DNA of 58,488 bases, counting the filler, from Basidioascus undulatus (taxonomy: Eukaryota), in NCBI GenBank assembly GCA_000826855.1. It is 4 parts of 4 records of this genome, joined end to end, with 100 filler letters (N's around TTAATTAATTAA, not from the genome) between each part and the next. Parts side by side here need not be neighbours in the genome. Positions count along the whole stretch, not along the records: positions 14,657 to 29,211 come from JTLS01000719.1; 3 more parts are not named here. The stretch is one strand, 5' to 3'. Position 1 is the stretch's first letter; the number at the start of each line of letters is the position of its first letter. The notes below the pieces were generated by a model. That model was not told the origin of the DNA. It saw nothing but the letters and a program-made list of their open reading frames with translations, and ran no database searches. Positions 1-58,488 of the stretch are shown here, piece by piece. Position numbers and translations under genes: made by a program.

Positions 1-2192
1 CAGTGCACCGCTGGAGGCGCGGCAGCTTGGGGGGCTCATTCGGGGTGTGAACATTGGAGGTTGGCTGCTTATGGAGTACGTCTTTCACCCACTACTCCTC
101 GTGCATTCTTATAAAACTGATCCTCGACTTCGGCGCCTCTTCTCAGGCCGTGGATCACCCCCTCGGTACGGCTTCCCGCCAGAGCACAGCGGGCGGGCAG
201 GTGTGACTAAAGCTCTGCTTCGCGTTGGGGAAAGGTCTTCGACGCCACGGGGAATGATGGGATCGTGGATGAGTGGACGTTTGGAGAATATCAGGACCGG
301 GGTGTCGCTGAGGTAAGTTGTCTTCGAAATGACCTGCTATGCTTGAGGGTGACTGACGTGGAAGGAATGCAGGCTGCGATCAATCAACATCTGTACTCCT
401 GTAAGCGCTGAATGGTATACGAAGCGGCTAAATATACGTTACTGAAGAAACGTACTTTCAACATGAAGTCTACAGCATCGACGACTTTTATGCGATCCGC
501 GACGCCGGGCTCACCCACGTCCGCAGTACGCCTGTGCAAGCTTCCTTCGTCATACGCGCGAGTCACTGACGCTTTGCAAGCAGTTCCGTTCCCCTATTGT
601 AACTTCTGGCGCTTCTTATCTTTCCGTCAGTGGGAAACATACTGACGCACGCTCAGGGGCCCTGGACACCTCCGCCGGCGAGCCGTACATCCCCGCTGCC
701 CGCTACAATCGGCTGAAGGACGCCGTCGGTTGGGCTCGCAATGTGAGTTTCAGAGTAGGGAGAAGAATGCGGCCGAGACTGATAGTTGTGCTTGCCAGGT
801 CGGCCTGAAAGTCTGGATCGACCTGCATGGCGTTCCTGGCTCGCAGAACGGGTTCGACAACAGGTGAGGTTTTGGGAGCCTGCTCATACACTTGAGTCTT
901 GCTGATGCTCAATTCGCCTCGCAGCGGTCGTCGTGGGGTGAGTTTGCTGAGACTAATTGAGATGTGGATTATGTGGCTCAGCGTTGCATCTACTAGGACA
1001 CCACCTGGCACACTCAAGAGTCGAACATTGCTCGTTCGCTCAATGTCATTGGCACTCTGGCCGATGAATTCTCTCACGTACGAAGCATGCTGCTCACGTC
1101 TCGAGGGTCAGGAGCGCCGCTGACGAGCGCACTCCATACAGTCTGTCTACGGCGGTGCAGTGGAGTGTACGTCCAAAGCAGGAGGCTGTCACATAGTTTC
1201 ATCGATACTGACACGTTCGAGCAGCCATCGAGCTCGTCAATGAGCCCGCCGGCTTCCGCGACCCGAACTGGGTCGTCCCCATCACGCGCAACTACTACGA
1301 GCGGGGCTACGGCGTGATCAACCAGCGGTTCGGGACGGTCATCGCAGACCTCTTCGAGCCCATCAGCAACTTCGAGGGCTTCATGACCTCGCCCGGCTAC
1401 GAGAACGTCTACCTCGATGCGCACCGCTACCAGGTCTTCAGCCCGCAGGAGCTCGCGCGCTCGGACCAGGAGCACTTCCAGGTGCGAGGCCAGGCTGTGT
1501 AGCGCGTTGGCACGGAAGCTGAGCGGGAAAGTTTGGGATACAGGTTGCCTGCCAGGAAGCCGGTGATTTCGCTTACCACAGCAACAACCAGCACTGGACC
1601 GTCGTTGGCGAGGTGAGCGTTTTCCCCGGTAAGTGAAGCTCGTGCCAGTCTAATCACTGTTCCTTTGCAGTGGACCCTCGCGAAGACGGACTGCGCCCGG
1701 TACTTGAACGGCCGCGGCATCGGCGTTCGCTGGGTCAGTGGCCGTACTGGCCCACCATTTGCTGCTCACTGCTAATCTTGTACTTCTGAACGTGCAGGAT
1801 GGAACGTATCCCGGCTCCTGGTACCAGGGCTCATGCGACGGCTACACCGGCAACGGTGACAACTTCAGCCAGGAGTACAAGAACTTCCTTCGTCAGTACT
1901 GGGAGGCGCAGACCAGCACGTACGAGCAGGGCCGTGGTTGGTTCTTGTGAGTCTCCCTGTCCTCTCTCCCCTCCTTCCACACGACTGACGTTCATCCGGA
2001 CCTTCTTACAGCTGGACCTGGAAGAACGAGGAGGCTGCCGAGGTCCGTCAATTTTCTCGAACGCCTCAACCAAGCACCAGGTTGCTGACTAGCTGTTGCT
2101 TGTGAGAACAGTGGAGCTACAGCCGCGGCCTCGAGCTCGGCTTCATCCCCCGTAACCCCGCGGAGCGCCAGTACCCGAACGTCTGTGGTTGA
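1..2192 (+). CDS. GH5 exo-beta-1,3-glucanase (Exg-like), 5' partial, many short introns
   Basis: Manual splicing gives [60 protein letters not shown], catalytic [21 protein letters not shown] (nucleophile) and FLRQYWEAQ. It ends YPNVCG-TGA at 2192. Confidence 0.95.
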
Positions 2193-2602
2193 GAAATCCG
2201 TACCCTGTTTCTTGCTTGCGGAAGAGTCCTTCGGCATGGACCAAAGCGTAATGTATCGATATTGCATGTAGCATGTGCCTCAGTTGCCTTTCATGACTGC
2301 TGGTATACCAACGCTTGCAGTTGAAGTCTGATGGTTATCTAGCCGCTATAGCCGGGCCACCCCAAAGTTCCGCGAGCTCTTCCAGCGCTGTAGAAGGACT
2401 CTTCCAAATCTGTAGCTGCGATGCAGGGCGGATCGACCTCACCGTGAGGCTGTTCGCATTTGTGAGTTGAATCGAAGGGCCTCGGACGCAGCGTGTGTGG
2501 CATAGCTCGCTGAGATGACTCAATGGTGAAACGGTAGGATTCGCAGGGAGTTGTAAAACTGAAACATCTTCAATATATTTATGATTTGAAACGAAGTAGA
2601 CT

Positions 2603-3480
2603 TCAGTCGTGGCTCCAAAAAACCATGGACAAGCATCGCGATCCAGCCTCTAGCCTGGCAACTGCTCTCCCCCTCACGGTCTTTCTCTCCCGTCCGCCTT
2701 CGTACGCTTGGTCAGGTTTCATCACCTCCTCAACATCCCGCCATCCCTTCTCTCGAACGTCCCCACGCGTGTACGGGTGCGTTGATGAACGCTCGTCAAA
2801 GAGGAGGTCGCGGTGGTGGCGCTCGACATCTGCTCGGTGTGGTGGCGATGAATCGTGGGACGGGTTGGAGGTGGTGGAGTCCAGGGGGGATTCGGGGGTG
2901 AAGAGGAAACCGAAGGAGAATGCGGAAGCGATTGTCGAGACGTATTGCCCGAGCGTCGGCGTCGCTGCGGACGGCATCCAGAGCGTGTCAGCATGGTCTG
3001 CGGAGGAGACATTTCTGCATCGCAAGGTAGATAAAGGGGACGTGCGGGCGGGTTGAGGCAGCATGCGCTTCCTGTGTGCAGCCCAAGCTGTGTCGACGTG
3101 TTGTGAGTAGGAGTGGGGTGCAAGGCTGGGGCCGAGAAAGCACGTACTCCCCATTGCCCGAGCACCCAACATTAGGTGGCCCGCGCGGACTGCGAGCTCA
3201 ATCACCTCGAACAGATGCAGGCCATCGGAGCGCTCTTATGCTGTCGTTCAGCTCGCGGATAGCGTGCACAAAGTCCTCCACGGCGTCGCGCTGCCGGTCG
3301 AAAACAGCGATATACTGTCGAGCAGGGCGAGATCTTCCAGTTGGACGTCCTTGAATATCTGTTCAAGGATTGGGTCGAGGGGCGTGGCGGGGTCCAGGAG
3401 GACGTTGACGTCCGGGGGATCGATGCGCAGCTTGTTCCACCCAGGGCTGACGACGTCCCAGCACGGCCAGAGGAACCAAG
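2603..3480 (-). pseudogene. possible degenerate gene of unknown family
   Basis: Coding-like stretches switch frame (LWPCWDVVSPGWNKLRIDPP...; DRQRDAVEDFVHAIREL...; HRADVERHHRDLLFDE...). No family motif was recognised. Confidence 0.25.
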
Positions 3481-4328
3481 CATCCCGACCGCCGAAGCGC
3501 TGCAGTCAGCGCGCTCCTCGTTCTGGTTGTCTTGTGTTGCGGCTCTGGCTGCGCCTGCGATTCCGGATTTGTACCAAAATTAGGATGAGTTTTAGGAGAA
3601 AGGAAAGGAGAAGTGAGAAAAGGAAGAAAAGTTGTGAGAAGGTGCGGAAACAGAAGGTCTTTGGCGCGCACTTGTCGAAGGGCTCTGCACACTGCAGGTT
3701 GACACCAGTCTTGGGGATGGAGGCAGTCGGCAACCAACAGCGGCATCTTGCCGGCCGGTAATACGTGAAGTCTTTTCCAAGAATGGCTGCCTCCATAACC
3801 GTAGGACTGTACAACCTATAGGTGAGGCGCAAGCTCAGAAAATGTACAGCTGCGCGTTTCACAGGGTTGACGCTGATGCTATTCATCAAGTTCTGGCTGT
3901 CGATGGAGAAAATGCTTTGCTAGTATCTGTTTAAACCAGCTTATACAGAGCTCCATGAAGTGCTGGAGAGCTTGCGACGGCCTATCTGGAGGATCCAGGT
4001 ACACTTAAGCGTTTGAAGGCAGCAATACCAACGCGGCAACGGATTCGGACCGTCACTGTTTTAGCTAGGATGAGTTGTGTGGGAAACTTGAACTTTATTC
4101 TAAAGTCTCACTGGGAAGAATAAAGAACGGCAGGACGATCGTGTAGCCTAAAGTGGACTTACAACGTCTGCTACAGCCCGCGACGGTTTACCGGACTGAA
4201 GCGTCAGACCACGGACATTTACCTACCTACCGTCCTGTCCCAGACCTGCCTTCAAAAGGAATGAAAAATATGTGGGGAAGAGGAAGACAGTAGTGGGCCG
4301 GCTGGAACTGGGAGCGAGCGTGTAAGCG

Positions 4329-6094
4329 TCAAGACTGCAGAAGGTCGAAATCGTGACATGACATTGCAACTACTATCCAACCGCATACAAGCCCATCCAA
4401 ACCCACTCCCCGCCAATCACCTTTATCGCCCATTCCCTTCCCCTCATCCCAACGTGAGCTCCGCATGTCCCGCCCCTGTCCTCGCTTCGACCGTCCCCTC
4501 TCCTTCCCGCCCTCTCCATCTCCATCTCCCTCTCCGTAGATCCACATCTCCTCCCCGCCCACACCTTCCCCTCCTCCTCCCTCCTCCTCCCCGTCATCCC
4601 ACAGTTGCTCGTCCTCCTCCGAGGGCGCGAGGCTCCAGATGGATGCGGGCGACTGTGCGGGCGAGGAGAAGTACGCGTTTGAGGCTGGGCTGAGGGGTTG
4701 GAAGGACGGTGAGGATGGGGAGGGGGAGAGAAAGATGTTTGGGCTGGGAGGGGCGGCAGGGGGCGACGAGGTGTGTGAGGGGAGGAGGATGTCTTCCTCC
4801 TCGGCGGGCGCGAGGGTGGCGGAGGTAGGAACGGGAGCGTTGGGGGCGCCGGGGGAAGGGGAGGCGGTTGCGAGCTGCAAGGAGGAAGAGGATCAGTCTG
4901 GAGAGAAACAGATGTGGTGGGAGAGGATGGACCGAGGAACCTCACGCACCTGCAGCTGCCCCGGCCTCACCAGCATCCGATCCAGCTTAAAGATCGCCTC
5001 CCGCAGCACTCTTTTAAACCTATCTTGCTCCTCCTCGGCCCCTTCCTCCTCTTCCCCACCTCCTCCATCTTCCTCATCCTCGTCCCCCACAGCCCGCCGC
5101 AACGAGCAAAACGCCCTCCCGCCCGCGCGCTTGGTGCTCCTGTTCGGCGAGCGCGCGAAGATGCGGGCGAGGGAGGAGGTGAGGGTGGGAATGTGTCGGG
5201 CTTGGGATTGGAGGCGCTGTCGGGGAGGGGATGGGTGAGTTGTTTGGGAGAGACAGGAGCAGTGAGGGAGGTACGGTGAGGTGGGGGCTGTGGAAGATTA
5301 GGGGGTAACGCCTGGACGCAGCGAGGTTTCAGCCTGCTCCGCTGAGAGGATAAAAAATAGACCCACCTCGCCAAATGCGTTTGTAAAAAATAATGTACCC
5401 CGGCCCGCACAGTCTCCTCATAAGGGAGGTACAGCGCCTGGTCGCCGAGCTCCTTCCCCAGCTCCGGCTCCTCCTCCCCCGCATCTTTCGCCTTCTTCTT
5501 CTTCTTGGCGACTCTCGCCCGACCCCAGACGAGCTCGACGGCTATACTCTGGAGGTGCGCGACTGGGCGGGAGGCGGGGATGAGGCCTGGGGGCGGGAGC
5601 GGGTGGGCGAGGAGGAGGCGCACTGTCCGGGTCAGGAGTGGGGTTTCAGCACGCAGCGGGGATGGGGAGGTCTCGAGAACGCACGGGTTGCATGGGTGTT
5701 CTCCTGCACGGGAGGGACGAGAGTGCATGATTCCAGTGCGAGCGCGTTGAGGTTCTGCGTTTCCCCTCAAGCATCAGCGTACCACGACCGTCCACAGCTT
5801 ATCAGCAACGCACCGCCTGAACGCCCGCAATCCACGCCCTCCCCACCCCACTGCGCGCCCACTCTCCCGCCGGCATGCGCTGCCCCTCCACAGTTTGGCC
5901 GAAGCTCAGGGCCACCTGTCCGGAGGGGAGGAGGACGTCGTAGTCCCCCGCACCCGAGTCGTCGTCGGAGGAGGCGGCGGGGAGGAGCAGCGTGTGCGTG
6001 ACGCGGATGCTCAGGGGGTGGGGCGGCGGGGAGGTGGGGCGGATGTACTTCGTTGTGGTTTTTGAGTAGTTTCGAGTGGGCGGGGGAGGCATGG
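4329..6094 (-). CDS. hypothetical protein, multi-exon, acidic and Pro/Ser-rich
   Basis: ATG near 6094 (MPPPPTRNYSK...). GT-AG introns join exons reading IAVELVWGRAR..LYLPYEETVR, RFKRVLREAIFKLDRML and GWIVVAMSCHDFDLLQS*. Confidence 0.6.
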
Positions 6095-6628
6095 CGGCTG
6101 GAAGAGGGGAGGTGTCGGTGGTGGTGGTGCGGGTGAAAGAGTGAATGCGCTGCAGGCTGCCGCGTTTTCTTCACGCTGCAACCGCTTTCATTCGCTCGCT
6201 CTCACTCCCACCTCTCCCTCGTTAGCTGGCTTAAAAGTATGCAAGTGAATTAATTTGACGCGCAATAAGTAAAAGACGTCCACCATTGGTCGCGGTACGG
6301 TCCCCATTTCTACTTCAGGCTGGCGTTACATCTCCCTTCTCGCTTATGCACTCGGGCTCCTATCAACACATCCCGCTCAATCACACTCCCCACAATTTCA
6401 ATAACACAAAAGCAAAGCAGAGAACGAGTGGGTATATGCAGCTGCTCCTCCGCCACCAAAGCAAAAATCAGGTACAGAAAACCAGGGGATGCGTACGTGT
6501 GAGTGAATCAACAAATGCGAGTGTACAAGAATCTCCGAGTCCCAGATGTGTACAGTACTAAAGCGATGCAAGCGTAAACATGCAAGGAGAAACGATAATG
6601 AACCCAAAGAAAATCGTCCGTGACCCCA

Positions 6629-7190
6629 TCAAACAGCAACCCCGCCCTCCCGCTCACGCTGGCGCTCGCGGCGCCTGGGCGTCTTGTCCGTGTCCTTCTC
6701 GTCCTCCTTCTCCTTCGCAGCAGCGGCCTTCGACGAGGCGGCGGCGTGAGAGGCGGATGGTGGGATGGACCGATCGCTGAACTTGAGGAGCTGGTAGAGG
6801 GAGGAGATCTGGTCGGCCTGGTGCACCGTTCCCCGCGCGCACGTTAGTCTGGAAGGCGAAGGTGAAGGCGTGGGAGGGAAGAGGGAACGCGCGCCCACCT
6901 TCTTCTCGAGCACATCAATCACCTCCCTCAAATGGCCCGCCAGCACGCGCCGCTTCCCGGCGGCACTAGCGGGGTCCATAAGCCTGTACTGCTCCGCCAG
7001 CTCCGTGTAGATCCTGTCCCACCCTTCCCCAAATCAGCATCCCTCCTTCCCCTCTCTCCCTCTCCCCCTTGTCCCCGAACGAGACGTACCCCTTATACCG
7101 CCCGAAATCATCCTCCAACTCCCTAACGACGCGTGCGAGGACCGTCTGCGGAGGGACCTTCGTCTCCCACCCCTTCTCCGTCCCCCACCC
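6629..7190 (-). pseudogene. 3' fragment of a Cep57/Ppc89-like spindle-pole-body protein (Cep57 microtubule-binding domain)
   Basis: Spliced product VPPQTVLARVVRELEDDFGRYKG/IYTELAEQYRLMDPASAAGKRRVLAGHLREVIDVLEKK/ADQISSLYQLL matches my recollection of the fungal Cep57_MT_bd C-terminus. No 5' part is present. Confidence 0.75.
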
Positions 7191-7663
7191 CCGCGCTCGC
7201 CCACCGCCGCACACTCCTCGGGCACCACTGCGCCGTCTCCTCAGTCGCAGTCCGGTCGGACCGGTGTGTCTCGGGCGGGTCCGACGGGCGCGTGAAAGTG
7301 TGGAGCCTCTTTCCCGCTCCTCCGCCCTCTCCTTCGCCCTCGTCCTCTTCCTCTTCCTCCGGCCTCTTCCCCTCTCCCTCCATCCAAGACGATGATCCAC
7401 CAGCAGAGGAGGGCATCACCCTCACGCTCTCCCTCCGCCGCGCTACGCTCCCCCCGCCCCCCTCGCCCGCGAGCTTCGGCGCGCTCGCGCCCGTGCGGGA
7501 AGCGCGGGAAGCGGAACGGGATGGGGAAGGGGAAGGGGATGGGGAGGCGGGAGAGAGGAAGCGGCGGCCGATCAGTTATCTCGCGTTCGACGAGGATAAG
7601 ATTGTGAGTGTTTGCGAGAGGGGCAGGGAGGAGAGAGTGAGCGTTTGGAGGTTCGATCAGTGA
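7190..7663 (+). pseudogene. 3' fragment of a WD40-repeat protein (possibly F-box/WD40)
   Basis: RTLLGHHCAVSSVAVRSDRCVSGGSDGRVKVWS is a clear WD40 repeat, followed by ISYLAFDEDKIVSV...VSVWRFDQ*. No upstream repeats or start codon. Confidence 0.75.
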
Positions 7664-9191
7664 GGGGGCGGAGAGGCAGGGAGGCAAGGGAGGACGGGAG
7701 AGGGTTGGTGGCTTGGATGCCTGTTTGCTTGGCCTGATTGTTGTTTGTTGTACCCACGCTATCGGATGACTCGGGATCGCGGCGTTGTGTGTGACGCAGG
7801 GTTCCGGGTGTGGGCTGCACAGCTGATGAGTGGAAGCCAGCCAGTGGATGCGGGCACACAGCCAACTTAAAGCGTCCAAGTGCCAATTAAGCGCGCACGT
7901 TATGGCCAGACGTTTGAAGTCCACGCGCGACCGTTCTTGCCGCACTGCAGCACACAACTCGCTATGCGATGTAAAGCAGAATGGAATGAGTCCAGCGCCT
8001 CCACCGACGACGACTGCATGCTTCGCATCGATCCACACAGGCGATTTCCTTCCCTACCTACAAATCACGATTAGATGCATCCAAGAAATCAGCAAGTGAC
8101 GCAAGAAAAGTGAATGAGGGAGACATGTCCGCTGCGAGCAGGGCGCTCTCGCCGTAGGACAGGTCGCGAGGACGTCGAGGCCGCTGGGAATAGTAATTGG
8201 CGAAGGGAAGAGGAGTAGACGTGAGGCTGGTTCGACGTTCGTCGACGTTCGTCGACGATGGGAAGATGCATGGCGGAGAAGAGATGACTGGGAGGGACTG
8301 CGGTGGACTGCTTGCCGAGCGGAGAAATAGGCGCTAAGAGAGATAGAGGAATGCATGCCTCTCTGGTCCCTTGTAAGACTATTTTGAAGTGTAATTGCAG
8401 TCCTCCAGCGGCCGAAGGAGCGTGTAGGCGATAGGTGCTGCCTGCGATGGGGACCTGCAGTCCTCGTTTCAGGTTTGTGGTCAACTCCTGGGCGATCAAG
8501 ATGAACGATGAGGTCGGAAGCAACCGCACGCGAGCAGTTTCTCGTCGAGCGCTAGCTTTAGATGGCGGGGCGAGTGGGTCACGCTGAAACCTCTTCAGTA
8601 TCAAGCGAAACTCAAGCATAAGCATCTTTCAGGCATCAATGTGGCGTGGCCACCATGCTCGTCGATCAGGGCTGAAAGGGGGCAGGCGGGCCGGCACACA
8701 ATGAAGCGAAGAACGACGCTGCGCTCCGTCAGCTGACTGCGGACGGGATTATTATTGAGATCAGTTTCAAGGGTGAGGGCGTTGTAGTCGTTGAGGTTGG
8801 CTTTGGAGCTGATGGTGGCACGCTCAAATTCAGGAGCGAAGTACTGATCGGGCGCTGACGAGAAGGAGGCTGCTCTCACGTCGGACGCCGGCCGCGGAGC
8901 TTCCTACCACAAGCCTGCACGGCGCGACGGCCAAAGCGCTTTTCACGCTGAACAGCGGCATCAGCCCCTGTGTGTGCTGCTTAAATACGTAAAGGACATG
9001 AGACGCGTGCGAGAGCGATGCGAGCAAAGCGGAACGTTGCATGAAAATGTGAAGGACGTGACAGTATGATACTCCTTCCCCTTTATCTGTGAGGGGCTTC
9101 CGAAGTAGGAGAACACGGCTAGTAGAGAGCTAACACAGGTGCACGGGACAGCGACAAAATAGAGGGAATGGAAAGCGCGAAAGATACAGGT

Positions 9192-11804
9192 TTAGCCCTC
9201 CGGCGCCCTCTTCGGCAAGAACGCCCAAACGGTCCCCCATATAGCAAGCGCGGTGCTGACCAGCACGAGCACGGCGTCAATGACGCGGACGCGGCGACGG
9301 ATGGCCATGTGGAACAGGAGGGGAGCGATGACGGCGATGGTGAACGCTGCGAAAGCTGTTTGAAAGGTACCCCATCTCCTCATCAGCATCTGCACAGAAA
9401 ACACAGCACCCTCCCAGCAGACGATAAACACCAACGCACCTCCCAAGAACCCCATGACCTTGTCAAACGCCGGGACGAGCACGGCGACTGCGAGGCTCGC
9501 AGCAGCGAGGAGGACGCGCACGCCAACGCGTGCGCAGCGCTTGCGGCTCTCCCTGCGGCCCCACGCGGCAACCTGCGCGACGCCGCCGCCAGCGCCGTTG
9601 CAGTCCTTCGTGGGGGCAGAGTCGGCAGGGAAGGGCTGCAGGCCGAGGAGGATCTCGGCGGTCGTGCTCAGCGGGCGCGTCGAGAGCGCGAACTTCGTGA
9701 GCGGGTTCATGATGAGCGCGATGGAGGCGATGGTGAGGAGCGCGTGCGGATAGGGCGACGGATGGATGGCGGTTAGGTTCTGGGTGATCTGCTTGTTTGG
9801 GGAAAGGTGAGTCTCTCGTGTGCGTTGCGGGGACGACGGAAAGTGAGAGGACGTGCCTCGGGTGCGGCTTGGGACCCGAACATCAGGTAGCCGCAGATGG
9901 CCATGCCGAGGTAGATGACACAAGTAATGATCTGTTGCAATCGGGTGCATGCCTGTCAGTTCTTGACCGTCTCAGGAGGCAGGAATGTCAACGCACGTAA
10001 GCCAGATCGATCATCCGCCCAAATTTCTCGGGCTCGCGCATATCCCTCGCCAAGCTCGGGACGACCGCGTGCCCCGAGAATCCAGCCATGATGAGTCCGA
10101 CCGCACCGCCCCAGCCCCAGACGCCCGCATACCCGGTCAGGCGCGTGGGTGCGGGCTCCCACAGGCTGCCGGGGGCGTGGCGGTTGAGGGCGCCGCAGAG
10201 GATGACGACGAGGAGGAGCGCGATAGTCGAGAGGCCGCCGAGGAGGGAGGTGATGGAGAGGTAGTGTAGGGGGAGGGGGAGGGTAGGGAGGATGCTGTAG
10301 CGGTGGAGCGGGGATGTCAGCGTGGGAAGGTGGAGTAGGCAAGGGGCTCGAGCAATCACTGACATGAGGAAGCCAATGACTTTGAGAAGGGCGGGAGGGA
10401 GAGCATGGGAAGGGCCAAGGAACCCTGCGAGCGAGTCGCCGAAGAGGATGAGGAGGGCAACGCTGCGTACGTCCACGCTATTGCGTCAGTACAAGGACAT
10501 GCGAGGCATCACAGACGACAGACCGACCTCAACAAGAACAACTCCACACAGAAAATGAAGCTCGTGATCGCCCGGGCTTTCGGGCCGAATGCACGCACGC
10601 CCACATCCGCGTACGTGTAGAGCGCGGGGTCGGAGGTGACTATGGAGGCCAGGATCTTGGCGCTGCAGACAGGGAAGTTAAAGCACGTTCAGTTTCGCAT
10701 AGGCGACTCGAGACACTGAGTACTCACGTATAGTTGGTAACGAGGCCCATGAAGATGAAGAGGCTCAGTCCGCCTATCCAGCCTGCGAGCGAGAAGGCCA
10801 ATGGCAGCGACAGGATGCCGACGCCGACGAGGACGCCGACAGTGTTGAAGAGCTGGCATACGAGCGGTCCCCCAATCAATACACTCACACCTTGTGGATT
10901 ATTCTTAATAGAGGAACGCACTGTTTGCCCGAACGTCGACCTGCCCCTCACGCGCACAATCGTGCGCCCGCTACGCGCGCTGCTGCGTCTTCTCGGCAGC
11001 GCCTGTGGTCGCTCGGGCGGCGGGCTGGGCACGAGGAGGGGCGTATGCTCATCGACGACCTTCTTCGGGCTGGGACTGAGGAGCATGCTCGGCGGCCTGC
11101 TCGTCGGCGGGCTAGTCCCCCTGCTCATAGGTCGGCTGCTCCTGCTCCGACTGCGCCCCCGCTCCGGCTCGAACTCGACGCGCAGCCGCCCTCGGCCGGG
11201 CGACTCGTCGTCCCATTCTCCGCCTAGGAGCTCGGCAGGCTCTCCTTCGCCCTCCTCCGACCAGTCCGAGAAGACGTCCTCTTCGTCCGACTCGGCTGTG
11301 GAGGAGTGGGGCTCGGGCGCGCTGGGCGGAGAGGAAGAGTGTAGATAAGGGTGCCGGTGTACGAAGGAGGGAGAGGAGGGGAGGTTTGAGCCGAAGAATG
11401 TTTGAGATCGAGAGTCTGTATTGAGGGAGATTGGAGATGAGCTCTTGGACCGGGCGTGATAGGCGCTTGTGATAGACGTTGAGATGAGCGCTGAAACGCA
11501 GCGCGACCGCAAGTCGCCCTCATCCTCCTCGGTAAGAAGAGCGCCTGTGACCATCTCTATGCATTTCAGACGCCCTCCGAGCGCTTTGAGACGTCCTGCT
11601 CGCCCTTGACGGATGAAGCCCCACCTCCTTCCTCCGCTCCGTTCCTGCGCTCCACTGCCCTCGAACCGCACCGCTATCGCACATGTCAGGGAATGACTCA
11701 CAGCTGAACACGATGTCCAAGCTACTCTGCAGCACTCCTCCCTCGTTCTGCTGCTCCCTCGCTTCCCAGCGCTCGTGCGCGATGGGGATGCTCGGACGGG
11801 GCAT
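9192..11804 (-). CDS. vacuolar amino-acid transporter, AVT1-like (Aa_trans/AAAP family)
   Basis: STFGQT/LFNTVGVLVGVGILSLPLAFSLAGWIGG, TNYTAKILA, YTYADVG, GLIMAGFSGHAVVPSLARDM, NPLTKFAL and VPAFDKVMGFLG. Start MPRPSIPI at 11804 splices over a ~280-nt intron to give LDIVFSYSRSQTFFGSNL. Confidence 0.92.
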
Positions 11805-13730
11805 CTAGCGCTGGGTCGAGCGGTGGTCGACGAGCTTATCAGTGCTCGTGTGTCGGCTTCGTTGGCGGGGACGAGCGGGTCGCTTATGGAGTAGGGCAGG
11901 GGAGGGGATTTCGGAGTATAATAATGGGCGAGGTATACTGGCTGGATCAATGTGTAAAAGGTGGTGCTGGGCAGAGGAAGAAGTTGCAGAGCTTGGGAAG
12001 CATAGGAAGACCAGGCAAGCGAGAGACTGAGTGCACGGTCACGTGCCTCTAATCGTAGGCCTGCAAGAACATCCTGAGGACAAGGCCAGGAACAGTCTTC
12101 GTCGGGCGCCTCTTCGACATGCAGTTTAGGGCTCAAGCAGATTTTACAATGTAGACTTTAACAGTCCTTTCTTTCAGCCAAAGTCTTGAGGCACCTTGAC
12201 CAACGTCGAAGGCTGGGATGAATAAATAATGCAACGAACGTCATGACAGGCTAAGGAAGACGGGCCTCACTTATCTCCAGCCAATGGTAGCCCAAGAACT
12301 TGTCTCGATCGTTGACGACCGCAGTACTACTTAACTAATGTCGACGAGAAGACGCGAAGAGACTGGCAAATGAATGTATAGGTAGAAATTTTTCATTTGT
12401 CCGGCTTTACAAATCACTTGATACGCATGCCCATTCAGGCCCACCCGCGGGTATCCTGTAACAACCTGAGGCAGCAGCAGGTAATGTCTATCCGGCGGGG
12501 TCGTTCGCCGCAGAGGAAGTTGCTTGCTGGCCCGATGAACCAACTCCGTAGCTTTGGTTTCCTTCTCTCACACGAGTTGGTTCCTCCATCCGAGCACTTT
12601 GAAGGGTCGCTAGTCTCGTCCACTTGAGCAGGTCGCGGACGCGCCGCAACCTTTGGCAGGGCCTTTGTCACTCTCGGTAGACCTTCGGCGCTCTCGCACA
12701 CGGACACAGAACGCACCGATCGAGTTCTAGAGCGTGAGTACTGGCCCGGCTCAGCCTGAATACACTCCAGAAGCATTAAGATTGCATACACTACAACTGG
12801 GTTATGAAAGTCAACCGAAGATGAACTGACAGTAGGCCGCTATCATGAGCAGCAATATTGGTGCTTAGAGGGAGACAGGTGATTTGCCCATCCATGGATA
12901 ACTTTGCGTGCAGGAGGAGCGAAGTGGCGACACTGTTTGCCCAGCAGCCCAACAAGATACGAAGGGCACTGATACTTTCCTTCCCTCCGACGTCGGCACT
13001 CACGATGACCCTCGGGGCTTATGAAGCTTGCTCCAAGGTTCAATGGGCGTCCTCTCGTTTGATGAATCCATCGACGATCCTGTTTGTAGTTTATTCTGCA
13101 CCCGGTCGAAGAAATACCGTGTTTGCGCGACTTAGCCCCGTTGCTCCGCTTCCGCCTCCATCCGTCTCCCGTTGTGCCGTAAACGACATCCGCTGTTTGC
13201 CTCAACCGGCCAATCTTTCTGTCTAGGCACAAATTCCCGAGGTCCATCGCTCTTCGGTTCGGACCTGCCCTCAATGAAAAGCGATCTGTACCTTGGCTGA
13301 CAAAGCTATCTAACAGTAGGACTGCCAACTCTTGCCGTCCGCTTTCACTGGCACTCTCGCAGGACTGCGTGCGAACCGAGTGCACTGTGATGGCCGTGGA
13401 ATACGGGCTTATCAGGCTCCACAGTGGACTCGGCCGCTCTGAAACCCCCGAACTTATGTTCAAATTACGGAAGCCCAAGGAAAGTTGACCACGACCCGCT
13501 GAGCCGGTTTGGCGGGCTGCAGCCCACCAGAGAACGCCGCCGAAGCTCCCATATCAAGGCGACACACCGCCCCCTTTACACGTTTTTTTCCCTCCCCGTC
13601 GACTTTAGCTTCACCTCGTTTCAACTCTACCCAGTGCTTCTGTTTTTTCATATTCTCTCCACCCTCTCTTGCGCACCCACGTACCCCACACAACCACCCT
13701 CGAACCTCCTTTCGAAGACACAGTCGCGCA

Positions 13731-14512
13731 ATGTCGTACTATCACAGCGACTATCTGGCTCAGGAACAGTACAACGCCTTGCATATCAATACGGGTCAGC
13801 CTGCTGGCGAGGGCCATACCCCCGCCCCGGGCGCGAGGCAGATGGTCAAGTCGCAGTCTGCTCCGGGCATGACCGCCTTCTGGCAGGAAGGGCAGCACTT
13901 CGCACAGGCAAGTCTCTTTCCCCTAACAACTTCGGTTCCAACACTACCTACGAAGCCTTCTGACTTTTTCTTACCCAACAGCACCAGCCAGCCTACGCCG
14001 GGCAGGGCGCTCGCGAACACTACCCTCCAACCCCCCCAGCCGCCCACGTCTCGCCCACAGTCTACCGTCATCCCACCCAATATTTCCCTCCGTCATACCC
14101 ACCTCCTTCCGAAATGAATCACTCTTCCTACTCGCTCCAGTCGACCCAATCCTCCTACTACGACGACTCGACCGCCCATCCGTCCACCTACCAGTCCCCC
14201 GCGCCGACCCACACTCTCTCAACCGCCTACAACGGCTCCCCCGATTCCCCAGCGCAGCAGTACCCTACCTCTTCCGTTCGATACTACCCCCCTCCCCCGA
14301 ACGAACCGCCCGCGATGGACATGCAGTGGGAGTCGGCCCACAGCCCGTCAACCCACTACGGCTCGGTGGAAGCCCCGCAGGCGCCGCCGCCGAGTGCGCC
14401 GCCGTCGGGCACGTACGACGCGTACGACGCCTGGTCCGGGCACAGGAGCAGCCCGGTCGAGCCCTACTCGAGCCCGTACACGTCGCCTCTCGCGCAGCCC
14501 GTGCCACAATAG
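13731..14512 (+). CDS. low-complexity Pro/Ser/Tyr/Gln-rich hypothetical protein
   Basis: ATG at 13731. A GC-AG intron at 13908-13981 (CAG/GCAAGT...CTGAC...AACAG) joins in frame to ORF 14114-14512. The stop is 44 nt before the contig end, so the model may be incomplete. Confidence 0.6.
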
Positions 14513-14556
14513 ACTTGAGCATGTCCGGCGACTTTGTGGAGCGCGCCCTTTTCGCG

Positions 14557-14656
14557 NNNNNNNNNNNNNNNNNNNNNNNNNNNNNNNNNNNNNNNNNNNN
14601 TTAATTAATTAANNNNNNNNNNNNNNNNNNNNNNNNNNNNNNNNNNNNNNNNNNNN
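14557..14656. other. artificial contig linker N44-TTAATTAATTAA-N44
   Basis: Exactly 100 nt, with a six-frame stop cassette in the centre. Confidence 0.99.
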
Positions 14657-15256
14657 GTCTCGTAATCAACCATTGCCCCCACAAGCCCCGGGTAGCCCCC
14701 GTTGCGGTCTGCTTCGCTCTGCCGGATCCTGACACCCCGCAACACTGGTCAGATGTGGGATCCGTCTTCGCTGATAACCGCTGGGATGGACTTTTTGTAA
14801 TTCTCCCTCGTGAACTCTTTAACTACACTGCAGACAATAGGATTAAGGGTGCTATCACGATAACAGGCTTTTTGAGGTCTGGGCTTTGTCGTCGGCACTG
14901 TCGCAAATAATCCACACTCAACCCCAATCCCGACGCACCGATCGCGCCTTGCCGCTCGAGTAAACATGTAAACAATGCGGCCAAGTTACATTGAAGAGTG
15001 TGCTCTCGACGCTCAGACTGTGTTCCTGAAGCTCGGTTATCGACACAAAAAAAGACAAACGCGTCGGGCCAAGGAGAAGTCCGTCACGGAAATGACGTAA
15101 CCTGGAAGCACTGCCTCCTCGCACCGCATCTTTCGTGCTCTTGCCTTGCCACTTTCTTGCTTCTTGTCCTCATCACCACATACTCAACGTCCTTCAGTCG
15201 ACCCCACCGCTTCCCCTCACTCACATCTTTCGGCATATATCGAAAAACCTCTCGTC

Positions 15257-15964
15257 ATGCCCGACAACAGCTCCGACGCAGTGGAGGGTATCTTGCTAGC
15301 TCTCATCGCCATTTTCGTCCCCCCGCTGCCAGTCTTCATCAAAGTGCGCGTTCCCTTACACCTTCGTTTCCTGACATTGGCTGAACTCGAGGCGCTACAG
15401 AGACGCTGCGGAGGGCACTTCTGGCTCAATATTTTGCTTTGGATCTTCGGGTGGGTAAGGCACAATCACCTCTCTTCCATCATCCCCATCCTTGCGCGCA
15501 CTGACGCCGATTCTCACGGTTTCCAGATCCCAGCCGTCATTCACGCCTGGTACATCATCTTCGCCACACCCCACCGCTCCCGTCGCCAGCCGAACACGGT
15601 CATCTACCAGCCTCCCCCTGCCGCTTCCACGCACGGGGCATCCTTCTCTTCTCGCGCCCCTCCGCACACGTACTCTTCGGCGCACACACCAAGAAGGGAG
15701 GAGTACAACCCGGAGAGCTACTACGGCCAGCCTGAAGTGGCGCCGTCGCCGCAGCCCGCGGTGGGGACGACGGGGTATCCGGCCGAGAAGCAGGTCCAGG
15801 GCGGGGCGTTGCCGAGCTATGAGCAGACTGGCGCGGCGTCTGGACCAGGAGCTGTCACGCCGGGAGGTGCAGGTGTGCCTGGGTACTACGGCGCGGGTGG
15901 GACGAGCCACGAAGCGCAGAACCCGGGTCATGGAAACGGGAGGATGGGCGAGGGCAGGATCTGA
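15257..15964 (+). CDS. Pmp3/UPF0057 proteolipid with long C-terminal tail (Sna3-like)
   Basis: ILLALIAIFVPPLPVFIK/RRCGGHFWLNILLWIFGW/IPAVIHAWYII, with two introns (~15344-15400 and ~15455-15526). The tail contains LPSY. Confidence 0.9.
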   Translation: MPDNSSDAVEGILLALIAIFVPPLPVFIKVRVPLHLRFLTLAELEALQRRCGGHFWLNILLWIFGWVRHNHLSSIIPILARTDADSHGFQIPAVIHAWYIIFATPHRSRRQPNTVIYQPPPAASTHGASFSSRAPPHTYSSAHTPRREEYNPESYYGQPEVAPSPQPAVGTTGYPAEKQVQGGALPSYEQTGAASGPGAVTPGGAGVPGYYGAGGTSHEAQNPGHGNGRMGEGRI

Positions 15965-17066
15965 GGATTGGGGAGGCATGCTACTAGCAATACACGATGA
16001 CGGTAATGCGTGAAATAGGCTGCAAGGCGATCCGCTTGCAGTAGATCACAGATCACAGATTGTGTGCTTTCCTGTGTCTTTAGCGGGATCGCAGTGTCTC
16101 AAATCGGAAGATTTTCTTGTTCTTCGCGAGTGCCAAAGGTGCCACACGGGAACAACACTCTCTGGGATGACGCACGAGAAGAGCGAGCTCGTGGAACATT
16201 AGGTGGTCTCACGAACCAAAAATAAAAGTATTGTCTGCAATTCAGGCACCAACTCCCATTTCTACTCGCTCCCGCTATCGGTTGGGCAAGTGGCAGCACC
16301 AGGCTTGTATACTGAGGGTGATTTTAGGTGATTCTGACTCGGCGGAGGGAGCCGCGACCCTGATTCAGAGGGCAAAGTCTGGAAGGAAAAATCAAGATTG
16401 GATTTAAAACCGGCTTTGTTGGCATCGGTGCGGCGTGCGCATGAGAAGCGACTCGGTTCCTCGCTCCCCCATCAGCTGTCTCCTGCGCGGGAACCACAGT
16501 GCCGTCCGCACGCCGCAATATGTTTAACCGAGAGGGAGGGTATAGACAAGTTGTTGGCAAGCTGTAGACTTTGCGAGCCTCAGTGCGTGGCATTGCGACA
16601 TGCAGCGGTGCACACTGGCCGAAGCGATGGTGTAGACCTTGTAGGTATAGGTTTCTGGGAAGGGAAAGGATTCTCAAAGTGCTTTTGGATTTCAGAATGC
16701 GATTCATCTTCCACGATGGATCGACTGCACTGCAATTCGCCAATCACGGTAGGTGGCCCACACTCGGAGACTACTCTGCCGTTGGCTTTCGGCCACCGCG
16801 CTCTCGGGCACGCCAATTGTGGTCACGCCGACACGGACCTCGACGGACCGCTTTCTCTACACCAAACCCTGAACTTATCTCGTAGATGCTCGTACAACCA
16901 AACTAACACGTGTATCTTTGTCATGAGAGGATGCTCGTCGCCCTTTCCCGAACCCACACCTGCTCCTCTTTCGTTCCCATGAACCACTATCGTTCTGCTC
17001 ACCAAACTTTCGGTCGCGTCTCGAGCTCGCCCGACGCCTCTTGCAGTTCACAACTCACCACCCGCC

Positions 17067-20000
17067 ATGTCGGTCCTAGAACTTCAGCGAAGTGTAAAGG
17101 AATCGCACAAGGGCAAGTCGCTCCCGCCCGCCCTCTCTAGCGTGGGCTCGATCCGCGCCGGTACAGCCTCGCGCTCGCAGCGCGGTCCACCCTCACCTCC
17201 TTCGCCACCCAAAGCGAATGGGAATCGTGCGCCCTCCGTCGCCACCGCCCACGCACCCCCCACGCGGCAGGCGAGTCGAGCGCCCACCGTCGCTTCGAAA
17301 TCGGGAGGCACCCAACGCAGCCCTTCGCTAGATAACGTCGTGCCCTCTCCTCTCGAGTACGCGCATATCGCGACTTCACAGCTTCGGGATGTTGCTCATA
17401 TGATGTGCCTACAGTCAACGGACCGTGCGCGACCTGCGCTCCACCCCGCTTCCCAACCCACCGGCAGCAGTTCCAGCCTCCGTCCGACCCTCGATCTATC
17501 ACGCCACAGCCGCACGCCCTGCGCCGATCGTCGAAGATGCAATGTCCGAGCGCTCGGCCCTGCTTTCCGAGGCGCCAGATAAATCTCTTCCGACCGCCGA
17601 AGACCTTCGGAAGCGCCTTGAGCAGCTCTTGCGCGAGCCCGCGCTGCGCGATAGCGAAGCTGGTCGGCGCGCTGCTGAGAGTCTCCGGAGTGGAAAGACA
17701 GGGAGGATAGCCAAGGTGAGCATCTGAGCCGAACTGTTGCTGATTACTGTCTGCTGACTCTCCTCTCCCAAAACAACAGGAACTGGCGACCGCTGCGGCT
17801 ACTATTCCTCGTCGCCCCGTGCTCGACCGCGAGCGCACCCTCATGGACATCGCGGGCGATGCGGAAGTGCAGGAGAACGAGCTTCGTGTCCGTGCCCGTC
17901 TCTCTTGCCCTAATCAAAATCTGTTTTGCCACGTGACTCATACGCCTTCTCTGGCGCTTCGCTCTCCCCATCTAGGCCATCGTCGCTTCTCTTCAGGATC
18001 AGCTTCTGCTCTCCGCTCAGCATGCCGAGAACGCACAGACGAGACTTGCGTCTTCCTCTGTCGCTTTGCGAGACGCGCATGCGCAAGCGATTGCGAACGA
18101 GGTGGCGCGCCGATCGATCCAGGAGCAGTTGGCGCGGGAGCGGGCGCGCGCTGAAGGCGCTCGGGAGAAGGCTGCGGTTCAGAAGAGGGAGCTCAGCCAT
18201 GCTGGTGCGTCTCCTCCAACGAAAGCCTGCGCTCGTGAATATCCTAATATTCGGCGCCCTGCAAAAGAAATGATCATCCAACAGCTCCAGCTCGCGCGAG
18301 AGGAGGCGGAGTTGGACGCCGAGCGCTGGCAGCGAAAGGCGCACAAGGCCGACCTCAAAGCCGCGGCGGCGGGAGGCAAGATCAGGTCGCGCTCGAGCTC
18401 GACGCCGCATCGCCACCGCGAGGCCCCCGTCCAATCCGCCAAGCGGTACCGTCCTCGCGAGAGGCAGGGCTGGCCCGAGCGCCCCCCGTACCACCCTGCG
18501 CCATACTTAGATGCGCCGCCACGCTCGGCACAGATGGACCCATATCTCGACCCCGGTCCGTCAGTGTCGGAACGGCACGGCGAGACTCGGCACCATCAGC
18601 GCTCACACACTGAGCCTGATGGGAACGGGCGCGTCGCGGGCATCGGGTGGCCGTACGCTGACGGTGCCGCTTCGGCGGAGCAAAGCGGCTGGGGCAGAGA
18701 GCGGGCGGGGCTGCAAAGAACGAAGAGCGAGGGAAGCGTTGTACGTCTTCGTTCCACCAAGGACTTTCGCACAAGACACTCAGAATACCTGACTAACCTG
18801 TTGTCCGCCCGCATAAGCCGACGATGAGGCGCCAGCGAACACCCGATCCCCTGCCAGTGCCAACCCATGCCCCCGTTCCCCGATCTGCCTCACCTCCGCC
18901 CGAACCTTCCCGTGCTCGCTCCATCGCCTCGCGCGCATTCAGCATCATGCGTCCCGCGTCCACAGTGGTCCCTTCCGCGCCGTCGCAGCGCCTCGCGCCG
19001 TACCGACCTCCGAGGCCGGGCGACGGCGCCGCGCTCCACAAGTCCCAGTACGAGCCGCCCGGATGGCCGCACGTCCACCCGCCGAGCGATGTGGGAGCGC
19101 ACAGCGCGACGAGGGAGCCGAGCAGGCTTCAAAGCCGCGTAACGAGCAGAGCAGCGAGCCTCGGTCTCGGTGCCGTTCCAGTCGGCTACGGTGGGGCACC
19201 GTCTGCGGGTTACGCGTCGCCTAGTCGGCCTCAGGCGGAATCGGCTGGGGCCAGCGCGTGGGGAGGCGCTGTGGGACCAGCGAGAAGCTTGCGGACGGTC
19301 CAGGAGGAAGAGGAAGACCGCAGGAGCGCGGCGAGGGACGAGGTTCGCTCGTATCGCGATGAAGGGCGTTCGGCGCATTCGGCACACCCAGCGGCACCAC
19401 CGATCAACTACGACTCCCGCTCCTCTCGCCCGTTGCGACCGGACGACGTCCGCTCAACGCGGACGTCGCGCACGGGTGCCACCTCGCTGGGTCGCCCGTT
19501 GTTACGCGGCGAAGGCCGCATCGAAGAGCTGGCGGAGGATGAGGAGGACGAATACGAGGAGGGCGCACGGCGGTCAGTCGGCCACGCGCCGTCGTGCGGA
19601 CGACCAGCGAGCGACGGGCGGAGTACTCGTGCCCCAACGGCGATCCCGGCCATTACGCTCCAGCCGCCGAGCATGACGACGAGCAGTGTTGGGCGTTCCC
19701 CGAGCCTGCACCCAAACCAAGTCCCTCTTCCCGACTCGACCGTGAGGGGCGGCGCCACGACAAGTCGCACACCCACCGTGCGCGGTGACCCTAGTCGTGC
19801 GCCGACCGTGCGGGGAAAGTCAATGTCGCACGCGCGTCCGGCTTCTGAGCGCACACACGCTGCTCCGCCCGTCTCGCTCGCCGCAGCTGCCTCGCTCGCG
19901 CGCTCTGAGCGTAGTCGCCCCCCAGCATCGCCGCGTCCGGCGATGGCGATGCCCGAGCCACAGCTGCCCGTGCTGGTTCCTCGGATGGAGGAGAATCCGA

Positions 20001-20110
20001 TGACGGGTTTGAGCGCGGAGGAGCGGAAGGCCGCGTTCCGCGCGAAGGCGCTGCAGGCGAAGGAAAGACAGGTGGCGAGGATGGCGGGGCTGAATGGTGA
20101 GGCCGAGTGA
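17067..20110 (+). CDS. large hypothetical protein with central coiled coil and Pro/Ser/Arg-rich disordered flanks
   Basis: Exons joined by GT-AG introns from MSVLELQRSVKE to RMAGLNGEAE*. The helical, heptad-like segment AIVASLQDQLLL...IQEQLARERARAE...LQLAREEAELDAERWQRK is central. Confidence 0.7.
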
Positions 20111-20362
20111 GCGGTCTGGGCGGTGTGGTGCAGAAGGAAGAGACTCGGCGCCTTCTCAAGACATGTTGCTTAGTTACGTATCGACGATGCTCACGATTGC
20201 TCATGCCGTACTGTTGCCTCCCTGGCGTCCAGCCATCCCAAATGCGAAAATGTCTGTTCAGGCTCTGCCGACTTCCAGGCAGTCCCCGTAAACTTCATCG
20301 AGTTAAGGAAATAAATAATAAAGCGTTGGCGTCCTGTCTACCCCTGCTACAACATCGCAAGT

Positions 20363-20540
20363 CTAGTACATCAACAGCCCGATGAAGACGGAAGTAACCA
20401 AGACGAGCACGCTCGAAGCGACCCGCGCTGCACCGCTCGTGGCGTAGATGCGCACTGAGTTGATCTCCCAGTACGCATCGCTGAACTCTCCAGGGTCGAG
20501 GCGCACGAATGGCACGCAGCCCATCGCCGGACAGCCCACC
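20363..20540 (-). pseudogene. C-terminal remnant of a GH16 endo-1,3(4)-beta-glucanase with GPI-like tail
   Basis: CPAMGCVPFVRLDPGEFSDAYWEINSVRIY matches the fungal Lam16A-type terminal motif, followed by a hydrophobic tail. No catalytic ExDxxE was found upstream. Confidence 0.65.
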
Positions 20541-22329
20541 GGCTGATCCACAATTGGTGCCATCAAGCCCGGCGTCATACTCGGCATGGACCTCGCTGGT
20601 ATTGTCGAAAAGGTTTGCGAGCCTCTCAAGATCGATATCATAGTCGGCGACCGTGTCTCCACATACGTGCGTATTTTCAACTGTGGCACTTCGAACTCAC
20701 TCATTGATCACAACCATGGTTTCCTTCGCAACCGCCTTTCAAGGTGCACGGTGGTTATTACGAAGACAGGGACGCATATGCTGAATACGTCAAGGCCGAT
20801 GCAGACCTCTTGTAGAAGGTGCCCCCTGCTTTGTCTTTTGAAGACGCCACGACTTTAGTATATCAGAAATGAATATATGGAGAATAAATAATCAAAAGCA
20901 ACTAACTGCATTTTATAGAAGGACCATTTGCATAGGGAATGCACCGCGAGAGCTGCCAGATTCCCCCCGCCCCCAAGAGTTAGCGAACAAATTGACTTGG
21001 GGGGGGGGGGGATATCGCTCCCAAGACCTGACCCAGAGGTCCAAGAATCACATATACCCAGCTGATAGATGACACCATCTCGTCGATGTGCGTGATGCTG
21101 CCCGCAACTACACTAGCCCCGGTCGTCGTGAGCCCACCGCAGCCTGAGGCCCTGAGTTCGTTGCCCAGCACCGTCATGCCGAAACGTGGCGTACCCACCA
21201 ACACCAACAAGGAGGGGAAAGAATAAGGAACAGTATATGCTTTCACACCGATATGAGGGACGTACAGTGAAATTGAACGACTACGCCCAAACAACAGGAC
21301 ACGGCACATTCCCGACCTTGGGACAAGAGAGGGTCTTTGGGTGCGGTAATCTGACGCTTTGGTGCTAGATACCACATTCCCGATATAGGGGACCGAAAGG
21401 CTTGGACTATGCTTTCATGCGGTGGCACTGAACAGGCACCTGACCTTTGAGTCCATCTGCAGCTTGGCTTCAAACGTCTGCCTCGCTCTTCTCAACACAA
21501 CTTTCATGCTGGCCTGCTGGTCCAGATTAGAGTTGTTTCTGGGACGCTACGGGAAGGGTGGTAGGTGGCTGGCGGATGGGGCTAGCGTCCCATGGTGGGG
21601 CTGGGGTACGTTGGTGACGATGCTGGCTGCAGACGATGCTGCAGCGGGAGATGGGCATGAACCTGCTTTTGAATTTCATTTGAAGGGGTGTATCTCCTGG
21701 GGGCTATGTGGGCTTCCAATATTTCATATGAAGAAAATGTGCCTTTGGGCAGTTTTTCTTGCGAGCCATGAGATTGCTGCTACATGCAAAGTAGATGCCT
21801 TACTTCTTGGCCTGCAGAGCTGATTCAACTTAGTTGGGGTCCGCCGAACCATGTCTTACGTTTACTGGCGTTTACGCTGGAAAAACTGATCAGAAGAGGG
21901 TAAGGCACAAACTGGATTATTTGGTCGCGACACGGCTATGCTCAAAAACTCAAAAACACAGAAATACACGTTACGATCCGACTTCCAAAAGGCCAAGGTC
22001 GGGAACATGCGGCTTGCCGCGTAAAGATCCGCCTGCAGTGCGTCAACGTCCCTGCTGCAGTGGCTCGTGCGTGCATGCAATTAAACAGGGAAGCCGCGTT
22101 GAAAATGAGTTCAACATTCTTTCATTCGAAGGCGTAAAGGGTTTGCGGCAGATGTTCCCAATTAATGGAGGCATCGCGCGCAGACAGACTGGCGTCCGGC
22201 GAAAGGGGGACTCTTCCGGTGCAGCGAGCGGTTGCAGACTTCGCCGAAGTGCTTCATGCAAATATCGGTGCGGGAAACCATCTGCCCTCTGCATCTCTTC
22301 CCCACCCAGCTTTTCCTCCTCGTCCCTCT

Positions 22330-25300
22330 TTAATTGGACAGCGCCTCAATGAACGCACGGCCGAGCGCGCGACCGAGCGGCGGTGGGACGGCGTTGCCGA
22401 CCTGGGCGTAGAGCTGGCGGCCAGGATGCATCCCACGTTTAGCGTGCAGCACTGAAGACAAATAATAATTAATGAGTGCGCGCACCTTCTTGACATCCGA
22501 GTCAGGGCGATCGTCGGCGGTGAGGAAGACGAAGTGGTCCGGGAAGCCCTGGATGCGGGCGGCTTCCCGGAGCGTAATCGTCCGCTAGAAAAACAGTCGT
22601 CAGCTGCTGGTGGTGGATGACACAGACTCAAGCCGAGGAAGACGCACATGTTGCTGAAAAGCAGGAGCTCATGCCACGTTCAAGCCGTCTTGGAAAGGGA
22701 AAGAGGAGAAAGAAGGAACACGCACATTTGGATGCAGCCAGGTTGTCCGCTGCCCAGTCGGGTTGACCTGCGTGGTCATGATTCGCGAGAAGTCGTGCAT
22801 CGACAGACGACCGAACGAGCCTGTAAAGTTGACATCTCAAGGTCAGCTGGTGCATCGGGTAAAGGGCGTGCTTCCAAATCTTTTTGGAAATTGATCCCTT
22901 GCGCCAGCTCGGGAGACAAGGCTGTCGAGTAGAAACAGTATCAGTGTACCATGTCAGGGGCACATGAAAAGCGACGGAGCCATGAGAGCAAGCCACGCAC
23001 CGCAATGGTCAATCGAGCCACTTTTCGCTCCCTTCGCGTACGCTGGCTCTAGCGGTACGGAACAGATTCTGTAAATGGTCTTCAGCGTAAACAGTTCGAA
23101 AAGAGACAGCTTCAAAAGAAAAAAATGTACAGTTCAACAATCCGGTTCGAGTACTGCCCAGTCAGTTGCTGCGTCAGTTTTCCGCCGTGAGCTCGCGCTT
23201 GCTCCTGGAAACTCGTCCGTGGATCATGCGGGTAGTCGACCGGCTTTACGAAGCCAGTTGAGCTGGAGACGGTGAGCTGCTTGAGGAACTCCGCGCGTTG
23301 CTCGCGGTCCAGCGCCTGCTCGTGCGTCTGCGGGCGAAGGACATGCGGATTGTCCCTGAAAATACGAACTCAGCAAACTAGAAGCAAACTTTAAAAAGCG
23401 ACAAAACGCACCAGTCAAACCCTCGGATGTCGCCAATTGCCATCCCGACCGTGACGGCAGGGTGTGGCGCATAGCTCGTCTGCGCGACGCGGAACTTTCG
23501 GCCCATCGCGAGCTTGATGGTCGCCCGATGACTTGGCTCGAATGCGTGCGTCTTACGAGGCAGGTGCGGGAGCTTGAGGCCGCGCTTCGCCGCCCAGACG
23601 ATGAGGCGATGGCGGGACTGCGGGACGCCGTAGTCCCCAGCTTGAACGATGCCCCACCGCACCTGATACCTGGATGCGGGCAAGGCAGTTAAGTCACAGT
23701 GGGAAAATGGGTGCGCCAAGGCTTACCCCATGGACGTCAGCGCACGAAGAAGAACCCGCAGAACGCCGTTGTCGCCCTCAGAGATGCCGTTCTTGGTGTC
23801 GTCCTTGACCTTGCCCAGCCGGTGCGACACGAGGCCGACGACGTTCTCTAGCAAGCCGAAGTTGGGCCGATAGCTGCGACGCAGGGATCGGTGAATGCTT
23901 TTTGCTATGCGTTCTTAACAAAGGAGCGACATACTGATCTACCCAAGACGCAAAGTTGAGCACGAGCGCGGCCTTCGGGTCTCCGATCTTCTTGAACCGG
24001 TTCAGGGACGAGAAGGCCTGGCTGCGACAGGCCCCGCAATTGTCAGTCTGTGCATCTCTGTGCGTTAATTCAAATTCATTACCATGGGGTTCTGAAAGAC
24101 GGATTGCGTTTTCAGCCAAAGTTGGAAGGATACTGAAAAGACAAACGCACCCAGCCTTGATCATGTCGACGTTGCCTTGCTCGGGTGGGGCGTGTTCGCC
24201 ATCCGTTGCGCGGCCCTCGTCACGGTCGATGGCGGTTTTGAGGATGGCATTAACGCACGTCGTATAGACGTGAGCGTCCGGAAAGTTGTGCCTGTGAGGC
24301 AATGATAAGTCAACAGTCAAGCAAGATAGGCAGGTGGAATCGCGGCTACGTACTGGAACGTGCGGGCCGCTGCCGAGTCCGACTCGACCGCCCATCTTGT
24401 CTTGACGATGCCCGCCGTGTCGAGCCCGCACGGCAGACCGCCGGCGCCGGCGCAGAGCTCGAGGCTGTTGAGCTCGCGGTCGTTGGACCGCAAAGTCGCG
24501 AGGGGCATCTCGCGCGCGTGGGGCTCGTCGTCCTGCGCTCTATGCGTCAAGCGCAAAGCGGAGTCGTCTGGCGCAATGGGCTCGAAGTCGTCTGGGGACG
24601 GTGAGCGGTCGCACCCGTCGAGGTACGACCAGGTGTTCATGATTGGCCGGCGCGCGACGGAGTCGAACCAGAACTGATCCGGCTCGGCACACCACGCGAG
24701 CATGTCGGCGAGCTCCGCGGAGTGCTTCGCGCGAAACGTGCCGGCAAGGCTGTTGACGGTGATGCGCTTCACGTGCTCTCGGCTGCAGAGGTAGATCTCG
24801 CGCTGCAACAAGTTGAGAAGGTCAAACTCGCATTGACCATCCTGCGCAGCAAAGCAAACTGCAGAAAAATGCACCTCGTCCGCCGTAATGTTCGAAAACT
24901 TCCTATTCCGCCAAACGAGGCTCGCCATCCGCCCAAATTTGCGGCCATAGACGACCGGCTTGCCGTCCGCCGGCGCCGCCCAGTTGATCTTGACGATTTG
25001 CACCAGGCCGTACAGCGGCGCGCGTGCGCCCACCGGGGCGTCTTGCAGGTAGACGAAATCGCCGACGTCGTAGTAGACGTCCAAGAGCGTGAAGCCGATG
25101 CCTCCAGCTAGCCGAGTCGGGACGTTTCGGCGCTTTTCCGCGCGCCTCCGCTGCGCGAGCGACTGGGGCGTGACGCGGACCGAGTCGTACTCATCCACGT
25201 CGATGAAGTCGCCCGTCTCCTCATCGGCGAGGAAGCTGTAATGTCGGGGATGAAAAAACATAAGCAACACAGGATGAAGGGGAGGATTAAGAAGGCCGGG

Positions 25301-28075
25301 CGTACGCGTAAAAGTAGGAGTTGGGCTCCATGTTCTTCAAGCGTGGCTCGTCCTGGTCGCGCTCAAGCTTGCGGACGTTGGCCTTCGTGATGACGGTGTC
25401 GAAACTGATCTCCTCGAACTCGTCGAGGAGGCAGAGGTGACGCGGATGCGCGGACTCAGCCTGCGCAGTGCGCGACGCGTGGATAAACCACTGGGCGAGC
25501 AGCGTGTCGCCCTTGCCGACCTGAAACAGATCGTGGACCTTGGCAAACCTGTTCCACAGACCCAGGTAAATTAAACATTGCTGATCCAGGAAGAGAAGAA
25601 TGAGGCAAGTGCTGCGTACCACTTGTCATGCGCCGGATCAAACGACAAGCCGAGCGCTTCCTGCCGTTCGAGGAGCGCTTGCTCGGCCTCTGTGCGGACG
25701 CAGTCCTCGTCGGCGCCGGGCCGAATGACGACGACGTCTCCTGGCTGGAATAGAGGATCATCTATTAGGATGTTGCGTTGGAGCCGAACAGAAAGGTTGG
25801 ACGGGGCCCACGCGCCTTGATCGTCTCCTCGCCCAACCGCGCAGCGCCGTAATAGAGCCTCTCCTCGTCCTCTTCGCGATGCGTCGGCTTGCCCAGCCAG
25901 CCAAACTCCGACTGCGGGGCATCGTCCGCGAGGACGGCCTTCCACTTCGCCAACGCAACGTCGGCGCTCGGCTCAGCATCCTCGACGTCCGCGCCCCTCT
26001 CCTCGCCGGGGACGACGAGCTTGCACCCGAACAGGTTGCCAGCAATCTCCTTGATCCGCCGCGTGACGACAGTGGGGTGCTGCTTGGGGGCGGCTCCTAC
26101 GCGCGGGCGGCGCTTCAGGTGCCCTCCGTGGACGTGAGCGTGCGAGCCGCCCCTGCTTGGCTCGGCCATGCGCTTAAGATCACTCCAAAGCGGCGAGCCC
26201 TGCAGGTTGCGGAGATCCGCGCCGTCCTCCGAGTCCAGCAGGACCGAGAGCTCGTCGAAGACGTCGGCGGCCTTCTCCCACAGGTCAATGTGTGAACGGC
26301 AGGGGAGGCGACAAAGGACGAAAGGTTTCCAAAACGTACCGCTTTCTTGAGGTCGCTCGGACCGAGGGTGCGGCCGAACGTATCCCGGTCCGCCTGCGCG
26401 TCCGCGTGTCGCTCCTCGCTCTCGAGGAACGCGTGGACGTGGTCGAGCGTGGGTGCGGGGGTATCGGCGGCGATGAGGAGGACCGCGCGCACGAGCGCGG
26501 AGCAACGGAGGAAGCGGTCGGCGAAGGCGGGGTATGGGGGCGCGGGCGGGCCGTCGAGGAGGTAGAACGCGTAGGAGGTCTGAATCCAGACTTTGCTGCA
26601 ATCGATTGAAAGGTCAGCGGTCTGCAGAAGGAAGGGGAAGGTGGGAAACTGATGATCACGGAAAGAAAGGAACTCAACGCACCCGAGGATCGGCCCAGCA
26701 GTCAGGTCGACGACGTGGAAGAGCAACGCGCTGGTTTTGAGGCGTGGACCGTTGTTCGAGATGCAGTCGCGCTCGCCCAGCCCCTCGTAGTCCTCATCGT
26801 CGTCGAGAAGGATGTCGCCTTCGAGCTCGTGCTGGAAGACAGGGCTGCGCATGCCATAGAAAGAAGTCAGCGCTGAACTCGGCACCGGCATCACCGCGCC
26901 CGACTTACCTGACGTCCCCGCTGCATACGATGTCAACGTTGGTGTTGTAGTAAAGCTGCTCGAGCGCGATCACCTTGCGGGACTTCTGGTCCCAGAAGAC
27001 CCATTTCTTGAGACGCCGGCACGGCTTCTGCCGTTCGTCGTCGTCCATGACCTCGACGTCCGCGTCGTCCTCCCCCGGCAGCCAGAAGTCTGCCGTCTCA
27101 GACACCTCGTCGTCGGGGGGGACGTAGGTCTCAGAGGCTGTGTTTGCGGTCCAACCACGACACGCATAAGATCGTGCAGCCTGTGAAGGGAGAAAGGAAG
27201 GAGAACACGCACAGAGTTTCCCCTTGCCCTTCCCCTTCGGCACCGCGGTCATCGACTCGCCCTCGCCATCTCCCTCGCCCTCGGGCTTGCTTCTCGAGTG
27301 CGAAGGACGGTCGGCGTAGCTGGTCGGCGCGGACCTGGTCCGCTGCGAGCGACGCTGCCCAGCGCCCGGCTCAGGCGTCGCGTCCGTCGTTGAGGCAGCG
27401 CGGCTCGCGGGGTCGATGTCCATCGCGTCGTCCACATCAGACGGCGAGGCCGTCGCAAGCGTCTCCGTAGGCGTCGGCGCGGCGGACGAAGAGGACGCGG
27501 CAGCGCCGTCGCGCGAGGGACGGCTGGACGCTTTGGGACGCTTTGGCCAGTGCGCAGTCGTTTCCTTCGTGGCGGCGCTCCTGCGTGCTGAAGCGGACGA
27601 TGTGGTCGCAAAGCCTGGGCGCGTACCACGCTTCGAAGAGCGCGCGAGCGACTCGGGCGAACTGGTCTCCCCGCGCGCAGGCGGCTCGTCTTCGTCCCCG
27701 CTCAGCGCGCCGCGCTTGGACAGCCTAGCGCGTTTCCTCGGACGATGGAGCGGCTCGGGCGTGCTCTTAGTGCTATCGAGGGCCAGGGCGGATGCGCCCA
27801 ACGACGGCGAGCGCTTCGGCGCGCGAGCGTCCGCGTCCCGGAACTTGCGCTTTCGAATAGAAAGCAGAGATTCAGCAAAGATTTCTTGTCGATAGTTTGA
27901 AAAGAAGAAGCAGGAGACTCACCTTGGCGGAAGAAACGATCATCACCTCGTCGTCCGAGTCGCTCACGCTCTCCGAGTTCGAGCTCGAGTCGGAGAGGAC
28001 GATCGGGCGGACGCGCGAGCGGAGCGGGGGGGCGGGGACCTTGCCCTTGCCCTTGCCCTTGCCATCGGACGACAT
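22330..28075 (-). CDS. DNMT1: C5 DNA cytosine methyltransferase, DNMT1/Masc2-type (RFTS, two BAH, MTase)
   Basis: RFTS-like PCRRLKKWVFWD and VWIQTSYAFYLL. BAH-like PGDVVVIRPG..AQWFIHASRT and YDVGDFVYL..LVQIVKI. Motif I LELCAGAGGL, motif IV GTPCQAFS (via microexon), VI LLENVVGL, VIII YGVPQSRHRL, IX TLREAARIQGFPD and X QVGNAVPPPLGRALG. Stop TAA at 22330. Confidence 0.93.
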
Positions 28076-28953
28076 CTTGAGGGTCTATGAGTAAAACAGA
28101 GACCGAACTAACGCGATGAGCATGAAAGGCGTTTCCCGGAGATGATCTGGCGTCACGAACCAAAGGCGAAGACGGGCACGGCTAACTAGCGCTGGCTCGC
28201 GCGAGAACCTCGAATGAGAGCAGGCACAATCGAAGTTCGAGGATTGGGATCTTCGAAGGTATCGATCGATGAGTTTCGTTCGAGCAGGTGGGTAAGTCTC
28301 GATGGATTCGGAGAGAGTCTGTAATCGCCGTAGACGAGAGAGAAGGCCAGCCTTGGAATCCACGGTGCGAGCGTTCCAGCGTCCCGCTCTCGGACCCGCT
28401 GGAAAACCCGCTACCGATAGACTGCAAGCTGTAGCGCGTCGCATTCATTTTCTTTGTACACCTATGTCTCCTGCAAGTGATCAAGACGAGGGAAGACTCC
28501 AGAAGGCACAGGCTTCCGAGTCTGCGCCGTGTAGTGAACATTGGATATCTTCAGTGTTTTTGCAACTATTTTCACAGTCGAGTATCCCGCCATGCAGACG
28601 CACTCCAAACTCGCAGAAGTACAATTCCAATCCATCTTAACATACAGACCATCTCCTAGGTATCGGTATCGTGCGAATCGTAAGCGGCGTAGAAAGCGTG
28701 GCGTGCGGGGAGCGAGAAAACGATGTACGACAGAACTACCGTCCAGTCCGGCGGGGCGAGGGGTGGTACAGCGACAATAAGGGTACAGAGAGACATGAGC
28801 GGTGCGTGAGGAAAAGAGAAGAAAAGGAAGGGGTATAAAAACAGAGCGAGACGAATGCGGAAACGGATCCTGATCCAGCCTCCCAGGAATCCTGCGCCCA
28901 CTAAACACCAAACACCAACGAGGCACAGGCACAAAAAGAGATAGCGCGGGGGT

Positions 28954-29200
28954 CTACGACTCCCTCCTCCCCAACGGGATCCGTGGCCTGCCCTGGCTGC
29001 GGCTCCTGCTCCTCCTGCCGCGCTCCCGCTCCCGGCTCGGGCTAGGCGTCTGCGCCGGCGTCGTCTTAGGCGTGAGCGCCAGCTCCGCGACGAGTCTGCG
29101 CCCGCGCTCGGGGAGGTCGAGGTCGTTGTCATCCTCCTCCGGGTGTGCGGCAAGGCGGGCTGCGGGGTTCGGGGGTGGGCGGGAGAGCCGAGGGGAGGGG
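28954..29200 (-). CDS. 3' end of an unidentified gene with an Arg/Ser-rich C-terminus, cut by the contig end
   Basis: Open frame [49 protein letters not shown]...RRES*. Confidence 0.5.
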
Positions 29201-29211
29201 AGATCGGAAGA
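29201..29211 (+). other. Illumina adapter remnant AGATCGGAAGA at the contig end
   Basis: Exact first 11 nt of the TruSeq read-through adapter, immediately before the gap. Confidence 0.85.
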
Positions 29212-29311
29212 NNNNNNNNNNNNNNNNNNNNNNNNNNNNNNNNNNNNNNNNNNNNTTAATTAATTAANNNNNNNNNNNNNNNNNNNNNNNNNNNNNNNNN
29301 NNNNNNNNNNN
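29212..29311. other. artificial contig linker
   Basis: N44-TTAATTAATTAA-N44. Confidence 0.99.
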
Positions 29312-29377
29312 ACTTCCCAGGCGGTGGACATCATCAGCGGCGGCGTTAAGATCAATGCGCTTCCCGAGCTTGTGCAC
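29312..29377 (+). other. short fragment of an M20 Gly-X carboxypeptidase (Cps1-like)
   Basis: TSQAVDIISGGVKINALPE is a Cps1-family motif. The expected continuation (VNHRI) is absent. Confidence 0.7.
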
Positions 29378-30105
29378 CCTCCAGCGCTCCCCCTTCCCCT
29401 CCACCTCCCGAAGGGCCCGTCCCGTCCACTCCGTCAAAGCCCCACACCCCGGCAACCGCGCCGCTCTCCCCCGCGCAGACCCTCGCGCTCCGCTCGGCCT
29501 CGCGGCTGTCCTACGTGCTATCCCTTCCCCCTCCGTCCTCTCCTTCTCCCTCTCCTGCTTCCTTCTCTCCCACCAAAACATCCTCCGATCCGCACCCCGA
29601 CCCTGCACCGGAGCCCGAGCCCGAGCCCGAACCAGATACCACCGCACTCGCCGCCCTGCTCACTACCGACTCCGGGCTGCGCGCCGCACAAAGCCTAAGC
29701 CGGTTCCTCGACGGCCCGTCCCCCTCCCCCCCCCTATACCGCTCCTCCCCCTCTTCCCCTTCCTCCCCGTCCTCCTCTGCAGAGGAGGAGGACCTCCGCC
29801 TCCGACGCCTCCTCGCCGAAGCCGCGCGTCCAATGACGCTGTACTTCCCGATCCCCCCACCGCCCCTGCCTTCTCCTGCGCGGAAGGAGAAGGAGAAGGA
29901 GAAGTCCACGTGGGGGGGCACGGCCAAGGCGGTGCTGGGGTACCCGTTCTGGTTGGTTGGGCTTTCGGGCGCGGGAGAGGGTAAGGAGAAGGGGCATGGG
30001 AGAGGGGGGAGTGTTGCGTGGCTTGTTTCGAGTGTGTTTGGCGGGAGGGGCGGGGCGTTGGCTGTTAAGGAGGAGGAAGTGCAGGAAGAGGGGAAGAGGA
30101 GTTAA
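29378..30105 (+). CDS. 3' part of an unidentified Pro/Ser-rich protein
   Basis: Open frame, different from the Cps1 frame: ...LALRSASRLSYVLSLP...LRRLLAEAARPMTLYFP...EEGKRS*. Confidence 0.5.
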
Positions 30106-31305
30106 GAGATTTTGCGGCGCAGTCGGTGGTTGGGCAGGTTGGGGATGCTATTCGGATTCGATAGCATCAGCCCCTTAGTTATACGTTTTGCATACCCATA
30201 ATACCCATTTAATATCACACATCTATACCTCTTCGGCATTGGATGCTTGCGCGTGCGATCTAGTCGGTAGAAATGACTCGCGGCGTAATCGGCACTGTGT
30301 GGTGACTCGTCGTGAATGTCGGCTCGCATGTCCGAGATACGGGCTTCAGGCATAGCCGTGCCCCTAGGGAGAAGAAAAGGGGGCGGAGAAGAGATGGTGG
30401 ACCATGAAGACGTTTCCGAATTGCAGCTGAGGGATGCATCGACGGGGAGACGAGCTTGCTTGAGCGCAAGCAGCTGGGAGCAAGAGGCCTGTTGCACCTG
30501 ATCTGACAATGATGTTGGTGTATTGGATTGTGAGCGAAAAGCAATGCATCCTTTTTACCCAATGGTGCTCTGACGTCCGCGGCGTGAAGCAGCTGCACGG
30601 GCGCGCTTGAGTTTAAGCGTTACTGTCTCTGCGCATGACTTTGGATCTTTAAAATCTTGGATAATTCCTCAGTGGAGTTTCTAATTCATCACAGGTGCAC
30701 ATTTCTGAGCGTTTGTCGGAGTACATGACCCGAGCGGGATGTCAGCGGCTAACATGCAGCATCCCGCATCAAGGTGTTTCGATGGAAGCGCAGGCGGGGA
30801 CAATGACAGGCCCAGGTGCAAATGTCGCTTTCACATTTTTGGGATACTCAAGAATATATTAGTGATGCGGCATATAAGAACACAAAATGTTAAAGGCGAA
30901 GTCATGTCTGTGTCTTGAGCGCAGGGCAGTGAGCACCGCAAGTTGCAGCAGTCGGGGGACGGCTAACCGACGAACATTAATGGTGGTTCCCTCGAGCTCA
31001 TGCGATCATGAATTTGATTTCATTTGCATTATCACTGGCGGTTCACCGCAGTGATGCAGCTCAACGTTTGCATGACGGGTCCATGACCGCCGAAGCCATG
31101 CACCCGCTGCACAACCGCAGGTCTGCGATACTATTCGCTTGGAACGGCGAAGCATACAAACAGATGTAATATCAGGCCGCATCGAAAATCGTGCAGCAAT
31201 GTTCTGTCCTCCTAGCTCTATGCAAATGCCTCGTCCGTGTCCGCACAAACTGTCCCCTTGACCCGAACGAGTCATAGAACCCCCGATAACCGGAAAAAAG
31301 ATTCC

Positions 31306-33679
31306 CTAGTGCCCGAAGCACCTCCGCTCCAGATACCTGAATGGCGCGTAAAGGATCGCGGCCGTCGCGAATCCGAGCTCGATGCCGACGTCGCCATGGC
31401 CAGGGATGGCAAGCGCGAGCGGGCCGGTCCACCAAACCTGCGTTGCAAAGCGACTCGGTCAGACCGTGCCAGGGTAAGAACATTCGCACCAAACAAATCA
31501 ATCGGCGCACCTGGGCCATCGATACTGCCACAGGCCCACAAGCGCACATGCCCGCCGCAAAGGCAGCGATGCCCGCCGGCAGAAGGCGGGGGGAGTTCCA
31601 TGCCGACACGTCGTAGTTGGAGAACTTGCCGCCGCGGAAGAGGTAGTGCTCGGTGATGAGGATTGCACCATACAAGGCGATCCAGTAGCCGAGCTGTGTG
31701 AACGAAAGAGACGGATGAGCGACGGCCTAATAGCGAGAGACACGGGTGAGCGAAGCTGGAGACGCACGCAGGCAAGGAAGTTGTTCAGGGTTTCGTTGAC
31801 TGTTTGTTAGGGTAAGTGCAAGCACAAAGGCGGAGATGCGGAGGTAACACGTACAGCGCGTGGCAACAACGATCGCGATTGGCAAGTAGATGCCCGTCAC
31901 GACCAATGAGAGGAGGAAGCGAGGAACTGATACAATGCATAAGCGAAATAGACGATAGCACTTGCGCAGAAAGGATCTTCTGACGTACTGTAGCTAAGGA
32001 ACGGCAACAGAGTCTGCAGTGTCAAGCCGCAGCTGTAGATGGTGGGCGCGTTGTTGGTGCAGATACCGATAGCGAGGACGCCCTACACACAGCCGCCTGC
32101 TCAGCTCTCTACGCCCTGACGTATGCAGCGAAACATGCCACGTACCAGGCAGAACTTCCCGAAGTTGCCTGCGGGTGCGAGCATCGCATCGAGCAGACCT
32201 CCGAGACCGTCCGCATCGTATCCCGCTTGCCAATCCGGCACGAACGGCATGGCAACGTATGCGCACGCGCCGAAGCTCTGGATGAGGATGAGGGGGAGGT
32301 TGATGCCGGCGTACATGGCGGCGAAGAGGGTGGTGCCGCTCGTCTCGGGCGGGAGGTAGGCGGACTGCGAAATAGCAAGCAGGTGAGAGACGAGCGATCG
32401 GGGTAAAGCGTGCGCAAGTGAACGTACGTAATCGGAGGCAAGCGACGCCCACGTCATGCCGTAGCCCATGACCGTAGAGCCGAAAGAAAGGACAGCACCG
32501 GCGCTCGCGCTCGGGAGGTCGGTGTCCCAGACGTGGTGAAGGTGCTTGCCCGAAAGACCAGCCATGATGATGAACACTTGGAGAGCCGAACAGTCAGGCA
32601 TACCAACAATCGCGCCATAAGATACTTACTGATGTTGATGACGATCCACGCGTACCGCTCGAACGCGTGCAAGACGCGGAAGCCCATGAAGGAGACCTGG
32701 GATTGCGGTGTGAGAAGACGGAGAACCGCGCTTCCACTAGTCCTTCTCACTCACAAAGAGCGCAATGATCGCGATGACCACAATCCCCACTGTCCAGCTC
32801 AGGTCGCCGCCTGATGTAGCGGAGAGCGCTTGCCCGCCAGAGACGGCATTCAACATGCAAAAGCCGAACATGCCGATCCTGCAGAGGTGAAGGGATCTGA
32901 GAAGACGGATGATTCAAAGCGCCCCCGCGATGGGCGCTTACAAGTTCAAGATACACGCGATCGCCACGCCGTAGTACCTGTAGTATTACGAAGCCTAAGC
33001 ACACTGCGGTAGAAAGAAGGTTGATTACTGACCCGAAGCTGTAGCGGGCGATGGTCATTTGCCGCAGACCCATCTTCGGGCCCCACGTTCCACTGTCCCA
33101 GCATCCTCGTCACGTCAAGAACCAGCATGCAGATAAAATTGGGATCAACGCACAGGTAGGCAGGCAACATGTTACTCAAAAGGTTGAAGAAAAGAATCGT
33201 CAAGCAAGAATCGCGAGCGTTCATCCCAAAGATCGCGGGACCCAGAGTGCCGAGGGAGAAGGTCAAGATCGTCGAGTTGGGGGAGAGCCAGATGGTCATC
33301 ATGTTACTATTGGAGAAAGAACTTCAATTCTGACCAACGTCCAGGTTCTCGTTGACGACGGCGAGAGTCATACGCACATGAGAGGGCCCCTCCCCGGCGT
33401 GCGCTCCTGCGAAGACGCCGTCCCTGCTCGCATCAAGCTCATTCAGATTACTCGACGAGGACGCACCTCAAGAGATATCGGATGAATGCCCCTCGCCTCG
33501 GCTCCCAGATCCGTACAACGAAGCATGAGTCGCTTCGTCGCGCCCACGAGCCCCCGGTCCGACCATCCCTCCGTGACGACCGCGAAGTCCTTGTGCCGGG
33601 GCGTGATGCCCGGAGACGATGCGTATGGCTTCTTGCTGTCGTCGTAAGACATCGCGCGCTCCAGGTCGTGGGTCGCCAT
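31306..33679 (-). CDS. purine-cytosine permease (NCS1 family, FCY2/TPN1-like)
   Basis: GAEARGIHP, TIWLSPNSTILTFSLGTLGP, WGPKMGLRQMTIARYSFG, LHAFERYAWI, TWASLASDY, NNAPTIYS and ILITEHYLFRGG. It ends LYAPFRYLERRCFGH-TAG. Confidence 0.95.
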
Positions 33680-34831
33680 GGTTTGCGCGGCGGTTCGTGG
33701 GCGATGGATGGCAACCGGCGTTTGATGAACAGAGTGAACGAGAAGACGATCGCAAAAAGATCGGCGTGGGAGTCAGTCTGGCCAAAGCGACGGAGCGGAC
33801 TCAAGGTTGACATGATCGAACCTCCATCGGAAGCTTGTGCATGTTTGTCTCAGAACTTCTTTAAGCAACTAGCTCGTCGTATATACGTGTTCAGCTTTTT
33901 GCGCCCGCGTTATCGCGTGGACATCGTTGGTTGTCGACCTTCCCAATGCCCTGCAATCGCCTGGGCATCAACGCCTCTTGAAGGCTCTCATGATGGTTTG
34001 AGTAATACGCCAAGGTACTTACGCCTACCCGAAGCCTTCCGCTTTGCCGAGGAACCTTCGAAGTTGCGATCCCGCCATTGCGAAAACCCTACCAGAGGGG
34101 CCCGAAAGATTATGAATCCTGATCCTCACAGAATGTATCAGAAATTTCAACGCGCCGTACAGCTTGCTTCTTCAGGCCATGCGGCTTGTCGGCTTGAGAA
34201 GAATTCACCATGTCACGACTCACTCAGGCTATTGCATGTCAGAGTACACATCACACTGTTTCCGGGTTCGGCGAATGTAGTGAGTGGCGGAGAGCCAGAT
34301 TATATATATGTCGACCACAAAGTATTGAAAAGTTCTCTACCAAATTACATGCCAGTTTTAAGTCTTCAGACAACAGTGTTGACTCTTTCGTTCAGTGTCA
34401 CGCTACTGACCGGCTTTGCCATGAGGGATGTCTGCGGGATAGGAAATAGGTGCAAGAGTCTTCCCGTGCAGTGTCAGTTCCAACTAGTGTGATATCTGCG
34501 ACCCCGCCGTTCATCACGGTTGTCAAGATGAGGTGGCCATTGATGATGCAGTGCTCAGACGGTGTGTACAGGACTGGAGGACGTTAAGGGCCATCGGACA
34601 TATGACCTACCAACCAACAAGACAGGATAGACAACAACGATTTTCACCCTTCATGGCAGCAGTCGCCGCTTCGAAGTGGCAAGTGTGAAAGGCGGATCCG
34701 AGTCGAGCAGTCTGAGTCACATTCCGCGTTCCGAAACACAACAAATTAGAGCAGCATGCGCCGAAACATTGCGCACACCATCTTGCTCCTATACTCCCAT
34801 CCAGCATACACTCTTCTTTCAATGACGCTCC

Positions 34832-36290
34832 ATGTCGACTAATATCCTCGCTCTCCCCTTCGACGCACTGTCGCTCTCGTTCGCCATCCAAGCGTCGCAG
34901 GGCCTGGACTTCCTCGCACTTTTGAGGAACCGGTCTCGCGCCGGGACTCTCACTGTCGAGAAAGCAACCAAGCGGAACAAAGGATCTCGCTCTCGGAGGA
35001 GGGCGAAGGGCTCGTCGCCGCGCAGTCCCGGACGAAGAGTGGTCGCACTGCTGCGTCCCGGGCATCCCGGAGCTACTCGACCTCATGGCAGCATGCTTAT
35101 CGACTCGGAGATCGAAGACGTTGTGTGAAGGATGAAGCTGGGTCTGGCGGATAGGCACGCCCGCTGCGAGCCGACGGGACCGGAGGAATGGGCGGATTGT
35201 CCGCCTTGCCTCAAATCGCTCTACTATTCTCAACCCGGTTTTGCCTTTGATTTGCAAGGCTCAACTTGGGAGAAATATGCTGCGACCCGTAAGCCCTCTT
35301 TTCAAGTGTGGGACATCACAGAAGTACCTCCAACATTATTACATGCTGACTCCCAGCTCAGTGCGGTCTGCAAATTGTTTCGCGCATCTACAACATTAAC
35401 CTGGCTCATCACCGAGACAGAACAAGGCGTCGTGTCAAGGCGTCCTTGGAGATTGAGTTTATCCACCGGAACCGACCAGACGCTCACAACGAGCAGACGC
35501 CCTTTAGAGCTCACCGTTGCACGTTTCCAGCTGCGGGTTGTCCCATGTGAAGGGCTCTTCGATGTTTTTTCTTGGAGCTCTCCCACCTGAGACAACACCG
35601 AGATCGAGCGGGCATCTCTTATGGCTTCTGTCTTAAAGGATTACTCAGGTTGTTCTGACCAATCCCTTCCGATCGAATTCCGAATTTGGGTCAAGGAGGG
35701 GCCATGGGACTACCAGGGAGACTTATCGGAAGTGTAACGAGCCTCGTTAACGGCGCATCAATTGGCCTGACATACGCGTATATGAGCACCTTGGGGATAT
35801 TATTAAGACACAGTTACTTTATCAAGCAGCAGCCAACGCATGTACGTCGAAGATGAGCAGTGCAGCCGAACGCTCTTGGACCGAGTACAGCAGCCTTGAA
35901 CCGGTTGCAGCGAATTGCCACCTGTCTGACAATTGGTCAAGTTTAGCTGTGCCCGATTTTATCCACTTGCTACGTGAAAACAGCCGAAGCAGGAAGAATC
36001 CTATCTTGAAAAATATGTCGACGTCAATGTAGTGCTTTTTCAACTTCAACAGACACGAGGCTACTCGACAAGAACATACAGAGGAACACGCTGAGGAGGT
36101 GCAAAACCAGGGGTCCAAAAAGCTTCGCCTTCCTGGGTAGGACTACTTTTAGGATGTACGAAGCGAAATATGAGAGCCTTGCAACGGTACAGCTACAGGT
36201 TGGGTCGGGGTCGGAGTTGAGAGGCGAGCTTCGCGCGACGCCTGAGCGCATCTTGCCTCCGACTTCCGCGTTCGAATTCTCCTAGCTTCA
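34832..36290 (+). pseudogene. degenerate gene, possibly F-box/LRR-like
   Basis: The N-terminus MSTNILALPFDALSLSF weakly resembles an F-box start. Downstream coding-like segments are broken by stops and frameshifts. Confidence 0.25.
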
Positions 36291-36586
36291 CAACTTTTCT
36301 TGCCTGGTCGGCTCGACGCTTACAGATCACAACGACTCACCGACGGGATTAATTGATATCGTAGCACTCCTACGCGCTGTGAAGTGGGAGCTTTCTCGAG
36401 TCCGATCCTCCGCCCTCCTGCCTTGACGGGCCGCTTCGGCGGAACCAAGCGGAACTTACTTACCTTGCGTGAGATCTATCCTAATCTATCACTTAAGGAC
36501 GACTCGCACCTTGCTGCGGCCCTCTCCTTCCAATTCTCTCTACTTCCATCGCATCGTGTTCCTTCTGCATCGATCGATCAGGCGTC

Positions 36587-39255
36587 GTGGACGACATCCT
36601 CCGCGAGTTCGCCCGTATGGGCCTTCCAACGCTTTCGCCAGAGATGCTCGCTGGCATGCTCGGCCCCGACACACCTTGCTCAGCTCGAAGCGCTCGGCCC
36701 TCTCTGCGCCCTCTCCGCGCCCGACCCCACACGCCGCGGCAGCCGACCACCCAGCGACGACCCCACTGAGTCTTTTGTCGCGGAGATCGCCCATGCGAAG
36801 GAGGTTTATGAGGTTCATTGTCGCCGCACCGCTATTTGCGTGAGTGACTCACGAGCGACACTCCACCTGCAGCGCGAGTTCGCCACGCCTCTCCGGCCCG
36901 TTATGACTCTCCCGCGGGAGATGCAGCTTAACGGTGTCTGCGCCGATATCGACCAGTTTGACCCCAAGGCGAATCGCTCCCAGGTCAAGAAGACGTACAG
37001 CGGCGAGCGGAAGTTCTTTTAAGTCTACACCGCTCGACCGTCTCCGGAGAATCGCAATCGGGGAACGGAGATCCCCAAGCGGCATGAGGGTAGGTCTTGG
37101 CACCTGCAACAATCGGATTGAGCGCGAATGGAAATAGTAGGCTCACGCGGTGGTAACGGGGAGCAGGTCATTATCTCCTGTGTCGCGTCGTCACTCGCAT
37201 CAAGCCGATCGTCGGCTGTTTAGTGTACATCTCCACATTGCTCTCCAATATCCAGGTGGCTGTACTGACGTTGCGGTGCTTCCAGCCTCGTGTCTATCCT
37301 CCTCTCCATCTATCGCCTGGAGTCCGACACGTCTCTTTTCGGCCCCGAGCTCGACTCGGTCCTTCCCATCGGCACGATGCTTGGGATTCGCGAGCCTTAC
37401 GTCAAGATTCCGGCCGGAGGGGAGGACAACCGATGCTGCGCGACGACGCGCTGAGCAATGTCGTGTTCCTCCGTGAGGGCAACGACGTGCTGCGTGGGGT
37501 GAGGTAGGCAGTCGATGGGAGTCTGGGGCAGGAGAGAAAGAGAAAGTCGGCGGAGGAGTGGAAAGAGGAGTGGAATCGGGGGTTCAAGGCTCGGAAATTT
37601 CGGGTGAGTTGCAAAGCGCTTTCGTGCCTTTTGCGATAAATTGACCAACTCTCCGACAACATCACTAACCGCCTGCTCGCAGACTGCCCTCTCCGCCTTT
37701 TCCACCAGCGTGGCTGTCGACCCCAACCATGGTCCTCCACCTCTACCTCTCCACCGTCCAGCTGCAGCTGCAGCAGCCCGGCCGCGCCTACGCTTCTGCT
37801 CGCCCTGCGCTCGCGCTGGGCCTCCGCAGCCCGGCTCTCAACCGAAAGGCCTTGTTCCGCAAAGGACGCGCCGCATACGCCCTGCGCTGCTTCGCTCGCG
37901 CCGAGCGCGACCTCGCCGATGCGGTCGAGCACAGCGGCGGCAGCGACGAGGCCGCGGTCGCGCACGCACTGTCTGACGTCCGCCGACGCCTTGCGGAGCA
38001 GAGCACGGGCTGGTTCGACTACGCCGGCTTGTTCCGCCAGAAGCAGGCCAGCGCTATGCCGAGGCTCGGCGTCGCCGACTTCGTCGGACAAATCGAGGTC
38101 CGCCGCGTACTCGGCAAAAACCGCGGCGTCGTTGACGCGGGACCTCCCGCAGGCGAGGTCCTGCTCGAGGCTGTCGTCGCCGTCTACAAGGCCGACCCCG
38201 AGGCGGCGGATGTCCACATCCTCGCGCTTAACTTCGCGACCAACACCGCCGACAAGACTACGCAGGCCCTCGCGGCGACGAAGCTCGTCTGCCGTGCTGG
38301 ACGATCCGGCTCAAGGCTCAAGGGTGTGCGGGCTGCACGCGGGAACGGGGACACGGGGGCAGGACGGGTGCGAGGCGGGGCTCGATGAGGAACGGGCGTT
38401 GAGCAGCCCTGGGAGCTCGGTCGTCGACGTCGGCAAGCTGGACGACGTGCTTTCGTACAACTCTTCGGCGATCCCCCCACCTCGGCCACCGCCGTCCCAG
38501 ATCGTCCGAGGCGCCCGAGGGCGACCGGGACGAACACATGCCAATGATGCTCTTTCTCCTTCCCTCCACTTCGGCGACGTCATAATTGTCCGCGCCCTCG
38601 TCCCCCTCCGCGCCGGTACCGAGATCCTCATGCCGTACTGCGCCGGCGACTCGTCGCTGCTCGAGCGCGAGCGGCTTCGTGTGCTGGTGCGAGATGTGCG
38701 CGGAGGACCGCGCGGATGGACACGCTCGGCGCGCGGCGAGGGAGAGGCTTATGGAGGAGGAGTACGAAAGGCTGATTGAGGTTGCGAGGGAGGCGTTCGG
38801 TGCGGCGCAGGCGGGGAGAGACGCTGGGCTGAAGAGGGCGTTGAGGATGATGGAGCCGTTCATGGGGAAGGTGGAGAAGACGTACAGGAAGGAGAAGGAG
38901 CCGCTGAGGCCGGACATGTACCGCATCTGGCTGGCGATTGCGGACCTGCACTCGTACAACCAGCCGAGGAAGATAATCGAGGTGTGCTCATGCATCATCT
39001 TCTCCATTCTCCCTTCCTGTCAAGTTGAACATCTTTTCTCGCCTCCCTTTTTTTTCTGACGCTGACACTCGCTCGGCTTTCATCTCCCCTTTAGTACGAG
39101 CTTAAAGCGCTTCTGTCCATCGGCGTTGTCCTCCACCCGCGCAGCGCACCGAGATCAACCCCGCAACACGCCCTTGACCGTCTCCCCCTGCTCAACCACG
39201 ACGCTTGCGATCATATCGATGCTCATCATATCCGCGGTTTACGACGCGCTTAGGG
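36587..39255 (+). pseudogene. TPR + SET domain protein (fungal SMYD-like), disrupted
   Basis: TPR KALFRKGRAAYAL; linker RRLAEQSTGWFDY..ADFVGQIEVRR..RGV; SET C-part FGDVIIVRALVPLRAGTEILMPY; post-SET GFVCWCEMC. Frame breaks lie near 37020, ~38300 and ~38680, and the NHSC motif is absent. Confidence 0.8.
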
Positions 39256-39939
39256 TACGTCGAGCCAGAAGTTGTGTTCTCTGAGCTCGTTATCGCACTG
39301 ACCCGTTTTTACGAGAACTCGACTAACTGAGGGGTGCGGGGGTTGTCGTGCGGTGGATTTCCAAGACCTCGCGGAGAGCGAGCGCTGGCTTATGACGGCT
39401 GCTTGGATGCACGAGGTTGCTGTAGGCGGTGGATAGGAGACATTCAAAGCGCGCTGCGGACAAAGGTTCATGCACCTGTTCTGAGGAGGTGGTCTAGGCG
39501 GTGTACTACTTCTTGTTGATACATGAGACTGTCGACTTTCTTGCCGTGAACGATCCCGACTTGACTTCTGCTATAAAGATCGCTGCCACGGACGCAGCGC
39601 CCGTCCACTTCAGCTGCTTTATACGCACAGAAGTTCTGGAGGAGAAATATGAGAACAGCCGAGCACCACTTCGTAGTACAAAGTTGAGATGAACCAGTTA
39701 TGCAGCTTGAAAGCAAACCCCTTGTACAGACGAATGCAGACGCAAAACCCTTGAGACTGTGGGTCATCAACGGATCAATTCGGGCAGACAGGTCCTACAC
39801 ATAAATACGCTGTGTCAATGGAATCGCTGTGTCAATGGAAACGTTGCGTCCGTCGAGCGTCTCCCTCCCTTCTTTCTTCTTTTCCGTCTGCGTCACTATC
39901 CCAACTTCTTCCCCATCACACTCTCACTCGGTGCTGATC

Positions 39940-41110
39940 ATGCCAGAAATAGTCGATGAAATTTGGTCGCGCATCTTTGATTTGACCAATGCAGACGACG
40001 CAGAAACCCTCCCTCTATTCGCGCGATGGCGCCGAGGATGAGCTGAACAGCGTCCGCGACGCTCTGGTTACCAAACGGAAACTTGAGCTGGTATGCAAGA
40101 AGTGGAAGGTTCGTCCATGCATTACCCTTTGCTCACCCAATTCCTCGATCACGACGCTTGCCAGGTTCTCATCTCTGGCGTACTGTCTTCCTCGATCTCT
40201 CGGGCACATCAACTCCCTCTTTCGCCTTTTTGTCGATCACCACTCTCGTGGAATGGTGACCGGCCGGCACGTTCGCTGCCTCATTGTTGCGATCCCCCAG
40301 CCTGGGTCGATCACCATCCTACTCGATCACACCAGACTCACCAGCCTCATCGGCTTTCTCACGCACCTTCGAGCCTTTCGGACTGCCGCCCTTCTGTTTC
40401 ATGTGTGACACAGGACCCGCTGTTTTGATGTCACTTGTCCGCAGCTGTGCATCGACTCTCACTCCTCCGCATCGGTGTTGTCGATGAAGCTTTTGGTTCT
40501 TCGCTCAAGCTGCTTCTCTCGTCAATCTCCGCTCCTTGCACCTGCTCAGCATATGAACAGATTTAGAATCCGTTCAAGTGGGTAGTGTGACTCTTTCGAA
40601 GCTCGAGCTACTTCACTACTACGTATTCCGATAACTGGCAGCCTATCTTCTACAACGTCATGGCGGTCTGCATGAACTGAGTCTTCGGTTCGTTGAAGCG
40701 ACCCAAGTCATTTCGGGCCTCGACTTGCTCTGCCCGGCATTACGTGTCCTCCGATTGGGGAGCATGTGCGAACTTGAGCTCCTCGTCCGGCTATCGAACA
40801 ACATTCATACCTTGGTCATCGATCGCCCCGAAATGTCCTATGACCAGTGTTTCCAGGCGGTCCTCAGTATAGAGAACCTCGTCGCAGGGCGCTTTCTCAC
40901 TTACGTGCGGTCGTTCTACCTCTGTGTTTGAAAACGTTGCTTGGCCTGTCCTCCTCGGACTTGGATCAGGCCGAAAGGGGATTTTCGGTTTGTTCGTGCG
41001 CTTGGCTCTGAGTTTGACAGCGAAGGGGATCGTGTTGCGAGACTGTAAGGAGAACACATTGGGAGCACTCTCCGATGCCGCGCGCAATGTCCAGCAGCAC
41101 CCATGATACA
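39940..41110 (+). pseudogene. degenerate F-box/LRR-type gene
   Basis: DEIWSRIF ... KRKLELVCKKW (F-box-like, split across frames) and later LRVLRL / IHTLVI LRR-like pieces, with multiple stops. Confidence 0.55.
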
Positions 41111-41620
41111 CGATTAGAGGCTCGGACTGGCTCCGTAGTCCGTCGGCTTGCTCTGGAAACCCTTGAAAGATCCTGTGCTCGAGTGGTTGAAGATTGCCAT
41201 TGGGAAGGGCCCCCCGATGTCTGCCCCATGATCATGAGTCGTGCATGCACAGAAGTTACCCTGATCTGCTCGAAAGATCCTGAGCTCGAATGGCTGAAGA
41301 TCGGGTAGCGATCCGGATCAAGGGGGGATGGCATTTCCTTCATTCCAGATGTCTGGCTTTGGCCTGGCTCCCAAGCCCGTTTGTCGGAAGCGCAAGCTCT
41401 CGTCAAAACGGCTCGACTAGCCCACCGTCAGGCAGATCGTCTGTGTCCCACACATAGATACCCATCTGAGGCATTTCGCCGCGCCAGACCAAGAGACGCC
41501 CTCGAAAGTCGCGCAGCATCGGTCCCCAAAAGCAAGTGCTCGCTTATGCCCGATGCATTTTGTGACTGTCCCGCCCACCGCGCCCCAACAAACCTTCCAA
41601 ATCTATCATGCCGCTCCGCA

Positions 41621-42959
41621 TCAGAACAGGAGCGAGAACGGATAGCCTGCCATGTCCGCCGCGCAATCGAGTCATCATCAACCTCAGTTAGCTGTCGTAT
41701 TATGGAATGAAGACGAGAGGAAACAGATGACGCACCGCCCTGCTTTATCCGGAATACAGACATGAGCATGCTGAAGGTGATGACGAGCACGGCGACCCAG
41801 AGGTAGACGCCAACGCGCTGGCGCTTGGGGTTGTCGACTTTGGGAAGCGTGATGGAGAGGAAGAGGACGGAGGCTGCGCAGATGCCGTCTGTGCGCGTTG
41901 ATCAACTCTCGCGTCAGCGCCATCAACGCAGAGACATGGGCGCGCGAGAAGAAGGTGAGAAGCCCGACGCACAAATCATGCTGACTATTTGGACCTCGAT
42001 TCCATACATGTTGCTGTACCCCTGCGCGATGTACTGGACGCGCCCAGAGCCGTCGCGGGCCATGACCATCTGGGGCGGCTTGCGGATCTGCGTCCACATG
42101 TACCCGCTGATGAGGGGCATGATCGCGGCCATCACGACGGCGGCCCACGCCCAGCGGTTGGTGAGCAGCGGGCCGAGGAAGCGCGACCACGTCGCGCGCG
42201 CGAAGGCGGCCGCGCCCAAGAGGGACGCGAGCGTCACGAACAGCTTCGTGTAGTCGAAGGGGACGGTGTAGGTCACGGGGAAGGGAGAGTGCGCGGAGAG
42301 GAATGACGCGACGTTCTGGGCGGAGAAACCGCTGTGGGGGAGGGAAGGAGAACGTTAGTAGGCAATGAGCGGGGTGAGGGGGACAGAGGGAACGACGCAC
42401 AGTCGGTTGAAGTCATAGCTTTGGAACTCGCCGCGGTTGGAGGAGGTCGAGGGAGGGAGGTATTGGAGGTTCGGTGCGGAGGCAAGGCCGAGCTGAAGGG
42501 TGCATGTGGGAGTGAGCAAGGAGAGGAAAATGGCCTGGGCATGAGGAGAGGGAGACGCACACGCTGGAAGATGTCCCGCCCGTCCCTAAAGTCCAGCGTC
42601 GCAAAGAACAGCTTGTCCTTGTTCTCAGACCGCTTAAACTGCTTAGCGAGCGCCTTGAACTGGGGATCGAACTCCCTGCCATCCGTTCCCCGTCAGTCCG
42701 CCCAGCTCCTGGAACCGACCACAGGCCACGGGACGCACCTGCACGGTGCGCAGTTGAACTCGGGTCCCAGCGCAGTGAGGACGACTGCGACGCCGTAGTC
42801 GCGCGGCTTGGCGACGAGCTCGTCGTACAGCGCCGAGTTGAGCTTGATCACGTTGTTGCTGGATTTGGATGCGAGCGAGGAGAACTTGGCATGTGCTTCG
42901 GGCGAAGCGGAGGCGAGAAGCGCGAGCACCGGGAGGGAGAGGAGCGAGAGAAGACGCAT
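41621..42959 (-). CDS. OST3: oligosaccharyltransferase subunit OST3/OST6 (thioredoxin-like)
   Basis: Signal peptide, PRDYGVAVVLTAL, CAPC (CxxC), FFATLDF, SGYMWTQIRKPP and YGIEVQIV. It ends FRIKQGG/YPFSLLF-TGA. Confidence 0.95.
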
Positions 42960-43370
42960 GGTTTGAATGGCCCTTGAGGTGGGACGATGAGGGTAATGGG
43001 TGAAATTGAAGAGGGAGGGGAAGGAGGAGAGAAAACAGCCGGATGTTGCGGAGATGAGCTGGCTCGCAGCGCTGCGTTCGACCGGCGCAGGAGAGTGACC
43101 AGCGAAAGAAGCCTGCCGTCCAAATGAAATAATTTCCTATCAGCCCACTTTCAGTGTATTTGAGAGACGAAAGGCACTGACGAGGAGGAGGAGGTGATGA
43201 AGGTCGACCGGAAGGACACGACGACATCCGCGCTGGAAGGGCGCGCTCGGGCCGAAGTGCCGTTCGAGGGGCAGACTACCAATTTCACTAATAACTTTGC
43301 TAGCAGTCTCTTCAAGCCTTTTGTTATTGCCGGGAAGTGCGCTTCTCCAACTCGCCCCGCGACCCTCATC

Positions 43371-43855
43371 ATGTCCGCTGCTCCTCCTCCCCCCGCCCCG
43401 CGCTCAGACCGTTACCGCTCGCCCCCGCCACACGCGCGCGGCGGAGGATACGACGACCGCAGCCGTGACCGCGACCGCGGCTATCACGACCGCTACCGCG
43501 ACCGGGACGGCGAATACGACCGCGACCGGCGCGGTGGTGGCGGTGCACCGGGGGGCTACGGTGGTGGACGCGGGCGGAGCAAGAGCCCCGATCGCCGGGG
43601 TGGGTACAGGGATTTGGATAGACCGGATGATGCGCTGGGAGGAGGGAGGAGGGACCGAGGTGCGTTCTGAGCGCCAGCGCTCTGGCTGCGAACGAATGAG
43701 GACGCTGATGAGGGCTTGGTGCACACAGACTACAGAGACCGCGACAGGGACTACCGATCGGGCGGTGGCGGGCGGGGCCACCACGATGCGCGAGGGTACC
43801 GCGACTCGCGCGACCGACGCTCCGGCCCGCCACCGCCCCCGGCCCGCGGCGTCGG
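43371..43855 (+). CDS. 5' part of an Arg/Asp/Gly-rich (RS/RD-type) putative RNA-processing protein, cut by the contig end
   Basis: MSAAPPPPAPRSDRYRSPPP...DRDRGY...RGRSKSPDRR, with one intron at ~43660-43728. Confidence 0.65.
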
Positions 43856-43955
43856 NNNNNNNNNNNNNNNNNNNNNNNNNNNNNNNNNNNNNNNNNNNNT
43901 TAATTAATTAANNNNNNNNNNNNNNNNNNNNNNNNNNNNNNNNNNNNNNNNNNNN
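43856..43955. other. artificial contig linker
   Basis: N44-TTAATTAATTAA-N44. Confidence 0.99.
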
Positions 43956-44877
43956 CCCACCCGCCGCACCCCGACCCCCAGCCCCCCATCGCTGTAGCTC
44001 CCCCACGCGCGCACCTCTCCGCCGGAGGAGAGCGCGAGCGAGTGGTAGTCCCCCTGTGCGAGGGCGATCACGCTTGAGGCCTGGAGCGCGGGGAGCGCAG
44101 TGGGCGGGGTTATGGGGGTGGTGGAGGACGTGCCGGAGAGGACGGTGTGCGGAGTGAGAACATGGAAAGTCCGGTATTGGGCGCTGATGTGCGTGATTTG
44201 GTGCGTTTCGGGAGGGGGCGCGGGGGAAGGCGCATGGAAGGTGGGGTGCTCGCGGACGCAGTCGAGCTCCGAGAAGAGGGGGAGCTGGCCACCAAGAATC
44301 AAATCAGCCTTCTTCGAAGAGGTCGCAGAATGTTGAGGACAAACTCACATATTCCCCCCCCCTCTCCCCGCGCTCAAACAATGCCTCGAGTACCCTCCTT
44401 CTCGCGAGCGGACCCACCCCCGCCTGCACAGCAAGCGAGACCTTATACACCCTCCCCTCAGCCGTAAGCGCCAAAACAAAGTCCTCGCCCGCGGCGATGC
44501 GCGCGACGCGGCGAGTGTCGGGAACTCGGGGGAGGAGGAGCATGGGGGTGTCGAGCTCGAAAGGCGCGGGGGTGTGCAGGACGCGTGCGTCGGGGTCGAG
44601 CGCGGGCGGGTGGGGGAGGGAGGACGTGAGGGAGGAGTATTGGGATTCGACTTCCCTGGGCCAGAAGACGAGGATGTCGGAGGAGGTGGGGGAGGGGGAC
44701 GGGGAGGTGAAGAGTATGGTGGAGTGGTCCCACCCTGCTGCGATGGCGGTTATGCTTGCGCGCGAGCCAGGAAGGAGGTGTGGGGTTGCGATCCGGTGGG
44801 GGAGCCCGAAGGATGTGGACTGATAGAGCGCGGGCGGGGACGAGGAGGAGAGGAAGAGCGCGTGCTTGCGGCCACAG
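43956..44877 (-). pseudogene. internal part of an RCC1/BLIP-II repeat protein (Saf1-like); 5' part replaced by UPF1, 3' part cut by the gap
   Basis: CGRKHALFL, ITAIAAGWDHS, IAAGEDFVLALTAEGRVY, ITHISAQY and AQGDYHSLALSSGGEVRAWGSYSDGGLG. Confidence 0.8.
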
Positions 44878-44958
44878 CTGTTCACAACGCCGGAGCAGGT
44901 AAGCCACGGGCTCGGGGGTCCGGGGAGGGAGAATGAAGGGAGAGAAAAAGGCACGCAC

Positions 44959-46376
44959 TGTTCGGCACCTTAATGACGTGCCCGACGCCCTCCCACCCCT
45001 CCGCCGAGTAGCGCAGCCGGAGCTCGTCGCCGACGGCGAGCTTGACCTCGCCTGACTCGAGTTTGGGCATGCAGAACCAGGCGATGCGCTTCTGGTTGAG
45101 GCCGATGTCCCAGCGGACGACGATGTCGTTCTGCGTCTGAGCCTCCTTGAGCCGCTTGTCGTAGTCGGCCTCGATCTTGACCAGGGGTCCGAAGATGTTC
45201 TGGTACTGATATGCGTCTTCGTACCTGGACGGCGCATACCAAGTCAGCTGGTGAGGGATGGAGGGAAGGAGGGAAAGCCGGAGACGGAAAGGTGCGAAGG
45301 TAGGGAAGCAAGGGAGGGGAAGAGGGGGAGAGAGAAGGGGAGGGAACGCACTTGAGCAAGATTGGCTGCGGCTCGTCGTCGACGCCTGGGCGGTCGAGGT
45401 CCTCGAGCGTCGCGCGCGCGTTGTCCTTCCAAAGCTCCTCGAGGCGGTTGATCTGGTGGTACGAGATCTGGCGCGCGCGGAGCTGCTCGTGCTCGGAGGG
45501 CACCTTGACGAGCCAGGTGAGGAAGGAGCGGTCCTCGATGAGAGGGGCCCACTGTGAGGGAGCGTCAGCGAGCCGAGAGGGAGTGGGAAATGGAGAATGG
45601 AAGGCAGGAAGGAGGGGAAAGGTAGGGGAGAGGGAACGCACTTGAGAGGTGTCCCAGACTATATCGCGCGAGCCGGTCATGGCCGCGCAGGGCTGCCTGT
45701 TCCCACCAAGCCAAAGCGCCTCAATCACAGGGTGGAGAGAGAGGGAGCAAGAAAGGTGGCTGCACGCACCGACACAGCAGCACGACCACCGTATCGCTCT
45801 TGGCCGGAATGAACCCGAGCATAAACACGTTCTTGCTCCCGCAGTTGTAGCACTCGGGGGCAGTCTCGCCGAGGGGCGACTCGGGGTGGAGCTGGACCTC
45901 CTTGTGCTTTGCGCGGACGAGGTGGTTCACGATGTGCGAGCCCGAGGTGGAGCCGCGGGCGTTGCAGAACCACTTGTTGCAGATACAGCACTTGACGACG
46001 CACGCAGGGTTGTGGATTCCGCAGTAGCTGTCCGCCCATCGGTCATCCTGAATTCCCTATACAAACCCGGGGTAAAAGGGAGGGTAACCCACGCGCAAGC
46101 ATGCTCCGGCAGATCGCCCTTCAAGTCCTCGAGCACCAGGTCCTCCTCGTCGAGCCCGTGCCCGTGCTTCGCTCGCGGCTGCACGGAGAGATCCTCAAAG
46201 TTGAGCTCGAGGTTGTCGATCGCGCTCGTGCCGTCGTCGGCGTGGTGATGGTGGTCCTGGTGGTGGCGGTGGGAGGAGGGGAGTGCCTGGGAGTGGGCGG
46301 CGGTGGTGGACGTGCGGACAGACTCGCCGCCGTACGAGTAGGACGACTGCGCGTCGAGAGCGTCAAAGTCGTCCAT
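44959..46376 (-). pseudogene. UPF1: UPF1/NAM7 N-terminal portion (CH zinc domain + 1B), helicase core missing
   Basis: [100 protein letters not shown] and [12 protein letters not shown]. No Walker A (GPPGTGKT) follows. Confidence 0.93.
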
Positions 46377-46779
46377 TCTGGGTACGGAGAGCGTGGAGAT
46401 GAGAATGTGGTATGAGGAGGAGGACGAGGTGTTGGGGATGAGGTCGAGGGCGGCATCAATGCTATCCAGATCTCGGGAATTTAGTAGCCGAAATGCTATC
46501 GGCGTATAGCGCGTCTTCCTTGGCCGAGCTACTCCCCACCATCTCTTTATCACTCACGCATACACTCACAATCACATCCTCATAAAAACCACTGCAATCG
46601 AGTAGATCTGCAGGGTTACCGTATCCCCCACTCGAAATCCTCCCACTCCCCTCTCCTCCCCCCGCCCGGTCTTCGTCCCTCCCCTGACTCGACCCGGCGT
46701 CTTCTCAATCTACCCGAGCTTCTCCCTCCGCTCTACTCTCATCTTGCTTGATTTAATTTAGGGCCATCTTATTTTCGCA

Positions 46780-49328
46780 ATGAAGATCACGGACAAGCTG
46801 CAACAAGCAGCCTCCTCGGGCGCACCTGCCTTTTCCCTTGAGTTGTCCGTCGCTCCATCCCTCCTTCCTCCTCCCCCCCATCTCACCCCCTCCTCTCTCC
46901 AGTTTCCCCCCAAAGACTGAACAGGCACATACCCTCCTCTCTCCTCTCCTACCCCTGGGCTCCCCTGAATCTAATCGGAGGACGATGGGGCAGGGCTTCA
47001 CCAACCTCCGCACGCGCCTGCACCGCCTCTCGCTCCTCCAGCCCACCTTTGTGAGCATCACCTGGGGCGCGGGCGGGTCGACCGAGGAGCGCACGATGGA
47101 CCTTGCCGCTGCCGCGCGCGAGCTCGGGCTCGACGTCCTCCTACACCTGACCTGCACCAACATGGAGAAGGACAAGCTCGACAGTGCGCTTAAGCGGGCC
47201 AAGGAGATGGGGATCCAGAACGTCCTAGCTCTGAGAGGTGACGCCCCCCGCGGACACGAGTACTGGATCTCCACCGATGACCGCTTCCAGCACGGGTCTG
47301 ACCTCGTGCGCTACATCCGCGAGCAGCACGGGGACTATTTCTGCATCGGTGTTGCGGGTGCGTCTTTCCCTCTCTTCCCCAACAATTCCACAAAGCTGAA
47401 TATTTTTGGGGACAGGCTACCCCGAAGGCCACGCCGACTCGTCCGACAAGTCGGCCGACGTTGCCCACCTCAAGATTAAGATCGACGCCGGCGCGGACTT
47501 TGTCATCACCCAGCTCTTCTACGACTGCGACGCGTACCTGCGTTGGCTACGCGAGTGTCGGAAGGCTGGTGGGTCCTCCATGTTCTCTTGAGAGGAGGGG
47601 GCCTGGAACTGATGGGACGGAGAGGCAGGCATCAACGTCCCCATCATCCCCGGCATCATGCCCATCCAGAACGTCTCCTCCCTCCGGCGCATGACCAACC
47701 TCTGCGGCGCGACGCTCCCGCACGTCATCGCCGAGCACCTGGAGCCCATCAAGGTCCATCTCTCCCCCCCTCCCTCGCTCCCCCTCCCACTCACCCGCTC
47801 TCAAACAGCATGACGACGCGACCGTCAAAGACTACGGGATCTCGCTTTCGACCTCCATGATCACGACGCTCATGCGCACGACGCAGTCCGACGCCGAGAC
47901 GTACGGCCCGCTCGCCGTGCGCGCCGCACACTTTTGCACGCTCAACCTTGAAAAGAGCGTGCGCCGGATTCTGGAGAACCTGGGATGGCAGGGCGGGCTG
48001 GACAGCGCGAGTCTGGAGGAGAGCGGGCTGCTGCAGGCGGAGCGGGAGCGGGACGAGGAGCGGCGGAAGAACGAGATTGCGCGGTTGGGGAACCGGCTCG
48101 TCGCTCAGGTATGCTCCTTCCACCTGCTTCCCTTCTTTCCTCATCTGATCGTCAATGGACGGGGGCAGAACAACTCTGCCTACACCACGCCCACCTCCGC
48201 CCCGCCCCCCCTGACAATCTCCGCGCACGAGGCCGCCCTGCGCGCGCAGCACTCGTTCGTCGCGCACCCCCCCTCCGAAGCGTCCGGCCTCCCACCCTCA
48301 AGCAAGACCTCCGCGGGGGGGAACTCCCTCTGGGACGAGTTCCCGAACGGGCGGTACGGGGACGTGCGGTCCCCCGCGTACGGCGAGCTGGACGGGTGGG
48401 GCACGGGGCTGAAGATCACCCCGCAACAAGCGCTCGCGCAGTGGGGCACGCCCGTCGACACGCACGACCTCACGCACATCTTCCTCGCCTACCTCGCCGG
48501 GCGCATCCCCTCCCTGCCCTGGTTCGAGGACCCCCTCCACGCAGAGTCGGAAACTATCATGCCGTACCTTCGCGCGTTCGCGCGGCGCGGGTGGTGGACC
48601 GTCGGCTCGCAGCCCGCCGTCGACGGCGCGCGCTCGGACGACCCCGTGTTTGGGTTTGGGCCGCGCGGGGGCTGGATCTTCCAGAAGGCGTTTGTGGAGT
48701 TCTGGGTGCCCAGGGGGGAGCTGGAGGAGCTCGTCCGGCGGCTGGAGAAGTGGGAAGGGGGCGGGTACTATGCGGGGAATAGGAAGGTGCGTGCAGCGGG
48801 CTTGGCTGCTTTCCCCGCTGGAGCGGGAGGACTGATGGAACGGCTACAGGGAGAGTTCAGGACGAACTTTTTGCCTGATGCGATCAACGCCGTCACGTGG
48901 GGTATCTTCCCCGGGAAGGAGATCGTCCAGTCTACGATCATCGAGGAGGTGTCCTTCAACGCGTGGAAAGTCCGTTCCCCGTTTCCCCCTCTTCCTCTCC
49001 CTTTCCCTCACCCGCTGATCTGGTAATGTCATGTTGTATTACCGGGACGGGATGGGATGCGGAAACAGGAGGAGGCCTTCGACATCTGGCGCGAGTGGGC
49101 GATGCTCTACCCTGCGCAGAGCGCGAGCCGCAAGCTCCTGGACAGCATCGGCGAGGAGTACTGGCTCGTCAGCGTTGTCTATCACGATTGTCCGCCTTCC
49201 CCTTCCTCTCCTGCGCGTTCTCGTCTCGGATCTGATCCGGCGCAGCAGACAAAGATGCCGACGGCCTCTGGCGCTTCTTGCTCGGGGACGAGGCGACGAA
49301 CGGCGCCGACGTCGACGGGAAGCAATGA
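46780..49328 (+). CDS. MET12: methylenetetrahydrofolate reductase (Met12-type)
   Basis: SLEFFPPKTEQ/GFTNL, ITWGAGGST, HLTCTNM, LALRGDAP, IGVAGYPEGH, ITQLFYD, PGIMPIQ; regulatory domain WDEFPNGRYGDVRSPAYGE, QKAFVEF, NAVTWGIFP. It ends DGKQ-TGA. Confidence 0.93.
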
Positions 49329-49889
49329 TGGATGGATGGACCCTTTTGTTTTGCCTGCGGTAGTGCGACGGGGCGGCGGGAAGGATCCAGCTGCCCAGCA
49401 CACGGATCAGGCTCTTATATCATCATCACATTGCATTCGATTTCATGTCTGGATTGTGGATTGTTGTGGGCGGTGGCAGACCGATCGGTGGGTGGGACGC
49501 GATGGGCGCGGAAAGAGGCGATGTAGCTGGAATGGCTCATCAGCGGCACTAGGAGGAACGCGGTGCGCCGCAACCGCAGGTGGTGCGATGCGCGGCCGGA
49601 GGCTTGTATGCAGGCAGCACCGCATCGTTGCTCTGTTGAAGTTACTGATTAGTTCTTCACATGGGCCTGCGCAGAAGACTTCAAATCATGTGCTTGAGCG
49701 AGATGTCCATTGATGCGGTGTTGCGCAAAGCGGTTGCAAACGTCTGCCACAAGTACAGCTCAGACCACAGACACAGTTGAGAGCGGACCTTCGCAGTCAC
49801 AATGTTTGTCGAACTCCCCTAGTATTACACTAGTATATGCTTGAAAATGCGAAGGAACGTACGGAGGAAGGGAGGCAAGGACGCAACCG

Positions 49890-50456
49890 CACCTGGAACC
49901 CCGTCAGCGCACGCCCGTCGTCCCGCTCGTCGTCTCCCGCGCGGTCTTCTCCATCCGCCTCGTCCGACGCATCGACGCCCCACAGCTGCGTGCCGAGCTT
50001 GATGTCCAGCACGTTCGGGTGTACGAAGCGGTGCGTCAGGTTCTCGATCACGAGGGACTGCTGCGGTCTTGTCAGCCTCCTCAATTCCTCTCCTCGCAAG
50101 GACCAAGAAATAGGAGTTGGAAGGACAGGAAGATGAAGACAGTGACCTACCTTCCTAGGCGCATCCACCTCTTCCACCGCCTTATGCACCACCCCCTCTC
50201 CATCGCCCCGCACAATCCTGTCTGCCTCCCCAGTCTTCCAGCCCCTCCTTCCCCTCCAGCCGGAGCGTCCCAAAGAACCTCTGGACGAAGCGCGCGAGAG
50301 GCGCGTATGCGGGGGTCGACGAAAGCGCGGTGTAAAAGTCGTGCTCGAGCGGCGGGCACGGCTTGATCACTGTGTCGCCTGAGGAGGAGAGCTCGCCCGC
50401 GTGGTCGCCTACTTGGGAGGCGAGGGAAAGAGGGACGTGGTGAGGGGGTCGGACAT
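49890..50456 (-). pseudogene. inositol polyphosphate kinase (Arg82/IPMK-like), frameshifted and 3'-truncated
   Basis: QVGDH, VIKPCPPLEHDFY, FFGTLRLEG, LVIENLT..PNVLDIKLG (PxxxDxKxG), then RMEKTARETTS..GVR in a second frame and LTGFQV. The C-lobe IDF motif was not found. Confidence 0.85.
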
Positions 50457-50872
50457 TGGGGAGGATGGGGGTGATGCGGAGAAGGGTGCTGCGAGGGGAA
50501 GGAAAGCGAGCCGCGACGGGATGGCCAGACTTGACTGGGAGCTTAATAGAACAATGAAAGAATCAGGCAATCAGTCTCGACAGTCAGGATGAGTATGTGT
50601 TGAGTAATGCGAGTATCACAAGTGTAGGATCAATGTGCGAGGAGACTGGGATGATGAAGGCAGGACACACGCGACTGCGAACGACTCGGCAGCAACAACT
50701 TTGTGTGAGCTCTCTTCCTCTGACCACCATCTCCCAGCAACGCCTCATCTTCTCCTAGGCGCCCTTTCTCTTTCTTGAATTCCACATAAACCCCCACTAG
50801 TCCCAAGTACATCCCGCCTCCAAGCACCCCGACGCTCCACTCGATTACCGCCCACCGCCCACCGCCACCGCC

Positions 50873-51776
50873 ATGCCCGTCCCCTTCCCCCTCCCTCGCC
50901 AACCAAGCAACACCCTCATCCTGACCTCCCTCCCCCCCACATTCTTCACACCGCTCTCCCCCCTCCAAACGACCCTCCGCCAAGCAGTGGAGCACTTCGG
51001 CACGCTCCACACCTGGGCGCCGCTCCGCAACTTCGGCCGCGTCCTCGTGGTTTTCTGGGAGGAGGAGGCGGCCGACCTGTGTCGCGCTGCGATCGACCAG
51101 CTCGAGGTCGGCAAGGGCGGGGAGGCGCTCGAGTGGGAGGATGTGAAGAGCCATGGGGGGCTGAGTGCGGATGAGGTGGAGCGGGAGGAGGGGGCGGGAC
51201 CGACGACGGGGGTGGTGAATGATGAGCAACCGACTGGGTGAGTACTCACAGTTTACCCTATACCTCATCTTGTCCCTATCCCAATTCCATGGCTTATTGA
51301 TCCCTCCCTGCAGGTTCATCCTCCGCGTCTTCCCCCTCCCCCCAACAGACCTCTCCACCTCCCTCGCGCCGGCGCACCTCGCGCCCCCACCAACCGACAA
51401 GAACTTCCTGATCTCCCCTCCCGGCTCCCCTCCTGTAGGGTGGGAGCCCATTCGGGAAGAGCCCCCCAACGCAGAAACACTCGCGGACGACCTCATGCGC
51501 GCGCTGACGCAGCTTCAGGCGCAGCAGCAGCCCGCGCCGACGGAAGAGGTCGTGCTCGTGCGCGCAGGGGACGCGGGAGAGGAGGGGGAAGTGATGGTTA
51601 CTGTGAAGGACTTTTCTGATGGGGGTGCGGAGGGAGGGAGGGACACTCCGCCCGTGAAGGGTATTGGGCTGGTGCGGGCGGGGAGGGACGCCATGCTCGG
51701 CATCGGGGGAAATGCCGGCGGCGGGGGAGGCGGAGCTCAGAGGATCACACCGACGGGGAGACCGCCGTTGGCATGA
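50873..51776 (+). CDS. RCN1: calcipressin / regulator of calcineurin (RCAN, Rcn1/Cbp1)
   Basis: RRM-like N-terminus (NTLILT..WAPLRNFGRVLVVF), signature FLISPPGSPPVGWEPIREEPPN and C-terminal PTGRPP. One intron at ~51238-51313. Confidence 0.93.
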
Positions 51777-53008
51777 GCGGGGTGCACGGATAGGTGCGTC
51801 TGTGCCATCCGGCGGGGTTTGCAAGGGCCGGACTGCGACGCTGACTTTGGTTTGGGGGGAGGTAGATGCTCACGATAATTTTACGACCTCTTACGCCGTT
51901 TTTTACATGTCTCATGAACCATGCACTTTGCACTGCGCATCATGCTCCCTCACGCTCCGCTGGCCGCTGGTCTCGTTCGCAAACGTGGACGTCGCGCTGG
52001 CGAGCCGAAGCTCATCCTCAACAGGTAGCGCCTTACATCAATCGAGCCCTCACTCACGCTTCACCACCGCCACTTCGTTCTTTCGTTATCGCCTCTCTCG
52101 AGCTCAAGTCGCTCCCTCCCGTTCCCGCGGGCGGGCGGTCTGCTGGGCTCGCCGCGTCGGCATTTACGCAGGGGAAGGGATGCTGCTGAGTGCTGACCGA
52201 CCTCGCTTGCACTCATACGTGGCTCTTGTGTCCGCAATCCTCGTATCGGGCTTGCTGCTTCTCCAGTTCAGTAAAAAAAAAAACTCGCTTGTGTTTGCCA
52301 GCTTCAATTTCTGTTCGACGCCTCGTCTCGACTCTTGTCCCCACGCCCGTTTCGCCTGCGTGCATAGGGGTCTGACACCCGCTCAGTCCACGTCCACCTA
52401 TCTCCCTAATCGCTCATCTCATAGTCTCGCACGCTTTTCCGTGCCGTACTGCACTGTACGCCGCGACTATGTAACACGCAATTAGCTCCGCAGTTTGCCG
52501 ACGACGTGCTTGCGGGGGAGGGGGATATAGGGTGAATATATGGACAAGGAGCTGCGTGGAGCAGTTTGTGCGTTTCTGTACAACTGAAGGCCATGGATGG
52601 GACTGAATATTCTTCTGAATTCCGTCCAATTATTTCTATATCTTGTAGGTGGCGAGAATTCGCCCGGGCGACGCGACTGAGCCCGAGGGCGAAACGGCCT
52701 CAGACGGCAGTGACGCTGTACAAACAAACGCGTCGCGACTCCCTTCCACCCTCCAGCTTTCAGTCGCTCGCTCCTTGCTCCTCGTGACTGCCAGTCGGCA
52801 GTTGCGGTCTGGGCCAGGAGAAAATCTGCCGCTCTCCAAATCCCCTCTTCCCTCCTCACTCCCACAGGCGACTTCCTCGCCACCGCGCAGACGCTCAAGG
52901 TGCGCTGCTGTTTTGCTTCGAGTGGTGGACTGGGATGCTCATGAGCTTGGGTGTCCGATAGTTTTTACAAAGCGCCACACCTTTCTATACGCCGCTACCG
53001 CTCGTATC

Positions 53009-53365
53009 ATGTCCGGCAAGAAGGACGTCAAGGTGTACGGTCTCTCCCCCCCTCTCACCTCACTACCATCCCCTCGCTCTGCCCACTATCCCACTCCCGC
53101 ACCCATCCCTAACCCACTTCCACACAGCGGCGACTCCGTAACCTACAAAATCGGCGCGAATGAGATCGTGGGCACTATCACGGGGCAGGAAGTGCGTCCC
53201 CTCCCCTCCCCCTCCGCATTTTCCCCTCCTTCACCGGCTGTCGTGGATGTGATGTGGGGATAGTGGTGAATTTTGTGGATGGTGGGATTATGGGTAGGAT
53301 AACAGCAAGGGCGAGAAGTGCTGGGTCATCAAGAACGACAATACGGGGAAGGAGACGAAGCGCGT
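53009..53365 (+). CDS. small Hva1/DUF2945-like Tudor-fold protein (last exon not located)
   Basis: Spliced: MSGKKDVKV/GDSVTYKIGANEIVGTITGQE/DNSKGEKCWVIKNDNTGKETK. It is not visible as a single ORF in the track. Confidence 0.6.
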
Positions 53366-54149
53366 ACGTCTCTCTCGAGTCTCGTTTGTCGGCCGTTGGA
53401 GTTGGCCGAGCGAGCAACTGATAGACAAGAGTATCTCTCACGGTTTTGATACGAGTAGGCATTTGACAAGGGTACGTCCACTCCCCTCTCAGACGGCACA
53501 CATGCGGCACTGACCAGCGGGGTGTGGGATCTTCGGGTCTACAGTCCAGAAGGCGTGAGCCTGCGGGGATCGTTCGAGCGTTGCTGCTGAGCTGAGATAG
53601 TGCACTGCATGGATCTACTTTGCTTTGAAGCTCTTTTGGATAGGGCCTTGGGGTGGGTTGATAGAGCGGGAAATGATCAAGCTGTTCTTGCACGACGAAG
53701 GTGCTAGCATGGCCATCTGCACTTCCGAGAGCCGTTCAGTGGATACAGCGTGGGCAAACCGTTTGGAAGGTGCTTTAAGACTAAAATTTTGCACAACGTT
53801 CGCTGCCATGAGCAAATGAGAAAGTGAGAGCCTCGCAGCGTCGCTCTTTCTGAAACGAACGAGACAGGCCTACATTGGTCTGATGCAGAGCGCGGCCTGC
53901 TTCATGTCGATCGGGCCCGTAAATACCCAGCTGTCGAAATTGAAGCTCTTGAGATAAAAGTGGGGTCTCGAGAGCTGGAAAGGAATCACTTGTTCAGTAA
54001 TCAAATACTAGGTTCTTCGAGGTTCCGACTTCCATCCGCCCGTTGCTGGCTTGCGGTCTGCCTCCATCATCTCGACCTATCACGCTCCACTCTGATTCTC
54101 TCGCTTCTCCCAAACCAATCAACTAAGACTTGCACTCACTCGCTGCAGA

Positions 54150-55215
54150 GGTCTTTCTATTCTCGATCAAGCACTACGCCAACACGTTCGTAGACCAGCC
54201 CGTCGTCGTCTCCCTCGAGCTTCCCCTGTCGGCGGGGCAAGTCGCAGCCGACTACCACCGCCGCCTAGGCGGATAACTCTACAAGCCCCCCAACTTCGTG
54301 CACCTCAGCTTCCACTGGCATCTGGCGCCTGAGTTGCCCCACCGCGGCTTCGGCGTCGACAGCGCGCACAGGGACATCGTCCTCGTCCTCCGGTGCGAGC
54401 AAACCCAGCTGACGGTTTTCCACTTGTCGCCGGAAATTCGCCCTTAGCGCCAGGTCATCAGTTTCGTGCCCGGAGGCGACCCGCAAACGGTGGTGAGGAT
54501 GGTGGAGGCTATGTCTTCAAGGCTCGCGGGTCTTCACCTGTGGAGCTCAGCTCCAAGAGCGAAAGATCTCGCTTATTATCCGGACTCTGGCGTTGGATTA
54601 CTCGGAATGTCTGCGAGCAGGTCCATCACTTTCCGCCTGCCGAGTACCCCAGATACCTGCCTCTGAACACGCTGTGGCTGCAGAGACACCAGCCAGATCT
54701 TTGTTCCTCATTTTCCTTCCTCGCTCCCCTTTCCGGTCAGACTGGATCTTGGCGATATATCCTCCATCCCCGCCCGCGACGCCGCAGGCCGGCGTTCCGT
54801 CCTGGCCACACTGCCCCACCTGTACACCGTCCAGGTGCTCGAAAAGCCAGCCAGGGAATGGCTGCAGACGGACGCCTCAGGCAGACTTCTCTCCCCGCAG
54901 ATCACCGAAGACAGTCACCGCGCTCTCATCCGCGCCCGTCGGCTCGGCTGCCCGCAGGGGTAGCTGATGAGTTTGGTGCTGAGCGCCGCTGCCGCTACTG
55001 GGGACGTATCCGGACCTCGCCATATCAGAATCCCGTCGACGCGCGACTCACTGCAGCCACCCTTTTCGAGCCTGGAACGATACGTTGGGATCGGGTGGAT
55101 GTGCGAAGTCTGTAGGGAGCCTGCGGACAAGGCATGCCAGCGCTGCAAAGGGGCGACGTACTGTGGGGAGGAGCATCAGACGATGGAACTGGGCGAGAAC
55201 CCATAAGAAGGTGCG
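54150..55215 (+). pseudogene. degenerate MYND zinc-finger gene
   Basis: CEVC..ACQRCKGATYCGEEHQ at 55102-55180, with the terminal W-ART-HKK in a shifted frame. Upstream coding-like sequence has stops. Confidence 0.7.
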
Positions 55216-57960
55216 TTTGCCGGATTCTCACTGCTGTGCAATATGATCTACTGCGTCCTCATCTGATCACCGCTTCCTTACCCCTTTCAGTAGTGCAAGG
55301 CTCACGCTCTCCCGAAGTAAGTCGGTGCTCGACCTATACAATTTCCTTTCTTCGGCATACTGTTTCCTATCGTCCCTGCTGTCGAGTGTGGAACTTTTCA
55401 AAGATAACGCCCGAGTACTTGCTAGCCCAACTTGGAAGACTTCAGAATGCAGACTTCGGTACTGCTTTGTTTCGAGTGTCGCTAGTCACCCAACCGATTG
55501 AGTTGCTTCCCGCTCTAACAGACTCCGGATTTCACCTCTTTTTTCCCTCAGAAGGAAGCCCTTGCTGAGAGGGTGGCCATCAACCCTTTCTCTGTTGTCA
55601 CGATTCCCCAAATCCCTACCTTTCGACGAATTTAACCACAATGGTAGGCTGTAATCCTTCACAGATACACGGTTCCTGTACTGACTTGCAGTGAAGATCG
55701 CCGTCCCGTCGACAACTGCCACTCGATTGAGTGCGAGTTGATCGAAACTTTTGAAGACACGTACGTAACGTGTATCTTGATTTGCAAGACAGGAGCGAAG
55801 TCGAACTCTTTGTATAGATCAAGGCCCTTCCGATTCATGCAACGGTTCATTCTCATCGGTCCTGCCGCGTTGATTTCACTTGTTCTCTTGAGCTGAAGCT
55901 TTCCTTGAATGAAGCAATCGTTACGAACAAGTGTTCTCAAGGCGTCTTGGACGTCGAAATATGAAATGAAGCTTCAGGATCGTCAGAAGAGATCCTAGCG
56001 CCGGCAGCGGCGCAGTCTCTCGGTCCGTCCCTAAGCACATGCAGAAACACGGCATGCGCCTCGCTCCCTCGTAAGAGCACCTTGACGGTCAGTGGCACGT
56101 GGTACCAGGGATTGTTCGAGAGTCTCTGAAATTAGTGCGAGCAAGTGCGAGCGTTCTGACAGGATCATGATACTCGTCCACTGCGAGTGCAGCTGGACTG
56201 TTTGTTGCGAGTGCAACTGCTTGTCGGATACACAATCAGTATGCTTTGCTCCACAACGGAACCCCTTTCGTATTTTGGATAAACAGGTAATAAACAGATT
56301 GGGTCGAAAGTTCAAGCGGATCAAAATGCCGACCGACTGTCCTATCATTCTGAACTTTGCAAGCCTGCTGCCGCGCGTCCATCGCAGCGTTCCGGAAGGC
56401 TGCGGCGGACCCTTCGTATTCCCATTTCACAGCACCGTGTTGTTGAGAAACCTTGGAATATTCCTGCCCAGAATCTCGCCACTCTTACATTCCGAACAAC
56501 GTGCTTGTGCCGGCGGCACAGCTGGGCAACGATATAAAGACTGAACCGTTCCAGCGAGCTGCCTTGCCCATCTCCATCCACCATCTTTTCGCCACCACAA
56601 GCGATACACCCTCCAACTCCTTCAGCACTCTTATTCACCATGGTGCGTCTGTCTCCACGTACACCTGGGGCAAAAGTGGGTGGTCTGACTCTCGCTCGCT
56701 TGTAGTTCGCCGCCATCTTCAACCTGGTCAACCGCGATGGCGATGGGCACACGTGCGAGACGTGAGTATATTGCATTTGATTCGGAGGGGGTATGGGCTT
56801 AGGGTTGATGGTTGATGGTTGATGGTGGGAACAGCTGCGACGACCCGAACTGCACCTGCTCCGGCTGCGGCCACTGAGCAGCGACGCCGCCGACCCAAGT
56901 CCCCTTCGATGAATCAAAGCCACCGTTCACGCTTTGAGCTGCATGTCCCTTTCTTTTGTCCACACACCCCTCTTTGCACCGAGACTGTTCCTGTACTCTG
57001 CACTTTTGGTTGGATGGTGAATGTCAATGTTGTTCAGCGAACTTCGGCCTGCATGGCCTGGCTGGCTGGTTGGCCAGGTGATGCTTTGTCACTGTCACGG
57101 GAAAGGGCTCCTCTATCCAACATTCAAAAAGAAAATGGGTACCATTTTAAAGACCCTCTTTCCTCGCAAGTCCTGTACTCCTGGGTGATTCCCCAGTGTC
57201 GGTTGCAGGAGCGACCCGACCGTTAACGTTCCTATCAAAGTTTTATCAGACTGGTTTGCCGATGTTGTAACATTTATCCTCTTCAGGGAGGCAACAGTAT
57301 CCCATATGGAACAAGTAAGCCTGGTCCGTACAGAGTTCCGGAATGCACACGTCGGCATTGGTAGCGCGAAGCCCAGCCAGCACACACCCTTGCCAGTTGT
57401 TAAGGGGCTCATTCTTCTGCATTTTCACAGCCAGGCAAGGGCTGACAAACTTGAAGGCACGATTAAACCTAAAAATTCACCTGTCCGGAAAAAAGATAGG
57501 AAATTATCCCAGCCGTCTGTGGTCGGTGGCGGAAGTCAATCTCTCGCAGGCCCACGCAACAGCAGCGCTTCCGGCATTCCATCCTCGTCTTTTCCACCAA
57601 TCTATATGAAGAGGCCCGAAGGAAGTTCTTCCAAAAAAAAACCTAGTCAACTAAAGGGGTAGTTGTGGACTTTTGTGGGGGTCGATGAGATGACTACCTC
57701 AGCACCAGCGCTCGACGTTGTGTTTCAGACTGTGGGCCTCAGTACTTCTGCCTCGCTTCCGCCCACAGACATTCTCGCTCGTTTTTCGAGCTACTCCAGT
57801 GTGGCATCTCCTCAATCTAACTACCCTGTACATGAATGTCTTCGCCACCAAGTGCTGGGGTATAAGAAGGGGGTCGACCCCCGGAACGCAACTCTCCCTC
57901 ACTCACTCCCATCCACACTCCCTATTCAGCTTTCACCACTACACGAACGATTTCACCAAG

Positions 57961-58488
57961 ATGTTCCCCATAGCCATCCTCCGCCACTTCATCCCCGCCC
58001 CATTCCGCACCGAGCTCCACGCTATCGTGGCCCTCGTGAGCGAGTTCCTCCCCCTCGGCTCTCTTTCGTCGTTCGCCGCGCAGATCGACTCTAGGATCGT
58101 CGAGCCGTCGGGGGGAATTAGAGTGAGTTGAACCCCGCTCTCCTGATTTCTTTCCTTCTCAGACGGTGCGCTGACTAGCTTGTTCCCTCACACAGCGGCC
58201 CACGACGGACTGGGACGAGGTCGTCCGCATCCTGGAGTCTCAGGTCAACGACCCGGCATTCCAGGCCGAGTGGGCTTGGGTGAGTCTTACTCATATTACC
58301 CAACATAAAAACGAACCCTCCCTCACACGCGCCAACACAACCACAGCTCTTGACCCTTCCACCCGTGGCTTCCGTCGAGCCGGCCCAGCGCACCTCCTGC
58401 TTCGCTCCCGACGTGCTCTCACCGTCCCCGAGCGCCTCCTACTCACCTTCCACCGTTGACGACTACGAGGAACCTATCCTCTCGGCTG
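57961..58488 (+). CDS. hypothetical protein, 3' partial
   Basis: MFPIAILRHF.../RPTTDWDEVVRILESQVNDPAFQAEWAW/LLTLPP..., with two GTGAGT...CAG introns. Confidence 0.55.

Follow-up and report, generated by a model that had tools for sequence, protein, structure and literature searches.

A predicted 9-nt microexon encoding the catalytic Pro-Cys of a DNMT1-type methyltransferase gene in Basidioascus undulatus

Positions 24091-24083 on the minus strand of the window, the whole 58,488-nt stretch of Basidioascus undulatus DNA that was analysed, are very probably a genuine internal coding exon of 9 nt in the gene of a DNMT1-type maintenance methyltransferase of this intron-rich basidiomycete, and its inclusion is most likely constitutive. 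The exon completes a glycine codon, encodes threonine and proline, and supplies the first two bases of the codon for the motif IV cysteine, which is the catalytic nucleophile in C5 methyltransferases. Constitutive inclusion is favored because an active enzyme needs the 9-nt exon and every other catalytic motif is intact. An ORF-level reading of the locus, and probably automatic gene prediction too, misses the exon because it is so small.

Fungal introns of the size found here are usually recognised across the intron. The 59-nt and 61-nt introns on either side of the exon would each be recognised in this way and taken out one after the other, and the mature mRNA would then read ...D-M-I-K-A-G-T-P-C-Q-A-F-S..., which is motif IV with its cysteine nucleophile. 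From the genomic sequence we infer this pattern of splicing, the order in which the introns leave and constitutive inclusion, the last being an assumption.

Gene identity and domain architecture

The DNMT1-type cytosine-5 DNA methyltransferase gene occupies at least positions 22330-27132 on the minus strand, with its stop codon at 22330-22332. Minus-strand ORF pieces match profile A2, which was built from seven Agaricomycete DNMT1 proteins with P0002 as the first sequence, colinearly over profile positions 23-1178, running from 27132 to 22339 in the window. The colinear matches of the N-terminal part cover profile positions 23-98 (E 7e-07), 145-234 (E 3e-09), 345-484 and 483-741. A tblastn comparison with 11 homologues agrees with the profile on a gene of the DNMT1 type, with 26-38% identity per segment, and all 26 PDB matches of the exon labelled J are DNMT1 chains. 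P0002 (Plicaturopsis crispa KII89181.1) contains RFD, BAH and DNA_methylase domains according to Pfam. In the ORF pieces of the window gene, Pfam found pieces of DNA_methylase and, on one ORF piece, a BAH match (E 2e-05, 24.9 bits) below the 30.8-bit cut-off; no match to RFD was obtained in these pieces.

Motif I (L-E-L-C-A-G-A-G-G-L) lies in exon 25235-24354 and is aligned to LELFAGAGGL of the homologues. Its Pfam PF00145 match covers profile positions 2-39 (E 0.0017) and scores 18.3 bits, which is under the 22-bit cut-off because the match comes from this single exon only. Motifs VI (LLENV), VIII (GVPQSRHR), IX (REAARIQGFPD) and X (GNAVPPPL) were all found, and later pieces match PF00145 at profile positions 134-184 (E 2.2e-07) and 276-299 (E 6.4e-09). 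The exons that were aligned to homologues showed neither a stop codon nor a frameshift. Judged by these comparisons, the gene is read as that of a basidiomycete C5 methyltransferase of the DNMT1 type in which the catalytic motifs other than motif IV are intact.

The 9-nt exon and its flanking introns

The earlier note had remarked that PCQ is missing from the ORF track and that the enzyme consequently looks dead; PCQ is indeed absent from every continuous minus-strand frame between 22300 and 28000. The note had instead proposed a minus-strand layout of intron, 9-nt exon and intron, and this layout was recovered base for base. The upstream exon (24151-24291, 141 nt) ends in ...V-D-M-I-K-A-G(G) in phase 2 (GG) and is aligned to ...VDFIYGG of the homologues, just ahead of PPCQ. 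It is followed by intron 1 (24092-24150, 59 nt, GTGCGT...CTGAA...TTTCAG, GC 0.44), the 9-nt exon (24083-24091, AACCCCATG) and intron 2 (24022-24082, 61 nt, GTAATG...CTGAC...CGCAG, GC 0.475). The downstream exon (23935-24021, 87 nt) begins with the base C that completes the cysteine codon and continues with Q-A-F-S-S-L-N-R.... Isoforms were computed from the window: removal of both introns gives MIKAGTPCQAFS..., which joins to A-G-T-P-C-Q-A-F-S.

All one-intron and two-intron models of the interval were enumerated with GT or GC donors, AG acceptors and introns of at least 40 nt. Twenty models were in frame and free of stops, and just one of them, that with the 9-nt exon, yields PCQ; motif IV can be encoded at the family position only through this model. 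Among 22 homologues longer than 500 aa, the aligned place reads ...GPPCQ.FS... in 14, FPCPGY in two and PSCQGFS in one, and is truncated or garbled in five. P0002, P0003, P0005 and P0007 share a distance of 39 residues from the first proline of Pro-Pro-Cys to the E of ENV. Measured from the proline of Thr-Pro-Cys, the window model likewise gives 39 residues, the register being one residue shorter by hand count. The residue ahead of Pro-Cys is threonine in the window and proline in most homologues. In the tblastn alignment, a gap of 40 residues (120 nt) falls exactly between PPC and Q.

A cysteine could be supplied by a different splice, from a donor GTTTGT at 24146 to an acceptor at 24018, which keeps the frame without a stop and puts the residue after glycine (M-I-K-A-G-C-A-F-S). 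The product lacks the proline and glutamine of the motif, its spacing is three residues less than that of the family, the donor is weak and the acceptor lies within the conserved Q-A-F-S codons, so that this splice is very improbable.

At 59 and 61 nt, the flanking introns of the 9-nt exon lie within the span of 56-72 nt covered by the 10 introns that were tabulated for the gene, and their GC contents of 0.44 and 0.475 compare with 0.59-0.65 in the seven exons above 9 nt in length. Intron 1 has its donor, GTGCGT, in common with three other introns among the 10 tabulated, and intron 2 has a CTGAC branch site 21 nt from its acceptor. Some of the signals are less regular: intron 1 has CTGAA and not CTRAY as its branch-like site, and the donor of intron 2, GTAATG, is unique among the tabulated introns and has no G at +5.

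The frequency of such an exon by chance was estimated from mononucleotide shuffles of the 129-nt interval. In the strict version, which required each flanking intron to measure 40 nt or more, a 9-nt exon of the form N NNN CCN TG, preceded by AG and followed by G[TC], occurred in 213 of 200,000 shuffles (0.11%). In a permissive version, in which any exon of 6-30 nt ending in Pro-Cys was accepted, the count was 259 in 50,000 (0.5%).

These values bear on the reading that there is no microexon, that the interval 24150-24022 is one intron or is retained, that the gene encodes a dead DNMT1-like protein or is decaying, and that the match of AACCCCATG is coincidental. A single intron GTGCGT...CGCAG is in frame (MIKAGQAFS) and would be favored by automatic predictors. 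Decay in the lineage is also conceivable, as loss of the DNMTs has been reported for Wallemia sebi (PMC5073141), which belongs to the genus of the nearest match of the neighbouring MTHFR gene. The interval of 129 nt, however, is about twice as long as the 10 tabulated introns (56-72 nt), though the gene may contain one intron of 165-180 nt. The shuffles put the chance of coincidence at 0.1-0.5%, the aligned exons carry neither stop nor frameshift, and all other motifs are kept. The absence of a microexon is accordingly unlikely. The 9-nt exon model is the sole model with Pro-Cys and combines the family spacing with typical introns and with a second microexon of like build in the same gene; the central proposal of the earlier note, a catalytic Pro-Cys loop encoded by a 9-nt microexon, has held up well as a prediction.

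Other features of the gene and searches for relatives

The second microexon consists of 6 nt (22648-22653, minus strand, CAACAT, Gln-His) and restores H-P-N-Q-H-R ahead of T-I-T-L-R-E at the start of motif IX. Upstream of it lies an intron of 72 nt (22654-22725, minus strand, GTGCGT...TTTTCAG) and downstream one of 63 nt (22585-22647, minus strand, GTGCGT...CTGAC...TTCTAG). HPxQxR is carried by 12 of the 14 homologues examined, and a 6-nt exon encoding Q[KQRH] appeared in 70 of 200,000 shuffles. Alternatives with a single intron either lose two residues or require a weak donor, GTTCCT. Recovery of a further conserved motif through an independent microexon also speaks against the reading of the gene without the 9-nt exon. 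Both introns of the 6-nt exon have GTGCGT donors, and its skipping, like that of the 9-nt exon, preserves the frame.

A further intron of 72 nt (22414-22485, minus strand, GTGCGC...GCCAG) is hidden inside the last ORF just ahead of motif X (GNAVPPPL), where it is in frame and stop-free; its removal gives the spacing of the homologues. A search for a third microexon in the gap of 165-180 nt at 23000-22821 turned up zero GT-AG models with two introns, each of 45-110 nt. No microexons were evident by tblastn in the neighbouring MTHFR gene, the nearest match of which is from the genus Wallemia.

Homologous-protein searches with the 339-aa exon ORF, limited to longer proteins, and with the 253-aa read-through ORF found no homologue. 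A phmmer search of 1.84 billion representative proteins gave 55 matches, none below E 1e-10, and the best match was 47% identical across some 90 residues. The protein collections searched thus contain neither a close orthologue nor a protein of Basidioascus undulatus derived from transcripts. In metagenomes, a scan with a single protein matched 55 stretches, with no relative among these. The scan with profile A2 kept 80 loci, and all 80 were checked by tblastn with P0002. Only two of them showed either three or more matched segments or a match that began ahead of residue 700, namely L024, in which two genes lie in tandem, and the contiguous L056. All 80 loci are read as contiguous bacterial-type methylase genes that were recovered through the uninterrupted GGPPCQ pattern, and the set is biased with regard to conservation of the exon.

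One hint of a similar structure comes from two ORF-style fragments of relatives, P0038 and P0054. Both diverge from the family directly behind ...I-[LY]-G-G, as would be expected if the frame ran on into an intron located at the position of the 9-nt exon or no more than one base away. The models of Lactarius quietus (P0029) and Amylostereum chailletii (P0032) are garbled or truncated exactly at the motif IV spot, which hints at annotation trouble in the same place.

Regulation, significance and known systems

The earlier note had also suggested that the exon could serve as a splicing switch for DNA methylation. Its computed isoforms were reproduced: skipping of the 9-nt exon is in frame (MIKAGQAFS...) and loses exactly T-P-C, and retention of both introns stays in frame through 43 codons without a stop. 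Intron 1 retained alone shifts the frame into a stop, and intron 2 retained alone gives ...TPW and then stops at once. According to the switch reading, the microexon is real and subject to regulated alternative splicing, with skipping or double retention yielding a full-length, catalytically dead DNMT1. Among the 10 tabulated donors, GTAATG of intron 2 departs most from the consensus, and inclusion could depend on conditions for this reason. In potato, cold reportedly induces skipping of the 9-nt mini-exon of invertase (Bournay 1996, cited in PMC4579127), which is the closest precedent for a switch. A condition-dependent exon of 20 nt that encodes functional residues is a further precedent, in Trichoderma Xlr2 (PMC11121469).

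Any exon with a length divisible by three, however, leaves the frame intact when it is skipped, and the frame-preserving loss of 9 nt is therefore no evidence of regulation. By our own arithmetic a stop-free frame of 43 codons is expected in about 13% of random sequences, which makes double retention unremarkable, and either intron retained alone leads to premature stops, as ordinary introns do. The 6-nt exon has the same property and gives no reason to invoke a switch. Alternative splicing in fungi usually means retained introns and not skipped exons, which also weighs against a switch. Regulated inclusion with a methylation switch is improbable on these grounds, and the 9-nt exon is preferably read as constitutive.

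A more elaborate form of regulation is quite doubtful: condition-dependent skipping of the 9 nt would produce a full-length DNMT1 minus Thr-Pro-Cys that could still bind hemimethylated DNA and partners, acting as a dominant-negative or a reader and switching 5mC on and off post-transcriptionally, and the enzyme could have another, independent point of control in the 6-nt exon (Gln-His of HPxQxR). If inclusion were regulated, this would be a new way to control DNA methylation.

The predicted structure matters for annotation in either case. ORF-based or automatic annotation would label the enzyme catalytically dead or truncate the gene, and surveys of DNA-methylating fungi rest on such calls. 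The gene would also be a clean fungal example of conserved-motif residues carried by two microexons, one of 9 nt and one of 6 nt. Among the papers listed on microexons together with DNMT1 or fungal DNA methyltransferases, none describes a microexon in the catalytic loop of a DNMT. That annotation overlooks tiny exons encoding conserved motifs is well documented (PMC8831610, PMC11121469), and authors from the field describe fungal microexons as little characterised (PMC11121469).

Compared with Agaricomycete DNMT1 (e.g. P0002), the window gene probably has the same architecture and shares all methyltransferase motifs, motif IV by way of the predicted exon; the predicted Agaricomycete proteins read G-G-P-P-C-Q, whereas the window reads A-G-T-P-C-Q. 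The 20-nt microexon of Trichoderma virens Xlr2 is similar in being fungal, in encoding essential domain residues (two cysteines of Zn2Cys6) and in being absent from the JGI gene model (PMC11121469). It differs in its length, which does not preserve the frame, and in belonging to an ascomycete transcription factor, and its condition-dependent use was shown by RNA-seq (PMC11121469). The closest parallel is the mini-exon of plant acid invertase, which encodes D-P-N of the NDPNG active site, also has 9 nt and also contributes three residues in the middle of a catalytic motif. Like the exon described here, it can be skipped with the frame preserved and is often missed by annotation (PMC4579127, PMC8831610). 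That exon belongs to a plant glycoside hydrolase, is conserved across plants and is supported by cDNA, whereas the exon of the fungal DNMT1 gene is predicted from its genomic sequence.

Identity of the gene and of its host

The window has a G+C content of 59% and is eukaryotic. ORF pieces on the minus strand matched the Pfam families DNA_methylase (E-values 2.2e-07, 6.4e-09 and 0.0017) and BAH (2e-05). In a database of 1.84 billion representative proteins, phmmer with the largest exon as query returned 55 matches, all weak (best E-value 1.7e-09), with fungal DNMT1-type proteins of Plicaturopsis, Tulosesus/Ephemerocybe, Lactarius and Amylostereum, one chytrid, one glomeromycete and a Leotiomycete Dim-2-like protein among those named. 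The best full-length match, P0002, has the RFD, BAH and DNA_methylase domains of the DNMT1 architecture. It is the first sequence in profile A2, which was built from seven DNMT1 proteins of Agaricomycetes and with which the ORF pieces are colinear, starting with profile position 23 (at 27132) and ending with position 1178 (at 22339); tblastn with 11 homologues agrees with this layout. All 26 PDB matches of one catalytic exon are DNMT1 chains. Motifs I (ELCAGAGGL), VI (LLENV), VIII (GVPQSRHR), IX (REAARIQGFPD) and X (GNAVPPPL) are kept, and no stops or frameshifts were found in any exon alignable to homologues.

No close relative of the gene was found in the protein collections, proteins from assembled sequencing runs included. 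A neighbouring housekeeping gene, for methylenetetrahydrofolate reductase (MTHFR; 46970-49283, plus strand; 47695-49026 compared), which has several short introns, is closest to Wallemia (W. mellicola 57%, W. ichthyophaga 56% identity), the next best matches, mostly from Tremellomycetes, being at about 43%. The host is thus placed among the basidiomycetes, in a sparsely sampled lineage near Wallemiomycotina. DNMTs are reported absent from Wallemia sebi (PMC5073141), which fits the absence of close DNMT1 relatives in the protein searches; the host lineage thus keeps a DNMT1, whereas the nearest relatives with sequenced genomes may have lost theirs. Elsewhere in the window, a minus-strand ORF piece (44882-46000) presumably resembles the N-terminal part of the RNA helicase Upf1/NAM7. 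Three pairs of 44-base N runs, each pair split by 12 real bases, recur about 14.65 kb apart (14557-14656, 29212-29311, 43856-43955); such regularity looks more like masking or an artefact of assembly than like biology.

A probable 9-nt exon at motif IV

Across 22300-28000, no minus-strand frame read without splicing contains P-C-Q. Read base for base on the minus strand, the upstream exon ends in ...ATG ATC AAG GCT GG adjoining 24150 and is followed by a 59-nt intron (GTGCGT...TTTCAG, 24150-24092), the 9-nt microexon AACCCCATG (24091-24083) and a 61-nt intron (GTAATG...CTGAC...CGCAG, 24082-24022), directly after which the next exon begins C CAG GCC TTC TCG. Among the isoforms computed from the window, removal of both introns yields M-I-K-A-G-T-P-C-Q-A-F-S, skipping of the nine bases yields M-I-K-A-G-Q-A-F-S in frame with loss of Thr-Pro-Cys, and retention of both introns gives 43 extra or changed codons, stop-free. 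Retention of intron 1 alone shifts the frame into a stop, and that of intron 2 alone gives ...T-P-W and then stops immediately. An earlier note had described this layout, the spliced product A-G-T-P-C-Q-A-F-S, the in-frame skip, the open double retention and the lack of PCQ in unspliced ORFs, and its statements on the sequence all hold.

One- and two-intron models between fixed flanks were enumerated in full, with GT or GC donors, AG acceptors and introns of at least 40 nt; Pro-Cys-Gln resulted from one of the 20 in-frame, stop-free models. The aligned motif IV site of the 22 homologues longer than 500 aa reads GPPCQ.FS in 14, FPCPGY in two and PSCQGFS in one, the remaining five being truncated or garbled there. 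Homologue sequence V-D-F-I-Y-G-G-P-P-C-Q-S-F-S and spliced model V-D-M-I-K-A-G-T-P-C-Q-A-F-S align without gaps. In the homologues P0002, P0003, P0005 and P0007 the E of ENV lies 39 residues from the first Pro of Pro-Pro-Cys; in the model it likewise lies 39 residues from the Pro of its Thr-Pro-Cys, one residue shorter in register. The tblastn gap of 40 residues (120 nt, both introns) falls exactly between PPC and Q. In mononucleotide shuffles of the 129-nt interval, a 9-nt Pro-Cys exon between introns of at least 40 nt arose in 213 of 200,000 (strict test), and an exon of 6-30 nt ending in Pro-Cys in 259 of 50,000 (permissive test).

Neighbouring introns and a probable 6-nt exon

Six neighbouring minus-strand introns were positioned from homologue alignments (25619-25549, 25305-25236, 24353-24292, 23934-23874, 23726-23670 and 23411-23356). 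Together with the four introns flanking both microexons they measure 56-72 nt, with a G+C fraction of 0.375-0.56, whereas that of the seven exons of more than 9 nt is 0.59-0.65. The donor GTGCGT occurs in four of the ten, and the flanks of the 9-nt exon look like the other introns of the gene. Because a single model gives PCQ, the family spacing is kept, the chance frequency is small and the flanks are intron-like, the exon is very probably real; that it is both real and essentially constitutive is probable, at a somewhat lower level.

At 141 nt, the apparent intron that separates ...W-L-H-P-N from R-T-I-T-L-R-E has double the usual length. On the minus strand it resolves into a 72-nt intron (GTGCGT...TTTTCAG, 22725-22654), the 6-nt microexon CAACAT for Gln-His (22653-22648) and a 63-nt intron (GTGCGT...CTGAC...TTCTAG, 22647-22585). 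Inclusion gives H-P-N-Q-H-R and restores HPxQxR just before motif IX, a motif that 12 of the 14 homologues inspected share (H-P-T-Q-H-R in P0021). Single-intron models for 22725-22585 either come out two residues short or depend on GTTCCT, a poor donor. Such a 6-nt exon appeared in 70 of 200,000 shuffles. Twice, independently, a tiny exon of this gene brings back a conserved motif with the spacing exact, which makes coincidence very unlikely; the two predicted exons indicate that the spliceosome of Basidioascus undulatus copes with exons of 9 and 6 nt.

The last ORF contains an in-frame, stop-free, AT-rich 72-nt intron (GTGCGC...GCCAG, 22485-22414, minus strand), removal of which restores homologue spacing ahead of GNAVPPPL; openness of a frame is accordingly not very informative in this gene. 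At 22821-23000 (minus strand) one apparent intron of 165-180 nt, from GTGCGT at 23000 to AG at 22836 or 22821, is far longer than the others, which measure 56-72 nt; a search for a hidden exon there gave no two-intron GT-AG model with introns of 45-110 nt, and the gene model around this variable region is tentative. In three ORF-style fragments of relatives (P0001, P0013, P0018), '...Y-V...' directly follows the T-Y-Q/T-Y-A ending the motif I exon, and the window likewise reads T-F-Q-Y-V into a GTACGT intron at 24353, which suggests that intron position and phase are conserved.

Inclusion of the exon and known microexons

In fungi, the splicing machinery recognises introns of this size, about 60 nt, across the intron and not across the exon, so exon length is in principle no constraint. 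As just 9 nt separate the acceptor from the next donor, the two introns would probably be removed one after the other, and the product would be an ordinary DNMT1 that carries the catalytic cysteine. The earlier note had further proposed regulated inclusion of the 9-nt exon as a switch for DNA methylation, which is very unlikely. The formal arguments for it carry little weight: in-frame skipping is possible for any exon with a length divisible by three, about one in eight random sequences keeps 43 codons open, and single-intron retention leads to premature stops, as usual. Inclusion could be incomplete on account of the donor that follows the exon, since GTAATG departs most from the usual form among the ten tabulated. 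Tiny exons with functional residues are in some cases used condition-dependently: the 9-nt exon of potato invertase reportedly under cold, and the Trichoderma Xlr2 microexon (PMC11121469). Given these precedents the switch is kept as an outside chance.

Among the ORF-style fragments of relatives, two (P0038, P0054) leave the family sequence straight after ...G-G, and at the same spot the Lactarius quietus model (P0029) is garbled and that of Amylostereum chailletii (P0032) truncated. These are hints that an intron or tiny exon at motif IV may be more widespread among fungal DNMT1 genes. Judged by titles, no description of a microexon in the DNMT catalytic loop was found in the literature, and fungal microexons are said to be little characterised (PMC11121469). 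The exon is of value in annotating genomes and when the methylation capacity of fungi is surveyed, and would leave specialists unsurprised. The nearest parallel is found in plant acid invertases, in which a 9-nt mini-exon of their own gives D-P-N of the catalytic motif NDPNG (PMC4579127); PMC8831610 counts it among the plant microexons most often misannotated.
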